Shown: positions 1 to 60,616 of the stretch, piece after piece
Layout: each line of letters opens with the position of its first letter
Numbering within the stretch: position 1 is the stretch's first letter
Assembly: GCA_964426355.1 (NCBI GenBank)
Contig: CAYRRA010000001.1
Span: 1-60,616, forward strand
Direction: 5' to 3'
Source: an uncultured Anaerolineaceae bacterium
GTDB taxonomy: Bacteria > Chloroflexota > Anaerolineae > Anaerolineales > Anaerolineaceae
DNA: 60,616 nucleotides
Notes under the pieces: generated by a model
Database searches by the model: none
Told to the model about the DNA's origin: nothing
What the model saw: the letters and a program-made list of their open reading frames with translations, nothing else
Position numbers and translations under genes: made by a program

Positions 1-723
1 AGGTTTTTCACCCGAAAGAACCTGCCGGTCGGCATCTTCGACAAGCTTTGCGGTTTCAGAATCATAATGGTCTCTGAAGCGCGTGTGCAGATACTCGTCC
101 AATGTGGTTTTGTATTCAGACAGCAGGTTCTGGTTTGCAAAAACATACGCCAAATCCTGGTTCTTGATATAAACATCCACTGGAAGCAAAGCCATGAACG
201 TGCGGAACAGTTCTTCGCTGGTTTTTATCGAATTTTCTGCCTCCACCCGCGCAGTAACGTCTTTTACAAACGAAATGACCCAGATAATTTCACCGTTTGC
301 GTCATACAGCGTGGAATCATCCCATTCGCACCAGATCAATTTTCCATCTTTACGATAATTCCGGTGAAGAACACTGACGCCTGGCTGTTGTTTGGTTTGA
401 TACTGCTGTAAAGCCTCATCAAGAATATACCGGTCTTCTTCGTAAACATGTTCCCACTCAGAATAATGCTTGCCGATTACCTCATGCGCCTGCCAGCCAA
501 AAATTTTCTCTGCCCCTTTCGAAAAACCGGAAACTCGTTGTTCGCGATCCCACTCGATGACCCCCATTGGAGCGTTGTCCAACAGAAATTCCATTTGCTT
601 AAGTGTTGTCCGTCCCTCACCATGCCCCATCTGACGATCAAGCTTTGCTTTCAGTACCACTAATTCTTCACGCAACTGTTTGTTTTCTATCAGAACCTGC
701 TGATAGGTTTCTTTTGATGGCAT
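1..723 (-). CDS. PAS-domain sensor protein, N-terminal part (CDS continues beyond the left edge)
   Basis: Absent from the ORF track because it has no stop inside the window. My translation of the reverse strand from ATG 723-721 is open for all 241 codons (MPSKETYQQVLIENKQLREELVVLKAKL...). It has a coiled-coil-like start, then PAS-like blocks (LLDNAPMGVIEWDREQRVSGFSKGAEKIFGW; HRNYRKDGKLIWCEWDDSTLYDANGEIIWVISFVKDVT). A second PAS then begins (FRTFMALLPVDVYIKNQDLAYVFAN). Plus-strand ORFs 67..411 and 448..663 are shadow frames of it. Confidence 0.7.
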   Translation of the reverse strand, partial: MPSKETYQQVLIENKQLREELVVLKAKLDRQMGHGEGRTTLKQMEFLLDNAPMGVIEWDREQRVSGFSKGAEKIFGWQAHEVIGKHYSEWEHVYEEDRYILDEALQQYQTKQQPGVSVLHRNYRKDGKLIWCEWDDSTLYDANGEIIWVISFVKDVTARVEAENSIKTSEELFRTFMALLPVDVYIKNQDLAYVFANQNLLSEYKTTLDEYLHTRFRDHYDSETAKLVEDADRQVLSGEKP

Positions 724-963
724 ATCTACCTACCTGATAATGAATGGATACGCGTTGGATTACGATAACTTTATTATAGCGTATCCGTTTTTAAGAGGCA
801 TATATAGGGTGTAAAAAGTAATCCACCTCAATTCCGGATAACTTTTTTATCCCACCCACCTCCCTTATGTGGTAAAGCGTTCCACAGTGGGGTGGGAGGA
901 CGGGCAAAAAATTGAATCCAAATCTGTATTTATTTAGAACATTTTTTCTGATAGAATAAAAAG

Positions 964-2037
964 ATGGTAACAAAAAGAGATGGATACCGCATTTTGCTGC
1001 TGGCGGATACCCACATTGGGTTAGATTTTCCACTTCACCCGCGTATTGAAAGACGCCGCAGGGGAGAGGATTTTTTGGCGAACTTTCGCACAGCGCTTCA
1101 ACCCGCACTGCGCGGTGAAGTGGATGCGGTTGTCCACGGCGGCGATTTGTTTGACCGCGAGCGCGTTCCAGATGCGCTCGTTCAAATGGCGCTGGAGCCC
1201 CTCTTGCAGGTAGCAGAACGGGAAGTGCCGGTTTTTCTGGTGCCCGGCAACCACGAGCGCGGAAAGATCCCCCTGCATCTCTGGCGAAGCCACCCCTATT
1301 TTAAAATATTTGACCAGCCCACTACTTTCCTCACAGAAAAAGAAGGTCTCCGGGTGACTTTTAGCGGTTTTCCGTATGCGCGGCAAGTCCGTGCAGAGTT
1401 CAATGCGCTGGTAAGTGCCACAGGTTACCATCAGCAACAGGCGGACATCAGGCTGCTTTGTATACACCAGGCTGTAGAAGGTGCGCAGGTGGGACCGGTC
1501 AACTTCACGTTCCGCTACGCGCCCGATGTTGTGCGTGGACAGGACATTCCAGCCGTCTTCGATGCAGTGCTCAGCGGGCACATCCATCGCTGCCAGGTGC
1601 TGCGCAAAGACCTGGCAGGCAGGTCAATGCCCGCCCCGGTGATTTACCCTGGCTCGGTTGAACGCACCGCCTTTGCTGAACAGGCAGAACAAAAGGGGTA
1701 TATCACCCTGGATTTCCACAAGCACCAATCTGGTAAGAAGAGCAGGATCAAGCGTATCCAGGTTCATCCTTTGCCCGCAAGACCCATGGTTTCGCTTGAT
1801 CTGCACCTGGACGGTATGACGATCGCACAAATACACCGATGGCTGAGGGACAATTTATCCGTACTGGATGCCAATGCGGTGGTCTGCATTCATCTACGCG
1901 GAGAGGTCAACCCACAAGCCTGGGAAAGCCTCAATGCTGCTTCTTTGCGCGCGCTCACACCGCAAACGATGAACATTACGCTTTCCGCACCTCATCTGCG
2001 AAACTTGCGCTCACAAACTTTGAACACCGAAAAATGA
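964..2037 (+). CDS. metallophosphoesterase, SbcD/Mre11-like
   Basis: 357-aa ORF with calcineurin-type motifs in canonical order: LLADTHIG, HGGDLFD, VPGNHE, LSGHIH. No SbcC-like ATPase gene follows. Confidence 0.8.
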   Translation: MVTKRDGYRILLLADTHIGLDFPLHPRIERRRRGEDFLANFRTALQPALRGEVDAVVHGGDLFDRERVPDALVQMALEPLLQVAEREVPVFLVPGNHERGKIPLHLWRSHPYFKIFDQPTTFLTEKEGLRVTFSGFPYARQVRAEFNALVSATGYHQQQADIRLLCIHQAVEGAQVGPVNFTFRYAPDVVRGQDIPAVFDAVLSGHIHRCQVLRKDLAGRSMPAPVIYPGSVERTAFAEQAEQKGYITLDFHKHQSGKKSRIKRIQVHPLPARPMVSLDLHLDGMTIAQIHRWLRDNLSVLDANAVVCIHLRGEVNPQAWESLNAASLRALTPQTMNITLSAPHLRNLRSQTLNTEK

Positions 2038-2133
2038 CTGCAAGAAACCGGCAAGGCAAATTGACCGAACCGGATATAATTGCCTTATCCCATTGTGCTT
2101 GTTGGCGATGGATGCTGTTTTTAAGGAGACGTC

Positions 2134-3498
2134 ATGTCCAGTCTGTTATCCCGCCGGCAAAAAATCATCTATGGCGCTGGGGATATCGGCTTCAGCCTAA
2201 CATCCACCATTCTCGGAGCCTATTTCGCCATCTTCCTCACCGTTGTTGTCGGTGTCAACCCCGGTTACGCTGCCATTGCCTTGTTCATCGGCAGAAGTTG
2301 GGATTATATCAATGACCCTCTCATTGGGTACATTTCCGACCGAACCCGTACACGTTGGGGCAGGCGGCGTCCCTTCCTGCTCTTCGGTGCTCTCCCGTTT
2401 GCATTGGCATTCACCATGCTCTGGTTCCGCCCCGCCTGGGAAAGTCAGATCGCCCTGGTAATCTATTACGCGGTTGCCTATTTGCTTTTCGACACCACCG
2501 CCACCTTCCTCTATATGCCTTATTTTGCACTGACGCCCGAGCTGACCAACAACTATGACGAGCGAACCTCACTGACAACCTACAGGATGTTCTTTTCCAT
2601 CCTGGGCAGCCTGGTCGCTTTTACTGTCCCTATCATGATTATCGGCACACTTTCACCCGAAAATGCACCGCGCATGTTGCTGATGGGTGCCGTCTTTGCA
2701 GCAGCCAGCGCAGCCCCCATGCTGTTGGTCTTTTTGGGCACACGTGAGCGCAGTGAGTTTATGCAGCAATCCCAGCCAAAGCTGCGCGATTCACTTAAAG
2801 CCGCGTTGAAGAACCGTCCGTTTATTTTTGGAGCCATCATCTACCTGGTCACCTGGGTTTCGGTTTCCATCCTGGAAACCTCGCTGCTCTATTACATCAA
2901 GTACGTGGTACAGCGCGAAAACTACAGCGACATCATCATGGCAGCGATTTTTGTCACAGGCATCCTCGCCCTCCCGCTTTGGGAGTGGGCATCGCGCAGG
3001 TTCGGAAAACGCCGTGCCTACGTTTACGGAATTGCCTTTTGGGCAGTGGTGCAAATGGTATTGATCTCGCTTACCCCCGCAACAGGGCTAGGCGTCATCC
3101 TGGTTTTGTGCGTGCTGGCGGGCATCGGGGTTTCTGCGGCGCATGTACTGCCCTGGTCGATCCTGCCGGATGCCGTGGAGTGGGATGAATACCAGACCGG
3201 CGAGCGGCATGAAGGCATGTTTTACAGCCTGGTCACGCTCATGCAAAAAATTGCCTCTTCCGTTGCCATCCCCTTAATGCTTTTGATGCTGGAATTTACC
3301 GGTTACCAATCCAATGCGGTGCAGCAAAGCAGCAGCGCAGTATGGGGCATCCGCATTGCCATTGGTCCCATCCCGGCATTGCTGCTCACCGCAGGCATCG
3401 TCTTTGCCCTGAGATACCCCTTAGACCGTGAACGTTTCAGCCGAATGGTTACCGAACTGGAAGAAAGGCGCGCGATGCAAAGAGGAGACGCCGAATGA
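2134..3498 (+). CDS. MFS transporter, glycoside-pentoside-hexuronide (GPH):cation symporter family
   Basis: 454-aa polytopic ORF with AAGGAG 5 nt upstream of the ATG. It carries the GPH signature after TM2 (DPLIGYISDRTRTRWGRRRPF). Confidence 0.85.
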   Translation: MSSLLSRRQKIIYGAGDIGFSLTSTILGAYFAIFLTVVVGVNPGYAAIALFIGRSWDYINDPLIGYISDRTRTRWGRRRPFLLFGALPFALAFTMLWFRPAWESQIALVIYYAVAYLLFDTTATFLYMPYFALTPELTNNYDERTSLTTYRMFFSILGSLVAFTVPIMIIGTLSPENAPRMLLMGAVFAAASAAPMLLVFLGTRERSEFMQQSQPKLRDSLKAALKNRPFIFGAIIYLVTWVSVSILETSLLYYIKYVVQRENYSDIIMAAIFVTGILALPLWEWASRRFGKRRAYVYGIAFWAVVQMVLISLTPATGLGVILVLCVLAGIGVSAAHVLPWSILPDAVEWDEYQTGERHEGMFYSLVTLMQKIASSVAIPLMLLMLEFTGYQSNAVQQSSSAVWGIRIAIGPIPALLLTAGIVFALRYPLDRERFSRMVTELEERRAMQRGDAE

Positions 3499-4631
3499 GT
3501 CAGATTGAAATTTTACCAGTTCGCAACAAAAGAGAGCAGCATACCTTTCTCACATTCCCCTGGCAAATCTATAAAAATGACCCACTCTGGGTCCCGCCGG
3601 TGTTGCCGGAAAGACGAAAAACGATCGACCCCCGGCAAGGCGCTTTCTTCAAGCGCGGCGAAGCTGAATTCTTTATCGCCTGGGAGAAGGGCAAGCCGTT
3701 GGGAACCATCTGCGCCGCTGACGACCGCATTGGCAACCAACTGACCGGCAAGAAAGACTGTCTCTGGGGCTTTTTCGAGTGCATCCAGGATTATGACGTA
3801 GCAGCAGCTTTATGGCAGCATGTCATTGATTGGGGACGCAAGCGCGGGTTGAATGCCTTGTATGGTCCGTTTAACCTGGATTACGAAGATGGCTACGGAA
3901 TCCTGGTGGAAGGGCGCGACCGCCCACCCGTGATGCTCTGCGGGCATACCCCCGTTTACTATCTCGATTACGTTGAACGGTTCGGCTTTAAACCCGGGCG
4001 CGGGCAGAACCTTGCATTTGAGGTTCGCACGGAAATTGATACCGCAGCTTTTCAACAGTTGGCGCGAATGGCTGAGATTGCCCGCCGCAAAGAAAAATTT
4101 GTCATACGCAGCGCCAATTTTAAACGCTGGGAGGATGAGATCGACCCGTTGCTTGTCCTGTTGAACGCTTCGCTCGCTCATCTGGAAGGACATATTCCCT
4201 GGCAGCGTGATGATTTACGCGCACTGCTGGCACCGTTTCGAGAGTTCGCCGACCCCGAACTGGTTCTCTTTGCAGAACTGAACGGACGCATGATTGGCTT
4301 CTTTCCTGGCATCCCCAACTTAAACGAGGCATTGATCCATGCCAACGGACTTCGTTACCCGTGGGATTATCTCTCAGCATGGTTTCACATGCGCCGCAAA
4401 CCGGACTGCCTCTCCATCAAAAGCGTGCTCGTTCACCCCGATTTTTGGGGCGGCGGCGCTTCCATTCTGCTCTTTGATGAAATGCTGAAACGTCTGCGTG
4501 CCAAAGGATTTCGCTGGGTTGATCTTTCATTGACGTCTGATGACAACCCCAAAACCCCTATGCTGGCTGAAAGATTGGGTGGGAAAATCTACAAACGCTA
4601 CCAGGTATATCGTTACCCATTTGTAGCCTGA
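3495..4631 (+). CDS. GNAT-like acyltransferase family protein (uncharacterised subfamily)
   Basis: 378 aa. The start overlaps the upstream stop (ATGA), so it is probably co-transcribed with the symporter. It has an N-terminal block FLTFPWQIYKNDPLWVPP and a C-terminal acyl-CoA N-acyltransferase-like region (IKSVLVHPDFWGGGASILLFDEML). The substrate cannot be inferred. Confidence 0.55.
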   Translation: MSQIEILPVRNKREQHTFLTFPWQIYKNDPLWVPPVLPERRKTIDPRQGAFFKRGEAEFFIAWEKGKPLGTICAADDRIGNQLTGKKDCLWGFFECIQDYDVAAALWQHVIDWGRKRGLNALYGPFNLDYEDGYGILVEGRDRPPVMLCGHTPVYYLDYVERFGFKPGRGQNLAFEVRTEIDTAAFQQLARMAEIARRKEKFVIRSANFKRWEDEIDPLLVLLNASLAHLEGHIPWQRDDLRALLAPFREFADPELVLFAELNGRMIGFFPGIPNLNEALIHANGLRYPWDYLSAWFHMRRKPDCLSIKSVLVHPDFWGGGASILLFDEMLKRLRAKGFRWVDLSLTSDDNPKTPMLAERLGGKIYKRYQVYRYPFVA

Positions 4632-4661
4632 CCATGTCAGTCAGGCTCATTCGACATTTTT

Positions 4662-5522
4662 TTACTCAAAATGATTTGTCATCTCCATGCTGACATCCCA
4701 CAAATGTGCCGCTGTCAGTATGTCATGCGATGCCTTTGAGGATAATGTGGGTTTTTTCCTAAAAAAATATTCCCCATTATAAATCGAGGCCTCAGGCGAA
4801 GACGCCAGAAATACCACCGTTTCTGCCCCTTCCTGCGGAGTTAGAAGCAAAAAATCGGCAACGCGATGCACCAGCGAACCTGGAACCAAACGTTCTACAA
4901 TGCCGGTGGAGACAATGCCAGGGTGAACGCAGTTTGCGGTCACCCCGGTGCCTTTAAGGCGGCGCGCCAGCTCGCGCGTGAAAAGAATCATCGCCAGCTT
5001 GGCATTTCCATACGCATTGAATACATTGTAAAAGCGCTGGTTTTGCAGATTGTCAAAGTTGATCTTTCCCCACCAATGGGCAAGGGAGGTTACATTAATC
5101 ACGCGTGCAGGCGCGCTGGCAATCAGCCGCTCCTGGAGTAAATGGGTAAGATAAAAACCCGACAGGTAATTCAATGCAAGGTTCATTTCTAACCCATCTA
5201 CGGTCACAACGCGTCTTTTGAACATAGAACCCGCCAGGTTAATCAGCACATGCAGCCGGGGATATTGCTCCAGGATACTTTCTGCCAATCGCCGTACCTC
5301 ACATTGTGAGGAAAGGTCAGCCAGGTGCATGTGAATATGGGGGTTCTCGCTAAGCCTGCGCAGCTCGTTTAGCGCGGCATGACCCCGGTTAGGATCACGA
5401 TTAACGATGATTACCTCGGCGCCTTGTTTTGCCAGCGCCAATGCGGTTGCCTTACCGATCCCTCCGCTGCCACCGGTGACGAGGCAGGTTTTGCCTTGCA
5501 TTGTTCGCGTCTGTGTCTCCAT
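4662..5522 (-). CDS. short-chain dehydrogenase/reductase (SDR)
   Basis: 286 aa with the dinucleotide motif VTGGSGGIGKATA and the catalytic YxxxK motif (NAYGNAK). Confidence 0.85.
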   Translation of the reverse strand: METQTRTMQGKTCLVTGGSGGIGKATALALAKQGAEVIIVNRDPNRGHAALNELRRLSENPHIHMHLADLSSQCEVRRLAESILEQYPRLHVLINLAGSMFKRRVVTVDGLEMNLALNYLSGFYLTHLLQERLIASAPARVINVTSLAHWWGKINFDNLQNQRFYNVFNAYGNAKLAMILFTRELARRLKGTGVTANCVHPGIVSTGIVERLVPGSLVHRVADFLLLTPQEGAETVVFLASSPEASIYNGEYFFRKKPTLSSKASHDILTAAHLWDVSMEMTNHFE

Positions 5523-5607
5523 ATTCCATCCCTGCGGTGATTATACCTGGAAAATCGGTACAGGAATGATATAAGAGGAGGCACTTCCACACGCCACCAG
5601 CGGCGAA

Positions 5608-7218
5608 TTAAATGCCCTCTTTGGCGGTCTGTTTAATAAACCGGATGTCATCCAATTTACCAGAAGAAAGAACAAACCCGGCAACCTCACCTTCCCCGGT
5701 GCGAAAGAAGTGTAGATTCACCAAGCCTGAATTAAAAAAATCTTTTTCCACAGGATGAATCGCGGCAAAATACGGATTTTTTTTGGACCAACACAACCTT
5801 CCATCCTCGATTTGCAGTTCATAAGCTGTATTTAACTCTTCGCTGAAATATCTGTTTGGATACTCCTTAAGCTGCTCTGGGGAAAGCGTGTAAGGTTTCA
5901 TTTTTTGATATCTTTCCGGCTCAGAGCCATCGCCCCAACTGAGGAGCATTTGCTCCTCTGAAACAAAAGAAGCCTCAATATCCAGCAACGCATCAACCGC
6001 TTTAAAGGTAAGGTCATCCACTGGAATCAACTGGATGACCTGTCCCATGATAGATAGGTTCAACACATCTCCAACCGCAGTTGTCTCAACAATACTCTGT
6101 TCGCTTTCATGCCGGTAAAAACCAGTTTTATCCTGGAGTGAAGATTGCGATAGCGAGCAGGGGATTACTCTTTTTCTCCTCGTGTTTTTTAGGTCTTGCT
6201 CAAACAAACAGAGGTCGGCAACTTTTTTACAGAGTGTATCAGGGTTAATCATGGAATGGTTCGCCAGGCAAATGACGGAAAAAGCCTGTTCGGGAAAACG
6301 CAGCAGTTCAGCCCGGTAACCATACCACGCCCCGGAGTGGTAAACCGTATTCAAACCCCTATAAGAAGAAAGGTACAACCCATACGCGTACTTCAATCGC
6401 TCGCCGTTGTTAAGAACACCCACCTGCTGCATCTGATCGATCAATTCCTGCCCACCGCCATCCAGGCTATTATGATAAAAGTTTTGATCCCAAAGGTAAA
6501 GGTCGCCCACATTTGTGTACACCGCGCCATCCCCCAAAACATCAAATATCCCTGTGTCTATCTGGTAGCCGCCCTTTTCGCATGGAGAATATGCTACAGC
6601 ACGGTTTTTGACAATTTCCTTGAAATTATCGTGAAAATGCGTGTGTACCATACCCAATGGAGCAAAAATATTCTCCTCTGCAAATACCCGCAGCGATTTT
6701 CCCGACACCCGCTGAACGATCTCGGCAAGCAGAAAATACCCGGAATTACTGTAAAGAAATTCCTCTCCCGGAAGGTAATTAAGGTTTTTCTGCCGTGCGA
6801 TTAATTGGATGACTTCTTGCTCCTGATAATCATTTTCAAATGGCATGTTTGCCAGCGCCATGAGCATTAAATAATCCCTCATGCCACTGATATGGTGAAC
6901 CAGATGGCGAATGGTGATTTTCTCTTCATATTGTGGAATTTCAGGGAGATATTTCTGGATGGGGTCATCCATTGAAATCTGCCCACGCCTGGACAGGATC
7001 AAAATACACAGCGAAGTAAATTGCTTTGAAGTTGAACCAATATCAAAAATCGATTCCGGTGTCAGTGCGATATCATACTCAAAATTTGCGCAGCCATAAC
7101 CGCGTTGATATACAATCTCGCCTGCATGGATAATCGCCAAAACACAACCAGGGGTATCCATACGGTTCCATTTCTTAAAAACCCTGTCGATTTGCTCAGG
7201 TGATACTTGATGCATCAT
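5608..7218 (-). CDS. serine hydrolase, beta-lactamase/DD-peptidase fold with C-terminal extension
   Basis: 536 aa with S-x-x-K (GSTSKQF) and Y-x-N (YSNSGY) motifs. A C-terminal extension of about 180 aa resembles D-aminopeptidase/esterase-type members. No signal peptide is evident. Confidence 0.8.
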   Translation of the reverse strand: MMHQVSPEQIDRVFKKWNRMDTPGCVLAIIHAGEIVYQRGYGCANFEYDIALTPESIFDIGSTSKQFTSLCILILSRRGQISMDDPIQKYLPEIPQYEEKITIRHLVHHISGMRDYLMLMALANMPFENDYQEQEVIQLIARQKNLNYLPGEEFLYSNSGYFLLAEIVQRVSGKSLRVFAEENIFAPLGMVHTHFHDNFKEIVKNRAVAYSPCEKGGYQIDTGIFDVLGDGAVYTNVGDLYLWDQNFYHNSLDGGGQELIDQMQQVGVLNNGERLKYAYGLYLSSYRGLNTVYHSGAWYGYRAELLRFPEQAFSVICLANHSMINPDTLCKKVADLCLFEQDLKNTRRKRVIPCSLSQSSLQDKTGFYRHESEQSIVETTAVGDVLNLSIMGQVIQLIPVDDLTFKAVDALLDIEASFVSEEQMLLSWGDGSEPERYQKMKPYTLSPEQLKEYPNRYFSEELNTAYELQIEDGRLCWSKKNPYFAAIHPVEKDFFNSGLVNLHFFRTGEGEVAGFVLSSGKLDDIRFIKQTAKEGI

Positions 7219-7255
7219 TTCTCCTTTGGTTGTGAGGATGAATAATAATCAATCT

Positions 7256-7287
7256 GCCAAGAAAGAGGCTGCCTGTGCGGCAGCCTC
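7256..7287 (-). terminator. putative intrinsic terminator after the binding-protein gene
   Basis: A 9-bp GC-rich stem GAGGCTGCC / GGCAGCCTC (7265-7273 / 7279-7287) with a 5-nt loop. On the minus strand it is followed by TTTCTT. Confidence 0.55.
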
Positions 7288-7313
7288 AACACGATCACGG
7301 TGAAACAACCGCA

Positions 7314-9032
7314 TTACTCTTTGATATACACATCAAAGTAAGTGGTGTAACCGTTGCTGATATACAGATCATGCACACGCGGGTTGACTGCTGTGTAATA
7401 ATCCGCAGCGTACAGCGGTATGACATACGCTTCTTCAACAATAATACGTTGGGCTTCATTCAACAACGCCTGTCTTTCCCCGCTGTCAGTTTCGGTGCGA
7501 GAATTAGCCAGCAATGCATCCAGTTCAGGATTGGATATCATCCCCAGGTTTATTCCGCCGCCAATGTTGGAAGAATGGAACAAATCATACAGAATATCGG
7601 CTTCACGCGAACCCACCCCGATCAGGCTCAATTGAAAATTTCCCGCAAAGGTCTGCTCTAACAGCACTCCAACCTCCAGGGTTTGGATGATAATATGCAT
7701 ACCAAATTTATCATATTCGTTTTCGATGATTTCCAATACCTTTACCCAATCCGTAAAACCAGAGGGGACAAGCGCTGTGAAACTCAGCGGGATGCCGTCT
7801 TTCTCGTAAATCCCGTCCGCATTCTTCTCATAACCTGCCTCCAGGATCAACTCCTCGGCTTTTGCCAGGTTATAATGCTGCCCAATCTCTTCTACGCCAT
7901 CCCAATAGCCAATTTGCGTTGGCGACAAGGGTCCATACTGAACAGTACCTTTATCCTGGAGAATGATCGTCACAATTGCATCCCGGTTGATGGCATAATT
8001 CATTGCCTGCCGGATGCGGACATCATCCAATGGGGGTTGGGTCACGTTTATCAAGATTCCAGGTCCAAAACCCTGGTAGGAACCCGTAATAATCTGAAAA
8101 CCGCTTTCACTGATGCGGTCAATATCCTGTGTTTTCAAATCAAACGAGTCGATTTCACCCGCCTCCAGACCAGCCATGATTGTGTCCGGGTCGGGAATGA
8201 GACGAACCTCTATACCGTCAATATATGCCGGACCTTGATGATATCCTTGCGGCGCCCATACAAAATCGGGGTTGCGCTCCAGGAACACCGCTTCTGAGGT
8301 GTTCCATGATTTCACAATAAAGGGTCCCGTGCCTATAGGCAGGCGACCAAACTGGTCACCCAATTCCTCCACCGCAGCCTGGGGCAACGGCATAAGATAT
8401 TCCGAAGCAATATCATATAGAAAGGTAAACTTCGGTTCAATGAGCGTGATACGCAATGTATAGTCATCGATTGCCTCGAATTTTTCCACGTTTATCAGCA
8501 TGCCCCCCGCAACGGGTGATGCAATTTCCGGGTTGGTAGCGCGTTGAAAGGTATAGACATAATCCTGTGCGGTTAACGGCGTTCCATTGTGAAAAAGGAT
8601 ATCTTCACGGATCTTAAATTCGTAGACCAAACCATCTTCAGAAATCGTCCAGGATTGGGCATGATACGGCACAATTTGATTATTGTGATCCACATACAAA
8701 AGCGATCCCCCATAGAGCATACAAATCATCGCCGATGCTGACATCGCTGTTTTATGAGGATCCAGAGTATCCGGTTCCTGAATATTAACCAAGTGAAGAA
8801 CCCCTCCGGTTGGTACCTCATTTTCTACAATCTCGGTTTCAATAATTTCTTCCGGCTCATCCTCCGGTTCTTCTGTGACCACGATTTCTTCCTCAGGCGA
8901 GGAAGGAACCCCTTCAATTTCTGCGATGGGCGCCTCGTCACTTTCTGGTAAACAGGCAGACAGGAACAAAGCAGAGAAAAGCATCAAGCTCAATAGAATT
9001 GAAAAGTACCGCATGTATCTTTTTTGGTTCAT
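7314..9032 (-). CDS. ABC-type substrate-binding lipoprotein, family 5 (peptide/nickel type)
   Basis: The ORF track gives 7314..9062. I prefer the ATG at 9032 because GGAGG lies 5 nt upstream. It has a signal peptide with a lipobox (LFLSAC), an acidic linker, then a Dpp/Opp/Nik-type fold of typical length. Confidence 0.85.
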   Translation of the reverse strand: MNQKRYMRYFSILLSLMLFSALFLSACLPESDEAPIAEIEGVPSSPEEEIVVTEEPEDEPEEIIETEIVENEVPTGGVLHLVNIQEPDTLDPHKTAMSASAMICMLYGGSLLYVDHNNQIVPYHAQSWTISEDGLVYEFKIREDILFHNGTPLTAQDYVYTFQRATNPEIASPVAGGMLINVEKFEAIDDYTLRITLIEPKFTFLYDIASEYLMPLPQAAVEELGDQFGRLPIGTGPFIVKSWNTSEAVFLERNPDFVWAPQGYHQGPAYIDGIEVRLIPDPDTIMAGLEAGEIDSFDLKTQDIDRISESGFQIITGSYQGFGPGILINVTQPPLDDVRIRQAMNYAINRDAIVTIILQDKGTVQYGPLSPTQIGYWDGVEEIGQHYNLAKAEELILEAGYEKNADGIYEKDGIPLSFTALVPSGFTDWVKVLEIIENEYDKFGMHIIIQTLEVGVLLEQTFAGNFQLSLIGVGSREADILYDLFHSSNIGGGINLGMISNPELDALLANSRTETDSGERQALLNEAQRIIVEEAYVIPLYAADYYTAVNPRVHDLYISNGYTTYFDVYIKE

Positions 9033-9202
9033 TTTTTCCTCCGAAAAATGTGTATGACGCAAAAAGCCACATTTTTATGATACTCATGCGTGGTGCTTTT
9101 TCCATCCGGAAAAAATCCCAATTCGGAACAGAAAAATTGACCGGGTTGGATTTAACTTTTACAGTAGGGGTCCTACAACATTTTATGTAGATTTACAGAA
9201 AA

Positions 9203-9853
9203 TTACTCGTCCAGGTTGGCAATCCCTTTCCTTAAAGCGTATAAAGCTGCCTGTGTACGGTTTGCCAGGTGTAATTTCGCCAGGATATTGCTGACATGTG
9301 TGCGCACAGTCAACTCGCTGATCACCAGCGTTGCTGCGATTTCCTGATTGGTCTGCCCCTGCGCCACCAGTTTTAGAATCGCTTCTTCACGTTCTGTGAG
9401 CGGCTTTTGCGTGGGGGGCAGCGAGGTTGGCTGGTTCAACTCCTCGAATAGCATCAAAGCAATGTTGGGATGGAGAGAGGGTTTCCCGGCATATACATCG
9501 TGGATAGCGGAGATTAAATCCTTTGGTGACGAATCCTTGAGCAAATATCCCAATGCGCCTGCTTTAATGGCTGGGAAGACTTTATCATCATCGGCGAAGC
9601 TGGTCAAAACAAGGATGCGCACTTCAGGTTGATCCTTTTTAATCTCACCAATTGCCTCAACCCCGTCTTTCTTGGGCATGACGATATCCATTAGAATGAC
9701 ATCCGGGCAGATTTCTTTTGCCAGGTTAACCACTTCAAGACCATTTTCTGCTTCACCCACCAGTTCCAGGTCATTTTGGCTAAAAATCAACGTTCGCAGC
9801 CCTTCCCTGACCACTGCATGATCATCTGCTATCAACACCCTGATTCTTTTCAT
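9203..9853 (-). CDS. response regulator, NarL/LuxR family
   Basis: 216 aa. The receiver domain has an acidic pocket and phospho-Asp context (LIADDHAVV, DVILMDIVMP). The C-terminal LuxR HTH is LTEREEAILKLVAQGQTNQEIAATLVISELTVRTHVSNILAKL. The start overlaps the kinase stop by 4 nt. Confidence 0.92.
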   Translation of the reverse strand: MKRIRVLIADDHAVVREGLRTLIFSQNDLELVGEAENGLEVVNLAKEICPDVILMDIVMPKKDGVEAIGEIKKDQPEVRILVLTSFADDDKVFPAIKAGALGYLLKDSSPKDLISAIHDVYAGKPSLHPNIALMLFEELNQPTSLPPTQKPLTEREEAILKLVAQGQTNQEIAATLVISELTVRTHVSNILAKLHLANRTQAALYALRKGIANLDE

Positions 9854-12183
9854 GCCTGCATCCTCCTCCCACTCAATTCCTCATTCTCTCGCCGCTCTGG
9901 TATGAGAACCCGAATGACCGTCCCTTTACCAGGGTGGGTAATAACTTCCAAGTCTGCCCCAATTTTATGCGCCCTTTCGTGCATACTGATCAATCCCATC
10001 CCACCGCTTTTCCCAGTATCATCCAGTTTAAACCCTTTTCCATCATCCATAATCTCAAGAGAAAAACCGAAGGGTTCTTGTTTTAAACTGAGCTGAACCG
10101 TTTGCGCCGTGCTGTGGCGCAGGGAATTATTCAGTGCCTCGATTGCAATCAGGTATAGTTCCTTTTCAATGACTGCGGGTAGTTTGACAATTTGATCTGC
10201 AAGTACTCTGGCTGATATACCGGCGCGTTTCTCAACGCTTTCCACCCGATGGTTCAATGCGCGGAGAAGTCCCATTTTTTCCAGTTCAGGAGGGCGAAGT
10301 TCAGAAATGAGCAGTCGCATTTCTTTTTGAGCCTGCTGATTGATATCTGCCACTCTATCGAGATATTCATTAATGTTTACCTCCTCGCCATCCGCAAGGA
10401 GCTGCCGCCAGCCTTCAATGATGAGCCCCATACTGTACAGTGATTGAATCACCGAATCGTGCAAATCCCGCGCCAGTCGGTTGCGCTCCTCAAGGACAGC
10501 TAACTGCTGGCTTTGCTGATAGTGGCGGGCATTTTCAATCGCGATAGCAATTTGATCTCCCAGGCTTTCGATGAGCTTAATCTCATCGATGCCAAACACC
10601 CCTTGGGGCGAATGGTGCACATCCAGTGTGCCGATCAACTTTTCACCCATTTGTAATGGAATAACAAGTTGCAAGCCGGAAGAAGTCTGTACATCATCTC
10701 GTTGAACCGGATCGTTGCTTTGAATCTCGCTGGCAAGGATCGACCGCCCTTCTCGAATGACAACTGCATTCAAATTGCTGCTTTCAAGGTCAAACGTCCA
10801 AAACTGAGATTGTGCCGCGTTTCCACTGCTGGCTCTCAACGTCAATAAATGCGCGCTTTCATCCAGCAAAAAGATACTGACGTGGGAATAATTGAACGAA
10901 GTTCGAATCAGGTCCACCACCCTGCTCAAAAGCTCATCGATATCCAGGATGGAAGATACCCCGCGGCTGACTTCTGCACTTGTTTCAAGTTGTAAAGCAC
11001 GCTGTTGAAGTTCCTGTGTTCTTTGAGACACCCTTTGCTCCAATGTATTGATTAACTCCCTGATCTGTGCAGTCATCTTATTAAACGCATCTGCGAGTAC
11101 ACCGATTTCATCCATTCTATCCACATCCACTGTTTGGGTCAGGTCGCCTGAAGTGATTTTCGTGGCAGTCTGAACCAATTCGGTCAATGGCTTTGAAATG
11201 CCGCGCGTGATAAACAAAGACACACCCACGGCAAAAAGAACGGTCAGGAGTGCAACAAAAATATTAGAACGAAGTATCAGTGTGATCGCCTGAAATGCCT
11301 CCGATTGTACCTGCTCAACCAGCAGCCCTATCTGATACTGCGGCAGCCATCGGTATACCCCCAAAACAGCCTCATCGTTGAAATCCCTGTACTTTTCTTT
11401 TCCATTTTGACGCGTAGATAAAAGGTCGAAAATCGCCTTGCTATGTACCACTTTCCCTGATAAATCTCTCCCATCCGTAAAAATCATTTTTGGAGCGATG
11501 AAGATGGAGCTTGCATCGACCAGGTAAGCTTTACCCCCTTCACCCAGATTGGTGGGGTTCTCCAGGATCGATTCAACGGTCTGGAGCGAAGCAAAAGCAA
11601 CCAACGCCCCGACCAGTTCATCATTCCAATCGATCACCGGCAAAACAAAACGGATGCAGTTATCCAATATTTCCTCTTCGGCAGATGGGAACTGTACCGA
11701 AAAAGAATCCATAGGAACGTTTAAAACTTTTCCTTCGAGAGGCTCGTGGGTGGATAAAACGATATTCCCTTGTGTATCCACATACGAATAGGCAATCACT
11801 TGATTGGTGGATTGGCTGATCGCTCTTTGCAGCCTGACCTTGGCTGATTCATGGTACGTCTCATAATAGACATTTTCGTTTGCCAGCTTCAAAATAATTT
11901 GGGCACGGTCGAGAGCGTAATTTTCGTTCAATGAATAGACCATCTCATTGTGAACCGATTCTATCCAATATTCGAGTTCATACTGGCGTTGAGAGGACAC
12001 TGATTCGAGACGATCAAATACCAACTGCTCCACATTTTTGTATTCAATCAGAATAGAAATTACAGTCATCCCAATGGCAGACAGCAACGTGATCAGTACA
12101 AAACCGACCAAAAGACGCCATTGGATAGACCGAAACCGTATCCTTTGCACCCTGGAAATATTGTGATTGCTTGAAGCGCTCAT
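9850..12183 (-). CDS. sensor histidine kinase (extracytoplasmic Cache-like domain, HAMP, GAF, HisKA_3, HATPase_c)
   Basis: 777 aa. Two TM segments flank an outside domain of about 270 aa. These are followed by HAMP (ISKPLTELVQTATKITSGDLTQ), a coiled coil and a GAF domain. The H-box is RNRLARDLHDSVIQSL and the ATPase G-boxes are EIMDDGKGF and GGMGLISMHERA. Confidence 0.9.
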   Translation of the reverse strand: MSASSNHNISRVQRIRFRSIQWRLLVGFVLITLLSAIGMTVISILIEYKNVEQLVFDRLESVSSQRQYELEYWIESVHNEMVYSLNENYALDRAQIILKLANENVYYETYHESAKVRLQRAISQSTNQVIAYSYVDTQGNIVLSTHEPLEGKVLNVPMDSFSVQFPSAEEEILDNCIRFVLPVIDWNDELVGALVAFASLQTVESILENPTNLGEGGKAYLVDASSIFIAPKMIFTDGRDLSGKVVHSKAIFDLLSTRQNGKEKYRDFNDEAVLGVYRWLPQYQIGLLVEQVQSEAFQAITLILRSNIFVALLTVLFAVGVSLFITRGISKPLTELVQTATKITSGDLTQTVDVDRMDEIGVLADAFNKMTAQIRELINTLEQRVSQRTQELQQRALQLETSAEVSRGVSSILDIDELLSRVVDLIRTSFNYSHVSIFLLDESAHLLTLRASSGNAAQSQFWTFDLESSNLNAVVIREGRSILASEIQSNDPVQRDDVQTSSGLQLVIPLQMGEKLIGTLDVHHSPQGVFGIDEIKLIESLGDQIAIAIENARHYQQSQQLAVLEERNRLARDLHDSVIQSLYSMGLIIEGWRQLLADGEEVNINEYLDRVADINQQAQKEMRLLISELRPPELEKMGLLRALNHRVESVEKRAGISARVLADQIVKLPAVIEKELYLIAIEALNNSLRHSTAQTVQLSLKQEPFGFSLEIMDDGKGFKLDDTGKSGGMGLISMHERAHKIGADLEVITHPGKGTVIRVLIPERRENEELSGRRMQA

Positions 12184-12411
12184 TGACTTATAAGAGAAAG
12201 TATTAGGAATTGTCGTAAATCTATCGGTACTGCAATACGCGGATCAACTCAAACGAACATTGGACAATGATAACATGATTTCCCGCCTGAAAGTTTGCCC
12301 CTGCCTGATAAACGCCTGCTTCCCTTTCCCCTATTTCTGATAAAATACCCTGCATACCCTTTTGCAAATTACGGGTGACAAACCACCTGTCACCTCTATC
12401 AGGAGACCCTC

Positions 12412-13182
12412 ATGTATGTGGCAGAAACAGGCACCAAAGAAGCAGACAGCATCGTATTCCTGCACGGCGGAGGTTTAGCCGGCTGGATGTGGAACCAACA
12501 GGTCAGCGCATTGCAAGATTACCATTGCCTGGTTCCTGACCTGCCCGGGCACGGCGAGAGCGCCGCCATCCCCTGGGTTTCCTTTTCAGATACCGCCGAT
12601 AAGCTGGCTGAGATGATCACGAGCAAAGCCAATGGCGGGCGTGCTCACGTTGTCGGATTATCCCTGGGCGGCTATCTCGTCGTTGAACTGCTCAGCCGCC
12701 ATGCCCATGTTGTGGATCATGCCATGCTTACCGGTATCAACGCCCTGCCTTACCCTGGCACAGGTATCATGAAAGTCATGACAAAAATGATGGCGCCTTT
12801 TGTGAAATTGGAATTTTTGGCAAAAGCCAGTTTAAAGTCAATGAAAGTACCAGAGGAAAACCTGGATGATTACCTGACCAGCCTGCGAAAGATAGACGAG
12901 AAGGCTTATGTTAAAATGAGTAATCAGGCGCTGGATTTTCGCGCGCCTGCCATGCCAGAAAACCTGCAATGCCCTACTTTGGTGATGGCTGGAGAAAAAG
13001 AAGTGAGCAATGTATTAAAATCACAGCCTGTCCTGGTCCAAAACATACCGGGGGCAGTGGGGCGCATCGCGCCAAAGGTGGGGCATGTCTGGTCTGCTGA
13101 AGCGCCTAAACTTTTCTCGTGTACCCTCCGCAGTTGGGTCGAAGACCAACCTTTACCTGGCGAACTGATCATCCCAGAATAA
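12412..13182 (+). CDS. alpha/beta hydrolase
   Basis: 256 aa with an HGGG oxyanion region, the nucleophile elbow VGLSLGG, and a C-terminal His (KVGHVW). Confidence 0.8.
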   Translation: MYVAETGTKEADSIVFLHGGGLAGWMWNQQVSALQDYHCLVPDLPGHGESAAIPWVSFSDTADKLAEMITSKANGGRAHVVGLSLGGYLVVELLSRHAHVVDHAMLTGINALPYPGTGIMKVMTKMMAPFVKLEFLAKASLKSMKVPEENLDDYLTSLRKIDEKAYVKMSNQALDFRAPAMPENLQCPTLVMAGEKEVSNVLKSQPVLVQNIPGAVGRIAPKVGHVWSAEAPKLFSCTLRSWVEDQPLPGELIIPE

Positions 13183-13226
13183 TTCCATTCGAACGCCCCT
13201 CCATAAAAAAGAACCCTTTACACGAT

Positions 13227-14222
13227 ATGAAGCTAATCCGCCTTTTGCTACTAGTCCTGGTTTTTCTCATACCCACCTCGTGTGCGAATCAAAAAACCGT
13301 TACCAGCACCACGCTTGCCGGTGAACCGGTGATTGGCGCAACAGCTATGACTGCGCAACCAACCGCCACGCTCACTCCGTTGGAACAGACCCTGGCTCCA
13401 ACCCCACAATTTACCCTAACCGCATTGCCCGAATGGATAGAAACTGCCACCCTCGCCAGCACACCAACCGAAGAAATTAAAGAAGTCATACTCCCATACG
13501 GTACACCGCCTCCACCCCCCAGGGAGTGGTCAGGCTGGTCTGTGCTGCCTTACGTCAGCGAAAACGCCATTCAAATTTACCGCGAAGGTATTGCCAGTGG
13601 CAACCTCCCGGATGTTTTCTCAGTCATCGGTGATTGTCAAAGCGTACCCGATGTCTTTTTGGGTATCTATGCCACTGATCGGTATGCATTGCCAGAAAAA
13701 TATGCATACCTGTCCGATACGATAGCGTATTTTTCAGGTTCTTTCAACAACATCCGCCCGGCGGTGCGCAACGGGATCAGCGTTACATCGGTGCTCTCCC
13801 CGCTCTGGGCAGACCCAGAACTGTGTATGCCGGACGAAATACCCATCGCCTGTGACCACAGGCTGAACAAACCCTCCATCGTTTTCATCAACCTGGGTAC
13901 GAACTGGACTTTCGGCGGTTCTGCGGGAAAATACGAAGAATACCTGCGCCTGGTGGTTGATGCCGTCATTGCCAACGGCAGCCTGCCCATTCTCTCCACC
14001 AAAGCAGACAACATCGAAGGGGATTACAGCATCAACATCGCCACCGTGAGGGTGGCTTATGATTATGATATCCCCTTGTGGAATTTTTGGAGTGCAGCCG
14101 ACATGCTTCCGGGGCACGGCTTGGAAGCCGACGGGATTTATTTGACGCCGGATGCGTGGGACTTGCGCAACTTCACTGCGCTTCAAACACTGGATACTGT
14201 GTGGAAAGCGGTCCGGTCATGA
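13227..14222 (+). CDS. lipoprotein with SGNH-hydrolase-like fold (catalytic positions apparently substituted)
   Basis: The ORF track starts at 13119, which would overlap the previous gene. The ATG at 13227 gives a classic signal peptide and lipobox (MKLIRLLLLVLVFLIPTSC). The mature part has blocks spaced like SGNH blocks I, III and V: VIGDCQS, FINLGTNW, ADGIYLT. Confidence 0.6.
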   Translation: MKLIRLLLLVLVFLIPTSCANQKTVTSTTLAGEPVIGATAMTAQPTATLTPLEQTLAPTPQFTLTALPEWIETATLASTPTEEIKEVILPYGTPPPPPREWSGWSVLPYVSENAIQIYREGIASGNLPDVFSVIGDCQSVPDVFLGIYATDRYALPEKYAYLSDTIAYFSGSFNNIRPAVRNGISVTSVLSPLWADPELCMPDEIPIACDHRLNKPSIVFINLGTNWTFGGSAGKYEEYLRLVVDAVIANGSLPILSTKADNIEGDYSINIATVRVAYDYDIPLWNFWSAADMLPGHGLEADGIYLTPDAWDLRNFTALQTLDTVWKAVRS

Positions 14223-15149
14223 AACAACCGGCTTGAAGACCATCGCGACCCAATCACCGATCATTTTCTTCTCAATCAGCACCAGGTTTTGCTCGTTTGC
14301 CGCTTCTTCCACCCGATCCGCCTGTTCAGCCAGGATGCCAGCAAGCACAAGCACGCCATCGGGTGAAACCAACCAGGGCAGCCCACGGCTTAACAGGTTG
14401 ATGACCACAGAAGCTAAAATGTTTGCCACCACCAGCGGAGCCTGTGTAACGCTAAATGTCCCTTCGCTAATTTCCTCAACTGTACCCTGCCCGCTTTCAA
14501 TACGATCCAATACACCGTTGCGGGTGGCATTTTCAGCACTGGCGCGCACAGCTACCAGGTCGGTATCTACCGCAATCGCTTTACTGGCACCCAGCAATAT
14601 CCCTGCAATGGAAAGAATACCCGAACCGCAACCAATATCCATCATCGGTTTACCAGGTTGAACATACGTTTCTATTGCTTGAAGGCATAACTGGGTCGAT
14701 GGATGCATTCCGGTACCAAAAGCCATGCTGGGGTCAATGCGTACTGCGATTCGTTCAGGATGTGGGTTTTCCATCCATGCCGGCAGGATCAGTAAACGGT
14801 TGCCGATGGGGATGGGTTTGTAATGGTCTTTCCAGGCAGCCATCCAATCCTGGTCGACAATCTCGCGAAACAATGCTTCGGGCAGGGGCTGAATTTGCCC
14901 CAAATGCCAGAGCGCATGTTCCACAAGCTGGCGCTTCTGTTCCAGATGCGGGTCGATGGGTAAATAGCCGTAAACGCGCGCGGTTCCCACCGGCGTACCA
15001 ATATCCTCTGCATCGTTATAGACCATGTCATTTTCAATGACGACACCGTTGGCAACATAGCGCGAAAGCACTTCGGCTACGGCTTCGGCAATTTCATTTT
15101 CTACTTGTAGACTTACTTCCAACCAATGTGCGGTTTGACCCTCATCCAC
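14217..15149 (-). CDS. prmA: ribosomal protein L11 methyltransferase
   Basis: Carries SAM motif I ([14 protein letters not shown]) and sits in the usual position after dnaJ. The longest ORF reaches 15275 but would overlap dnaJ by 134 nt. An in-frame GTG at 15149 (V43) gives a 310-aa protein starting just before the conserved WLEV, overlapping dnaJ by only 8 nt. Confidence 0.85.
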
Positions 15150-16260
15150 CCAACACCTCTTTAATGCGATCGAAAAAGCTTCGTTCTTGGGGATATACTT
15201 CTGAACCCAGCGTCTTGGCGAGCGCTTCAAAATGCTCGCGTTGTTCTTTGGTAAGCCGCGTGGGGACTTCAACATTCACGACCACCATCTGGTCACCGCG
15301 GCTGCTGCTGCGCAGAAACGGCACACCCTTGCCGCGCAAGCGGAAGGTCTTACCGGGCTGCGTGCCGGATGGGATGGTCAGTTTTACGTTTCCTTCCAGG
15401 GTTGGCACATCAATTTCTGCGCCCAATGCTGCCTGCGCCACGTTGATGTTGACATCCAGGAAAATATCGTTCTTTCGCCGGCGGAAATACTTGTGTTCTT
15501 TAACATTGATTTCAAGGTACAGGTTTCCGTGTGGACCGCCGTTTTTGCCGGGCTGTCCTTCGCCCGCCAGGCGAATCTGGTTTCCATTGTCCACACCCGC
15601 CGGGACGCTGATCGTCTTTTTAATGGTTTTTCTTTCCAGACCTCTGCCATGACAAGTTTTACATGGAGAAGAAATGACTTCACCCTTTCCCTGGCATGCC
15701 GGGCAGGTGGTTACCTGCACCATCGAGCCGAGCAGAGTCTGCCGTACGGTGCGTACCTCGCCGGATCCATTACAAGTGGAACAGCGCACGGGGGTCGTCC
15801 CCGGTTCAGCGCCACTACCACCGCAGGTACTGCACACCTCATCGCGCGTAACCTCGATTTCTTTGTCAACACCAAATACCGCTTCTTCAAAGGTCAGGTT
15901 GATCGAATAGCTGAGGTCGTCACCGCGCTGCGGGCGGTTGCGCGAGCGGGTATTGCTCCGTCCAAAACCAAAACCAAAGAGATCCTCAAAAATATCAGAG
16001 AAGTCCATGGTGGTAAAGTCCGGCATACCGCCCATACCGCTCAACCCGTCATGCCCATAGCGATCATACACCGAACGTTTTTCCGCATCAGAGAGTACCG
16101 CGTATGCCTCATTGATCTCTTTAAACCGCTCTTCGGCATCCGGAGATTTGTTCACATCTGGATGATATTCACGCGCCAGGCGTCTGAAAGCTGTTTTCAG
16201 CTCATCCGGGCTGGCTTGCCGGTTAACATTTAGTACTTCGTAATAATCACGTTTAGCCAT
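15142..16260 (-). CDS. dnaJ: molecular chaperone DnaJ
   Basis: J domain with DYYEVLNV and HPD (YHPDVNK), followed by a G/F region. There are four CxxCxG zinc motifs: [32 protein letters not shown]. Confidence 0.97.
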
Positions 16261-16289
16261 AGACTGCTCAATTATAAGAGAAATGCAGG

Positions 16290-16324
16290 ATTCGAGAAGG
16301 GTCTTGATGAAACCCTTCTCGAAT
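16290..16324 (-). other. perfect 13-bp stem-loop in the dnaK-dnaJ spacer
   Basis: ATTCGAGAAGGGT (16290-16302) and ACCCTTCTCGAAT (16312-16324) with a 9-nt loop. Only a weak U tract follows on the minus strand. Confidence 0.5.
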
Positions 16325-16381
16325 TGAATGTCAGGAAATATAGAATATCCGTCAAATCATGCTTGAAGATATCCGCTCCAC

Positions 16382-18283
16382 TTATGCGTTCTTGAACTCC
16401 CCATCCACCACATCCTCATCATCCGGAGGTGGTGTGGTTTGCTCGCCCGCAGCAGCATCGCCTTGCGGGGTTGCCGTTTGCGGGGCTTCATACATACTTG
16501 CACCCAACTGCTGGATCACCTGCCCCAGGTCTTCTGTCGCCTTACGGATTGCCTCGACATCATCCCCGTTCATCAGGTCGCGCAGCGTACGAATGCCTTC
16601 TTCTGTCTTTGTTTTCATTTCTTCCGGCACTTTGTCAGCATTCTCACGCAGGAGTTTTTCTGAAGAGTAAATCACATTGTCAGCATGGTTGCGGGCTTCG
16701 ATCAGACTCTTGCGGTTCTCATCTTCTGTCTTATGCTCTTCTGCGTCCTTCTTCATCTTCTCGATCTCAGCTTCGCTCAAACCGGAAGAAGCCGTGATTG
16801 TGATATGCTGGCTGCGGTTGGTGGCTTTGTCCAACGCGGTTACCTTGAGGATACCGTTTGCATCAATATCAAAAGTCACTTCGATCTGGGGGATGCCACG
16901 CGGGGCAGGCGGAATGCCATCCAGAATGAATCGCCCGAGCGATTTGTTGTCGGCTGCCATGGGGCGCTCGCCCTGCAATACATGGATTTCAACCTGGGTC
17001 TGGCTGTCACCGGCGGTGGAAAAGATTTGGCTCTTGCGCGTGGGAATGGTGGTGTTACGTTCAATGATCCCGGTAGAGACACCGCCCAATGTTTCCACAG
17101 AAAGTGTCAGCGGGGTCACATCCAACAGCAATATATCTTTCACCTCACCGCCCAACACACCAGCCTGGATCGCAGCGCCAATCGCCACAACCTCATCAGG
17201 GTTCACGCCTTTGTGCGGTTCCTTGTTAAAGAGCTTGCGCACTGCTTCCTGCACAGCAGGCATACGCGTCATACCACCCACCAGGACAATCTCATTGATA
17301 TCGCTGGTTTTCAAACTGGCATCAGAGAGAGCCGATTTGACCGGGTTGAGGCTGCGCTGAACCAGGTCTTCGGTGATTTGTTCCATGCGGGCACGCGTGA
17401 GGGTCATCACCAGATGCTTGGGACCGGTGCTGTCTGCGGTGAGGTATGGCAGGTTGATTTCGGTCTGCATGGTGGTGGAAAGCTCGATCTTTGCTTTCTC
17501 CGAAGCTTCGCGCAGACGCTGCAGTGCCTGGCGATCCTGTTTCAAGTCAATACCGGTATCTTTCTTGAAGACATCGATCAAATGATCCATGATCCGCAGG
17601 TCAAAGTCGTCACCACCCAGGAAGGTATCGCCGGAAGTCGAACGCACCTGGAAAACGCCTTCACCCACATCCAAAATGGAAATATCAAAGGTACCGCCGC
17701 CCAGGTCATATACACCAATGATCTCATTTTTTTTCTTGTCCAGACCATACGCCAGAGAAGAAGCGGTTGGCTCATTGATGATGCGCAACACTTCCAAGCC
17801 AGCGATACGACCCGCGTCTTTGGTGGCATTACGCTGAGCATCGTTGAAATACGCCGGAACCGTGATCACAGCTTGCGTGACTGACTCGCCCAGGTATGCT
17901 TCTGCATCGGATTTCAGCTTTGCCAGGATCATGGCTGAAATTTCAGGAGGAGAGTATTCTTTGCCATCCAGCACCACGCGCACATCACCGTTGGGCGCCT
18001 TTGTTACTTTGTAAGGCATACGTTGTACCGTGCGCTGCACTTCGGGGTCATCAAATTTGCGCCCCATGAAGCGTTTGATGGAGAAAATGGTGTTCTCCGG
18101 GTTGATGATCGCCTGGTTGCGGGCAACACGCCCCACCAGACGTTCGTGGTTCTTGTTGACAGCAACCACAGATGGACAAAGACGTTCCCCTTCAGCAGTG
18201 GGGATGACGACCGGCTCACCGCCGACCATGACTGATACGACCGAGTTCGTTGTACCCAGGTCAATTCCAATGATTTTTCCCAT
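16382..18283 (-). CDS. dnaK: molecular chaperone DnaK (Hsp70)
   Basis: 633 aa with [17 protein letters not shown] and [10 protein letters not shown], a full substrate-binding domain, and an acidic C-terminal tail. Confidence 0.98.
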
Positions 18284-18295
18284 AGATTATTCCTC

Positions 18296-18886
18296 CTATT
18301 GAGCTACTCGCACCAACGCCGGGCGGATCACCCGGTCGCCGAGCATATAACCTTGTTGAACGATTTCAATTATTTCGCCACTTTTGTGGTCCGGACTGGG
18401 TTCATGCGTGATGGCTTCATGCCGCGTGGGGTCGAATTCATCCGCAGGGATACGGGTCACGCCTTCCTGCTCAACGACCAACTGCAATTTGCGGTAAATC
18501 AAATCGATCCCTTCGCTCCAGGACGCTTCCTGCCCACCGGTGGGGAGCACCTTCATGGCTCGCTCAAAGTCATCGATCACCGGCAGGAATTTTTTGATGA
18601 TGTCACCAGTGAGACGCGCCTTAAACTGCTCCTGCTCGCGTTCAATCCGTTTTTTATAATTGACAAAATCAGCCCGCTCGCGCTGCCAGTTTTCCAGGTT
18701 CTTGCCAGCCTCTTCCTTCAGCCGTTCCACATCCTCCGCTGGAAGCATCACCATCGCGATAGCTTCCTCTTCTGCAACCGCATCGTTTTTCATAGCAGCA
18801 TTTTCTGCTGCATTCGCCGATGCAGCATTCTCATTTTTCACTTCATCGTCGTTTGCTTTTTTTTCTTTTTCTTTCTTCAATCCCAT
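18296..18886 (-). CDS. grpE: nucleotide exchange factor GrpE
   Basis: 196 aa located between hrcA and dnaK. It has a long helical N-terminal part and a C-terminal beta domain with the conserved FDPTRHEA motif. Confidence 0.95.
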   Translation of the reverse strand: MGLKKEKEKKANDDEVKNENAASANAAENAAMKNDAVAEEEAIAMVMLPAEDVERLKEEAGKNLENWQRERADFVNYKKRIEREQEQFKARLTGDIIKKFLPVIDDFERAMKVLPTGGQEASWSEGIDLIYRKLQLVVEQEGVTRIPADEFDPTRHEAITHEPSPDHKSGEIIEIVQQGYMLGDRVIRPALVRVAQ

Positions 18887-18918
18887 AGCTCTCTTCCTGT
18901 TTTATATTTGTAGAAGCC

Positions 18919-19953
18919 TTATTCGAGAATATTTTCAACGACCAGGTCGCTCAGCAAACCGGAAAGGAACCGCATGGTTGAAATTGTGCGCCCGTACGGC
19001 ATACGCATCGGACCGACCACACCCAACATGCCGGTCACCATTCCGGGCATACCATAACGCGACAGCACAATCGCACATTGCCGCAGTTCATCCCACGACC
19101 CTTCACCACCAATCAGCACCTGGACACCACCAACGGTATCCGCAGCCAGTGCTTGCTGAAGTAAATCCTGAATTTGCGAGCGCTCTTCCAGCATACGAAT
19201 GGCACGGCGGGCTTCGGTGGAACCGGTAAATTCAGGCTCTTCAAGAACATTGGTCAGTCCATCCAGATACACTTCACCGGCAGCCAGCGAATTGATTTGC
19301 TCCATTTCTTTGATGATCCATCGCAGCACATCATACTCCAGACCAATGAGTTGGGACTGATAGCCTTTCAGCGTTGCAATATCCTTGCCTTGCGTCAACT
19401 GGTTAAGGTGGCGCGATGATTCCGAGAGTTGCTCCTGAGAAGTGGGCTCGTTGAGTGTTAAAATGCGTTGGTGAATCTCGCCGCCAAACATCACCAGCAC
19501 TAACAATACCTGGCGACCGCGCGTTGAAATCAGCTCAATGTGTTTTATTTTCACCTGCTCCGAATGAGGTGCAGTGACCAACGAAGCTGCTTTGGATTGA
19601 TTGGCAAGGATCGAAGCCGCCAACCGCATCCATTGCTCCACATCTTGCCGTGACTGGTAAAACTGATGACTGATCATGGAACGCGTGGAATCAGGTAAAT
19701 CGGTCTGCTGGAGCAAATTGCGCACAAAGTAACGATAGGCTTCTTCTGTGGGTTCGCGCCCGGCTGAGGTATGCGGCTGGCGCAAGTATCCCAAATCGGT
19801 CAAGGCAGCCATCTCGTTGCGTACCGTGGCTGAACTCAAATCCAACCGGTAGTTTTCCACCAGGTTCTTTGAGCCAACCGGTGAAGCCGACTGGACATGT
19901 TCGTGGATCACCAGTGTCAAAATGAGTTTTTGCCGTTCAGATAATTCACTCAT
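18919..19953 (-). CDS. hrcA: heat-inducible transcription repressor HrcA
   Basis: 344 aa with an N-terminal winged helix (LSERQKLILTLVIHEHVQSASPVGSKNL). It is the first gene of the operon, directly downstream of a CIRCE element, with GAGGAA upstream of the ATG. Confidence 0.95.
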   Translation of the reverse strand: MSELSERQKLILTLVIHEHVQSASPVGSKNLVENYRLDLSSATVRNEMAALTDLGYLRQPHTSAGREPTEEAYRYFVRNLLQQTDLPDSTRSMISHQFYQSRQDVEQWMRLAASILANQSKAASLVTAPHSEQVKIKHIELISTRGRQVLLVLVMFGGEIHQRILTLNEPTSQEQLSESSRHLNQLTQGKDIATLKGYQSQLIGLEYDVLRWIIKEMEQINSLAAGEVYLDGLTNVLEEPEFTGSTEARRAIRMLEERSQIQDLLQQALAADTVGGVQVLIGGEGSWDELRQCAIVLSRYGMPGMVTGMLGVVGPMRMPYGRTISTMRFLSGLLSDLVVENILE

Positions 19954-19969
19954 TTGCGTTCCTCAAAAT

Positions 19970-19996
19970 TTAGCACTCTAACTCCTAGAGTGCTAA
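19970..19996 (-). promoter_or_regulatory. CIRCE operator (HrcA binding site)
   Basis: TTAGCACTC-N9-GAGTGCTAA, a perfect match to the CIRCE consensus in both arms. It lies between the predicted -10 box and the hrcA start codon. Confidence 0.93.
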
Positions 19997-20009
19997 ATTA
20001 GCAAATACC

Positions 20010-20038
20010 ATCATACCATGCCTGAAGGTCATCGTCAA
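20010..20038 (-). promoter_or_regulatory. sigma-70-type promoter of the hrcA operon
   Basis: On the minus strand: TTGACG (20038-20033), a 17-nt spacer, then TATGAT (20015-20010). The predicted TSS near 20003 places CIRCE at about +8. Confidence 0.6.
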
Positions 20039-20093
20039 CCTCACCTGCGTGATTCTGATAAAACTTTTACAATAGGCGGTTTTCGATGAGCGG

Positions 20094-20240
20094 TTATCCA
20101 CAAGCGGTGGAAATTCTTTTACACATCTGTGGATAAACCTTATCCATCCCACAATCAAACCGCTTTTTTATCAACCGGTTCATCACTTACTATCCACCGA
20201 TTCTTTCAGTTTTCCACAGATTCTGGCAAAGTTTTCCACA
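20094..20240. promoter_or_regulatory. DnaA-box cluster 1 (candidate oriC element or DnaA titration/regulatory site)
   Basis: Perfect boxes: TTATCCACA at 20094-20102 and TGTGGATAA at 20128-20136. One-mismatch boxes: TTTTCCACA at 20210-20218 and 20232-20240. Weaker boxes: TTATCCATC at 20140-20148 and CTATCCACC at 20190-20198. The last three same-orientation boxes start 20 and 22 bp apart, and an AT-rich stretch follows. Confidence 0.6.
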
Positions 20241-20265
20241 GGTTGAATCAATTTTTATCTGAATT

Positions 20266-20294
20266 TTGACAAATATCACAGCCTGTGCTAAAAT
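20266..20294 (+). promoter_or_regulatory. strong sigma-70-type promoter with extended -10
   Basis: TTGACA (20266-20271), a 17-nt spacer, then TGcTAAAAT (-10 hexamer 20289-20294). The predicted TSS is about 20301. Confidence 0.6.
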
Positions 20295-20300
20295 TTCAAC

Positions 20301-20419
20301 AATGAAATTTTCCGGGTTTACCGGTAGTGATGGTAACGTGGATCAGAGCGGTATGATTTGTAGTTCAAATAGAACTTTTTTACTCCGGCTTTAGCACTCC
20401 GCCGGAGTATATTTTTTTT
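20301..20419 (+). ncRNA. candidate ~120-nt leader transcript / small RNA upstream of rnj, containing a leaderless 30-codon ORF
   Basis: Bounded by the promoter above and an intrinsic terminator. The ATG at 20302 sits at or next to the predicted TSS. It opens MKFSGFTGSDGNVDQSGMICSSNRTFLLRL, ending at TAG 20392-20394 inside the terminator loop. I recognise no known RNA family here. Confidence 0.3.
20381..20419 (+). terminator. intrinsic terminator (possible attenuator) 54 nt upstream of rnj
   Basis: A 9-bp stem TACTCCGGC / GCCGGAGTA (20381-20389 / 20401-20409) with an 11-nt loop, followed by TATTTTTTTT. Confidence 0.7.
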
Positions 20420-20472
20420 GAAGAAATACTATACAATGAAATTACTTTTTTTCGAGGGATTATTAAACTGAA

Positions 20473-22098
20473 ATGAAACAAAAACATCCATTAAGGATCA
20501 TCCCCCTGGGGGGCTTGGGGGAAGTTGGTAAAAATATGACGGTATACGAATATGGCGATGAATCCATCATCGTCGATAGCGGGATCATGTTCCCGGAGAA
20601 TGACATGCTCGGCGTGGATTACATCATCCCCGACATGCAATATTTAACAGACAAGACATCGCGCGTCAAAGGAATCATCTTTACCCACGGACATGAAGAT
20701 CACATTGGCGCAGTCCGGCATGTATTGGACCTGGTGCAGGCACCCATTTATGCCACCCAACTAACGCGCGGATTGATTGAAGCCAAGCTGGCTCGCAACG
20801 GTGGTTTGCGCGCCGATATGCACACGATTCAATCGGGTGATAAAGTAAAGATCGGCGCATTCGAAATCGATTTCTTTCACGTATGTCATTCGATCCCGGA
20901 CGGTGTTGGGTTGGGGATTCACACACCGCAGGGACTGGTTATCCACACCGGCGATTTCAAATTCGACCAGACCCCGGTGGACGGCTGGCCCACCGATTTC
21001 TCCATGCTTGCCGAATTGTCACAAAAGGGCGTCCTGGCACTACTATCCGATTCGACCAATTCCGTACGCATCGGTTGGACGCCATCTGAAAAAGTGATTG
21101 AGCCTGCGCTCGACAACATCTTCCGCGATGCGCCTGGGCGAATCGTCGTTGCCAGCTTTGCCTCGCTGATCTCGCGCATGCAGCAGGTCGCCAACGCAGC
21201 CCAGGCACACAACCGCAAACTGGTGTTTGTGGGTACCAGCATGGTGGATAACGCAAAAATTGCCCGCAAACTGGGATATCTCAACATCGATGATTCATTG
21301 ATGGTCAGCCTGGAGCAGGCATTGAAAATGCCACCCAGCCAGGTCGTTTTGATGTGCACCGGTTCACAAGGTGAACCGTCTTCCATCCTCGGCAGGCTTT
21401 CCGAGGGGCGTTACCACCTCTTCGATATTCAAACCGGCGACACCGTCATCCTTGCCTCGCACCCCATTCCAGGCAATGAGGAGATTGTTTTCCGCACCAT
21501 CAACCGCCTGATGCGGCGCGGTGCGAACGTACTCTATGAAGAGATTGCCCCAGTCCATGTTTCGGGACACGCCAGCCAGGAAGAATTGAAGCTCATGCTC
21601 AACCTGGTGCGTCCGCAGTTCTTTGTCCCAATTCACGGTGAACTGCGCCATCTCAAACAACATGCCCGCATCGCCGAGATGGTGGGCATTCGCCACGACC
21701 ATATTGAGGTAGTAGAAAACGGTCAGGTAATTGAATTCTCTGAAGGCAAAATCTGCCTGGCTGAACGGGTTCCTGGTACGTATGTATTTGTCGAAGGAAA
21801 TGGAGTCGGGGAATTGGGTCCGGATCAAATGCAAGAGCGCGAAAAACTTTCGCAGGCAGGGATTTTAGTGGTGAACCTGGTTTTGGATGAATGGGATGGC
21901 AAAATTCGCGGAACGCCAGAAATTCACGGTATCGGCTTTAACCTGCCCCAGGACACACAGTTGCACCAGACCGTTGCGGATGCCATCCCGCGCGCCAATG
22001 GCAAGCTAAAGGAAACGATCGAAAAAGCAGTGCGCGCCCGGGTGTATGAAGAAACACATCGCCGACCCTGGGTTGATATCCACATTCACCGCATCTGA
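20473..22098 (+). CDS. rnj: ribonuclease J
   Basis: 541 aa with the metallo-beta-lactamase motif HGHEDHIG, a beta-CASP domain and a C-terminal domain. The N-terminus (LRIIPLGGLGEVGKNM) is typical of RNase J. Confidence 0.92.
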   Translation: MKQKHPLRIIPLGGLGEVGKNMTVYEYGDESIIVDSGIMFPENDMLGVDYIIPDMQYLTDKTSRVKGIIFTHGHEDHIGAVRHVLDLVQAPIYATQLTRGLIEAKLARNGGLRADMHTIQSGDKVKIGAFEIDFFHVCHSIPDGVGLGIHTPQGLVIHTGDFKFDQTPVDGWPTDFSMLAELSQKGVLALLSDSTNSVRIGWTPSEKVIEPALDNIFRDAPGRIVVASFASLISRMQQVANAAQAHNRKLVFVGTSMVDNAKIARKLGYLNIDDSLMVSLEQALKMPPSQVVLMCTGSQGEPSSILGRLSEGRYHLFDIQTGDTVILASHPIPGNEEIVFRTINRLMRRGANVLYEEIAPVHVSGHASQEELKLMLNLVRPQFFVPIHGELRHLKQHARIAEMVGIRHDHIEVVENGQVIEFSEGKICLAERVPGTYVFVEGNGVGELGPDQMQEREKLSQAGILVVNLVLDEWDGKIRGTPEIHGIGFNLPQDTQLHQTVADAIPRANGKLKETIEKAVRARVYEETHRRPWVDIHIHRI

Positions 22099-22108
22099 GC
22101 AGCCACAA

Positions 22109-22867
22109 TCAGGTAGCCGCGTTCTCAATCCGTAATGCCGGGTTCTCGAAAGATTTGTCTTCCCAGCGGTTCAGCAAGTTATTCATTACGCCGGGTTCAA
22201 AAACAAGATAGCGGCTGGTTGCTTTTTCAAGGTCAGAATACACGCCGCGATTCTGTGGAGGGAGCAGCGCCGCCAGTTGATACATCATCTCCTGGGTCAT
22301 TTGTTCGCGCACCTCGCGCGAGAACCCATCGCCTCTATCCACCACACGGAACGGGTTTCCCACAACAATGTGGAAATCTGTTCGACGCAGGCGGCGGATG
22401 TTTTTCCAGAAATACTCGCTCCCATAAAAAGCCACCGGCAATACCGGAACCTCAGCCCGCAACGCCAACAGCACCACACCCGGATACCCTTTCTGTAAAC
22501 ACCCGTCGTGGCTGCGCGTCCCTTCCGGGGCAACCCCCAGGATACGCCCGGCTGCCAATGAATCCAACGCACTGCGCATGGCAGCCCGGTCGGCTTCACC
22601 ACGGGCGATCGGAATACCGCCCCACATGTCGAACAGGTAGCGCTTGATGGGATGTTCCCAGGTTTCATCTTTTGCCAGGATGTTTATTGGGCGTGGATAG
22701 AGATGCGTCACAAGAACTGGCGCTTCCATAAAATTGATGTGGTTCCCAATTGCCAGCAAAGGACCTCGTTCAGGCACTTTTTTCAACTGCTCATCATCAA
22801 TACGGCACAAAACCCGCAGTGCGATGCGAATAAAGTGATGAACAAGCTTTTGCGTGGGAGACATCAT
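22109..22867 (-). CDS. plsC: lysophospholipid (1-acyl-sn-glycerol-3-phosphate) acyltransferase
   Basis: 252 aa with the acyltransferase motifs GNHINFMEAP (a variant of H-x4-D) and APEGTRS. Confidence 0.75.
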   Translation of the reverse strand: MMSPTQKLVHHFIRIALRVLCRIDDEQLKKVPERGPLLAIGNHINFMEAPVLVTHLYPRPINILAKDETWEHPIKRYLFDMWGGIPIARGEADRAAMRSALDSLAAGRILGVAPEGTRSHDGCLQKGYPGVVLLALRAEVPVLPVAFYGSEYFWKNIRRLRRTDFHIVVGNPFRVVDRGDGFSREVREQMTQEMMYQLAALLPPQNRGVYSDLEKATSRYLVFEPGVMNNLLNRWEDKSFENPALRIENAAT

Positions 22868-23799
22868 TGTTTCACCTCCGCCAGGTACATCTCTAACTGA
22901 TGCGGCAGCAGTTCGATATCAATTTGCTCACACGCGGTCGATATGGTCTCGCCATCGGAATGCACCGGCAGAGAACCCTGCACAGCACGCATGGTCAACC
23001 TGGCAGACTGTCGCCCTTGAATGGCTTCATCCTCATATTGCGTCCCCTTTAAAAACAATGAAATTAATGGAATGATCTTGCGTTTCTTGACCTCGCGAGC
23101 AATACAGAGGTCGAGCAAACCATCTGCAGGGTTGCCGTTCGGCGCCATCATGAAACCGCCGCCCATCCGGCGACCATTCATCACACTGACCATCAAAGAA
23201 GGCTGCGTGATGGTTTCTTCTTCCATTTCAATAGCAATCACCGGAGCAGGTGAATACGTCATCATTGTACGAAATGCTGCGATTAAATAACCCAAAAAAC
23301 CGCTCACCGGTTGGCTGGCAGCATAGAACCCGACTACAGCATCGAATCCCACACCCACTCCGTTTCCAAAATATCGCCCTTCCGGATAAAGTCCCCCCTT
23401 CACTCTGCCGATATCGATCCAGGATTTAGTGCCGTTTGCCAATACCTGGCAGGCTTCCTGCCAGTTCAATGCGCCTCCCATGCTGAAGTTAAAATCATTC
23501 CCCCGTCCAATAGGCAACACTCCGATGGCTGCGGTTCCGAGCCCTGCGTGTTTTGCAAACATGATCCCATTAATGACCTCATTGATGGTGCCATCCCCTC
23601 CTGCAGCGATGATGGCATCAAAGCCATCCTGTACCGCCTGCCGCGAAAGCTCCACCCCATGCCCAGGGTACTCGGTTTGTACCAGGTCAAAATCGAGCTG
23701 AAGCCTTTCCAACTCCAGGCAGATATCAGGGATGAGTTTGGCAGAAGCCCCCTTGTTGGAAATTGGGTTGAGAATGATTTTAAAACGCGTCATGGACAC
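22864..23799 (-). CDS. diacylglycerol/lipid kinase family protein (YegS/DagK-like)
   Basis: 311 aa with a GTG start and the AAGGDGTINEV motif. It overlaps plsC by 4 nt, consistent with a lipid-metabolism operon. Confidence 0.85.
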   Translation of the reverse strand: MSMTRFKIILNPISNKGASAKLIPDICLELERLQLDFDLVQTEYPGHGVELSRQAVQDGFDAIIAAGGDGTINEVINGIMFAKHAGLGTAAIGVLPIGRGNDFNFSMGGALNWQEACQVLANGTKSWIDIGRVKGGLYPEGRYFGNGVGVGFDAVVGFYAASQPVSGFLGYLIAAFRTMMTYSPAPVIAIEMEEETITQPSLMVSVMNGRRMGGGFMMAPNGNPADGLLDLCIAREVKKRKIIPLISLFLKGTQYEDEAIQGRQSARLTMRAVQGSLPVHSDGETISTACEQIDIELLPHQLEMYLAEVKQ

Positions 23800-24068
23800 C
23801 TTTCTGGTCTACTGATAACAAAATAGGATTGTTTTCCTGCCTCAAGCGCTTTCATATTAATAATAACCCCCATCGTCTTATTTCGCTTTGCAACTCAGCG
23901 GGCATGACAGGATTATTTAATGTATACTGAAATAAGCAGAGTAGCTGGTACAAGATTTTCTAATTATCCACAGAATCCCCAATTCTGCAACTGCCTGTTC
24001 TATGATTCCACGCCATTATTCAAATCTGTAAACTCAATCACTTTATACTGCCAATTTTGGAGGTGAAA

Positions 24069-24530
24069 ATGTCCGGAGAAAAAGGTTTTCTCATTCCTGG
24101 CTTTGCCCTCGCCTGCCTGTCCATTCCACTGCTGCAAACGAAACAAGGCATCCCCTGGTGGGTCTGGCTGATATTGATCATCCTGTTGATCATTTTGCTT
24201 TATCCCATTTTCCGAGGTAGCAAGAAAAGCACTGCAACTGCCGTGCAAGAAACCATAGAGCCTCTGCAAGAACCCGCTAAACCAGATGACCTGACCGTAA
24301 TCGAAGGAATCGGACCAAAGATCAATCAACTGCTGCACGATGCCGGTTACCACACCTACGCCCAGCTCGCCAATGCTGATATGTCGCAGATCGACACATT
24401 ATTGAGGAACGCAAATTTAAGGCTGGCAGACCCCTCCACCTGGGCAGAACAGGCACAGCTGGCTGCAAACGGAGAATGGGACGCATTGGAAACGCTGCAA
24501 GGCGCGCTTAAGGGCGGACGGCGCGAATAG
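24069..24530 (+). CDS. membrane-anchored protein with helix-hairpin-helix-like repeats
   Basis: The ORF track starts at TTG 24057. The ATG at 24069 is preceded by GGAGGTG. It has two N-terminal hydrophobic segments, then IEGIGPKINQLLHDAGYHTYAQLA and a second similar unit. Function is unknown. Confidence 0.6.
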   Translation: MSGEKGFLIPGFALACLSIPLLQTKQGIPWWVWLILIILLIILLYPIFRGSKKSTATAVQETIEPLQEPAKPDDLTVIEGIGPKINQLLHDAGYHTYAQLANADMSQIDTLLRNANLRLADPSTWAEQAQLAANGEWDALETLQGALKGGRRE

Positions 24531-24688
24531 AATCATACGGGGGTGAGAAGATTCAAACCCCTTCCGCTCAACAGACCTTAATAAGAGCAATCCCTGCAAT
24601 ACTCACCGCAATCCTTGAAACAGGGAACTTTTTTACGCGCAATCCCCACACGTTTTTATTGTTACAGCGATCAAGCCCTGCCAGCAAA

Positions 24689-24717
24689 TTGACAAAAATC
24701 CTTTCCTTCGGTAAGAT
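24689..24717 (+). promoter_or_regulatory. sigma-70-type promoter upstream of the padR-like gene
   Basis: TTGACA (24689-24694), a 17-nt spacer, then TAAGAT (24712-24717). Confidence 0.45.
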
Positions 24718-24759
24718 TAACCTATCACAATACAACATATCGTCAGGTGACATATCAAT

Positions 24760-25110
24760 ATGGTAGAACAATCCCAACACGAAGCAGAACTACCTCTTTC
24801 TGAGCCGACTTTCCTGATTCTGCTCAGTATGCTACGCGGTCCCAAGCATGGTTATGCCATCATGAAGGACGTCAACCTCCTGAGCCAGGGGCGAATCGAC
24901 TTGAGTACCGGCACGCTGTATGGCGCGCTCAAACGTATGTTGGAAAACCAATGGATTGAGCTTGCCGAACAGCCCGATGAGGAACCCGGTGGACGGGAAC
25001 GGAAAACATATCGTCTGACGACATACGGGAAAGAACTGTTCAAAGCCGAGTTGACTCGCCTGCAATCATTGATCCAATCGGTCAAACTGCGGGTTTCAGG
25101 TCAGGTTTAA
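24760..25110 (+). CDS. PadR family transcriptional regulator
   Basis: 116 aa with a winged HTH (HGYAIMKDV...GTLYGALKRMLENQWI) and a C-terminal helix. Confidence 0.88.
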   Translation: MVEQSQHEAELPLSEPTFLILLSMLRGPKHGYAIMKDVNLLSQGRIDLSTGTLYGALKRMLENQWIELAEQPDEEPGGRERKTYRLTTYGKELFKAELTRLQSLIQSVKLRVSGQV

Positions 25111-25160
25111 TCCACCCCAATTCAAACCAGGAAACACTCATCCCCGCTCTGCCCGTTGCG

Positions 25161-25754
25161 CTATTTCAGAAAAGGAATACTGAACGGATACCGATAGGGT
25201 TTTTCCGAGAGAACTCGCACGGTGTTCACCACACCCTGGTAAACCGCAAAGAGTCCGATAAGGACAAAAGGCACAGGCATCAGCAGGATCATCAATTCAC
25301 CGACTCCAATATTGACCGGCGGGAGCACTTGCGTTTGCTGCCCCAGGATTATCTTAAGTGGGACAGCCAGGAACAGCAGGATGGCGGTGGTAAACAGGCA
25401 AAGCGTGATGGTAATCTGAAAGTTTAAAACATCACGCCCATGCCGATCAACCTGATAGCTCTTGTTTTTCATCCAAGTCCAGATCAGCAAAGGGATGACG
25501 ATGATACAGGTCACATTGCTGAGATGCAGCAATGCAAGCCAAAACGTTTCATTCTGAGCCATATCTTCGCAAAAATCAAACTCCAATGCGTCACTCAAAC
25601 GCTGTATGGTAAAAGAACGCGGATCGACTTCACCGCTTTCTATTCGCTGAATCGTGCGTGTGCTCACCTCACAAAACTCAGCCAGTTTTTCTTGTGTCCA
25701 TCCTTTTTGTTGGCGCAATTCGATTACTTTATATCCAAGTTCCGGCTGTTTCAT
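25161..25754 (-). CDS. XRE-family HTH protein fused to a multi-pass membrane domain
   Basis: I prefer the ATG at 25754 (M18 of the track ORF). The HTH is LRQQKGWTQEKLAEFCEVSTRTIQRIESG, followed by about four TM helices (DUF4870-like). Confidence 0.7.
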   Translation of the reverse strand: MKQPELGYKVIELRQQKGWTQEKLAEFCEVSTRTIQRIESGEVDPRSFTIQRLSDALEFDFCEDMAQNETFWLALLHLSNVTCIIVIPLLIWTWMKNKSYQVDRHGRDVLNFQITITLCLFTTAILLFLAVPLKIILGQQTQVLPPVNIGVGELMILLMPVPFVLIGLFAVYQGVVNTVRVLSEKPYRYPFSIPFLK

Positions 25755-26000
25755 ATGTAATTCCTTTTTTGTTACCCTTCGACAATTGTATGAAGATTTA
25801 CCCATCAGGGCGAAGGATCAATGAGCATCGGTACTCTCTTTCAACGGATTACCTTGATGTGTGTTTTCTATATTATCCAAAAACAGTGTCAAAACTGCAA
25901 TGTCATCTTCACGACACTTGCCTGACATTGCCTCAAAGTACTCAGGCGGTGTTACAATCATCCCAATATCCAAATAGCACATCCATCATTCAAACCCGCC

Positions 26001-26969
26001 ATGCCTGAGAATAGTCGAATCATACGCCTGCGTAACTTACTTACTTCGGTGATGCTCCTCATCATCATTGGTCTCATTGTTTACGTCCCGCTCAATATTT
26101 ATTTCCATTTCTACAACCTCCGGTTTCCCGATCCGAATTACCGCGCCATGGAGCCGGTGGAAATCAAGACCCGCTTTTCCGAAATCGATGGAATGGAGCA
26201 GGTTTTCGTTCCAGCGGGTGTTTTCATCATGGGCGCGGATATGGACGACAAAGAGGCGATTGCCAGCGAGAAACCTGCTCATGAGGTCTATCTGTATGCC
26301 TATTGGATAGACCGCACAGAGGTCACCAATTCACAATATGCATTGTGTGTTTCTGCCGGCGTGTGCCAGCCGCCTACCGCTTTTGGTCAGGAAAGGGTCA
26401 ATTCCATTCATTACGAATGGTATTACGGCAATCCAGAGTTTGATAATTACCCGGTCATCTACGTGGATTGGGATTCCGCACTCACATACTGCGAATGGGC
26501 AGGACGCCGCTTGCCCACTGAAGCCGAATGGGAAAAAGCTGCCCGCGGCACAGACCAACGCTGGTTCCCCTGGGGGAACAAAAATGTTCGCTCCACCTTT
26601 GTCAACCTGGCAGACCGCAACACTCGCTTTGATCACAGTTACAACCTGGTTGATGATGGTTATACGGATACTGCGCCGGTCGGGAGCTATCCTGACGGAG
26701 CCAGTCCATACGGCGCTTACGATATGGCGGGGAATGTTTGGGAATGGGTTTCGGACTGGTACAGCAAAACATATTACAGCGAATCTCCTTTTGAAAATCC
26801 TACCGGTCCTGTCAGCGGCACACACAAAGCCCTGCGCGGGGGCAGTTACAACAACAGTAACTGGAGCATTCGCACCACCATGCGCAGCTATCTTGGGCAT
26901 CTTTACGCCTACGGGTATGTCGGCTTTCGCTGCTCTCAACCCGCATCAGGGGAATCCGCTCAGCAGTAG
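26001..26969 (+). CDS. formylglycine-generating-enzyme (SUMF1) family protein, membrane anchored
   Basis: 322 aa with an N-terminal TM helix and FGE-sulfatase domain blocks: AHEVYLYAYWIDRTEVTN, NVWEWVSDWY, RGGSYNN. Confidence 0.85.
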   Translation: MPENSRIIRLRNLLTSVMLLIIIGLIVYVPLNIYFHFYNLRFPDPNYRAMEPVEIKTRFSEIDGMEQVFVPAGVFIMGADMDDKEAIASEKPAHEVYLYAYWIDRTEVTNSQYALCVSAGVCQPPTAFGQERVNSIHYEWYYGNPEFDNYPVIYVDWDSALTYCEWAGRRLPTEAEWEKAARGTDQRWFPWGNKNVRSTFVNLADRNTRFDHSYNLVDDGYTDTAPVGSYPDGASPYGAYDMAGNVWEWVSDWYSKTYYSESPFENPTGPVSGTHKALRGGSYNNSNWSIRTTMRSYLGHLYAYGYVGFRCSQPASGESAQQ

Positions 26970-27066
26970 ACACGTAGACACAGACACACGAACAGAAAAA
27001 TACCAGCTCCGCCTGTGGTAAAATTATTGTTTCGCTCAATTTTTAATACCCAAAGGAGTGTGTCCT

Positions 27067-28233
27067 GTGATCAAGCCCAACAAGATCCAGGAATGGATTC
27101 AGGAAATCGAAGAGCGACCTCTGGCAGCCCCTTTCCTCGTGCGGACGCTCTCTGCCCGCCTGCTTGAACTGGATGAGATCAACGAATCTCTGCGTGCCGA
27201 GAACCTTACTCTGCGCACCGACAAGAAAATCCAGGAATATGAGCGGCGTATCGCTGATTTGGAATACCAGATTGAACTGCTTAAACGCCAGGTGCAAGGC
27301 GAGATCAAACTGGTCACCAACCAGGCATACCTGCTGATATACGATACTGAAGGACATCTGTTAATCCGAGATTTTTCTCCGCAAGAGCTGGCATCCGGGG
27401 GGGGATTTGCTCCGATCTCGCAGTTTGAAGCCCCACACAGTGATGATATCCACATGCTGGCTGTTGAACCGCATGACGAACTGATGTTCGTCATGGATTC
27501 TGGGCGGGTCAGCACACAAACCGCATCTGAGCTCCCACTGGCTGGTGACGATACCACCTGGCAAAACACCTTCACCTTCGATATGCGAAGCGGAGAACGA
27601 TTGGTGACCATTGTACCCATCACACGCGCCCCGTTTATCCAGTCGGTTGTCCAGGTCAGCCGCAAAGGCGCTGCCCGCAGCATCAAAAAAGACCTTTTCC
27701 AATCTTTTCTCGCCTCCCATCAGGTGGGTAAAGGGGTGCGCTCTCCTGCAGATGCACCGCTCGGCTTGAGCCTTTGCAACAGCGACGAGGTCTTTGTGGT
27801 GGTCAGCCATTCTGGTTTCACCGGCGCCTTTCAGCCGCAGAAATTATCCATCACCCTGGAAGAAATCATCAAACTCGATATGAAAGATTACCTGGTATCG
27901 GCATTTACCATCCGTTCCGACCAAAAACTGGTGATTGCACTGGAAAACGGTGATCTTTATTTTCAAACCAACCCCTGGCAGGATGCGCAGGATGCCGATG
28001 GAAGCAAGCGCAGGTTGCTGTTCGGCAGCTCGCGCAGCAGCAGTGTTCGCATTGTTGAAGCAGTCAGTGCCGCAGAGGGCAGTTGGGCATTTCAGCTCGA
28101 CCAACAGGGCAGTATCACCGTGCGATTGATCGAAGTGGCTGAGGACGGAAAAAAAGAAAAGAGCCTGAAGGGTAAAAACCTGGCAAATTCAACGATTGCG
28201 TTCACCATCTGGCAGCCAGACACAAACAAATAA
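27067..28233 (+). CDS. coiled-coil protein with six beta-repeat units (GyrA/ParC C-terminal beta-pinwheel-like)
   Basis: GTG at 27067 lies 8 nt after AAGGAG; the track starts at GTG 27058. The first ~80 aa are heptad-rich. Six units of about 50 aa follow, each opening with a hydrophobic strand then x-x-G: LLIYDTEGHLLIR, LMFVMDSGRVSTQ, VVQVSRKGAARSI, VFVVVSHSGFTGA, LVIALENGDLYFQ, AFQLDQQGSITVR. Confidence 0.6.
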   Translation: MIKPNKIQEWIQEIEERPLAAPFLVRTLSARLLELDEINESLRAENLTLRTDKKIQEYERRIADLEYQIELLKRQVQGEIKLVTNQAYLLIYDTEGHLLIRDFSPQELASGGGFAPISQFEAPHSDDIHMLAVEPHDELMFVMDSGRVSTQTASELPLAGDDTTWQNTFTFDMRSGERLVTIVPITRAPFIQSVVQVSRKGAARSIKKDLFQSFLASHQVGKGVRSPADAPLGLSLCNSDEVFVVVSHSGFTGAFQPQKLSITLEEIIKLDMKDYLVSAFTIRSDQKLVIALENGDLYFQTNPWQDAQDADGSKRRLLFGSSRSSSVRIVEAVSAAEGSWAFQLDQQGSITVRLIEVAEDGKKEKSLKGKNLANSTIAFTIWQPDTNK

Positions 28234-28245
28234 GGAAACAGGCGC

Positions 28246-29592
28246 ATGACTGGCATTAGCATCGGTTTGGATTTCGGCACATCGAACTCAGGTGTGGCGG
28301 TTTACGACGGCAAGCTGCTTCAAGTCTTACCCATTGATCAAACCAACGTTACACCTGAAGTCATCAAAACCGTGATCTATATCACCAAAGACTACAAGCA
28401 TTATATTGGGCAGGAAGCAATCAATGTGTATTACCGCGACAACATTGACCGACCGCGTCGCTTTGTAAAAAAGTGGATCGGTGAGACCGATTTTGTTGCC
28501 GCCGAGATGTTCTATGTGCGCGATGTCTATATGGAAGTGGATGAGTTAACCCCCGGACGGTTGATTCAGTACATCAAAACCGGGCTGCGTTCCGACGGAT
28601 ACCAGGGCACACGCGTGTTTGACAAATTTTACAGCCTGGAGCAAATCATCACCCTTTACCTGCAAAGCCTGAAGGAACGGGCTGAACACATCTTACAGGA
28701 TGAAATCGATTATGTGGTTTTAGGCAGACCGGTCAAGTTCTATGACGACCCGGAAATGGACCGCAAATCAGAAGAAACGCTCAAACAAGCCGCATTACAG
28801 GCTGGGTTTAAAAATGTCGGGTTTGAATTTGAACCCATCGCCGCTGCATTGTATTATGAAACAACGCTCACCACGCCGCAAAATGCGCTCATCTTCGATT
28901 TCGGCGGCGGCACGCTCGATATCACCGTGATGCGTCTCGGTGAACCCGGGCGGCGTCATGTTTATGCCACCGGGGGTATCGGCATCGCCGGGAGCGATTT
29001 CGACCGGCTCATCATCCAGAAACAAATGCTGGAACATTTTGGTAAAGGGCGTTTCCCAGAAGACCCGCGCATCGAAAGCCTGATCGATGCACTGGCGGAA
29101 TGGCAGGTGCTCCCCCAATTAAGCACACCCCAAATCCGCACCCTGCTCCAACGAACCATGAAAAAATGCCCTGTGCCCACCCGCATAAAAGCACTCGAGA
29201 GTATTATTTACAACGACCTGGCGTTTTCCTTTTACAATAAAGTGGAGGCTGCTAAGATTGCTCTTTCCGAACAAAGCGCTGCACTGTTCAGAATGGAGAA
29301 AAGCGATATCCATATCTGGGAGCTGCTCACCCGCTGGCGTTTTGAACAGGATATGGAAGAACTGGCGGACAAAATCCAGAACTGCCTGCTGGATACGTTG
29401 GCGGCATCCGGTTTGAAAATTGAGGAAATTGATATCGCCATCAAAACCGGAGGCTCCTCCAATATCCCCTACTTTTCCGACATGCTGGAAAAAATCTTCG
29501 GCAGTGAGCATGTCATCAGCAGCAATGCCTTTAGTAGCGTTACTGCCGGGTTGGGTATCCGCGCCTTTGAAGATAAACACCCCATCCACTAA
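28246..29592 (+). CDS. Hsp70/actin-fold ATPase lacking a substrate-binding domain (YegD-like)
   Basis: 448 aa with the phosphate-1 motif GLDFGTSNSGVA, the phosphate-2 motif FDFGGGTLDITV, and the adenosine motif IKTGGSSNIP. It has no Hsp70 beta-sandwich or lid. Confidence 0.8.
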   Translation: MTGISIGLDFGTSNSGVAVYDGKLLQVLPIDQTNVTPEVIKTVIYITKDYKHYIGQEAINVYYRDNIDRPRRFVKKWIGETDFVAAEMFYVRDVYMEVDELTPGRLIQYIKTGLRSDGYQGTRVFDKFYSLEQIITLYLQSLKERAEHILQDEIDYVVLGRPVKFYDDPEMDRKSEETLKQAALQAGFKNVGFEFEPIAAALYYETTLTTPQNALIFDFGGGTLDITVMRLGEPGRRHVYATGGIGIAGSDFDRLIIQKQMLEHFGKGRFPEDPRIESLIDALAEWQVLPQLSTPQIRTLLQRTMKKCPVPTRIKALESIIYNDLAFSFYNKVEAAKIALSEQSAALFRMEKSDIHIWELLTRWRFEQDMEELADKIQNCLLDTLAASGLKIEEIDIAIKTGGSSNIPYFSDMLEKIFGSEHVISSNAFSSVTAGLGIRAFEDKHPIH

Positions 29593-29609
29593 AGATGACC
29601 GGAGATGTG

Positions 29610-30887
29610 ATGAATTCTGATAAATTTCCACTGGATCATAACTGCTTTTCAAGCCGCATCATCCTGATTACTGGTGCAGGACGCGGCATTGGGCGCGCAG
29701 CAGCTCTTCATTTTGCACGCCTGGGCGGTAAAGTCATCATTGCAGAATGGAGCGATGAAGGTCAGGAGACCTTGCAGGCAATCCAATCCAACGGCGGTCA
29801 GGCTCTTTTTGTGAAAACAGATGTATCGAACGAAAGAGATGTATCACATCTTGCCGAACAAGTAAAAAGAGAATTCGGAACTCCTGACATCCTGGTCAAC
29901 AACGCCATCTACTGCCCCTATTCGCCTGTCAGCAAGATGTCGATTGATATGTGGGACAGGGTCATGGCAGTGAACCTGCGCGGCACATTTTTGATCTGCA
30001 AATCATTTCTTCCAGAAATGCTCCTGCGCAAGAGCGGACACATCATTAATATGGTCTCAATGGATGCCATGCCTGGTCTTTCTGCTTACATTGCCAGTAA
30101 ACAAGGGATACAAGGTTTCAGCCAATCGCTGCATGCTGAAGTTTCCCAATATGGTTTGCGTGTGGTCGCATTTGCGCCAGGCATGGTGGATACGCCCGGT
30201 ATTCGCAGTATCGTCCCTGATCTGAGTGCTGGACTGGGACTCACTTCAGAACAATTGATGAACATTTCTCTACACCCTGCCTATGCTGGTCTGATGCCTG
30301 TTGAGGATGCAGCAAACGCCACGGTCATTCTGGCTGCCCTTTACATGGACGAATATGATGGTGAAACGATTGACGGATATACCATCCTGGAACTTGCTGG
30401 TTTAATTTCCAATCCTGTCACCACTGTATTGCATCAGCCGCAACCTGTGCAGCCGGAAACCTCTGCTTATGCCGATCTGCGCGCCGCAACAGCCTATCTG
30501 AACCAAAAACTAATCGAAATCCTGGTAGCTACCGGTGAGGAGCTAAACCAACTGCCCGTGTTTGCACGCCCCATGGCGCGTTCTGGTTTCAAGCGAAAAG
30601 CAGGCTTACGCTTGCAGGATTGGGTGCATAACGCAGGTGAGATTTCAACACTGCTAAACGCATCGAATGGGTTGCAGCTGGAACAACTCGGCAAATTGTC
30701 CGATTACCGTCAAAAGATTAAATGCCTTCAGGCATATTACCAGGGGATACCGGCGGAAACAGCAAGGTTTACCCGCGATCAGGAAATGCTCCGTGTCGTA
30801 CAACACCTGACAGATGAACGGCTTGAGGTCATTCAGCAATTAGATCATTTGCTTTCCTTGCTGGGAAATGAAAACAAAGCTGGCTAA
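29610..30887 (+). CDS. SDR oxidoreductase with ~170-aa C-terminal extension
   Basis: ITGAGRGIGRAAA and SAYIASK (YxxxK). The ATG at 29610 has GGAG 5 nt upstream; the ATG at 29595 is the alternative. The helical tail has no motif I recognise. Confidence 0.75.
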   Translation: MNSDKFPLDHNCFSSRIILITGAGRGIGRAAALHFARLGGKVIIAEWSDEGQETLQAIQSNGGQALFVKTDVSNERDVSHLAEQVKREFGTPDILVNNAIYCPYSPVSKMSIDMWDRVMAVNLRGTFLICKSFLPEMLLRKSGHIINMVSMDAMPGLSAYIASKQGIQGFSQSLHAEVSQYGLRVVAFAPGMVDTPGIRSIVPDLSAGLGLTSEQLMNISLHPAYAGLMPVEDAANATVILAALYMDEYDGETIDGYTILELAGLISNPVTTVLHQPQPVQPETSAYADLRAATAYLNQKLIEILVATGEELNQLPVFARPMARSGFKRKAGLRLQDWVHNAGEISTLLNASNGLQLEQLGKLSDYRQKIKCLQAYYQGIPAETARFTRDQEMLRVVQHLTDERLEVIQQLDHLLSLLGNENKAG

Positions 30888-31938
30888 TCAATCTCGATAC
30901 ATGTGGCGGCGGCTTTTTCTCGCTGCCGCACTGCTGCCCTATCTTTTGTATATTGTCTTTATCCTTCATGCAGACTGTGGTCCGATCGATTATGAAACCT
31001 TCATGCAGATTGGCAGCCACCTGCTGAACGGTCAGCCGGTTTATGGCGAGAACAGCTATTACCCCATGTCGTATGTGATGGTCTTCGCGTTTTTTGCCTG
31101 GCTCCCACGCGTGCTCAGTATGCTGCTCTGGTTTTCCCTGCCTGTGCTGGCGGTTTTGGTTATCTCAAAAGGGGAGCCTTTGGCTCTGCTTTTTGCACCC
31201 ACTTTGAGCCATTTCCTGGGCGGTCAAACCGCCACCCCATCCTTGCTTGGTTTTTGGGGATACCGCCATCACAGCCAACCCAATGACCCCTGGGGAGGGG
31301 TATGGCTGGCGGTGGCAAGTATCAAACCACAGCTTGCTATCTTCCCGCTCCTTTGGGCAGGATTCCAATGGGTTAAATGGATGCGACTACACCGGCGCAT
31401 TCCACGCCAGGTGTGGGCATTCTTGTTCTCACTGGCAATCATTTACCTGCCGGGGTTTTTAATTTTCCCCTCATGGATAGGACAGTGGCTGAGCAGCCCA
31501 CGCCCGCTTTTTGAACGCGCCCTCACCGGGCTGGTTCCACGCGCACTGATCTATCTGCTGCCATCGGACGGCTGGCTTTACTGGGTGCTGCTGGTCTTCA
31601 TATCAGCCGGGTTGTTCCTGTTGCTCTGGCGCCTCAAACATGGAGCAATCAACCTGGACACAACCCTGGCAGCCAGTTTCATCCTCAATCCTTTGGCTCA
31701 TGATTACGATTTAATCCAATTGGTTCCTCTGCTGGAAACCAGGCGCTTGAAAATAACAGCCTTGCTTCTTTCAATCCCTGGCTGGCTGGTGATGATTTTC
31801 GCTTACGACCAAGACCCTCTTTGGGGTGTGTTCGCCCTTATCCCGCCTGGGATTCTCTGGATGCTTCTGCGAGAAAAAACCGCAGATCATTCCCTGGCGG
31901 TTGGAAGTGCTGGCACTACACCGTCAACACCAACATAA
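30868..31938 (+). CDS. polytopic membrane protein, DUF2029/GT87-like (putative glycosyltransferase)
   Basis: 356 aa with about 9 TM segments. The N-terminal loop DYETFMQIGSHLLNGQPVYGENSYYPMSYVM resembles the family motif. It overlaps the upstream gene by 20 nt; the alternative start is 30901. Confidence 0.55.
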   Translation: MKTKLANQSRYMWRRLFLAAALLPYLLYIVFILHADCGPIDYETFMQIGSHLLNGQPVYGENSYYPMSYVMVFAFFAWLPRVLSMLLWFSLPVLAVLVISKGEPLALLFAPTLSHFLGGQTATPSLLGFWGYRHHSQPNDPWGGVWLAVASIKPQLAIFPLLWAGFQWVKWMRLHRRIPRQVWAFLFSLAIIYLPGFLIFPSWIGQWLSSPRPLFERALTGLVPRALIYLLPSDGWLYWVLLVFISAGLFLLLWRLKHGAINLDTTLAASFILNPLAHDYDLIQLVPLLETRRLKITALLLSIPGWLVMIFAYDQDPLWGVFALIPPGILWMLLREKTADHSLAVGSAGTTPSTPT

Positions 31939-31992
31939 TTGCGCAACTGGAGCAAAACGTAACGCGCCCCACCAATATTCCAAACAGGTAAA

Positions 31993-32823
31993 TCAGGTGC
32001 CCCAATCTCTCGGGAATAAGAAGTCATACCCCACTGTTCGGTTGCTCAGTTTGGCAATTGGCGGCATCACGCGCTTGAAATGATTACGCTTGATTCTTTG
32101 TATCACGTCTCTGACGAATTTTTCATCATAACCTGCCTCAACACATTCCTCAGGCTGACAGCGCTCATCCACCAACAGATACAAAAGACGGTCGACTTCT
32201 TCATAGGAAAACCCCATCTCGCCTTCATCGGTCTGTCCGGTCCACAAATCAGCGGAGGGTGGTTTTTGGATGACCTGGCGGGGGACACCCAATGCTGCTG
32301 AAAGCTGGCGCACCTGCGTTTTATACAGGTCGCCAAGCGGGTTTAGCGCACAGGCAGAATCGCCATACAGGGTGGTGTAGCCCAACAGGATTTCTGTCTT
32401 GTTACCCGTACCCATCACCAAACCATTGAAGGCAGCCGATTGGTCAAAACAAACGATCATCCGCATCCGTGCCATGATGTTTCCCTTGCGCAGGGCATTC
32501 ATGTCCGGAAATTTCTCAATCAAGGGGTCGACCATATCGCTGATAGGAACCGTCAGCGACTGCACTCCCGTCATCTCGATCACACTTTGTGCATCTTCGA
32601 GGGAATCGTTTGATGATGTTCGATAGGGCATCCGCAGGGCAAGAACGTTTTCAGCACCCAATGCTTTTGCCGACAGCACACATGCCAGCGCCGAATCGAT
32701 ACCGCCCGAAAGACCCAGCACAACTCGCTGAAAACCAGCGCGATGGATTTCGCTGCGGATAAATTCGGTAAGGATTCGGCTAACCTGTTCGGTTTGGATA
32801 GATAAATCGATTATTTTTTTCAC
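31993..32823 (-). CDS. nadE: NAD+ synthetase, single-domain type
   Basis: Carries the PP-loop LGLSGGIDSA. The track ORF reaches 32994, deep inside the upstream gene. An in-frame GTG at 32823 (V58) gives a 276-aa protein starting 7 nt after the upstream stop. Confidence 0.85.
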   Translation of the reverse strand: MKKIIDLSIQTEQVSRILTEFIRSEIHRAGFQRVVLGLSGGIDSALACVLSAKALGAENVLALRMPYRTSSNDSLEDAQSVIEMTGVQSLTVPISDMVDPLIEKFPDMNALRKGNIMARMRMIVCFDQSAAFNGLVMGTGNKTEILLGYTTLYGDSACALNPLGDLYKTQVRQLSAALGVPRQVIQKPPSADLWTGQTDEGEMGFSYEEVDRLLYLLVDERCQPEECVEAGYDEKFVRDVIQRIKRNHFKRVMPPIAKLSNRTVGYDFLFPRDWGT

Positions 32824-32830
32824 AAATATC

Positions 32831-33679
32831 TTATATATCCTTTGATAAAATTCTCTTAATCTCGCGCTGCACAAGGTCGGGTCTTTCATCGCGCAGCATC
32901 GGCAGGCGGGAGCGCGTACGGGCAAGCTGCTGCATATTAATCTCTGCCATAACCATGCCCTCCTGCATTTCACCCTGTTGAAGCAGGCTGCCATCTGGGT
33001 CGATCACCAACGCATCGCCTGGGAAAAACAAACCATCCTCAAAACCTGCGCGGTTTGTATAAGCAATAAAAGTGGTAAAAAGCCCTGCATACATCCTCAA
33101 CAGGTTTCGAACCTGTGTAACTGAACCCAGGCTGCCCTCGTTGTTCAAACCATGACCCGGTGATGCAGCGTGAAACAACAACAAATCTGCGCCATCCATC
33201 CAGAGCACATAAGGCGCAGAAAGATGCCAGAAATCCTCGCATATCAACATTCCTACGCGCCCAAAGCGAGTATCAAAAGCTCTGATGCTCTCGCCGGGTG
33301 CAAAGAAACGTTTCTCATCAAACATGCCATAGGTTGGCAGATACAGTTTGCGGTGAATGTGTAAGATTTTGCCACGGGAAAGATAAGCAGAAGAAATAAA
33401 GTATCGGCTGCGCAAATCCGCCTCTACAAATCCCACCATCAAATCCACATCCCTGCTGGCATGCAACAGTGCATCAAAAACCGGATCCGAATGTGGATGG
33501 ATGGCGACGGGAAATGTGATGTCCAGGAGCAGATAACCCGTCAGGGACAATTCTGGAAAAACCACTAGGTCGGCTCCACTGGATTGCGCCTGTCGGATCC
33601 AATCCAGGTGTTTTTCAAGATTGGCTGATACCTCACCCAGGATTGTATTCATTTGAACAAGCGCAATGTTGACATTCAT
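32831..33679 (-). CDS. carbon-nitrogen hydrolase (nitrilase superfamily), probable glutaminase partner of NadE
   Basis: 282 aa with the Glu-Lys-Cys triad in typical contexts: FPELSLTGY, HRKLYLP, MLICEDFWH. Confidence 0.85.
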   Translation of the reverse strand: MNVNIALVQMNTILGEVSANLEKHLDWIRQAQSSGADLVVFPELSLTGYLLLDITFPVAIHPHSDPVFDALLHASRDVDLMVGFVEADLRSRYFISSAYLSRGKILHIHRKLYLPTYGMFDEKRFFAPGESIRAFDTRFGRVGMLICEDFWHLSAPYVLWMDGADLLLFHAASPGHGLNNEGSLGSVTQVRNLLRMYAGLFTTFIAYTNRAGFEDGLFFPGDALVIDPDGSLLQQGEMQEGMVMAEINMQQLARTRSRLPMLRDERPDLVQREIKRILSKDI

Positions 33680-34428
33680 CGCTTCGCCTCCAAATTTTCC
33701 TCTTGTACCGCATGAGTCGTCTTATATTGTAAATGACCCCAGATCAATCCAGTCAGGCAGATGAACAATAGCAAAAGGGATGCCCAGGTATCCAGACGCG
33801 CCCCGTACCAGGTGGGAGTGACATCAGCGCGTAGTGCCGTAAATAGCAGGATATTGATAGAAAGCCCCAAAACCATCCAAAGCGCACGCCATCCATCAAA
33901 ACAGTCCCCGTGTTTTCTTGTTTCAAGCCAAAACGAATACAACAACATTCCCGCTGCACCGGCAAACTGAAGCGGAAAACGCATCGCTAATACGCCAGAT
34001 TCATCACGGCAGGGCACACCCCAAAAAGCGCCGTCCGGCGCTGCAGGACCATACGCATAACCAGCCAGCCAGCAACCCAGCCAGATGCTGACGGTCAGCG
34101 GAGGCAGCATGAAGGCAAGGTGGTCGGCAATTTTCCCGGCGGGAATATGCCAGCGCAAGACAATCGAGAGAATCACGGCAGCGCCCCCTAGCACGGCTCC
34201 TATCCAGGAGTATCCGCCATGCCACAATGCCAGTATCTCCAACAGATGATTTTTATAATAAAGCCAATGGATGAAAACAAAAACCAGGCGGGCGCCGATC
34301 AAACCACCCAGCATCGTCAGCAAACTGGCATTCGCCCAGCGCTGAGCCTGCCAGCGAGGCACATCCTGCACCACCCTGAAAACCGCCAGGGAAGCACCCA
34401 AACCCACCATCAAGGAAAATGCGTTCAC
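33676..34428 (-). CDS. lgt: prolipoprotein diacylglyceryl transferase-like membrane protein
   Basis: 250 aa with a GTG start and 7 TM-like segments. Lgt-like blocks are present (GARLVFVFIHW, LWHGGYSWIGAVLGG). It overlaps the next gene by 4 nt. Confidence 0.7.
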   Translation of the reverse strand: MNAFSLMVGLGASLAVFRVVQDVPRWQAQRWANASLLTMLGGLIGARLVFVFIHWLYYKNHLLEILALWHGGYSWIGAVLGGAAVILSIVLRWHIPAGKIADHLAFMLPPLTVSIWLGCWLAGYAYGPAAPDGAFWGVPCRDESGVLAMRFPLQFAGAAGMLLYSFWLETRKHGDCFDGWRALWMVLGLSINILLFTALRADVTPTWYGARLDTWASLLLLFICLTGLIWGHLQYKTTHAVQEENLEAKR

Positions 34429-34545
34429 AATCGGGTTGATCTCAGGCTGAATGATACCATAATCATCGCTAAGGACTGGAGGGATAAAATAAGCAAATTG
34501 GGTTTTTAAAAAAAAATTTCCCCCTCCGCTCAGTGAAACTCATAA

Positions 34546-34581
34546 CAAACGCCTGAATGAGGGGGGCACCCAAACATTTGA
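34546..34581. repeat. copy 1 of a 36-nt intergenic motif
   Basis: CAAACGCCTGAATGAGGGGGGCACCCAAACATTTGA. It shares CAAACGCC, TGAGGGGGGCACCC and the terminal TGA with copy 2, which lies 119 nt away. Confidence 0.6.
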
Positions 34582-34664
34582 TTGCAGAAGTTTATCACAA
34601 AAACAAAAAGAAACATTAAAACAACTTAAATCTTTTTGCTGAATTATAGAGTCGTTTTAAATGT

Positions 34665-34700
34665 CAAACGCCGAGGTGAGGGGGGCACCCCGACGTCTGA
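34665..34700. repeat. copy 2 of a 36-nt intergenic motif
   Basis: CAAACGCCGAGGTGAGGGGGGCACCCCGACGTCTGA. The outer segments GTCAAACG / CGTCTGAC can pair around the G6CAC3-4 core. Confidence 0.6.
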
Positions 34701-34757
34701 CAAGCACATAATATCATAGCCCTCAAAAAAATGCAATGGAACAATTATTCTATTTAT

Positions 34758-35591
34758 TCAGGCTTTCAACTCTAACAGCAAAGCAGATCGTTTGAAGTTT
34801 CGCATCGATACCCACAAAAGCACCCCTGCAATCACCCAGAATACCAGTCCAACCAGCAGCCCAACCCCAACGGTCAGGTACACCACGCCGCTCGCCTGAC
34901 CGATCAAAAATGCGACCACAATCACCACGAGAGATGAACTCATCTGATAGGCGCCCATAAAGGTATGTTGTTTGGCAGAAATCAAAACCGTCACAGAAAT
35001 ACCCAACAATGCCAGCGCAGGCGTGACCCAAAAAATCAAGGGATACCAGGAAGCCAATGGAAACCATATCTTGTCGAACAAAGGAGACCCGGCGACATTG
35101 AGCACAATTGCATAAATCAGAAAACTCAACCAGGATATCGCCAGCGAGGGGATCATACCGGTAACCACTTTTCCAACAAATAGTTCTTTCTCTGTGACGG
35201 GGGTATATAGCAGTGCTTCCAATGTTTTTCGTTCCCGCTCACCAGCAAACGATTCGGCTGCCACAACGGCAGAAAATGCCAGGGGGAAAATCAAGAACAA
35301 CGGCGCCAGCATATAGCCCAATACCAGGAACAACATCGTTTGTAAACCATCCAAACCCTGGATAGAAAACTGGATACTCGGAGGGACACGTTCCAGCATC
35401 ATCGCCAGGTCAGGGTCATTCACCATCTGATCTGCGGCAGCAGGAAAGAACTGGGGTGCCAGCAGCATACCCAAAGGCATTAACACAATGATGACGAGAG
35501 GGGCAATCACCATAGGGACCCAGGCAGCCCTATTCTGGCGCACCTCCAACAGATCTTTTTTCACAATTGCAAAGATATTTCGAATATTCAT
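34758..35591 (-). CDS. ABC-2 type transporter permease
   Basis: 277 aa with 6 TM segments. It overlaps the upstream ATPase gene by 4 nt. Confidence 0.85.
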   Translation of the reverse strand: MNIRNIFAIVKKDLLEVRQNRAAWVPMVIAPLVIIVLMPLGMLLAPQFFPAAADQMVNDPDLAMMLERVPPSIQFSIQGLDGLQTMLFLVLGYMLAPLFLIFPLAFSAVVAAESFAGERERKTLEALLYTPVTEKELFVGKVVTGMIPSLAISWLSFLIYAIVLNVAGSPLFDKIWFPLASWYPLIFWVTPALALLGISVTVLISAKQHTFMGAYQMSSSLVVIVVAFLIGQASGVVYLTVGVGLLVGLVFWVIAGVLLWVSMRNFKRSALLLELKA

Positions 35592-36538
35592 GACCTGCCT
35601 CCTCTAGCCTGATCCTGTAGTTTAAAGTAAATTTCCTCCAGTGAGACTGCCTGTGGTCGCAATGAAAGCAACCTGGCGCCACGCCCAACCAACCATGCAG
35701 CCAGGTCAGGAATAACACCCTCTTCTTTAACGTGAATTTCAAACATTATCGCATCGTTTGTTTTCACCTCCAGCACGCCGTGCTGTGACGTCATCTCATG
35801 GATGGCTGGTTCCTGCAGAGGCGCAAACAGGTTAATATGCACCCACAAGCCCTCCACATAAGACTGTCGCAGATCATCCATGCTTCCTAAGGCAAGCATC
35901 TCACCGCGCTGTAAAATTACCATTCGGTCACAAAGTCGTTCTGCTTCCAGCAGGTTGTGGGTGCACAATACCACTGTCTGGTTGTTATTCCCTCGAATTG
36001 AACGAATCAATTCATGCACCTGCAAAGCAGCCTCTGGGTCCAGACCGGCAGTAGGCTCATCCAAAAACAGGATCGGCGGGTTATGTAACAATGCCCGTAC
36101 CAAAGCCAGCCTCTGCTTCATTCCTTTGCTATACACCCCAACACGCTCATCCGAACGTCTCTCCAGCCCAAAGAAAGATAACAACTCCTCCCCCCTCCTG
36201 CGCCAATCGGCAGGCTGCATCCCAGCCAGCGTACCGAAAAACGAAAGGTTTTCCCAGGCGGTCAGGCGCTCATATAACGCCGGTGTTTCAGTCAACACAC
36301 CTGTCATGCTACGCACACGGTCTCCATCCAGCGCTGGATCCAAACCCATCACCCGTGTTATTCCGGATGAAGGAACAAACAAACCGTTAATCAAACGGAT
36401 TGTCGTGGTTTTTCCAGCGCCGTTGGGTCCCAACAGCGCCAACACTTCTCCTTTTTGTACCGTGAAGGAAAAATCATGCACAGCACAGAGACTATCAAAA
36501 TAATGCGTAAGGTTTTCAACTTCGATTACATTTTCCAT
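35588..36538 (-). CDS. ABC transporter ATP-binding protein
   Basis: Walker A GPNGAGKTTT, signature YSKGMKQRL, Walker B ILFLDEPTAGLD, and a C-terminal extension of about 90 aa. Confidence 0.92.
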   Translation of the reverse strand: MENVIEVENLTHYFDSLCAVHDFSFTVQKGEVLALLGPNGAGKTTTIRLINGLFVPSSGITRVMGLDPALDGDRVRSMTGVLTETPALYERLTAWENLSFFGTLAGMQPADWRRRGEELLSFFGLERRSDERVGVYSKGMKQRLALVRALLHNPPILFLDEPTAGLDPEAALQVHELIRSIRGNNNQTVVLCTHNLLEAERLCDRMVILQRGEMLALGSMDDLRQSYVEGLWVHINLFAPLQEPAIHEMTSQHGVLEVKTNDAIMFEIHVKEEGVIPDLAAWLVGRGARLLSLRPQAVSLEEIYFKLQDQARGGRS

Positions 36539-36559
36539 AGGTCCTCGCTATAATGTGAT

Positions 36560-36573
36560 GTTTCACGTGAAAC
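36560..36573. promoter_or_regulatory. perfect palindrome GTTTCACGTGAAAC (candidate GntR/YtrA operator)
   Basis: A 14-nt perfect palindrome located 22 nt upstream of the ABC ATPase start codon. Confidence 0.45.
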
Positions 36574-36634
36574 TCGGGTTGATACATACCTGTGTCATTT
36601 CTCATCGGTTTGCTTGAAAAGAAAACGCGGGCAA

Positions 36635-36652
36635 TTGTTTCATGTGAAACAA
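36635..36652. promoter_or_regulatory. palindrome TTGTTTCA-TG-TGAAACAA (candidate GntR/YtrA operator)
   Basis: Shares the GTTTCA-N2-TGAAAC core with the first palindrome. It lies in the same 146-nt spacer between the gntR-like gene and the ABC genes. Confidence 0.45.
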
Positions 36653-36684
36653 TATTCTTTGTTCTTCGTGTTCATTTAGAATAC

Positions 36685-37086
36685 TTAACTCTTAAACATT
36701 TCTTTTATTTGAGTGCGAAAAGCACGTTCGACCTCTTCAACACTGAAATGCAAATGGCTTGTTTCGGCAAGATACCGGGAGGTCAGTTCACCCAGCACCT
36801 CTTCACGTAGCAAGTCATGGGCTTCTTCATTATTCAGCACGTACGTGCCCCTGCCTTGTTGTGTCGTAATCAATCCAGAGCGATCCAATACGCGGTAAGC
36901 TCTCGCAACCGTATTGAAATTGATCGCCAGTTCAGCCGCCAGCTGCCGCACAGTCGGTAACTGTGCTCCCGCTCGTATATCACCGCTTAATATTCGGCTT
37001 TGAATTTCTAACACAATTTGCAAATAGGCAGGTGTGGCTGACTGAAGGTCAATTTCTACCGGTCTAAAATCTTTCCTTTTGTGCAT
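36685..37086 (-). CDS. GntR family transcriptional regulator, YtrA-like (short)
   Basis: 133 aa with a winged HTH (PTVRQLAAELAINFNTVARAYRVL) and a short C-terminal region. The gene order regulator, ABC ATPase, ABC-2 permease is typical of the YtrA subfamily. Confidence 0.88.
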   Translation of the reverse strand: MHKRKDFRPVEIDLQSATPAYLQIVLEIQSRILSGDIRAGAQLPTVRQLAAELAINFNTVARAYRVLDRSGLITTQQGRGTYVLNNEEAHDLLREEVLGELTSRYLAETSHLHFSVEEVERAFRTQIKEMFKS

Positions 37087-37094
37087 ATTGTATC

Positions 37095-37123
37095 ATTGTA
37101 TCATGCGTTTGTTTTTTTGACAA
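37095..37123 (-). promoter_or_regulatory. promoter giving a (near-)leaderless gntR-like mRNA
   Basis: On the minus strand: TTGTCA (37123-37118), a 17-nt spacer, then TACAAT (37100-37095). The ATG begins at 37086, so the predicted TSS lies within about 2 nt of the start codon. A tandem GATACAAT GATACAAT sits directly before the ATG. Confidence 0.45.
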
Positions 37124-37220
37124 TCCTTTTCCCCTTCAATTTTCTCCTCCTTGCCTGTCCGCCCTTTTACACCAGATTTTCATTTATTGATATGCGAAAT
37201 CAATGATACCATTTGGAAGG

Positions 37221-37263
37221 TATAAAAAGAATGTCGCGTTGAAAGACATGTCATTCAACGCGA
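37221..37263 (-). terminator. intrinsic terminator after the molybdopterin oxidoreductase gene
   Basis: A 10-bp stem TCGCGTTGAA / TTCAACGCGA (37234-37243 / 37254-37263) with a 10-nt loop. The minus strand continues CATTCTTTTTATA. Confidence 0.7.
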
Positions 37264-37319
37264 TAGATTAGAATGGCGTACAGCGTCATATCAACAGATG
37301 ATATGCATTCAAGTTAAGA

Positions 37320-37958
37320 TTAATGGTACCGCTGTTCCTTCCAGACATCCGCTTCGTTATGGTAGCCTGCTTGCTCCCAAAAACCCAGTTGATCATCGCG
37401 CAAGAATTCAATCCCCCGCAGCCACTTTGCGCCCTTCCACAGGTAAACGCTTTTCAACTCATTACGCCCAGGAATCGACCCGGTGACGGCGCGCAGCGGA
37501 AAACCATGTTCCGGCGTAAGCGGCTGCCCGGCATAATGGGTCGCCAGCAAAAAATTTTCCTGCAGCGCCAATTCCAGCGGTAAATTCGCAGTAAAGCCAG
37601 ATTCGGCATGTTGAAGGATATGTCGTGCCGAAGGAAGTGGTTTGACCCACCCACCCTCAATCAGTGTACGGAGTGAAACCCCTTCCCATTGGGTATCGGT
37701 AAGGCTCCAGTGTGTCACACAGTGCACATCCAGCACAACCTGGACGCGCGGCAACTGGTTGAATTCAATCCAATTCAATTCCAACGGCATTTCCACTTCG
37801 CCCCACACGCGAAACTTCCAGGTTACAGGGTTAAACCCGGGGATCGAGCCGTAATGCAGCACCGGCAGTTTTTTTGCAAACGTTTGACCGGGGGGCAAAC
37901 GACCCTCCCGGTCAATATGTTCTCTCACATTCTTGTTGTTTACAGGTAGAAAACTCAT
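37320..37958 (-). CDS. sulfite-oxidase-family molybdopterin-binding oxidoreductase domain protein
   Basis: 212 aa with a YedY/MsrP-like core, including HCVTHWS with the Moco-ligand Cys context. No signal peptide is seen. Confidence 0.75.
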   Translation of the reverse strand: MSFLPVNNKNVREHIDREGRLPPGQTFAKKLPVLHYGSIPGFNPVTWKFRVWGEVEMPLELNWIEFNQLPRVQVVLDVHCVTHWSLTDTQWEGVSLRTLIEGGWVKPLPSARHILQHAESGFTANLPLELALQENFLLATHYAGQPLTPEHGFPLRAVTGSIPGRNELKSVYLWKGAKWLRGIEFLRDDQLGFWEQAGYHNEADVWKEQRYH

Positions 37959-38061
37959 ATTCGGACATCTCCTACCTTATTATACTTGTTTTTACGAGAT
38001 CGAATGCCCTTGCTGTAGGGAGTTCTATTTTCCGCAGGGTTTTTCCACCCTGCTTTGACGG

Positions 38062-38799
38062 TCAGACTAAAATCAGGCGCGACCGTTTGAAGCTGGCATT
38101 GACAATCAATAACAGCACTACATCGGCAACCAAAAGTCCCACTGCTGCCCAGTTGATAACCTGCGTTAAATCGATGTTGGCAAACAAGCTGAAAAGCCGC
38201 TCTTTCATTTCGTCGGGTATCACTTGCAATACCAGCATGGGTAAAAACCACAAACCAATCATCATGATGCTCATTCGCTGATAAGCCTGACGAGCCGTAG
38301 AAGCCTTTAACGAGACCAATACACCGATGCAGGCAACCAATATCGCCACCAGCAGGCTGCCTCCTAAAGAGATGCTTAACGTAGACAGGGAATAAAACCG
38401 TATCTGTTCAGCCGGAAAGGCAATATTGATCGTCACCGCTCCGAGCAGGACGCTGACCAGCATCAGTGACCAGGCGTACAACACAATCGCCAAGACTTTA
38501 CCAAAAAGGATCGCCTGGTCAGAAAGCCGGCTGGCGAGCAGTGTTTCCAACGTCTGGCGTTCGCGCTCGCCAGCAAAAGAATCGGTTGTAATGCTTAATG
38601 CCATGAAAACCGGCATCCAGGACCAGACCAAAAGCTGTAGTGGATCATACAGCCACAACTCGCCCACCTGCGTAGGCATATAAACACCCATGAGTACCAG
38701 CACAACCGCTATGTTGAGCAAACCGCCGCGAATACCGCGCTGAGTGAGAATCACCTCACGCCACTCTTTCCAAATCATCGTCCATAAATCATTAATCAT
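38062..38799 (-). CDS. ABC-2 type transporter permease
   Basis: The track ORF reaches 38931, inside the ATPase gene. The ATG at 38799 (MINDLWTMIWKEW) overlaps the ATPase stop by 8 nt (ATGATTAATGA). It has 6 TM segments. Confidence 0.82.
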   Translation of the reverse strand: MINDLWTMIWKEWREVILTQRGIRGGLLNIAVVLVLMGVYMPTQVGELWLYDPLQLLVWSWMPVFMALSITTDSFAGERERQTLETLLASRLSDQAILFGKVLAIVLYAWSLMLVSVLLGAVTINIAFPAEQIRFYSLSTLSISLGGSLLVAILVACIGVLVSLKASTARQAYQRMSIMMIGLWFLPMLVLQVIPDEMKERLFSLFANIDLTQVINWAAVGLLVADVVLLLIVNASFKRSRLILV

Positions 38800-39733
38800 T
38801 TTCTTCCTCCACCAGTGTAAGGAAAATATCTTCCAGGCTGGCTTTATCACGGCTGACCTCATCAATTTCCACACCTGCGCCCACCAAAAGCTGCACAAGC
38901 GGCGCAGTAGGAATATCATCGCTGAGTTCAATCATCAACCTGCCGTCTCCCTCCAGATGGGCAGAGGAAACCTGCGGGTGTGCCTGTACAGCCGTGATAG
39001 CCTGTTCACTGAAACCGTTGCCCGTAACGATGACTCGTTTGTTCCCCTGGCGGCGTTTGAGTTCATCGGGAGCGCCAACAGCCAGCATTTTGCCTTTGCG
39101 GATGACCGCCACCTGGTCACATAATTTCTCCGCTTCTGCCAGGTTATGCGTGGTGAGGAAAACCGTCAGTCCTTCCTGGCGAACCAACCGTTCCAGGTCC
39201 TGACGCAGCGTTGCTGCGGCTACGGGGTCCAGCCCGGCGGTGGGTTCATCCAAAAAAACAAGGCGCGGGCGGTGAAGCAAGGCGCGCGCAACCGCCAGTT
39301 TCTGGCGCATACCGCGACTCCAATCCCGCACGGTATCCTTGCGCCGGTCCCATAAATCGATGCCGGTCAGCAGTTCTTGTATGCGTGCCTTACGCTCGTT
39401 GGCTGGGATGTGCCATGCCCTGCCGTAAAACTCCAGGTTATCTTCCGCGCTCATGCGTTCATACAATCCGGTGTATTCCAACAAGGCACCGCTTTGCTCG
39501 CGGATGACCTGTGCCTGTCGAACGGTATCATACCCCAGCACCTCAGCGCTGCCGCTGCTGGGTTCGAGCAGACCCAAAAGCAGCCGGATGGTAGTGGTCT
39601 TTCCTGAACCATTCGGACCCAGGTAACCAAAAACAATCCCTGCAGGAACTTGAATGCTTACATCCTGGATTGCGGTGACCGTCCCAAATGTTCGTGTCAG
39701 ATTCTTTGTGTCAATTGCTATTGATTGCATCAT
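38792..39733 (-). CDS. ABC transporter ATP-binding protein
   Basis: I prefer the start MMQSIAIDTKNL at 39733. Walker A GPNGSGKTTT, signature WSRGMRQKL, Walker B LVFLDEPTAGLD. Confidence 0.9.
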   Translation of the reverse strand: MMQSIAIDTKNLTRTFGTVTAIQDVSIQVPAGIVFGYLGPNGSGKTTTIRLLLGLLEPSSGSAEVLGYDTVRQAQVIREQSGALLEYTGLYERMSAEDNLEFYGRAWHIPANERKARIQELLTGIDLWDRRKDTVRDWSRGMRQKLAVARALLHRPRLVFLDEPTAGLDPVAAATLRQDLERLVRQEGLTVFLTTHNLAEAEKLCDQVAVIRKGKMLAVGAPDELKRRQGNKRVIVTGNGFSEQAITAVQAHPQVSSAHLEGDGRLMIELSDDIPTAPLVQLLVGAGVEIDEVSRDKASLEDIFLTLVEEEND

Positions 39734-39947
39734 CTCATCTCCAAAAATTGCGCCTGTCTTACAACCCGCCAGAGCATCCGGCGCCCAACAGGCTATTTTA
39801 CCCGAATTCAAGATGATTCTGCGATCAACCTTGCAGGGCAGGCAACATCCCGATGCAAAGGTGTTGTTATACCGCCTTGGTCCATCCCCTCACAAACAAG
39901 ATATTAATTGACCGGACTGGGTGAAGTAGAGTAAAATTATCAACGAA

Positions 39948-41666
39948 ATGAGTAATTTTTTATCCAATAATGATCTCACGCAGCGATTGGCGCAGCTGCA
40001 TGTGTTTAGCTTAAAAATCATCCAATATACATCCCTGGATCACCTGCTGGAACAAATCGCGATGATCGCCTGTCAGCAAACAGGTGCATCCTGTGCGAGC
40101 ATTAACATCCGCGAGGATGCCTCAAAACCTGGCAAGGCAATCACAGTTAACTGGGATGAGGATGATTATGTCGTTGTTGAAAATCCGGCGTTTGCCCAAC
40201 ACATCTTTCAGGCAATGGCGCCCGGGAACATTTCGGCGCGATTTCCTCCGGAATATCGTGCCAAGCTCGTTGGGCTGGCGAGCCAAAACCCGGAGGTATT
40301 TTCGTTTTTATATGTCCCCATCCTGCAAGGAAAAAACCTGATCGGGCAAATTTTGGTTGTCAACAAAATTAAAGGGCGCACCTTCAGCGCTGAAGATCAG
40401 AAACTGATGGAAACGTTGGCTGCTTATGCAGAGATTGGCATCTCCACCGCCAACCTGCGAGCACGACTCTCTCAACGCGACCACTCGCTGACCCGGCGCA
40501 ATGAAAACCTGGCAATGCTGAACAACCTTGCTGCCACGCTTTCCTCAAACGCAGAGATTGATCAGATGATTGAAGAGACCTTGCGCCAGGTCATCGACAG
40601 CATGCACCTGGCAGCAGGTGAAGTGTACCTGCAGCGCGAAGATAACAGCCTGCACCAATTGATGCTGCATTATGGCGATGGAATTGACCATTTCTGGAAG
40701 CAAACCCAGTATGAAACCGGCAGCGGCACGGTGGGTAAAACAGCCCTCAACGGGCACCCCATCGTGATCGACCTGTATGAGGACGAAGCAGATGATCTCA
40801 ACGAAAATATGTATCACAATCGTATCCAGCAGGTAAGTTGTTTTCCGCTTTCTGGTCGCAACGGACCGCTGGGTGTCTTGTGCATTGCCACCTGCCAGCC
40901 GCAGCCTCTGGACGAGCTTGAAACCCAATTTCTGACCATTATCAGCTCCTGGGTCGGCACAGTGATCGAAAATGCACGCCTCAACCTGCAGCAGCGCCGT
41001 CATGATGTGCTGGAAGAGCGCAAACGCATCGGCATGGATTTGCATGATGGCATCATCCAATCTATTTATGCAGTTGGGCTTACTTTGGAACATGCCAGGC
41101 TGCTGATGAACGAAGATTATGAAAAGGCGGACCTACGCATCGAGCAGGCGATCCATGACCTGGACAGCACCATCCGCGACCTGCGTTCCTACATCCTCGA
41201 CTTGCGCCCGCATTACCTCCATGATGAAAACCTGATGCAAGGCATCCGTCGGTTGGTGAATGAGTTCAGCGTAAATTCACTCGTCGACGTCGAGTTGCAT
41301 GGCACTCCAGACGAATTCAAAGACCTGCCGGAAACACAGGCTCTGGCGTTGTTCCACATCTGCCAGGAAGCGCTGGCAAACGTAGCCAAACATGCACGTG
41401 CTCAACAGGTCAGTGTAAGTCTCTGGACGGTGGCGGAGCGCGCCTTGCTCGAAGTGCATGACGACGGGTTTGGTTTTGACATGAGTGAAACCCGGTTTTC
41501 CCTGGGACATGGGCTTTCCAACATGCAGGTTCGTGCCCGAAACGTGGGCGGCGATGTCGATATCAGTTCAGAACCCAACGGCGGGACAACTATCCTGGCA
41601 TGGGTTCCCCTGAAACGACCGGTGAAGAATTTCCATCCCGGCAGTCAGCGCACAGAGAACCTCTGA
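39948..41666 (+). CDS. cytoplasmic sensor histidine kinase (two GAF domains, HisKA_3, HATPase_c)
   Basis: 572 aa with no TM segment. The H-box is ERKRIGMDLHDGIIQSI; the G-boxes are VHDDGFGF and GHGLSNMQVRA. There is no adjacent response regulator. Confidence 0.88.
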   Translation: MSNFLSNNDLTQRLAQLHVFSLKIIQYTSLDHLLEQIAMIACQQTGASCASINIREDASKPGKAITVNWDEDDYVVVENPAFAQHIFQAMAPGNISARFPPEYRAKLVGLASQNPEVFSFLYVPILQGKNLIGQILVVNKIKGRTFSAEDQKLMETLAAYAEIGISTANLRARLSQRDHSLTRRNENLAMLNNLAATLSSNAEIDQMIEETLRQVIDSMHLAAGEVYLQREDNSLHQLMLHYGDGIDHFWKQTQYETGSGTVGKTALNGHPIVIDLYEDEADDLNENMYHNRIQQVSCFPLSGRNGPLGVLCIATCQPQPLDELETQFLTIISSWVGTVIENARLNLQQRRHDVLEERKRIGMDLHDGIIQSIYAVGLTLEHARLLMNEDYEKADLRIEQAIHDLDSTIRDLRSYILDLRPHYLHDENLMQGIRRLVNEFSVNSLVDVELHGTPDEFKDLPETQALALFHICQEALANVAKHARAQQVSVSLWTVAERALLEVHDDGFGFDMSETRFSLGHGLSNMQVRARNVGGDVDISSEPNGGTTILAWVPLKRPVKNFHPGSQRTENL

Positions 41667-41686
41667 ATTACCAATCATCCCGATCT

Positions 41687-42451
41687 ATGAGCTTTGATAT
41701 GATGCCTTCATCAGCAAATGAACCTTTCGATAAAGCAGCTCAGTTGGGCGTGCCCTCTTTGGTCTGGCGCGCCGGACAGGAACGCCGTTGGGAAATGATC
41801 CGCCAGGCAGCCGGCGAACGTTTGAGTGGTGTGGTTTTTGAGGATGGCGCTGGCGTTGGGATGTACCTGGAACGCATGGCAGCCACCGCTGCACAGGCTG
41901 TTGGGCTGGAAGTGGAGATGGATCGTGCCCAACAGACCCATGAACGCATCGATCAGATCGTATGCGGGGTAGGAGAAACCCTGCCTTTCCCCGACAAACT
42001 CTTTGACCTGATTCTCAGCCATGAAGTCATCGAGCATGTGCAGGATGATCAACTGGTAGTCAATGAGATGGTGCGCACCTTACGACCCGGAGGGAGACTG
42101 ACTCTCTTTTGCCCCAACCGCGGTTACCCCTTTGAAACACATGGCATTTACTGGAAGGGGCAGTATCATTTTGGTAACAAACCGTTTGTAAATTACCTGC
42201 CGCGCCGCTGGCGGAACCGGTTGGCGCCGCATGTGCGAGTTTACTCTCGTTCCGACCTGGAAAAACTATTCAAAGGGCTGCCGGTGCGCTTCATTCAGCG
42301 AACCATCATCTTTGGCGCTTACGACAATATCATCGCCCGCAGACCCGGGTTGGGACGTTTGCTTCGAACGCTTCTGCAGGCATTGGAAAAAACACCTCTG
42401 CGAGTGTTGGGGCTTTCGCATTTTTGGGTTGTAGAGAAAATCGCTTCATAA
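41687..42451 (+). CDS. class I SAM-dependent methyltransferase
   Basis: I prefer the ATG at 41687, because the track start 41600 overlaps the kinase. Motif I is FEDGAGVGMY and the post-I/II blocks are DLILSHEVIEHV and LRPGGRL. Confidence 0.8.
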   Translation: MSFDMMPSSANEPFDKAAQLGVPSLVWRAGQERRWEMIRQAAGERLSGVVFEDGAGVGMYLERMAATAAQAVGLEVEMDRAQQTHERIDQIVCGVGETLPFPDKLFDLILSHEVIEHVQDDQLVVNEMVRTLRPGGRLTLFCPNRGYPFETHGIYWKGQYHFGNKPFVNYLPRRWRNRLAPHVRVYSRSDLEKLFKGLPVRFIQRTIIFGAYDNIIARRPGLGRLLRTLLQALEKTPLRVLGLSHFWVVEKIAS

Positions 42452-42502
42452 CAAGACGATTCGCTTCATTGACAATCCCACCCGCCTGCGGTATCCTTAC
42501 AC

Positions 42503-42612
42503 TGCGCCCGGGTGGGACCGGCGCGGCGGAACCCTACGAACCCCGTCAGGTCCGAGAGGAAGCAGCGGTAAGAAGGTACTTCCGGGCGCCGCCGGCAAAC
42601 CTACCCGGCGCA
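42503..42612 (+). ncRNA. ffs: signal recognition particle RNA (small bacterial 4.5S type)
   Basis: Contains the universally conserved domain IV sequence GUCAGGUCC-GAGA-GGAAGCAGC, a GNRA tetraloop flanked by the symmetric-loop sequences. For comparison, E. coli 4.5S has GUCAGGUCCGGAAGGAAGCAGC. The 5' segment UGCGCCCGGGUGGGACCGGCG... pairs with the 3' segment ...CGCCGCCGG..CCUACCCGGCGCA to form the long helix 5, and a U-rich tail follows. The ends are approximate. Confidence 0.85.
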
Positions 42613-42633
42613 TCTTTATTTCCGGTACACGCT

Positions 42634-43527
42634 ATGACAGACACACCCCCCATTTGCAATTACGAAGGCTCAGATTACCAGGAAACCTTCTGGGAAACTG
42701 GCGGTCGTGCTTACGAAGATGCCGCTGAATGCATTGCCCTCAAACGCCTCTTGCCGGCAAGCGGCGGACACCTGGTAGAACTGGGGGCGGGTGCAGGGCG
42801 AAACACCCCCCGCTATTGTGGTTTTCAAGCTATCACCCTGGTGGATTATTCGCTCACGCAGCTTCAGCAGGCAAAAAAGCGCTTATCCGAAAGCCACCCA
42901 GGGCAGGCTTACCGCTACGTGGCTGCCGATATCTACCGGCTGCCCTTCGTTTCCGGGCTGTTCGATGCCGCCACCATGATCCGCACACTTCATCACATGA
43001 GCGAACCACAGCGCGCCCTAAAGCAAGTCCGGAACGTCTTGCGACCGGGTTCTGTTTTTATCCTGGAGTTCGCCAATAAACGCAACTTAAAATCGGTGCT
43101 GCGCTATCTGCTGCGCCGCCAGGATTGGAACCCCTTTTCGCTCGAACCGGTGGAATTTGTAAAGCTGAATTTCGATTTTCACCCGCAGGCGGTTCGTAAC
43201 TGGCTGGGTGAAAATGGTTTCCTTCTGGAGCGCCAGCTTACGGTTTCTCACTTCCGCATCGGGTTGCTCAAGCGATTACTGCCATTGAAATTGCTGTTGT
43301 GGATGGATTCGATGGCGCAGCTTACCGGCGGGTTTTGGCAGTACTCTCCCAGTGTTTTTACACGCAGCCGTACCACCCAGGAAGGACTGACCAGCCTGCC
43401 GGGTGCGTTTTTCGCATGTCCGTTTTGCAGCGCACCTATTGAAGACACGCCGCCTTTGTTGTCCTGCCCCGGCTGCGGCAAAAAATACCCTGTTGAGGAT
43501 GGCATCTACGATTTTAGAGGGGCATAA
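42634..43527 (+). CDS. class I SAM-dependent methyltransferase with C-terminal Trm112-like zinc ribbon
   Basis: The real start is most likely ATG 42634 (MTDTPPICNYEG); the 70 codons the track puts upstream cover the SRP RNA. Motif I is VELGAGAGRNT. The C-terminus is CPFCSAP...CPGCGKKYPVEDGIYDF. Confidence 0.8.
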   Translation: MTDTPPICNYEGSDYQETFWETGGRAYEDAAECIALKRLLPASGGHLVELGAGAGRNTPRYCGFQAITLVDYSLTQLQQAKKRLSESHPGQAYRYVAADIYRLPFVSGLFDAATMIRTLHHMSEPQRALKQVRNVLRPGSVFILEFANKRNLKSVLRYLLRRQDWNPFSLEPVEFVKLNFDFHPQAVRNWLGENGFLLERQLTVSHFRIGLLKRLLPLKLLLWMDSMAQLTGGFWQYSPSVFTRSRTTQEGLTSLPGAFFACPFCSAPIEDTPPLLSCPGCGKKYPVEDGIYDFRGA

Positions 43528-43530
43528 CCC

Positions 43531-44748
43531 ATGACTGCTTTTATCAAGGGTCTGCAACTCAGTCAGCTCTTTTACGACGAAGCCGTTCACCCCATTTTAT
43601 CCACCCATTTTCCACAGCTTGTGTATTCGGCTGGGCGGCTGGACTTTGGTTCGGATGTGCTCGGTTTCGATACGCCCGTTTCGCGTGATCATCATTGGGG
43701 ACCGCGCGTGGTGCTCTTTTTGCGTGAAGAGGATATTGAAACGTACCGTTTTCCTGTCCTGCGCTGCCTCTCGCAGTATCTGCCCAAAGAAATCCACGGT
43801 TATCCCACCCATTTCAACAACCTGGAAAGTGACGGAGGGGTAATGCAAGCCATCCAGAAGGGACCGGTTACACCCTACATTCCGGTTACTACGCTGGAAC
43901 TTTTTTTGCTGGGTTATGCAGGCATCGATACAGACCAGCCACCGGCAGCCAATAAACGGCTGGCACCCAACAAACGGCTGGCACCCAACAAACGGCTGGA
44001 AGTCTCTTGCTGGCTGACCATCCCCTGGCAGCGGCTGGCGACTCTTTACGCAGGAAAGGTCTTCCACGATGGGTTGGGAACGTTGCAGGCATGGACGGAG
44101 TGGCTGCGTTGGTATCCACACGACCTTTGGCTTTACATCCTGGCGGCGCAGTGGAGAAAGATTGACCAGGAAGAGCCATTCATGGCTCGCTGCGGTGATG
44201 TGGGCGACGAAACCGGCTCCAGAGATGTAGCCGCCCGCATGATACATCACTTGATGGAGCTTTGCTTCCTGATGGAAAAACGCTATCCGCCTTACAGTAA
44301 ATGGTTCGGCACAGCTTTTAATTTATTGGACTGCGCCGCAGATTTATCGCCCATTTTTGAGCGTGTGCATCGATCTGCTGATTGGAAAGAGCGCGAGCAG
44401 TATCTATCGGAAGCTTATTTGTATCTCGGTCAAAAACATAACCGCCTGAGGATTACAAACGAGATCACGCCGGAAATTTCAAGCTTTTACAGCCGCCCAT
44501 ACCAGGTTCCCCATGCCGGGCGCTATGTGGATGCACTGCATGCAGAGATCCGGTCCGATGAGATACGTTCTCTCCCGCCCCACCTGGGCAGCATCGATCA
44601 ATACGTGGAAAATGTTGATGTGCTGGAATCGATTGCCCTCTGCCGCAAGATGAGAGCCCTGTACGATGCCCCCCTGGAGAGCGACCTGCCAGAACCCTGC
44701 CCGATTGCCACAACCGAAATCCAGCGTGAAGGAGAAAAGAAAGTATGA
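43531..44748 (+). CDS. DUF4037-like (nucleotidyltransferase-fold related) protein
   Basis: 405 aa. The N-terminal block GSDVLGFDTPVSRDHHWGPRVVLFL matches my memory of the DUF4037 family signature. It starts 3 nt after the upstream stop. Confidence 0.6.
   Translation: MTAFIKGLQLSQLFYDEAVHPILSTHFPQLVYSAGRLDFGSDVLGFDTPVSRDHHWGPRVVLFLREEDIETYRFPVLRCLSQYLPKEIHGYPTHFNNLESDGGVMQAIQKGPVTPYIPVTTLELFLLGYAGIDTDQPPAANKRLAPNKRLAPNKRLEVSCWLTIPWQRLATLYAGKVFHDGLGTLQAWTEWLRWYPHDLWLYILAAQWRKIDQEEPFMARCGDVGDETGSRDVAARMIHHLMELCFLMEKRYPPYSKWFGTAFNLLDCAADLSPIFERVHRSADWKEREQYLSEAYLYLGQKHNRLRITNEITPEISSFYSRPYQVPHAGRYVDALHAEIRSDEIRSLPPHLGSIDQYVENVDVLESIALCRKMRALYDAPLESDLPEPCPIATTEIQREGEKKV
43945..43998 (+). repeat. 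in-frame 18-bp tandem repeat, 3 units (AANKRL/APNKRL/APNKRL)
   Basis: GCAGCCAATAAACGGCTG, then GCACCCAACAAACGGCTG twice. Units 2 and 3 are identical. Confidence 0.85.
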
Positions 44749-45533
44749 AAATTATCGTCATCACCGGAAGCACGCGCGGTATCGGGTATGGACTGGCTGA
44801 AGCCTTCCTTGATTTGGGGTGCTCTGTGGTCATCAGCGGCAGGAATAACGACCGTGTTACTGAAGCGGTAGATAAACTGGCACGCCGTTTTGACCGCGAG
44901 CGAGTTTTTGGTTGCACTTGCGATGTGTGCCAGTACGAGCAAGTGCAGGCGCTCTGGGATTCCGCGCGGCAGGTTTTCAGCAAAGTGGATATCTGGGTGA
45001 ACAACGCCGGTATCGCCAACCCTTTGGGGTCACTATTGGAGCAGTCCGATGAAACCATACGGGAAATCGTCAATACCAACCTGGTCGGCGCCATGTATGG
45101 AGCTAAAGTGGCTTTGTACGGGATGCAGCCTCAGGGGTATGGTGCGGTGTATAACCTGCTGGGTTTAGGGAGTGATGGACGTACACAGAATGGTTTGCTG
45201 GTTTACGGCACAACCAAAGCTGCGCTGGGTTATTTCACCGATGCACTGGCGCAGGAAGTGAGAGGAACCGGTCTGCTGGTGGGTGGGGTATCTCCTGGTA
45301 TGGTGGTGACGGACATGGTCACATCATCGCGCTATACAGATGCCCATACCTGGGAACGCGTTAAACGCGTACTCAACTTACTGGGAGATCGAGTGGAAAC
45401 CGTTTCGCCCTGGCTGGCAAAAAAAATGCTGAAAAACAAGAAAAACGGTGCGCAAATCCACTGGCTGACCAAAACTCGCCTGTTGTGGAGGGTGTTGACA
45501 TCACCCATCATCCGCAGAGGTGTCGTCAAATAA
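44745..45533 (+). CDS. SDR oxidoreductase
   Basis: 262 aa with ITGSTRGIGYGLA and YGTTK (YxxxK). It overlaps the upstream gene by 4 nt. Confidence 0.85.
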   Translation: MKIIVITGSTRGIGYGLAEAFLDLGCSVVISGRNNDRVTEAVDKLARRFDRERVFGCTCDVCQYEQVQALWDSARQVFSKVDIWVNNAGIANPLGSLLEQSDETIREIVNTNLVGAMYGAKVALYGMQPQGYGAVYNLLGLGSDGRTQNGLLVYGTTKAALGYFTDALAQEVRGTGLLVGGVSPGMVVTDMVTSSRYTDAHTWERVKRVLNLLGDRVETVSPWLAKKMLKNKKNGAQIHWLTKTRLLWRVLTSPIIRRGVVK

Positions 45534-46965
45534 CACTTTGAGCATCGCGTAAAATCAGACCCCGTACCACCGGGCGACTGCGCAGCCACAACCAGAAAAC
45601 CTGTGCAGCATACGAAATCACCATGGCGAAAGCCCCCACGTAAACGCCAGTGATACGCCCATGCAAAACCCCCAAAATGATGATCAACACCTCTACAAAA
45701 AGAGAAATAACGATCGATTCACTTAAAAATCGTGTTTTTCGACCATGTACAATTAATCCTTGGTACCAACACTGTAAAACGCATGTACCAGAACTGACCA
45801 TCATAATCCAAAGAGTGTGATTAGCGATTTGAACAAGGTTCGGGGCAAGCGAAGAAATCTTTGTGAACCAGAATAAGGAAATTGGCGTCACTAAGAATGC
45901 AAAGGAAAGGGACAAAGAACCGAGAAATAACAACACGGTGAAACGACGCAACTTTTCCACCGAATTTGACCGATCCAGCAGTGCCACTACCACCTCATTG
46001 AGAGCAACACCCGGGCTTTGCAACAGCCAGGATAAACCAGATACCACGGGGTAAACTGCGAGTGATTCCAGCGCCAGCGGCATGCGGCTTAACCCTGCAC
46101 TGTTAATGAATTGGAATGAAAACCCGATGATCGTTGTTAAAGATAGGGGTACATAAAACCGTATCAATTCACCCCAGCTCAGTTGAGAATGAACGGGTTC
46201 GTTCCGCACCTGGTATTTTAAAATGGGGCGAACACGAAGGCTGGCATAAATTGTTTCCAACATCATACCAATCAACTGTGCACCAGTAGCTACCACAATG
46301 CCAGGCAGCCTTCCATCCCAAAAACCAATCAGCATCAGCAGTACCTCGCTGGCAAGACGCAGAAATGTGCAAGCTGTTACCCCTCCTGCCTGACCAAAAC
46401 GAATCATCACCCCCTGCTGTAGCCTCCGGTAACCGATTAGCCAGGGAAAAGGCAATAAGATCATTAAACCGAGCCTTCCTGGTTCGATGATCTCTTGTGG
46501 AGCGCCAATCAACTGCTGGGCGACCCAGTAATAAATGGGTGAAAAAGCAACGATCAGGTAAATCAGCGTGATTGAAAGCCCCAGCAGCATCATAAATTTG
46601 CGTAACCGCTGGTAAGCCTGCCAGTTCTTGGAAATAGCAGTGGAGGCAGATAACATCATGGAAATCGGAGAAGAAAGGATAAAGGCAATTGAAAAAGAAA
46701 TACCTCCGTACGCAGCAAGGTTAACCTCAGGGTTGGGCATTCGCGCCATGATTGCGCTGCTGAACACGCCCTCCAACGACATAATCGTCCAACTTAACGC
46801 CAGCGGATACCAGGTACGCGAAATTATCCCCAATGTCAGGTCTCCTGCGGGGCTGCCAGCAGGTGCCGTTTTTTGCGGAAGTTGACGCAACCGTCGCCAC
46901 AAACCGGTCATTGAATGTTTCCTTCGGTACATGATCAGCTTGGCTAAATCCCACCCGTCTTCCAC
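45526..46965 (-). CDS. MOP-superfamily (MATE / polysaccharide flippase-like) membrane transporter
   Basis: Up to 479 aa with about 12 TM segments. The start is uncertain (M1, M12 or M19). It is convergent with the SDR gene, and their ends overlap by 8 nt. Confidence 0.65.
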   Translation of the reverse strand: MEDGWDLAKLIMYRRKHSMTGLWRRLRQLPQKTAPAGSPAGDLTLGIISRTWYPLALSWTIMSLEGVFSSAIMARMPNPEVNLAAYGGISFSIAFILSSPISMMLSASTAISKNWQAYQRLRKFMMLLGLSITLIYLIVAFSPIYYWVAQQLIGAPQEIIEPGRLGLMILLPFPWLIGYRRLQQGVMIRFGQAGGVTACTFLRLASEVLLMLIGFWDGRLPGIVVATGAQLIGMMLETIYASLRVRPILKYQVRNEPVHSQLSWGELIRFYVPLSLTTIIGFSFQFINSAGLSRMPLALESLAVYPVVSGLSWLLQSPGVALNEVVVALLDRSNSVEKLRRFTVLLFLGSLSLSFAFLVTPISLFWFTKISSLAPNLVQIANHTLWIMMVSSGTCVLQCWYQGLIVHGRKTRFLSESIVISLFVEVLIIILGVLHGRITGVYVGAFAMVISYAAQVFWLWLRSRPVVRGLILRDAQSVI

Positions 46966-47066
46966 CAGGAATGTTGGTACAGGAGGGAGGAAACCTTTAT
47001 TTCGAAATCACGTGCTTCTATTTTGTTTACAGTATTAACAGAAATGCTTTGCAAAAGCAAACCAGG

Positions 47067-49271
47067 TCATGAAATGATTTCAAGATTGGCAAGCGATGCC
47101 AGCAGCCTTTTGAAACCGACGCTATCGAAATGAACATCGACCACTTCCTCGCCATCCTGAATCCGGCTTTCCAATACAAGACCCTGCCCCCAGGAGGGAT
47201 GATGAACATTCATATTGGCTGAAAAATGCGTCTCCAGGATAGGTGCAGCTGGTTTGCGTACCGAACGCGATTCCCAGCGGGTGGGCGCCTGGTATTCCTG
47301 CCTGTGCCAGCTATCCGATGTTGTGGGCATGGATCGGATTCCCTGCCGACGGAGCAGTTCATCAGGGATGTCCTTTAAGAAACGCGAAGGCATGCTGATG
47401 GCTGAAGAGCCGTAGGTATTGCGCTGTGTTGCCCTCACCAGGTGAAGCTGGTTTTTGGTGCGCGTGATGCCCACATACAACAGGCGGCGTTCCTCTGCCA
47501 TTTCCTCAGGGTCATCGGATTTCACCGAACGATTATGCGGTAAAAGCCCTTCATCCAGCCCGATGATGAACACCTGGTCAAATTCAAGTCCTTTGGCTGC
47601 GTGGAGTGTGAGCAAGGTAGGCGCATCCTGTTTCTCCGGCAGGGTATCCTGGTCGGAAACCAATGCCAGGTTTTCAAGAAACTCCACCATTCCTTGACCG
47701 CGCTCTTCAAATTCGACCGCAATGCGCAGAAACTCCTCCACGTTCCCCCAGCGGTCTTCCCCCTCATCACTCCCATCATCCAGGTAAGCACGGAAACCAA
47801 TATCCATCATAATCCGTTCGATCAATTCATGCAGCGGCAGGCGGTCTGCGTCGGCACGCCAACCGGCAAGCTGATGGGCAAAACTGGACAGGGCGGCAAT
47901 CTCACGCCCAGAGAACTGCTCCCAGTAGGGAGATGCTTCCATTTGATGACCCAGCTCAAGCAGGAAAACACCAGAGGATACCCCGGCAAGAGAAGCAATT
48001 TTTCTGAGGTGATTCTCCGTTTTGTCGCCAATCTTGCGGGAAGGCACGTTGATGATGCGCTCCAGGCTGATTGTATCCGAGGGGTTGTGCACCAGGCGCA
48101 GGTAAGCAATCAGGTCCTTGATCTCTCTCCGTCCGTAGAAACGTTGGGCACCCACCAGGCGGTAGGGTACACCGGCGCGCATAAAGGCATCCTCCAGCAG
48201 CCGCGACTGGGCGTTGGTGCGGTACATAATGGCAAAATCACCACCTTTTTTTCCGCGATTCATCTGGTTCTGTATGGTTTGTACCACATAGGCAGCTTCG
48301 TGATAGTCGTCAGGCGCCTCATACAGGACAATCTGTTCACCCATTCCGCGCTCGGTAAAGAGGTGCTTGGGGGTGCGGTTTCGGTTATGGTCGATCACTG
48401 CCCTGGCTGCATCCAACACAATCTGGCGGGATCGGTAATTTTGCTCCAGCAGGATTTTCTTACACTGCGGATAATCCTGTTCAAAACGCAGAACATTGCG
48501 ATAATCAGCGCCGCGCCAGCGGTAGATCGATTGATCTTCGTCACCCACCACAAACAGGTTATGATGGTAAGAGCTGATGTGCTTGAGTATCTGGTATTGC
48601 GCCACGTTCGTATCTTGAAACTCATCCACCAGGATGTGTTCAAAACGCCGGGCATACTGCTGTTTTACGGTAGATTCTTCGGCAAATAAGCGCGCGGTAC
48701 ATAACAGTAGATCGTCGAAATCCAGCGCATCGTTTGCGGTCAGCATCTTTTGGTATTGTTCATATACTCGTTTAACAATGGTATCGCGATAGGTTTGCTG
48801 AACATAGTCTTTGGGGAGAATCAACTGGTTCTTGGCGTTTGATATGGCAGAATGAATGCCGTTTGGTGTGTACAACTTCTCATCGATGTTGAGCTCGCGC
48901 AGGATATTCTTCACCAGCGTTACCTGGTCGTCGGCGTCATAAATGACGAAGTTGGGTGAAAAGAGCAAATGATCTGCTTCGCGGCGTAAAATGCGGGCAC
49001 AAATGGCGTGAAATGTGCCCACCCACAACCCATCTGCTGAGGTACCCAACAGCTCCTCCACGCGCCGAGCCATCTCGCGCGCGGCTTTATTGGTGAACGT
49101 AACAGCGCTGATACGGTAAGGCGCAACGTTCAGGTTGTGGATCAAATAAGCAATACGAAAGGTCAGGACGCGTGTTTTTCCTGAGCCAGGACCGGCAAGC
49201 ACCAATACCTGCCCCGGATCGGCAGTGATGGCAGCCTGTTGTTGTGGGTTAAGTTCTTTTAGAGGATCCAT
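47067..49271 (-). CDS. pcrA: ATP-dependent DNA helicase, UvrD/PcrA family
   Basis: I prefer the ATG at 49271 (MDPLKELNPQQQAAI); the track start 49526 would overlap the divergent kinase gene. Motifs present are GPGSGKTRVL, DEFQDTN and VGDEDQSIYRWRGA, plus a C-terminal Tudor-like tail. Confidence 0.92.
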   Translation of the reverse strand: MDPLKELNPQQQAAITADPGQVLVLAGPGSGKTRVLTFRIAYLIHNLNVAPYRISAVTFTNKAAREMARRVEELLGTSADGLWVGTFHAICARILRREADHLLFSPNFVIYDADDQVTLVKNILRELNIDEKLYTPNGIHSAISNAKNQLILPKDYVQQTYRDTIVKRVYEQYQKMLTANDALDFDDLLLCTARLFAEESTVKQQYARRFEHILVDEFQDTNVAQYQILKHISSYHHNLFVVGDEDQSIYRWRGADYRNVLRFEQDYPQCKKILLEQNYRSRQIVLDAARAVIDHNRNRTPKHLFTERGMGEQIVLYEAPDDYHEAAYVVQTIQNQMNRGKKGGDFAIMYRTNAQSRLLEDAFMRAGVPYRLVGAQRFYGRREIKDLIAYLRLVHNPSDTISLERIINVPSRKIGDKTENHLRKIASLAGVSSGVFLLELGHQMEASPYWEQFSGREIAALSSFAHQLAGWRADADRLPLHELIERIMMDIGFRAYLDDGSDEGEDRWGNVEEFLRIAVEFEERGQGMVEFLENLALVSDQDTLPEKQDAPTLLTLHAAKGLEFDQVFIIGLDEGLLPHNRSVKSDDPEEMAEERRLLYVGITRTKNQLHLVRATQRNTYGSSAISMPSRFLKDIPDELLRRQGIRSMPTTSDSWHRQEYQAPTRWESRSVRKPAAPILETHFSANMNVHHPSWGQGLVLESRIQDGEEVVDVHFDSVGFKRLLASLANLEIIS

Positions 49272-49452
49272 ACGAGGTAGATTGTACCGTCTGGAATGGG
49301 GCATGTCAACGGAAGACCTGAAAACCTTTTTATGGTATATTAACACTGATTCAAGTAACCAATCTGATTGGGAAAAAAACGTCCTTTGGTTACACACAGC
49401 ATGGATACCTGGATGACCATAGTTCATCGTCAATTCATTCCCTGGAGGTTTT

Positions 49453-50097
49453 ATGTATTTTGCGGTTGAAGGTGTAATCGGTGTTGGTAAAACAACCCTG
49501 GCACGAATGCTACAAAAAAATTTCAATGCGGGGATGCTGTTGGAGGTCTTTGAAGAGAATCCTTTTCTGAGCGATTTTTATGAAAACCGTGAGCGATATG
49601 CCTTTCAGACTCAAATTTTTTTCCTGCTCAGCCGCTATCAACAGCAACGACACGGCGTAACCATGCTTTTAAACGAATATGAAACGTTAATCAGCGATTA
49701 CACTTTTGAAAAAGACGCATTATTTGCCCGGATCAACCTGAAGGGAGACGAACTGGATGTGTATTACCGCGTTCACCAGGCACTGGCAGAAAAAACAGTG
49801 AGCCCGGATTTGATTGTTTATTTGCGCGCCAATACCGAAGTGCTCATGCAGCGAATCGCCCAGCGTGATCGTCCTTTTGAACGACAAATGGATCGGGATT
49901 ACATACACTTACTCAACCAGGCGTATGATGAGTATTTTCTAAACGAGAAACAATCCTCCCCGGTACTGGTCATCGATACCAATCAACGTGATTTTGTCCG
50001 TTATGAAAATGATCTTGCCTATATTGAAATGCGTATCCGTCAGTCATTGCAGATGGCGCCCTTCCAACCAGAACTGCCCATTTCGGATCGCACATAA
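49453..50097 (+). CDS. deoxynucleoside kinase (dCK/dGK family)
   Basis: 214 aa with the P-loop EGVIGVGKTT, an ERY/DY substrate region and a DR lid motif (QRDRPFE). Confidence 0.88.
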   Translation: MYFAVEGVIGVGKTTLARMLQKNFNAGMLLEVFEENPFLSDFYENRERYAFQTQIFFLLSRYQQQRHGVTMLLNEYETLISDYTFEKDALFARINLKGDELDVYYRVHQALAEKTVSPDLIVYLRANTEVLMQRIAQRDRPFERQMDRDYIHLLNQAYDEYFLNEKQSSPVLVIDTNQRDFVRYENDLAYIEMRIRQSLQMAPFQPELPISDRT

Positions 50098-50168
50098 AGC
50101 AAGAGATAAAAAATGGCAGAATAGCCATCGGTCTTCCACACTGGTTCAAGAAAAAGGGAAAGAGATAA

Positions 50169-51173
50169 ATGAGGATCACCCGCGACTCACTAATCCAAAC
50201 CGCACGGCAGGTGGTTGCCCAACAGGTACGTAAAAACCGGCATTTAGTCAGCGTATACCTGACTGGTTCACTTCTTCATGATGAGCCTTTGCTGGGTAGA
50301 ACAACCGATATCGATCTTTTCTTTATCCATGATAGCGAACCGCCGATGGAACGTGAAGTCATCAGTATGTCAGATGAAGTTCATGTAGATATCGCTCACC
50401 TCTCGCAAAGCATCTTCCGTCAACCAAGAGAGTTGCGATCAGACCCCTGGATTGCACCTTTTTTGTGCGCCAACCCCATTTGCCTGCATGATACACAGCA
50501 TTGGTTTGAATTCACCCAGGCGAGTGTTTGTGCGCAGTATGGGCGGTCTGATTACATCTTACAACGCTCTCGCAGCCTGGCGGACGAAGCGCGTCAACTT
50601 TGGATGGATATCAAAACCGGCATGGTCGAAAGCCACAGCCAGCAGGTGAACCATTATTTAAAGGCGCTGGAACGTTCTGCCAATGCCATAGCTGTACTCA
50701 CCGATATTCCCTTGACCGAAAGACGGCTGTTACTGCAGTATCCCAGCCGGACTGCTGCAATTGGGCGAGAGGATTTATCCGCTGGATTTGTTGACCTGAT
50801 TATTCAGCAGGCAATTCCTCAAGATACATGGGAAACCTGGTTAGAGCAGTGGGAAGCTGCCTTTATTGCAGCCGGAAGCATTGAAAACCCTCCGGCACGG
50901 CTGCATCCCTGCCGGGTGATTTATTACAAGAGTGCAGCCCAGGTAATGCGGGAAGATTCTCCGCCTGCTGCCCTCTGGTCGATTCTTCGCACATGGACTG
51001 CCGCCGTAGCCGCACTGCCTGAAAAAAACGTCCATCAAGAGGCATGGAACACTGCTTTAGAGTTTCTCGGCTTGGATATCCACCCCTCTGGGGTATCCAT
51101 CCGCGCATTGGATAGTTACCTGGACAATATTGAAGAAACGATTGATCTTTGGGCGCAAAAGATGGGTCAGTGA
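50169..51173 (+). CDS. hypothetical protein with Pol-beta-type nucleotidyltransferase-like N-terminus
   Basis: 334 aa. The segment TGSLLHDEPLLGRTTDIDLFFI fits the G-S ... D-x-D minimal NTase pattern. The rest of the protein is helical. Confidence 0.5.
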   Translation: MRITRDSLIQTARQVVAQQVRKNRHLVSVYLTGSLLHDEPLLGRTTDIDLFFIHDSEPPMEREVISMSDEVHVDIAHLSQSIFRQPRELRSDPWIAPFLCANPICLHDTQHWFEFTQASVCAQYGRSDYILQRSRSLADEARQLWMDIKTGMVESHSQQVNHYLKALERSANAIAVLTDIPLTERRLLLQYPSRTAAIGREDLSAGFVDLIIQQAIPQDTWETWLEQWEAAFIAAGSIENPPARLHPCRVIYYKSAAQVMREDSPPAALWSILRTWTAAVAALPEKNVHQEAWNTALEFLGLDIHPSGVSIRALDSYLDNIEETIDLWAQKMGQ

Positions 51174-51189
51174 TTAATGCACTTAAAAC

Positions 51190-51506
51190 TGTGGAAAAAC
51201 CTCATATAATTGTGGAAAACCAGGAAAAAGTGTGGAGAAATACCTTAATTCTGTGTACTCAACAAAAAATTAGCGTAATTTAATCCCCCCATATCTGGGG
51301 AGAATCCCAGGCAGATAGACATATATGCAAGGGGGTAAAAAAGAGTTCTTTTTTTGCTAATTAATCCCCGACTTTTGCCAGGTTATCCACAAACCGATTC
51401 GGGAAAACTTTTATCCCAAAAACTTGAAGATGTGGGGGCAAAAAAAGCGCCAGTGCCAGATATAGGGCTATTTTTTGTCCCAAAAAGCCTTATCCACATT
51501 TCCACA
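51190..51506. promoter_or_regulatory. DnaA-box cluster 2 (candidate oriC element or DnaA titration/regulatory site)
   Basis: Reverse-orientation boxes: TGTGGAAAA at 51190-51198 and 51211-51219, and TGTGGAGAA at 51231-51239, with starts 21 and 20 bp apart. Perfect boxes: TTATCCACA at 51383-51391 and 51490-51498. Weaker boxes: ATTTCCACA at 51498-51506 and TTATCCCAA at 51411-51419. All lie within a 529-bp spacer with AT-rich flanks. Confidence 0.6.
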
Positions 51507-51616
51507 GACTCTACTACGATTACGATTCAATTCTCCTTAATTAATATGGGGAAAGATGATTCATTAATGACTCTGCGGAAACTTTTTTTCACTGTTTGAA
51601 GTCTTTTCAGGGGGTA

Positions 51617-51645
51617 TTGCAATTGAATATTAAATCTATTACAAT
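51617..51645 (+). promoter_or_regulatory. sigma-70-type promoter of spoVS
   Basis: TTGCAA (51617-51622), a 17-nt spacer, then TACAAT (51640-51645). GGGAGAG lies upstream of the ATG. Confidence 0.5.
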
Positions 51646-51702
51646 CTTAAAAACATGTAATTAACCCCGTATTGTCAGAATTTAAGAATTGGGAGAGACA
51701 AG

Positions 51703-51963
51703 ATGGAAATCATAAAAGTTAAAGCGAACTCCCGCACTGCAGCTGTGGCGGGGGCAATTGCCGGGGTAATCCGAGAGCATAAACATGCTGAGGTTCAGGC
51801 AATTGGTGCCGGTGCTGTCAACCAGGCAGTGAAGGCGATGGTGCTTGCAAAAGGGTATCTTGAGGAGGAAGATATTTTCATTGCAGCCGTCCCGGAATTT
51901 GTCGATGTTGAGATCGATGGGAAAGTACGCACAGCGGTTAAGCTGGTGATTGAACCTAAATAA
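51703..51963 (+). CDS. spoVS: stage V sporulation protein S family protein
   Basis: 86 aa with full-length resemblance to SpoVS (MEIIKVKANSRTAAVAGAIAGVIREHKHAEVQAIGAGAVNQAVKA...). Confidence 0.9.
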   Translation: MEIIKVKANSRTAAVAGAIAGVIREHKHAEVQAIGAGAVNQAVKAMVLAKGYLEEEDIFIAAVPEFVDVEIDGKVRTAVKLVIEPK

Positions 51964-51988
51964 CCCTGTTCGTGCTTCCGGTTACTGA

Positions 51989-52030
51989 GAGGAAAGAGAC
52001 CATTGTGTCAACACAATGGTCTCTTTCCTC
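51989..52030. terminator. bidirectional terminator hairpin between spoVS and the convergent kinase gene
   Basis: A perfect 19-bp stem GAGGAAAGAGACCATTGTG / CACAATGGTCTCTTTCCTC with the loop TCAA, followed by CTTTAT on the plus strand. Confidence 0.7.
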
Positions 52031-52068
52031 TTTATGAAAAATATCCGTGATGAATCAATACAAAAAAA

Positions 52069-52725
52069 TCAGAGACTCATGATTTCACCAGGATCAAAGA
52101 CAACATCTTCTTTCCCAGACAACTTTTCTTGCACTTTTGAGAGAATTAAATCCAGGTGAGGTGGATGTGCTACGTAATCGAGATCGTCTGCCGGAATAAT
52201 GAGCTTGGGACAAAGGGTAAAATGATCAATCCACTCTTCGTAAAGATGGTTCAGGTGTTCAAGGTATGTCGGGCTGATTGATTTCTCGTAATCACGGCTG
52301 CGTTTGGAGATTCTTTTACTCAGCGTACCCACGGACGCACGTAAATAGATGACTAGGTCGGGTACTGTAAGAGATTTACATAAGGTGTGATAAAGCGTTT
52401 GATAGGTCTGGTAATCTCGCTCCTGGAAATACCCCTGTAGATATAGGTTACGGGCAAAAATTTCTGCATCCTCGTAAATACTGCGGTCCTGTATGGTGGA
52501 TTGCGGGGTGAAGGACAAATCCTGATGGATACGCAGACGGTGGATGAGGAAAAAAATCTGTGAATGAAAGCTCCATCCAGACATGTCCTGATAAAAATCA
52601 GAAAGATACGGATTTTGTGCCTCTGGTTCGTAAAAAGGATCCCACCCCAGTTTTTCGCTGAGCAGTTTTACCAAAGTGGATTTACCAACACCGATATTCC
52701 CTGCTACGGTGATAAACTTTTTCAT
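52069..52725 (-). CDS. deoxynucleoside kinase (dCK/dGK family), second paralog
   Basis: 218 aa with the P-loop AGNIGVGKST, QDRSIYED, and a lid region (KRSRDYE). Confidence 0.88.
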   Translation of the reverse strand: MKKFITVAGNIGVGKSTLVKLLSEKLGWDPFYEPEAQNPYLSDFYQDMSGWSFHSQIFFLIHRLRIHQDLSFTPQSTIQDRSIYEDAEIFARNLYLQGYFQERDYQTYQTLYHTLCKSLTVPDLVIYLRASVGTLSKRISKRSRDYEKSISPTYLEHLNHLYEEWIDHFTLCPKLIIPADDLDYVAHPPHLDLILSKVQEKLSGKEDVVFDPGEIMSL

Positions 52726-52836
52726 TTTGTCCTACGGTTTCTGTATTTATGAGAAGATCTATTAAATCACTCACCCCCTTCAGGATGAAATCACTCGAAG
52801 GGGGAAGTTGTTTGTGATATTTTTCTTTGTCTGAGA

Positions 52837-53013
52837 TTAACTGACTTTTGAAATGGCTTCAACCGGGCAAACTTCTGCGCACAGACCATGATCCTTGCAT
52901 TTTTCGGGATCGATCCACATGGCGCCATCCACCTCGGAAATTGCCTGTTCTGGACATTCTGCTTCGCAAGCGCCGCATAAAATGCATTCATCAGGGTTGA
53001 TTTTATAGGTCAT
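52837..53013 (-). CDS. 4Fe-4S dicluster ferredoxin (58 aa)
   Basis: Below the ORF-track length cutoff. My translation is MTYKINPDECILCGACEAECPEQAISEVDGAMWIDPEKCKDHGLCAEVCPVEAISKVS. It has one CxxCxxCxxxCP motif and a second cluster motif CxxxxxCxxxCP. Track ORF 52791..52991 is a shadow frame of it. Confidence 0.85.
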   Translation of the reverse strand: MTYKINPDECILCGACEAECPEQAISEVDGAMWIDPEKCKDHGLCAEVCPVEAISKVS

Positions 53014-53236
53014 CGTTTAGACTCCTTAAGAATGGGTAAGCTAAATACTATTATAGCCAAAGAATAACACATGTTGAGGCACTCTGTCAACTTTGAAAAA
53101 TTTGCAAATGTCACAAAATTGTATATAAAAAATCATATTTGGTTTTTGCCCTGTTGAGTTGATTAGATGTATTGCACTGTATAATGAAATGAGAAGTTAA
53201 ATAAATGATATGTGAAGTTAGCGAAAGGAGGTTATT

Positions 53237-54457
53237 GTGAATATCGCATTGCTTCACTATGCAGCACCGCCAGTTGTGGGCGGTGTCGAAACCGTTATTG
53301 CCAGGCAAGCACATCAATTCATTAACGCGGGTCATCAGGTGACTGTGATAACGGGCAGGGGTGAACAATGGGATGCAAATATTCCGGTGAGGGTCTTACC
53401 GTTGTTGGATTCACTTCATCCTAAGATTCTGTCCTTCAAAGGTGAACTGGATAAAGGCATAATCCCCGACGATTTCAACGAAATCGTTGATCAAATTGAA
53501 AGCGTCCTGAAAGAGTTTTTGTCTCATTCCGATTTTGCTATCGTGCATAACGTGGCTTCATTGCATAAAAACCTGGCATTCACTGCGGCTGTTCACAGTC
53601 TCTCACAGGCTGCCGGTTCACCCAAGTTCATACTCTGGCATCACGACCTGGCGTGGACAGCGGAACGTTACCGCCAGGAACTACACCCGGGTTATCCATG
53701 GGATTTGCTGCGTATCCCCTTTCCTGGTGTCCGGCAGGTGACCATATCGGAAGCCCGCAGGCACGAACTGGCGGATTTGATGAAAATTCCTCCAGAGAAA
53801 ATCTCGGTCATTCCAGGCGGAGTGGATTTGGAAAAATTTTTGGGAATCCATCCGATCTGCAAAACGCTGCTTAATGATTTTCCGTTGATTTTTTCAAACC
53901 CGATCTTGCTGGTTCCTGTGCTCATCACCCGGCGGAAAAACCTGGAGCTTGCTTTGCACACGCTGTTTGCCTTGCGCAAGAAAATGAGTGAGGCTGTACT
54001 GATTATCACTGGTCCATCTGGTGCGCATAACCCTGACAATCAACTGTATTTAAGCGAATTGAAAAAATTGCAGAAAAAGCTGCAATTGGAGGATTCTCTT
54101 TTTTTGATGGCAGAAAAAGCACCGGATGGGTTGGATGATGTTTGTGTTGCTGACCTTTATCGGATTGCAGATGTGTTGTTTTTACCCAGCCGTGAAGAAG
54201 GTTTTGGTATCCCAATCCTGGAAGCGGGGCTTTCCCGTATGCCGGTTTTTTGCAGCGATATTCCGCAATTAAAAGCGCTCGGTGGGGAAAATGCAATTTA
54301 CTTCTCGCCGGATGATCAGCCGGATTATATTGCAGGGTTGATTGTCAACCACCTGTCCCGTGACAAAGCCTATCAACTCCGGATAAAGGTGCGCCGGGAT
54401 TTTACCTGGAACGCAATTTATCAAAAGCAAATTAGGGCTTTACTGGAGGAAAAATGA
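53237..54457 (+). CDS. GT4-family glycosyltransferase (possibly mannosylglucosyl-3-phosphoglycerate synthase-like)
   Basis: 406 aa with a GTG start 5 nt after AAAGGAGG. It has the GT-B fold with the E-x7-E region (REEGFGIPILEAG). The specific function is inferred only from the operon context. Confidence 0.75.
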   Translation: MNIALLHYAAPPVVGGVETVIARQAHQFINAGHQVTVITGRGEQWDANIPVRVLPLLDSLHPKILSFKGELDKGIIPDDFNEIVDQIESVLKEFLSHSDFAIVHNVASLHKNLAFTAAVHSLSQAAGSPKFILWHHDLAWTAERYRQELHPGYPWDLLRIPFPGVRQVTISEARRHELADLMKIPPEKISVIPGGVDLEKFLGIHPICKTLLNDFPLIFSNPILLVPVLITRRKNLELALHTLFALRKKMSEAVLIITGPSGAHNPDNQLYLSELKKLQKKLQLEDSLFLMAEKAPDGLDDVCVADLYRIADVLFLPSREEGFGIPILEAGLSRMPVFCSDIPQLKALGGENAIYFSPDDQPDYIAGLIVNHLSRDKAYQLRIKVRRDFTWNAIYQKQIRALLEEK

Positions 54458-56289
54458 GAAAAGACCTCAATCGGCTGCCTTATCAACAGGTGGTGGTTCC
54501 CATTTTTCCAGAAGTAAATACGGAGGAATCCATTCGCTTTGCAGGGATGTTGAAGACAGAGGTTCATTTATTGGGCTTGCTGCCTGTCCCGGAAGAAGAA
54601 GCGCTTTCGATGGTTGTAGGAAAAGCCAGTGATTTCCGCACCCGGCTGCAAAACCTGTATTCCCATAGCGTGACGGATTTGCGTATTGTGGTGCGAGTTG
54701 GCGTGGATGTGCTCGATGATTTGTGTGCCTATACAGAAGAATTCCCGGACAGCCTGCTGGTGTTGGAGTATCCCGTGCACTTTGATTCTTTCAAGCGATT
54801 GCCTTTTGATCTTCTTGAGACCCTGTGCTGTGATGTGGTCATTGTTCGCGGACAGTGGAAGGAACCATTGGAGAAGATAACACTCCCTCTGCGGGGTGGT
54901 CGATATGCAGAAATGGCGCTTCGCCTTGCCAGGCAGATGCCTCATCGAAAGTTATCGGTGGTACATTTCATCTCTCCCATGTCCCAGGAGATGGATGAAG
55001 CGCCCTTTCGTGGCTTAATGCGTGTACTGCCCAACATGCCTGATGTATCGTACACCCAATCCATCTCGCTTGACCTGGGCGAAAGCATTCTCCAGGAATC
55101 CGGCAAAGCAGATGCGCTCATCATAGGGGCGACCATTCGTTCCCTTGAGCGGCAGGGCACCACTGAATCGGTTTTAGAGAAAGTATTGCAAAAATCTGTT
55201 TGTCCTGTAGCTGCTATAAAAATGGCTGAAAAACCCGCCAGGATGCCCGCTGCTTCGCCTGAACTGTGGACAGGGACTGATGGAGCCTTGCAAGGAGCTC
55301 ATGCGATTTCTTTGCTCGTTGACCGCTGGTTTGCTCAAAATACATACCATTCCCGGGAGTTTGATGACCTGGAAGGGTTGGTTAAACTGAAAGAAGACCA
55401 GGAAATAACCATTAGCCTGGTGTTGCCTGCTTTCAATGAAGAAGATACTGTCGGGAACGTAATTCGAACGGTGAAAACGGCATTGATGGATGATTTTCCA
55501 CTGCTTGATGAGATTGTATTGATGGATTCGATGTCCACCGACCGTACAAGAGAAATTGCGGCTGACCTGGGGATACCTGTTTTCATCCATCAGGAAGTGC
55601 TTCCGAAATATGGTTCACGCAAGGGTAAAGGCGAGGCATTGTGGAAAAGCCTGTTCGTTACCCAGGGAGATATTTTGGTTTGGTTGGATACCGACATTGT
55701 CAATGTCCATCCGCGTTTTGTTTATGGCATCCTCGGACCGCTGCTGGAAGACCGTTCTGTGCAGTATGTTAAGGGGTTTTACCGGCGTCCATTGCGCGTG
55801 GGCAATCAAATGCTGGCTGGTGGTGGTGGACGGGTGACTGAATTGACCGCGAGACCGTTGATTAACCTGTTTTACCCCGAATTATCCGGTGTGGTGCAGC
55901 CTCTCTCAGGTGAATACGGCGGCAGGCGCTCAGCGTTGGAGCAGTTGCATTTCTTTTCCGGTTATGGTGTGGAAATTGGCATGCTCATTGAGGTGTTCGA
56001 AAAATTTGGCATCTCCTCCATCGCCCAGGTGGATTTGCTCAAAAGGGTGCATCATAACCAGTCTCTTGAAGACTTGAGCAAAATGTCATTTGTCATTTTG
56101 CAGGCATTCATGCAAAGGTTGGAAAAACGTTCTCAAGTGAGTATCTTGGAAGATGTGAACCGCACGATGAAGCTGGTGCGTTATGACCGCAAAGGATATT
56201 ATCTGGGGGTCGAGGAGGTTCCGGAATATGAACGTCCGCCGATGATTCAAATTGCCGAGTATTGTGCTGTCCATGCAACAAAAAACTGA
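54454..56289 (+). CDS. gpgS: tandem USP-like domains fused to glucosyl-3-phosphoglycerate synthase (GT81)
   Basis: 611 aa. The region from about aa 318 to the end has GT81/GpgS-type blocks: LPAFNEEDTV, SRKGKGEALW, WLDTDIV (DxD), GGGRVTELTARPLINLFYPELSG, PLSGEYGG. Residues ~11-257 form two USP-like alpha/beta units; the second has IIGATIRS...ESVLEKVLQKSVCPVAAIK. Confidence 0.8.
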   Translation: MRKDLNRLPYQQVVVPIFPEVNTEESIRFAGMLKTEVHLLGLLPVPEEEALSMVVGKASDFRTRLQNLYSHSVTDLRIVVRVGVDVLDDLCAYTEEFPDSLLVLEYPVHFDSFKRLPFDLLETLCCDVVIVRGQWKEPLEKITLPLRGGRYAEMALRLARQMPHRKLSVVHFISPMSQEMDEAPFRGLMRVLPNMPDVSYTQSISLDLGESILQESGKADALIIGATIRSLERQGTTESVLEKVLQKSVCPVAAIKMAEKPARMPAASPELWTGTDGALQGAHAISLLVDRWFAQNTYHSREFDDLEGLVKLKEDQEITISLVLPAFNEEDTVGNVIRTVKTALMDDFPLLDEIVLMDSMSTDRTREIAADLGIPVFIHQEVLPKYGSRKGKGEALWKSLFVTQGDILVWLDTDIVNVHPRFVYGILGPLLEDRSVQYVKGFYRRPLRVGNQMLAGGGGRVTELTARPLINLFYPELSGVVQPLSGEYGGRRSALEQLHFFSGYGVEIGMLIEVFEKFGISSIAQVDLLKRVHHNQSLEDLSKMSFVILQAFMQRLEKRSQVSILEDVNRTMKLVRYDRKGYYLGVEEVPEYERPPMIQIAEYCAVHATKN

Positions 56290-56333
56290 ACGCTTTAAGG
56301 TAGAATCTACCAAAATAGCCGGAGGGAAAATTT

Positions 56334-56915
56334 GTGACAGAGTTATGGTTGGTAAGGCATGGGCAGACTGATTGGAACCGGGAGGGACGTTTTCAGGGCA
56401 GCGTAGACATTGCCTTGAATGAAAATGGGTTGGGACAAGCCAGAGAAATTGCAGAGCGTTTGAAAGAGGTTAAATTTCAGGCTATTTATAGCAGCCCGCT
56501 CCAGCGTGCCCGGCAAACAGCACAAATGATCGCTGAAAAAAACGGAAAGAAAGTCCATTTTGACAGCCGTCTGTCTGAGATTTCTATGGGTGAATGGGAA
56601 GGAATGCTCTACCAGGATATCTGTCGGGAATACCCTGAAGAAATCAATGAGCGCCGCGTCAATCCGTTATATGCGCGCGCTCCTGGCGGTGAAACCGCCG
56701 TGCAGGTTGCTGAACGGATGAAACAAGCTGTCGATGAAATTGTGTTGAAGCATCCTCACGGTCCGGTGCTGATTGTTTCGCATGGGTTGGCGTTGTCTGC
56801 CCTGGTCTGTCTGGTGCGTGGCGGTTCGCTGGAAAATGTGTATAACGCAGTTTTAGAAAATGCTGCGCCAGTCGTTGTACAATGGAAGTATGACGGTGAA
56901 GGCAAAGATGACTGA
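56334..56915 (+). CDS. histidine phosphatase family protein (candidate glucosyl-3-phosphoglycerate phosphatase)
   Basis: 193 aa with a GTG start after GGAGGG. It has the RHG motif LVRHGQTDWN and a second His context (VSHGLAL). Confidence 0.8.
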   Translation: MTELWLVRHGQTDWNREGRFQGSVDIALNENGLGQAREIAERLKEVKFQAIYSSPLQRARQTAQMIAEKNGKKVHFDSRLSEISMGEWEGMLYQDICREYPEEINERRVNPLYARAPGGETAVQVAERMKQAVDEIVLKHPHGPVLIVSHGLALSALVCLVRGGSLENVYNAVLENAAPVVVQWKYDGEGKDD

Positions 56916-58635
56916 ATGCCACTGTTCGGACCCACGATTTATATTGGAATTGCTTTACGGCGAACAAATCGGAAGGCAAACAGCTTCGCTGCTTGAAGAA
57001 CGGATAAATCGTTTTACCCCGCTTGCTGCCCCTCCTCCACTGGATCAAGGAGATGCGATTCTCATTGCCTATGCCGACCAGTTTCAACGGCAGGGTGAGC
57101 TTCCGTTGCGTACGTTCTATCATTTTGCCCAAAAGCATCTCAAAGGTGTTTTGTCTGGGTTGCACCTGCTCCCTTTCTTTCCTTATTCTTCAGATGACGG
57201 CTTTTCTGTGATCGATTATCGCAAAGTGAAACCGGAATGGGGCAATTGGGAGGATATCAAGCGTTTAGGCGCTGATTTCCGGCTGATGTTCGATCTCGTT
57301 CTTAACCACGTTTCCTCCCAAAGCGATTGGTTCCAGTCTTTTCTCAAAGGAGACGAGCAGTATCAGGATTATTTCATCAGCCTGCCCCCGGATGCAGACC
57401 TGTCAGCGGTTATGCGCCCGCGCACATCTCCTTTGATGCATCGGTTTGACACGGCTGCCGGACCTCGCTGGGTGTGGACAACTTTCAGTGCGGATCAGGT
57501 GGACCTCAACTATCAAAATCCACAGGTTTTGCTGGAAACTGTGGATAACGTGTTATTTTATGTGGAAAACTGTGCAAAACTAATCCGTTTGGATGCCGTT
57601 GCATACCTGTGGAAAGAGGTTGGAACTGCCTGTATTCACCATCCCAAAACGTATCTTTTAGTTAATCTCCTTAATGCGATACTCAAGAAAACCGCTCCGT
57701 ATGTACAACTGGTCACGGAGACCAATGTGCCTCATTCCGAAAATGTTTCATACTTTGGCAATGGTTTCAATGCTGCCCATCTGGTGAATAACTTTGCCCT
57801 GCCTCCGCTTGTGTTGCACGCGATTCAGACTGGCAATACCAGTGTGTTAAACCAATGGGCATCCGAACTGACCTTGCCATCCACCCAGGTCAGTTATTTC
57901 AATTTCCTGGATTCGCATGATGGAATCGGTCTGCGTCCGCTGCAGGGAATTCTGAGCGATCGAGAGATCAATGAGATGGTGGAACAGGGGATAAAACACG
58001 GCGGGTTGGTTTCAAGCAGAAGCAGCCAGGACGGCAGCCAGAGCCTATACGAGTTGAATATTTCATTTTTTGATGCGTTGACCGACCCGGCATCTCACGA
58101 ACCGTTTGACCTGTCCGTCAGGCGTTTCCTTGCAGCTCAGGCAGTGATGCTTTCATTGGTTGGCTTGCCTGGGGTTTATGTACACAGCCTTTTTGGCACA
58201 TCCAACTGGCAGGACGGCGTGAAGCAGACCGGGCAGAATCGCAGTATCAACCGGCGGAAATTTGCTGCTGACGAACTGATGATAACTTTGTCCGACCCAG
58301 GCAGCCGCCAGAGCCGGGTCTTTGCGGGCTGCCGCCAGCTTTTGTTAGCCCGAAAGAAGTCTCCTGCTTTTCACCCACATGGTGCGCAGCTCGTTATGGA
58401 ACTGAACAGGCAAGTCTTTTCTATCCTGCGCATTTCGCCCGATGGGTTGCAAGTTGTACTTTGTTTGCATAATTTATCTGCGCAAAGACAGGAAGTTGAC
58501 TTCAAAAAATCGCACGGTTTGAACAGCGGAACCTGGCGTGATCTATTTTCAAATGCCTGCGTGGACCTTTCTGTGGATCAAATCGTTTTGGATGGATATC
58601 AGGTGTTATGGTTGGCTCCAGAAAATGGATTCTAA
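56908..58635 (+). CDS. GH13 subfamily 18 sucrose-phosphorylase-like enzyme (candidate glucosylglycerate phosphorylase)
   Basis: The ATG at 56908 overlaps the upstream stop by 8 nt; the track starts at 56860. GH13 catalytic regions are present: LVLNHVS, RLDAVAYLWK (nucleophile Asp), TETNVPH (acid/base Glu), FLDSHDGIGL. Confidence 0.8.
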   Translation: MTECHCSDPRFILELLYGEQIGRQTASLLEERINRFTPLAAPPPLDQGDAILIAYADQFQRQGELPLRTFYHFAQKHLKGVLSGLHLLPFFPYSSDDGFSVIDYRKVKPEWGNWEDIKRLGADFRLMFDLVLNHVSSQSDWFQSFLKGDEQYQDYFISLPPDADLSAVMRPRTSPLMHRFDTAAGPRWVWTTFSADQVDLNYQNPQVLLETVDNVLFYVENCAKLIRLDAVAYLWKEVGTACIHHPKTYLLVNLLNAILKKTAPYVQLVTETNVPHSENVSYFGNGFNAAHLVNNFALPPLVLHAIQTGNTSVLNQWASELTLPSTQVSYFNFLDSHDGIGLRPLQGILSDREINEMVEQGIKHGGLVSSRSSQDGSQSLYELNISFFDALTDPASHEPFDLSVRRFLAAQAVMLSLVGLPGVYVHSLFGTSNWQDGVKQTGQNRSINRRKFAADELMITLSDPGSRQSRVFAGCRQLLLARKKSPAFHPHGAQLVMELNRQVFSILRISPDGLQVVLCLHNLSAQRQEVDFKKSHGLNSGTWRDLFSNACVDLSVDQIVLDGYQVLWLAPENGF

Positions 58636-58644
58636 TGCGTTTTT

Positions 58645-58672
58645 TGTAACGCGAGAGGATGTTTTTCGTCTT
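58645..58672 (+). promoter_or_regulatory. ECF-type promoter upstream of the sigma factor gene
   Basis: TGTAAC (58645-58650), a 16-nt spacer, then CGTCTT (58667-58672). This fits the common ECF AAC-N16/17-CGT pattern and suggests autoregulation. Confidence 0.45.
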
Positions 58673-58690
58673 GAGTAGAAAAGATATTGG

Positions 58691-59266
58691 ATGGACAGCT
58701 CTGAACGCGAGTTGATCCTGCGGTCTGCGCGGGGAGATAAGCGTGCCTTTGGGGACCTATATGAAATTTACATGGACCCCATTTATCGCTTTATCTATTT
58801 CCGGGTAACCCATGAATTGGAAGCTGAAGATCTGACCGAAGAAGTCTTCTTGCGCGTCTGGCAGGCACTTCCTCGAATGGTAAAGGACAAAGAAATCCAT
58901 AATTTTCGAGCCTGGCTCTATCGCATTGCTCGAAACCTGGTTGTGGATCATTACCGTAAGAAACGATTGGAAACGGATATCAGCGAAGCGGATTTCATGA
59001 TTGATCCGGAGATACAACCGGACATCAGTGTCCAGAGAGATGAAGAAAGCAACAAGCTGATTTCTGCAATCCTAAAACTGGAAGAACCGTTGCGAGAGGT
59101 GATGGTACATCGATTTGTCAGCGGCTTCAGTCACGCAGAAACGGCTGGGTTGATGGGTTTGAACGAGAATCATATTCGGGTACTGCAATACCGGGCGTTG
59201 AAGAAACTACGTGACTGGATGTACCCAGACGATGCAGGTGAAAGCGATCAAGAGTTTGAAATATGA
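58691..59266 (+). CDS. RNA polymerase sigma factor, ECF subfamily
   Basis: 191 aa with region 2 (FRAWLYRIARNLVVDHYRK) and a region 4 HTH (HAETAGLMGLNENHIRVLQYRALKKL). Confidence 0.9.
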   Translation: MDSSERELILRSARGDKRAFGDLYEIYMDPIYRFIYFRVTHELEAEDLTEEVFLRVWQALPRMVKDKEIHNFRAWLYRIARNLVVDHYRKKRLETDISEADFMIDPEIQPDISVQRDEESNKLISAILKLEEPLREVMVHRFVSGFSHAETAGLMGLNENHIRVLQYRALKKLRDWMYPDDAGESDQEFEI

Positions 59267-59306
59267 AAAGACTCTTGTTGAAAGTTTGTTCGGCAGGTGA
59301 ATAATT

Positions 59307-60317
59307 ATGAGCGGTAAAGTTGGAAAAATCTTAGCTCGAAGCCTTGATGGGATGGAAAATGGGATGCCATTAGAGGAATGTCTTGAGAAATATCCTGATT
59401 ATCGTGAAGAAATTTTTGATTTAGTGGATTTGGCAGGACAGATAAGGTCGGAATCACTGCGGGTCACGCCGCGCGAACAGTTCCACCAGGAATCCCGCCG
59501 GCGATTAATGGCACGACTTTCCGATCAACCTGTAACGTTTAACCCGGTTTCTCGTCATATAGGACAGGTACGTTCCCAACAGCGAATAAGGAAATTTGCG
59601 ATGTCCTGGGTTGTGATTATTGCTTTACTGGTAACTGTATTTGGTGGAGGAGGTGTCGTTTATGCATCTGCTGATGCATTACCTGGGGATACACTGTATG
59701 GTGTAAAGGGTCTGGTAGAGGATATTCGCCTTACGCTGGCTGATGATGAAGGTGACCTGGAACTGCATTACCAGTTTGCCGAACGGCGGCTAAATGAGAT
59801 GGATGCTCTGCTTGCGCAAAACCGGTTAGAAAATATGCAGGAAGCCCTGGATGGATACATGCGCGCAATCCAATCGATGGAACAGATCATGGCGCAAGGA
59901 AACCTGAGTGAACCTGCGCGCGTGCAGACAGAAACTGGTTACATGAACGGTATCCAGGAAAGGCAAAGGGAACACCTGGAGGCAATACTGGAAAAAGTAC
60001 CAGAGCAGGCTAAATATGGTATCCAGAATGCCATACAGGCGATAGAGAAGATCCATCCGAATCAACCAGAGGACACCGGTAAACCAGAGGACACCGGCAA
60101 ACCGGAGGATACGGGCAAACCGGAGGATACTGGAAAGCCAGAGGATACGGGCAAACCGGAAGACACCGGCAAACCGGATAATACAGGCAAACCAGAGGAT
60201 ACTGGCAAACCGGATAATACAGGCAAACCAGAGGATACTGGCAAACCAGAGAACACCGGCAAGCCGGATAATACGGGTAAACCAGACAACACCGGTAAAC
60301 CGGAAAAAGATGATTGA
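59307..60317 (+). CDS. putative anti-sigma factor, single-pass membrane protein (DUF5667-like) with repeat tail
   Basis: Located directly after the ECF sigma gene. It has a cytoplasmic N-terminal helix region, a TM segment WVVIIALLVTVFGGGGVVYA, an external helical domain, then 13 hexapeptide repeats. Confidence 0.7.
   Translation: MSGKVGKILARSLDGMENGMPLEECLEKYPDYREEIFDLVDLAGQIRSESLRVTPREQFHQESRRRLMARLSDQPVTFNPVSRHIGQVRSQQRIRKFAMSWVVIIALLVTVFGGGGVVYASADALPGDTLYGVKGLVEDIRLTLADDEGDLELHYQFAERRLNEMDALLAQNRLENMQEALDGYMRAIQSMEQIMAQGNLSEPARVQTETGYMNGIQERQREHLEAILEKVPEQAKYGIQNAIQAIEKIHPNQPEDTGKPEDTGKPEDTGKPEDTGKPEDTGKPEDTGKPDNTGKPEDTGKPDNTGKPEDTGKPENTGKPDNTGKPDNTGKPEKDD
60066..60299 (+). repeat. 13 tandem 18-bp coding repeats (P-[ED]-[DN]-T-G-K)
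   Basis: PEDTGK x6, then PDNTGK, PEDTGK, PDNTGK, PEDTGK, PENTGK, PDNTGK, PDNTGK. The units differ at many synonymous positions. Confidence 0.9.
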
Positions 60318-60392
60318 ATAAAAAAGGTGAGAAAAGAAGCAGTGCAAATTATTGTTTAAATTTCTATTATCTCAATACTCCCTATCTTTAAG

Positions 60393-60431
60393 CACCAGGG
60401 ATCACTTTTATTCGATCCCTGGTGCGGTTTT
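60393..60431 (+). terminator. putative intrinsic terminator after the anti-sigma gene
   Basis: An 11-bp stem CACCAGGGATC / GATCCCTGGTG (60393-60403 / 60414-60424) with a 10-nt loop, followed by CGGTTTT. Confidence 0.55.
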
Positions 60432-60503
60432 AACCATCTCGTTCAGGTTTTGGCAATTTGATTTGGGAAGAGTGTAATTGTGTTTGAGGATGGATACAAC
60501 TGT

Positions 60504-60616
60504 TTACTGAGTCGGTATAGGATCATTCAGATCATAGATGATATAGTCGTCGGTTTGCTCCAGTATGGTGTAAGGAGTGAGCAGATTCACCAACTCGGGT
60601 TGGCGGTTCAGCTCTT
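60504..60616 (-). CDS. C-terminal end of an unidentified CDS entering from the right edge
   Basis: The reverse strand is open from the window edge to TAA at 60506-60504 (..ELNRQPELVNLLTPYTILEQTDDYIIYDLNDPIPTQ*). Only 37 codons are visible, so this is weak. Confidence 0.3.
   Translation of the reverse strand, partial: ELNRQPELVNLLTPYTILEQTDDYIIYDLNDPIPTQ

Follow-up and report, generated by a model that had tools for sequence, protein, structure and literature searches.

A candidate non-origin DnaA-box cluster at a rearrangement junction between hrcA-dnaK and rnj in an uncultured Anaerolineaceae bacterium

The spacer between the hrcA-grpE-dnaK-dnaJ operon and rnj of an uncultured Anaerolineaceae bacterium contains a dense group of DnaA boxes, designated array 1. 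Within the stretch of 60,616 nucleotides that was analysed (the window), we consider it reasonably probable that array 1 is a DnaA-box cluster close to the origin but not itself an origin, that it is limited to one species, and that it fills the rearrangement junction between hrcA-dnaK and the rnj leader. An earlier note on this DNA had proposed that the spacer was a replication origin or a DnaA sink. The origin part had to be given up in view of the GC skew, the DnaA-trios, the conservation and a second box cluster, array 2, while the sink part fits everything that was seen and is plausible.

Motif scans placed seven boxes in 147 bp (20094-20240). Two of them are perfect: TTATCCACA at 20094-20102 on the plus strand and the same 9-mer, read on the minus strand, at 20128-20136. 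An inverted-repeat search returned these two as an inverted pair 25 bp apart. Two further boxes on the plus strand, TTTTCCACA(G) at 20210-20218 and 20232-20240, carry one mismatch and lie within a 15-nt direct repeat, AGTTTTCCACAG(A/G)TT, the copies of which are 22 bp apart. The plus-strand box TTTTACACA at 20117-20125 fits the relaxed consensus TTWTNCACA. The remaining two of the seven are weak plus-strand boxes with two mismatches each, namely TTATCCATC at 20140-20148, which has both mismatches within the CACA end and probably a low affinity, and CTATCCACC at 20190-20198. The latter is the first box of a triple (20190, 20210 and 20232) on one strand with starts 20 and 22 bp apart, and this spacing and common orientation are as the earlier note had described them. 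The six boxes listed there (20094, 20128, 20140, 20190, 20210 and 20232) were all recovered, and the box at 20117 was added.

The number of boxes in the window departs strongly from chance. Seven perfect boxes were counted against 0.50 expected, where the earlier note had found at least five by eye against a calculated 0.5 or so. With up to one mismatch allowed, the count was 38 against 13.6 expected; neither count was matched by any shuffle. Three clusters of boxes are prominent, array 1 at 20.1 kb, array 2 at 51.2-51.5 kb and array 3 at 57.5 kb. When clusters were scored per 300 bp with 2 for a perfect and 1 for a one-mismatch box, array 1 reached a score of 6. When the window was simulated 300 times with a first-order Markov model, its best cluster scored 1.8 on average and in no case more than 4. 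In 4.45 Mb of related Anaerolineae DNA, 300-bp segments scoring at least 5 occurred at only three loci. The boxes of array 1 are real and non-random.

Both flanks of the spacer carry predicted promoters. The gene context given earlier was correct, with the hrcA operon running leftward (hrcA at 18919-19953, minus strand) and rnj rightward (20473-22098, plus strand). A conserved control region at 19970-20038 on the minus strand comprises a predicted hrcA promoter (TTGACG-17-TATGAT, 20038-20010) and an inverted repeat at 19970-19996, the CIRCE operator TTAGCACTC-N9-GAGTGCTAA. This region was conserved in L001, L002 and L242, and by its predicted elements the left flank is a standard HrcA regulon control region. 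In L001 and L002, the closest relatives, the similarity upstream of hrcA stops right before box 1 (20094). On the right, a predicted promoter for the rnj leader (TTGACA-17-TGCTAAAAT, 20266-20294, plus strand) matches 11 of 12 consensus positions and has an extended -10 element. The same promoter precedes rnj in 37 of 46 related loci, in most of them together with the terminator. The 40-bp stretch at 20241-20280, previously called AT-rich by eye, indeed contains 75% A+T, a value equalled by just 0.7% of the 40-mers of the window; on the right it runs into this promoter, taking in the -35 hexamer (20266-20271) and the first part of the promoter spacer.

The rnj promoter is followed by a conserved 5' leader of about 120 nt (20300-20419, plus strand), which ends in an intrinsic terminator or attenuator with a hairpin at 20381-20409 and a T8 run at 20412-20419; the rnj ATG at 20473 lies 54 nt past this run. 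Most of the 46 Anaerolineae rnj loci compared have the leader. Many relatives have a 5' hairpin GGCCGG..CCGGCC, and the terminator has the form CCCCGG...GGGG plus T-run. The leader may act as an attenuator or an autoregulatory leader for RNase J. An Rfam search of the spacer, including the leader, gave no match at the gathering threshold or at E<=1. RNAalifold on 18 leaders recovered the terminator stem alone, because the MAFFT alignment of the leaders was poor. The terminator loop (20390-20399) holds TTTAGCACTC, which is identical to the left CIRCE arm at 19969-19978; this match is no more than a half-site, is missing from L081 and L082, and is compatible with chance. A 30-codon open reading frame, MKFSGFTGSDGNVDQSGMICSSNRTFLLRL (20303-20395), begins at the predicted start of the leader transcript, so that it would be leaderless, and has its stop codon within the terminator loop. 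It is probably no real leader peptide, because it is not conserved in L081 or L082.

The boxes of array 1 thus lie just upstream of predicted, conserved promoters, at 27-170 bp from the predicted -35 elements of the two. This position raises the alternative that array 1 is mainly a transcriptional control site, at which DnaA bound to the triple, the inverted pair or both would activate or repress the rnj or hrcA operons. The three boxes of the triple are centred some 65, 87 and 107 bp upstream of the predicted start of the strong, conserved rnj-leader promoter, and boxes lie some 95 to 141 bp upstream of the predicted hrcA start. DnaA is also known to act as a transcription factor where boxes cluster upstream of promoters (PMC3245932; PMC13438810). 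However, the -35 and -10 elements are free of boxes, and no relative examined has boxes at either promoter, so neither operon needs control by DnaA across the family. We regard a mainly transcriptional role as unlikely, though it deserves to be taken seriously. If it were true, the supply of RNase J or of chaperones would be tied to the replication status, and titration of DnaA would be incidental.

All boxes of array 1 are contained in a lineage-specific junction segment of about 170 bp (20094-20265), and nothing corresponding to it was seen in relatives, either upstream of hrcA or upstream of rnj. The nearest genomes are those of uncultured Anaerolineaceae (Chloroflexota), with MAG bin.298 as the best match (83% identical in HrcA, 78% in RNase J and 74% in PcrA). 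No box cluster was found within 600 bp upstream of hrcA in 78 related Anaerolineae loci or within 800 bp upstream of rnj in 80 such loci, and hrcA and rnj were adjacent in none of the related genomes examined. We concluded from these results that array 1 is lineage-specific and sits at a synteny breakpoint. A scan of 80 further hrcA loci from metagenome contigs also returned no cluster, and a metagenome relative with 80% HrcA identity had no box in the 225 bp of upstream sequence. The same junction, with boxes identical to those of the window, was present in the independent Logan assembly L161, so it is no artefact from the assembly of a single contig; apart from an 8-bp indel within the 5' UTR of rnj, the two spacers were the same. 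Sequencing run ERR13624440 contains the junction. Scans of the hrcA and rnj loci revealed no closer relative with the junction besides L161. Being confined to one species (window and L161), array 1 could be a recent neutral insertion. In L082, an element of roughly 100 bp (…CCAGGTGCCGGGTGATAAATCACCCGGCCAGACAACCG.ACCTCATCAATGAGGT…) occurs twice upstream of the rnj promoter, at 8400-8760, and the region upstream of rnj seems particularly prone to insertions and rearrangements.

A turn of the GC skew from negative to positive has the polarity of an origin. Beside array 1 the skew was negative on either side, at -0.081 for the left 8 kb and -0.066 for the right 8 kb. The cumulative skew fell steadily from 1 to about 40 kb, was flat from 40 to 52 kb and rose from 52 kb to the end. 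An orientation-corrected fit per gene placed the switch at 44.5-47.5 kb, the best change point overall being at 44.5-48 kb, and the residual sum of squares for GC3 was 1015 for a switch at 20 kb compared to 596 for the best switch. The check by GC skew that had been suggested for the spacer therefore showed no change of polarity at 20 kb, with the turn at about 44.5-52 kb instead. The suggested search for DnaA-trios was equally negative, as no CTA-type trio adjoins any box of array 1. The sole trio-like pattern there, ATT TTT ATC, starts 10 bp past the last box and, as a minimal NTN x3 pattern, is at chance level in AT-rich DNA. Array 1 has no tandem boxes and lacks the oriC consensus of the lineage (tandem boxes, GC-rich spacer, CTACTACTATTACGA). 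In the window the motif CTACTAC is limited to 51511, in array 2, and the interior of rnj. The absence of dnaA from the window was borne out by a search in six frames, which gave no DnaA signature motif.

The features of an origin were found in array 2 (51190-51530), upstream of spoVS (51703-51963). Array 2 comprises a phased triple on the minus strand (51190, 51211 and 51231), a middle box at 51383 and tandem boxes on the plus strand at 51490 and 51498. The trios CTA CTA CGA TTA CGA TTC start 12 bp past the first tandem box and are followed by AT-rich DNA. A basal unwinding system (BUS) consists of a box, often in tandem, a spacer of at most 16 bp and at least three trios 3'-NAN-5', mostly 3'-GAT-5', which read 5'-CTA-3' downstream of 5'-TTATCCACA-3' (PMC8287927). 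Array 2 looks like a Bacillus-type BUS that matches this definition. It lies at the right edge of the zone of the skew switch, about 31 kb from array 1, and the skew was -0.003 in the 8 kb to its left versus +0.099 to its right (up to 8 kb); the window extends just 9 kb beyond it, and the genes at 47-51 kb have a skew near zero.

Array 2 is also conserved in position. In MAG bin.298 the boxes are retained at the same place while the spacers have diverged, and the cumulative skew at this locus has its minimum beside the array. The counterpart in L162 is at 8009-8324. Of 75 Anaerolineales loci in a scan anchored on SpoVS, 41 had a strong box cluster upstream of spoVS, always at the same offset; the loci without a cluster are probably paralogous spoVS copies. 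The triple on the minus strand, with 20 and 21 bp spacing, was present at 37 of 38 spoVS-linked loci, and its first box is the most degenerate of the three. Beyond the triple these loci have, with very little variation in the box map, one to three middle boxes and then the tandem pair on the plus strand, followed by a short GC-rich spacer, CTA CTA CTA TTA CGA TTC, AT-rich DNA and CTTGAAT. The trio motif shared by L322-L401, L162 and the window reads CTACTAC(T/G)ATTACGATTC. The pooled GC skew within 6 kb on either side of 40 spoVS-linked clusters was equivocal, being negative on the left and mixed on the right, where it became positive by 5-6 kb. From the conservation, the match to the BUS and the turn of the skew we infer that array 2 is probably the oriC of this genome.

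The surroundings of array 2 are conserved as well, with spoVS as the constant neighbour of the oriC-type module. Two paralogous deoxynucleoside-kinase genes (Pfam dNK; 49453-50097 and 52069-52725) flank array 2 on opposite strands, and an open reading frame for 334 amino acids (50169-51173) had no match in Pfam or NCBIfam. This reading frame and the left dNK gene are syntenic with oriC in many relatives, and the order dNK, 334-aa reading frame, oriC, spoVS is kept in about 20 loci. Neither dnaA nor dnaN was found beside the conserved cluster in the two annotated loci, L361 and L385. As an alternative anchor for oriC, pcrA was tried and rejected, since it was usable only for the closest relative L162 and synteny was lost elsewhere.

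These results bear directly on the possibility that array 1 serves as the origin of the chromosome, as an additional origin or as half of a bipartite one. Its dense boxes are followed by 75% A+T DNA, and the pattern past the last box formally satisfies the minimal rule for trios (PMC8287927). However, the skew is negative on either side of array 1 and a switch at 20 kb fits poorly, tandem boxes and CTA-type trios are missing, and the AT-rich stretch overlaps the conserved promoter of the rnj leader. Array 1 was found in none of 158 related loci; array 2, by contrast, is kept throughout the order and has a canonical BUS. With 31 kb separating them, the two arrays are also much farther apart than the clusters of known bipartite origins, where a single gene lies between two clusters. 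As the chromosomal origin, array 1 was rejected on the skew, the test for a BUS and the lack of conservation in the 158 loci, and an origin function of any of these kinds is highly improbable. Among the features of an oriC, array 1 shows the box cluster, but it has no CTA-type trios, no skew switch and no conserved position.

Despite these differences, the phased triple of array 1 shows some likeness to the oriC triples. Along the strand of the boxes the order runs from weak to strong, as in the oriC triple, and both TTTTCCACA boxes are followed by G, which is also the case there. The second spacer and the 3' flank, CACAGGTTGAATCAAT, resemble the consensus of the family (compare CACAGATTGAATCAAA in the oriC of L343). 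When the non-box positions were scored against a profile of 36 oriC triples, array 1 obtained -1.44, compared to -21 +/- 8.5 for the null (P ~0.011). The window's own oriC triple in array 2 scored -4.36 on the same profile, below array 1. The likeness is modest and is partly due to the extended box consensus CACAG. A direct homology between arrays 1 and 2 was rejected, as their spacers were on inspection no more alike than chance. The resemblance suggests either descent from an oriC fragment or shared constraints on the assembly of DnaA, and it is proof of neither. Array 1 lacks the tandem boxes, the DnaA-trios and the unwinding module of the conserved Anaerolineales oriC. A more far-reaching version, which we rate as improbable, is that array 1 is a partial paralogue of oriC, whose three-box module was captured without the unwinding module between the promoters of the dnaK operon and rnj and might serve as a 'decoy origin'. 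In this case initiation would be buffered, and the expression of chaperones, RNase J or both would be tied to the status of DnaA; array 1 would then be a recent example of non-origin DnaA control loci that arise from oriC itself.

The same likeness can be read as the trace of a neutral relic, that is, an oriC-like fragment (a partial three-box duplicate) left at the junction, which may bind DnaA and is not under selection. Besides the build of the triple, the exact position at a synteny breakpoint in one species only agrees with this explanation, and secondary clusters appear to turn over between relatives. On the other hand, two perfect and two one-mismatch boxes are intact and their phasing is preserved, and similar clusters in B. 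subtilis measurably affected initiation in experiments (PMC3245932). We consider a relic quite doubtful.

Several other elements of the window and its relatives were recorded. L162 has a mini-cluster of two boxes that is missing from the window. Array 3 (57473-57579, minus strand; TTGTCCACA at 57473, TTATCCACA at 57540, TTTTCCACA at 57561 and TTTTGCACA at 57571) is located within the coding sequence of a sucrose-phosphorylase-like gene (56860-58635). The candidate oriC lies 6 kb to its left, and no counterpart was evident at the matching place in L162. Near pcrA in relatives, the only other strong clusters were at 16435-16529 in L230 and at 2217-2248 in L203. The cluster of L230, a Longilinea MAG, contains TTATCCACA(A/T)TTCTCCACAG twice and a third perfect box; it may be another non-origin cluster, because the skew rises steadily throughout the locus. 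In L203, three boxes adjoin AT-rich DNA near a local minimum of the skew. Two palindromes of the window (36559-36574 and 36636-36651), 77 bp apart and each one mismatch away from the parS consensus TGTTTCACGTGAAACA, lie between a gene for a regulator of the GntR family (36685-37086) and an ABC-transporter operon, and could be parS sites of the origin region or GntR operators. The SRP RNA gene at 42510-42609 (Rfam RF00169, 58.7 bits) overlaps the 5' end of a methyltransferase reading frame (42424-43527), the true start of which is probably downstream of the RNA.

The gamma-proteobacterial locus datA acts together with IHF and through a specific geometry of its boxes. At datA and DARS, which have been described in gamma-proteobacteria, the box geometry and sites for IHF or Fis drive the hydrolysis of DnaA-ATP or the release of ADP. 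Array 1 resembles datA of E. coli, which lowers the initiation potential once it is duplicated, in having predicted high-affinity boxes near the origin; unlike at datA, an IHF-type arrangement was not evident. E. coli datA has been described as a titration locus (PMC3245932).

The closest known counterparts are the six non-origin DnaA-box clusters of B. subtilis. These are intergenic, lie for the most part close to oriC, control the genes beside them and hold initiation back; their deletion leads to early initiation (PMC3245932). Like these clusters, array 1 is intergenic, consists of several consensus or near-consensus boxes, and is located by promoters outside but near the candidate oriC, the distance of about 31 kb to the origin holding if array 2 is oriC. 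By analogy, array 1 would be expected to bind DnaA, to affect its neighbours and to restrain initiation. It differs from the B. subtilis clusters in belonging to a member of the Chloroflexota (Anaerolineaceae), in occurring in one species, in being known here from its sequence alone, and in that its right half mimics the three-box module of the oriC of its own lineage. In the oriCII region of P. aeruginosa, upstream of gidA, binding of DnaA was demonstrated by EMSA, and bound DnaA regulates the gidAB-parAB promoter (PMC13438810). Array 1 is likewise a second, oriC-like cluster near the probable origin and, like that region, is not known to serve as an origin itself; unlike oriCII, for which experimental data on DnaA exist, it is a junction element of one species by rnj and hrcA that was recognized from its letters. 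Its boxes have the same consensus as those of origins of the BUS type (PMC8287927), and its same-strand boxes show the two-turn phasing of the oriC of its own lineage. In contrast to such origins, it has no tandem boxes, no GAT-type trios, no skew switch and no positional conservation, all of which array 2 has.

We therefore return to a non-origin DnaA-box cluster near the origin as the preferred reading. DnaA would bind the two perfect boxes tightly and would spread cooperatively across the phased triple. Since array 1 is 31 kb from the candidate oriC, it would be replicated early and its copy number would double soon after initiation. By analogy with the clusters near oriC in B. subtilis, the duplicated array would then soak up DnaA, away from oriC, and re-initiation would be damped. 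Bound DnaA would probably also modulate one or both of the divergent promoters, because the boxes are close to the starts of the rnj leader and hrcA.

By itself, array 1 is an expected kind of element and unsurprising to specialists. The more notable by-product of the analysis is a conserved module across the Anaerolineales that is not linked to dnaA in the loci examined, carries a Bacillus-like unwinding module and is very probably oriC. In the literature searched we found no published account of an Anaerolineales oriC upstream of spoVS, origin databases such as DoriC being outside the scope of the search, and no work on replication control in Chloroflexota. For annotation, the results mean that the origin of this Anaerolineaceae genome should not be placed at the spacer between hrcA and rnj. 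Array 1 is instead a candidate non-origin DnaA-box cluster in Chloroflexota, and as a young, oriC-like element at a rearrangement junction it could show how loci that titrate DnaA or are regulated by it originate.

Follow-up and report, generated by a model that had tools for sequence, protein, structure and literature searches.

Introduction

The closest described counterpart of the locus reported here is the basal unwinding system (BUS). It is defined by a DnaA box, in which up to two mismatches are allowed, and by DnaA-trios carried 3' of this box by the complementary strand (PMC8287927). A second co-oriented box with up to four mismatches is often found between the first box and the trios, and in the published survey the upstream box of the pair is the better match (PMC8287927). 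Between the better box and the first trio lie 0-16 nt (mode 10-13), of which about 4 nt form a GC-rich gap; the trios must include three or more consecutive NAN motifs, 3'-GAT-5' being preferred nearest the box (PMC8287927). In B. subtilis, the BUS of incC is composed of DnaA-box#6/#7, the GC-rich gap, the DnaA-trios and an AT-rich DUE (Richardson 2016; PMC6669920; PMC8287927; PMC10721633), and a distal incC box acts by looping (PMC6669920). This BUS reads TTATCCACA-AATCCACA-GGCC-CTACTATTA, with a 12-nt spacer. In Table S1 of the survey, where the trio strand is written 3' to 5', the B. subtilis entry is AATAGGTGT-TTAGGTGT-CCGG-GATGATAAT... (spacer 12) and the Deinococcus maricopensis entry is AATAGGTGT-CAAAGGTGT-CGGG-AATGATAAT...; the upstream box of S. 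aureus is also located 12 nt from the first trio (PMC8287927).

Members of the Anaerolineaceae abound in anaerobic digesters, in sediments and in activated sludge; they are known chiefly through MAGs and are without genetics. A literature search for an oriC description found nothing specific to Anaerolineae or Chloroflexi. For Anaerolinea thermophila UNI-1, the oriC predicted by DoriC / Ori-Finder (ORI94030346) carries a BUS at record positions 420-460 (Table S1, PMC8287927). As listed, this BUS is weak: its single box has two mismatches, its spacer is 16 nt long and its trios score 7 (PMC8287927). In this study, we analysed a 60.6-kb MAG contig of an Anaerolineaceae bacterium (Chloroflexota), hereafter the window. 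Its sequence and that of related loci indicate, with high confidence, that the intergenic spacer at 51174-51702 is the DnaA-dependent chromosomal oriC of this bacterium.

Results

A cluster of DnaA boxes between gene X and spoVS

The gap between spoVS and its upstream neighbour, hereafter gene X, is 529 bp long (51174-51702), as an earlier note on this DNA had reported. It contains five 9-mers with at most one mismatch to TTATCCACA, two of them perfect, and two weaker boxes. The earlier note had counted seven DnaA-box-like 9-mers, and every one was recovered where it had placed them. Three boxes in reverse orientation, with one mismatch apiece, start 21 and 20 bp apart (TGTGGAAAA at 51190 and 51211, TGTGGAGAA at 51231). 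Perfect TTATCCACA boxes are present on the plus strand at 51383 and 51490. The box at 51498, ATTTCCACA, has two mismatches and shares one base with the 51490 box, so that the two overlap instead of abutting as had been described. The remaining site, TTATCCCAA at 51411, has two mismatches and no conserved counterpart in relatives, and probably arose by chance. Across the whole window, 38 boxes with at most one mismatch were observed against 13.6 +/- 4.1 expected. Five such boxes per 529 bp were found in none of the 300 first-order Markov simulations used as the null model, in which the maximum was four, reached once. Chance is excluded as the source of the 51174-51702 box cluster.

Gene X (50169-51173, plus strand), the conserved left neighbour of the putative origin, encodes a 334-aa protein resembling Pol-beta-type nucleotidyltransferases. 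It is preceded by a deoxynucleoside kinase (dNK) gene (49453-50097, plus strand) and a PcrA/UvrD helicase gene (47067-49310, minus strand). On the other side of the spacer, spoVS (51703-51963, plus strand; PF04232, E = 4.6e-32) is followed by a second dNK gene (52069-52725, minus strand), beyond which lie a ferredoxin gene and two glycosyltransferase genes. Searches of gene X against Pfam and NCBIfam gave no match. Among its 2106 homologues, all the named ones are annotated as Anaerolineaceae, Anaerolineae or Chloroflexi. The AlphaFold model of the protein (pLDDT 93.5) showed a weak and generic fold match to kanamycin nucleotidyltransferase (TM 0.4-0.5), and a role in replication would have no evident support from this model. 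The exact SpoVS sequence of the window is also found on other metagenome contigs, and the spacer is identical in both contigs that span it.

A Pfam scan of the ~50 window proteins detected neither DnaA nor DnaN, in agreement with the earlier note, and no dnaA is present within 51 kb to the left or 9 kb to the right of the putative origin. When E. coli DnaA, validated as a query against PDB DnaA chains of E. coli, B. subtilis, Aquifex and Thermotoga, was used in tblastn, no match was obtained in the window or in 83 loci, and none within 10 kb in any locus. Scanning the window at the Rfam gathering threshold returned only an SRP RNA at 42510-42609, and a tRNA scan of the window found none.

Conservation of the spacer in Anaerolineaceae

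Using alignment of X homologues, we retrieved 80 loci from species-representative genomes, including Bellilinea caldifistulae, Ornatilinea apprima, Levilinea saccharolytica and Anaerolinea thermolimosa; three come from MAG chromosomes that are complete or Mb-scale. In 45 independent loci, the genes follow the order dNK - X - long spacer - spoVS - dNK(-). According to the earlier note, its reading would be refuted if close relatives sharing this gene order were without the array; the box cluster is present in 45/45 of these loci. It is also found in at least 12 loci in which no spoVS was found. Directly after gene X, 4-13 boxes were counted in 65 of the ~73 loci with enough sequence, at a density of ~10/kb vs ~0.3/kb in the flanks, and eight relatives carry gene X without an adjoining box cluster. 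The layout of these candidate origins is unusually rigid and is common to dozens of related Anaerolineaceae species.

The part nearest gene X is a triple array of co-oriented boxes on the minus strand (51190-51239), written TTTTCCACA, TTTTCCACA and TTCTCCACA for the boxes at 51190, 51211 and 51231, whose start spacing corresponds to about two helical turns. It is present in 58/61 relatives, with the exact 21 + 20 bp spacing in 57 of these 58. The family version, reverse-oriented, is TGTGGATAA-N12-TGTGGATAA-N11-TGTGGAnAA and lies a median of 251 bp before the tandem pair described below (IQR 249-260). We propose that the triple array could be a distal DnaA-assembly array. Between it and the tandem pair, a perfect "middle" box, TTATCCACA, is located on the plus strand at 51383-51391, 107 bp (~10 helical turns) upstream of the pair. 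In 44 of the 61 relatives, a box on the plus strand precedes the pair by 80-140 bp, most commonly by 104-108 bp (29 boxes).

An imperfect palindrome, CCCCCCATATCTGGGG (51285-51300), is the window copy of a family-wide C(3-5)-ATAT-G(3-5) motif found at 2.6/kb within the candidate origins vs 0.06/kb outside. Its copies concentrate in two intervals relative to the tandem pair, -220 to -180 and, often as a second copy, -60 to -20. It is possibly a terminator for gene X or a protein-binding site. The palindromes of the window folded no better than shuffled sequences (z = -0.24 for the 51285-51300 copy, and +0.53), so a terminator hairpin was rejected at these sites, and a consensus scan for terminators found none.

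The tandem pair of co-oriented boxes, TTATCCACA + (A)TTTCCACA, occupies the plus strand at 51490-51506 and is the proposed double-strand anchor of an unwinding system. In 61 of 81 X loci, two tandem boxes are offset by 8 or 9 bp, and the upstream one is the better match. It is followed by a 4-nt spacer, GACT in the window (51507-51510, plus strand), the counterpart of the "GC-rich gap" of the BUS; the gap measures 4 nt in 58 of 60 loci and is mostly GCCC or GGCC in relatives. Next to it lies a DnaA-trio-like array on the minus strand (51511-51528), reading CTA CTA CGA TTA CGA TTC on the top strand and 3'-GAT GAT GCT AAT GCT AAG-5' on the bottom strand. In relatives, the consensus right after the gap is CTA CTA nnA nTA CnA. 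Across 60 loci, the array opens with CTAC(T/G)(A/G), in which CTAC never varies. Five successive trios show a strong 3-nt periodicity (third base A in 48-60 of the 60 loci); on the bottom strand, all loci have GAT at trio 1 and 43-51 of the 60 have it at trio 2. We propose that this array may serve as a single-strand DnaA binding site. The composite "tandem boxes + 3-5 nt + CTAC" was found 65 times in 3.46 Mb searched on both strands, 63 of which fall at this spacer position. The only occurrence in the window is at 51490.

The DNA adjoining the trios (51529-51616) is AT-rich and is a candidate DUE, proposed here as the unwinding element. Judged on sequence only, the AT content is 60-70% at 51511-51616 and 80-87% at 51614-51650; in relatives, the 80 nt past the gap average 65% AT vs 45% for whole loci. 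This AT-rich segment contains a degenerate reverse box, TGGGGAAAG (51547-51555). A reverse box with at most two mismatches was found 37-47 nt past the pair in ~25/61 relatives, vs a background of 10% per 70-nt window. The conservation of the trio-like array makes 51511 to ~51600 the likely site of first melting. The earlier note had named 51617-51690 among the AT-rich stretches that could serve as an unwinding element, a stretch that turned out to hold the conserved spoVS promoter (TTGCAA-17-TACAAT, 51617-51645, plus strand). This promoter transcribes away from the putative origin, and the last box ends 110 bp upstream of its -35 element. Among the spoVS-adjacent loci, 39/46 have a TACAAT -10 element within 220 nt, 28 of them TG-extended, and it sits 56-118 nt upstream of spoVS in most of those 39 loci.

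Comparison of the spacer with the BUS

Written in the notation of Table S1, the window reads AATAGGTGT-AAAGGTGT-CTGA-GATGATGCTAAT, also given as AATAGGTGT-AAAGGTGT-CTGA-GATGATGCTAATGCTAAG, with a spacer of 12. The first box is the perfect TTATCCACA at 51490, in the orientation of the Table S1 entries, and the second is ATTTCCACA at 51498, whose two mismatches are within the range allowed for a second BUS box. From the better box to the first trio, the spacer measures 12 nt in the window (51499-51510) and 12 or 13 nt in relatives, within the published range. The middle base of the bottom strand is A in four of the first six window trios. Only two NAN trios are consecutive, short of the three consecutive ones strictly required, because trio 3 is GCT; 27 of 60 relatives reach at least three. 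From these comparisons, the locus would work like a BUS: the orientation, box pair, gap and two first trios match exactly. By the three-NAN rule, it is a possible rather than an established formal member.

Strand composition around the spacer

A minimum of the cumulative G-C skew is the mark of an origin rather than of a terminus. We computed the skew on the 60.6-kb window and on loci of up to 21 kb. In the window, it is -0.078 from 1 to 41 kb, where 39 of 41 1-kb bins are negative, -0.002 from 41 to 51.5 kb, and +0.105 from 51.5 to 60.6 kb, where 9/9 bins are positive. The window alone places the turning point somewhere between 41 and 51.5 kb. The negative arm is independent of gene orientation, and the rising arm starts at the spacer (~51.5 kb). 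Box-like words also switch strand, from 17 plus and 6 minus left of 47 kb to 1 plus and 7 minus right of 51.7 kb (Fisher p = 0.004).

Among species with at least 4 kb on either side, the skew of the right flank exceeds that of the left in 37/41 (sign test p = 1e-7), with means of -0.041 on the left and +0.016 on the right. When the skew of 60 species was aligned on the tandem pair and averaged, its cumulative minimum fell 54 bp past the start of the pair, inside the trio/AT-rich segment. The negative-to-positive switch expected at an oriC is found both in the window and in its relatives. Two parS-like sites are present 15 kb from the putative origin (TGTTTCACGTGAAACT at 36559-36574 and TGTTTCATGTGAAACA at 36636-36651), with one mismatch each to the parS consensus, where shuffles expect 0. 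The pair would fit the context of an origin-proximal region.

Alternative explanations for the DnaA-box arrays

A further box array (array 1, 20094-20240) lies 31 kb from the spacer array (array 2), between hrcA and the RNase J gene (rnj). The earlier note had judged the array 2 spacer to be origin-like, more so than array 1, which is borne out by the GC-skew sign change and the BUS geometry found at array 2. Its wording of array 2 as a "second origin-like element", which grants the same status to array 1, does not hold. Two origins, or a split origin with both arrays active, would be in keeping with the two perfect and two one-mismatch boxes that array 1 itself holds in 150 bp, and dual oriC predictions are reported for other families (bioRxiv 10.1101/2025.08.05.668638). 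Against this, the skew stays negative through array 1 and for 20 kb further, to 41 kb, and array 1 is without the tandem-pair + CTAC composite. Immediately downstream of its boxes lies a TTGACA-17-TAAAAT promoter facing rnj. Among 69 metagenome relatives retrieved via HrcA, none carries two boxes in the 600 bp preceding hrcA. In the closest relative (80% HrcA identity), the promoter and the CIRCE element of hrcA (19970-19996 in the window) are kept and the boxes are absent. Since array 1 is missing upstream of hrcA in these relatives and the skew does not flip there, it is not a second origin, and activity of both arrays is extremely improbable. Array 1 is a lineage-specific cluster, with perhaps a regulatory or titrating function.

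DnaA is a transcription factor for sporulation-related genes in Bacillus, and the boxes of array 2 could form an operator through which DnaA represses or activates spoVS, or ties it to the replication cycle, at a site that is no origin. The gene adjoins the cluster downstream in the window and in 45 relatives, and its conserved promoter lies ~110 bp beyond the last box. Yet the whole architecture is kept in at least 12 species without spoVS in the locus, and the boxes lie 110-450 bp upstream of the -35 element, off the promoter. An operator would also not need phased triple boxes and a trio array, nor would it occupy the skew minimum. Because the cluster persists without adjacent spoVS, control of this gene, which the earlier note had raised, is rejected as the main role, and an operator instead of an origin is very unlikely; a secondary regulatory effect on spoVS besides the origin role is possible. 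We give equally little credence to the other function suggested in the earlier note, that of a non-origin cluster titrating or inactivating DnaA like datA of E. coli or the DnaA-box clusters of B. subtilis. Array 2 is indeed a dense intergenic cluster of consensus boxes away from dnaA. Titration would not, however, call for two co-oriented boxes in tandem, for the 4-nt gap and CTA periodicity next to them or for AT-rich DNA, and does not account for the near-confinement of the tandem/CTAC composite to this position (63/65) in the related sequence. As a main role, it leaves the trio array and the skew minimum unexplained, and the skew sign change coincides with the cluster in the 60-species average.

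Genes hidden in the spacer were also considered. An Rfam E-value scan of 51100-51760 for an RNA gene gave only a chance snoRNA match (E = 0.36). A coding origin of the 3-nt periodicity was rejected: an 81-aa ORF (51354-51599) spans the trios, but no frame is consistently open in 60 loci, and the best reading frame reaches at least 60 codons in only 53% of them. The ALTERNATIVES considered (spoVS operator, titration, RNA gene, small protein gene, chance) are all much less likely than an origin.

Discussion

The spacer between gene X and spoVS is very probably an origin of the standard DnaA / DnaA-box / DnaA-trio kind, at a family-specific site unlinked to dnaA. Features of an oriC that can be recognized in the sequence include the DnaA-box cluster, the AT-rich element and conservation at the orthologous position in relatives. 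Adjacency to dnaA / dnaN, a typical but non-obligatory trait, was not observed. The absence of these genes nearby is atypical for origins and counts against the oriC reading, as do the run of only two consecutive NAN trios in the window and the eight relatives whose gene X has no box cluster beside it. E. coli is a well-known example of the uncommon arrangement in which oriC does not adjoin dnaA. DnaA binding, the unwinding site and origin firing at the spacer are what we infer from the conserved layout.

Initiation at such an origin could proceed as follows. DnaA-ATP would fill the high-affinity boxes, namely the triple array (51190-51239), the middle box (51383) and the tandem pair (51490-51506). 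The tandem pair would anchor a DnaA oligomer that crosses the 4-nt gap and continues along the trio-like repeats of the bottom strand (51511-51528), and the adjacent AT-rich DNA (~51529-51616) would melt, allowing the helicase to be loaded there. The distal boxes, at helically phased distances of ~107 and 251 bp, may feed DnaA to the anchor by looping. Bidirectional forks would then leave the spacer, giving rise to the GC-skew sign change at this point.

A more speculative scenario, which we regard as rather unlikely in its entirety, is that oriC moved off dnaA into the dNK - X - oriC - spoVS - dNK context and that two or three fixed, lineage-specific C(3-5)-ATAT-G(3-5) palindromes, ~-200 and ~-40 from the unwinding anchor, bind a hypothetical origin regulator, likened to CtrA, MtrA and HP1021 at other origins. 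If this scenario were true, the database would misplace the origin of A. thermophila, the reference genome of the family, by setting it near record position 1.

The site reported here, remote from dnaA, was not previously described as an origin, and the kind of origin is standard. Its signature, gene X followed by three boxes phased 21/20 bp, a tandem pair and GCCC-CTACTA, could anchor estimates of replication rate from metagenome coverage (peak-to-trough ratio), and could help to orient or close MAG chromosomes and to correct automated oriC calls. The locus would also add a Chloroflexota example to the evidence for the box-pair + DnaA-trio module as ancestral in bacteria, and offers a natural trio variant in which trios 3 and 5 are often without the central adenine.

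Several known systems share part of this organization. The DoriC entry of A. thermophila comes from the same family and is also a computational prediction, but the architecture of the window is far stronger and is conserved in ~60 species. No A. thermophila UNI-1 copy of the X-spoVS locus was present among the homologues returned with the A. thermolimosa X and SpoVS queries. Both datA of E. coli and the B. subtilis DnaA-box clusters consist of consensus boxes outside the dnaA region, as in the window, but they are without an adjacent trio array or DUE and lie off the skew switch; array 1 may correspond to this type more closely than array 2. Like the putative origin, E. coli oriC, in the gidA-mioC spacer, is unlinked to dnaA and lies between unrelated genes, its consensus box (R1) points at the DUE, and it forms the sole origin, where the GC skew switches. 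In contrast, it uses 13-mer repeats, IHF/Fis sites and GATC/SeqA control, and its boxes are arranged differently.

As in the B. subtilis BUS, the window has two co-oriented boxes of which the upstream one is nearer consensus, 12 nt from the upstream box to the first trio including a 4-nt gap, two first trios reading 3'-GAT-5' and then AT-rich DNA, and as in incC, further distal boxes are located upstream at helically phased distances. Unlike the B. subtilis oriC, which flanks dnaA, the putative origin of the window lies between a nucleotidyltransferase-like gene and spoVS. The Anaerolineaceae loci further differ from B. subtilis in three respects: the middle adenine is often missing from trios 3 and 5; distally, three boxes at rigid 21 + 20 bp intervals face the opposite way; and C-ATAT-G palindromes recur at fixed positions within the putative origins.

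Gene neighbourhood of the candidate origin

The candidate oriC occupies the spacer at 51174-51702 between gene X and spoVS. Gene X, a 334-aa ORF on the forward strand (50169-51173), is its most constant neighbour. A deoxynucleoside kinase gene lies on each side of the origin, at 49453-50097 and 52069-52725. The two are paralogues with 31% identity, and about 45 species keep this arrangement. A PcrA/UvrD helicase gene (47067-49310) is found just outside the kinase gene at 49453-50097.

Some loci depart from this organization. The origin composite is the tandem pair of co-oriented DnaA boxes (51490-51506 in the window) followed by 3-5 nt and CTAC. In locus L011 about 4 kb separate gene X from the composite downstream of it, suggesting an insertion between the two, and in L030 the composite is inverted, on the minus strand. 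No box cluster was detected near gene X in seven species (L010, L013, L026, L057, L071, L075 and L077). Given this displacement, this inversion and these cluster-less loci, the linkage between gene X and oriC is, judged by gene order, frequent without being universal. Rearrangements at origins, if they occur, would be expected to give this pattern.

Conserved palindromes inside the probable origin

Among the relatives' loci retrieved through gene X homologues (L004-L083), most species carry palindromes of the form C(3-5)-ATAT-G(3-5) at fixed positions within the origin. Relative to the tandem boxes these lie at -220 to -180 and at -60 to -20, and they are about 40-fold enriched in the origin over its flanks. 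Some loci carry a third copy directly 3' of gene X. The window contains two copies, both degenerate (51285-51300 and 51455-51466). Because the arm sequence is kept as well as the pairing, these comparisons suggest that the palindrome is a candidate protein-binding site rather than just a terminator.

Other elements in the window

Array 1, a second DnaA-box cluster (20094-20240), lies immediately 5' of a promoter, TTGACA-17-TAAAAT, that is directed towards RNase J. The hrcA gene is preceded by a CIRCE element without mismatches, TTAGCACTC-N9-GAGTGCTAA (19970-19996), and since the array 1 boxes are missing 5' of hrcA in 69/69 relatives, this cluster is, by sequence comparison, probably lineage-specific. 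The RNase J leader (20360-20420) contains a hairpin with a GC stem, CTCCGGC...GCCGGAG, then a T-run, which looks like a terminator or attenuator.

Two parS-like palindromes, TGTTTCACGTGAAACT (36559-36574) and TGTTTCATGTGAAACA (36636-36651), each with 1 mismatch to the consensus, are located 77 bp apart in a single spacer, which separates the gene of an ABC-transporter ATPase from that of a GntR regulator. Neither parA nor parB is present in the window.

A bacterial small SRP RNA (42510-42609; 58.7 bits, E = 2.3e-10) falls within the mechanically called ORF 42424-43527. The true start of the methyltransferase gene at this ORF must therefore be further downstream.

Comparison with known systems

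The family's reference genome, Anaerolinea thermophila UNI-1 (NC_014960), is listed in Table S1 of PMC8287927, with oriC coordinates from DoriC, as having only a weak basal unwinding system (DnaA box(es), spacer and DnaA-trios). At record positions 420-460, this system has a single box carrying two mismatches; its spacer measures 16 nt and its trio score is 7. Because this system is weak, the origin of A. thermophila may be mis-assigned.

Gene X itself has no match in Pfam or NCBIfam. Its structural model, predicted confidently (pLDDT 93.5), comprises a putative Pol-beta-type nucleotidyltransferase domain and a helical domain, and weakly resembles the kanamycin nucleotidyltransferase ANT(4').
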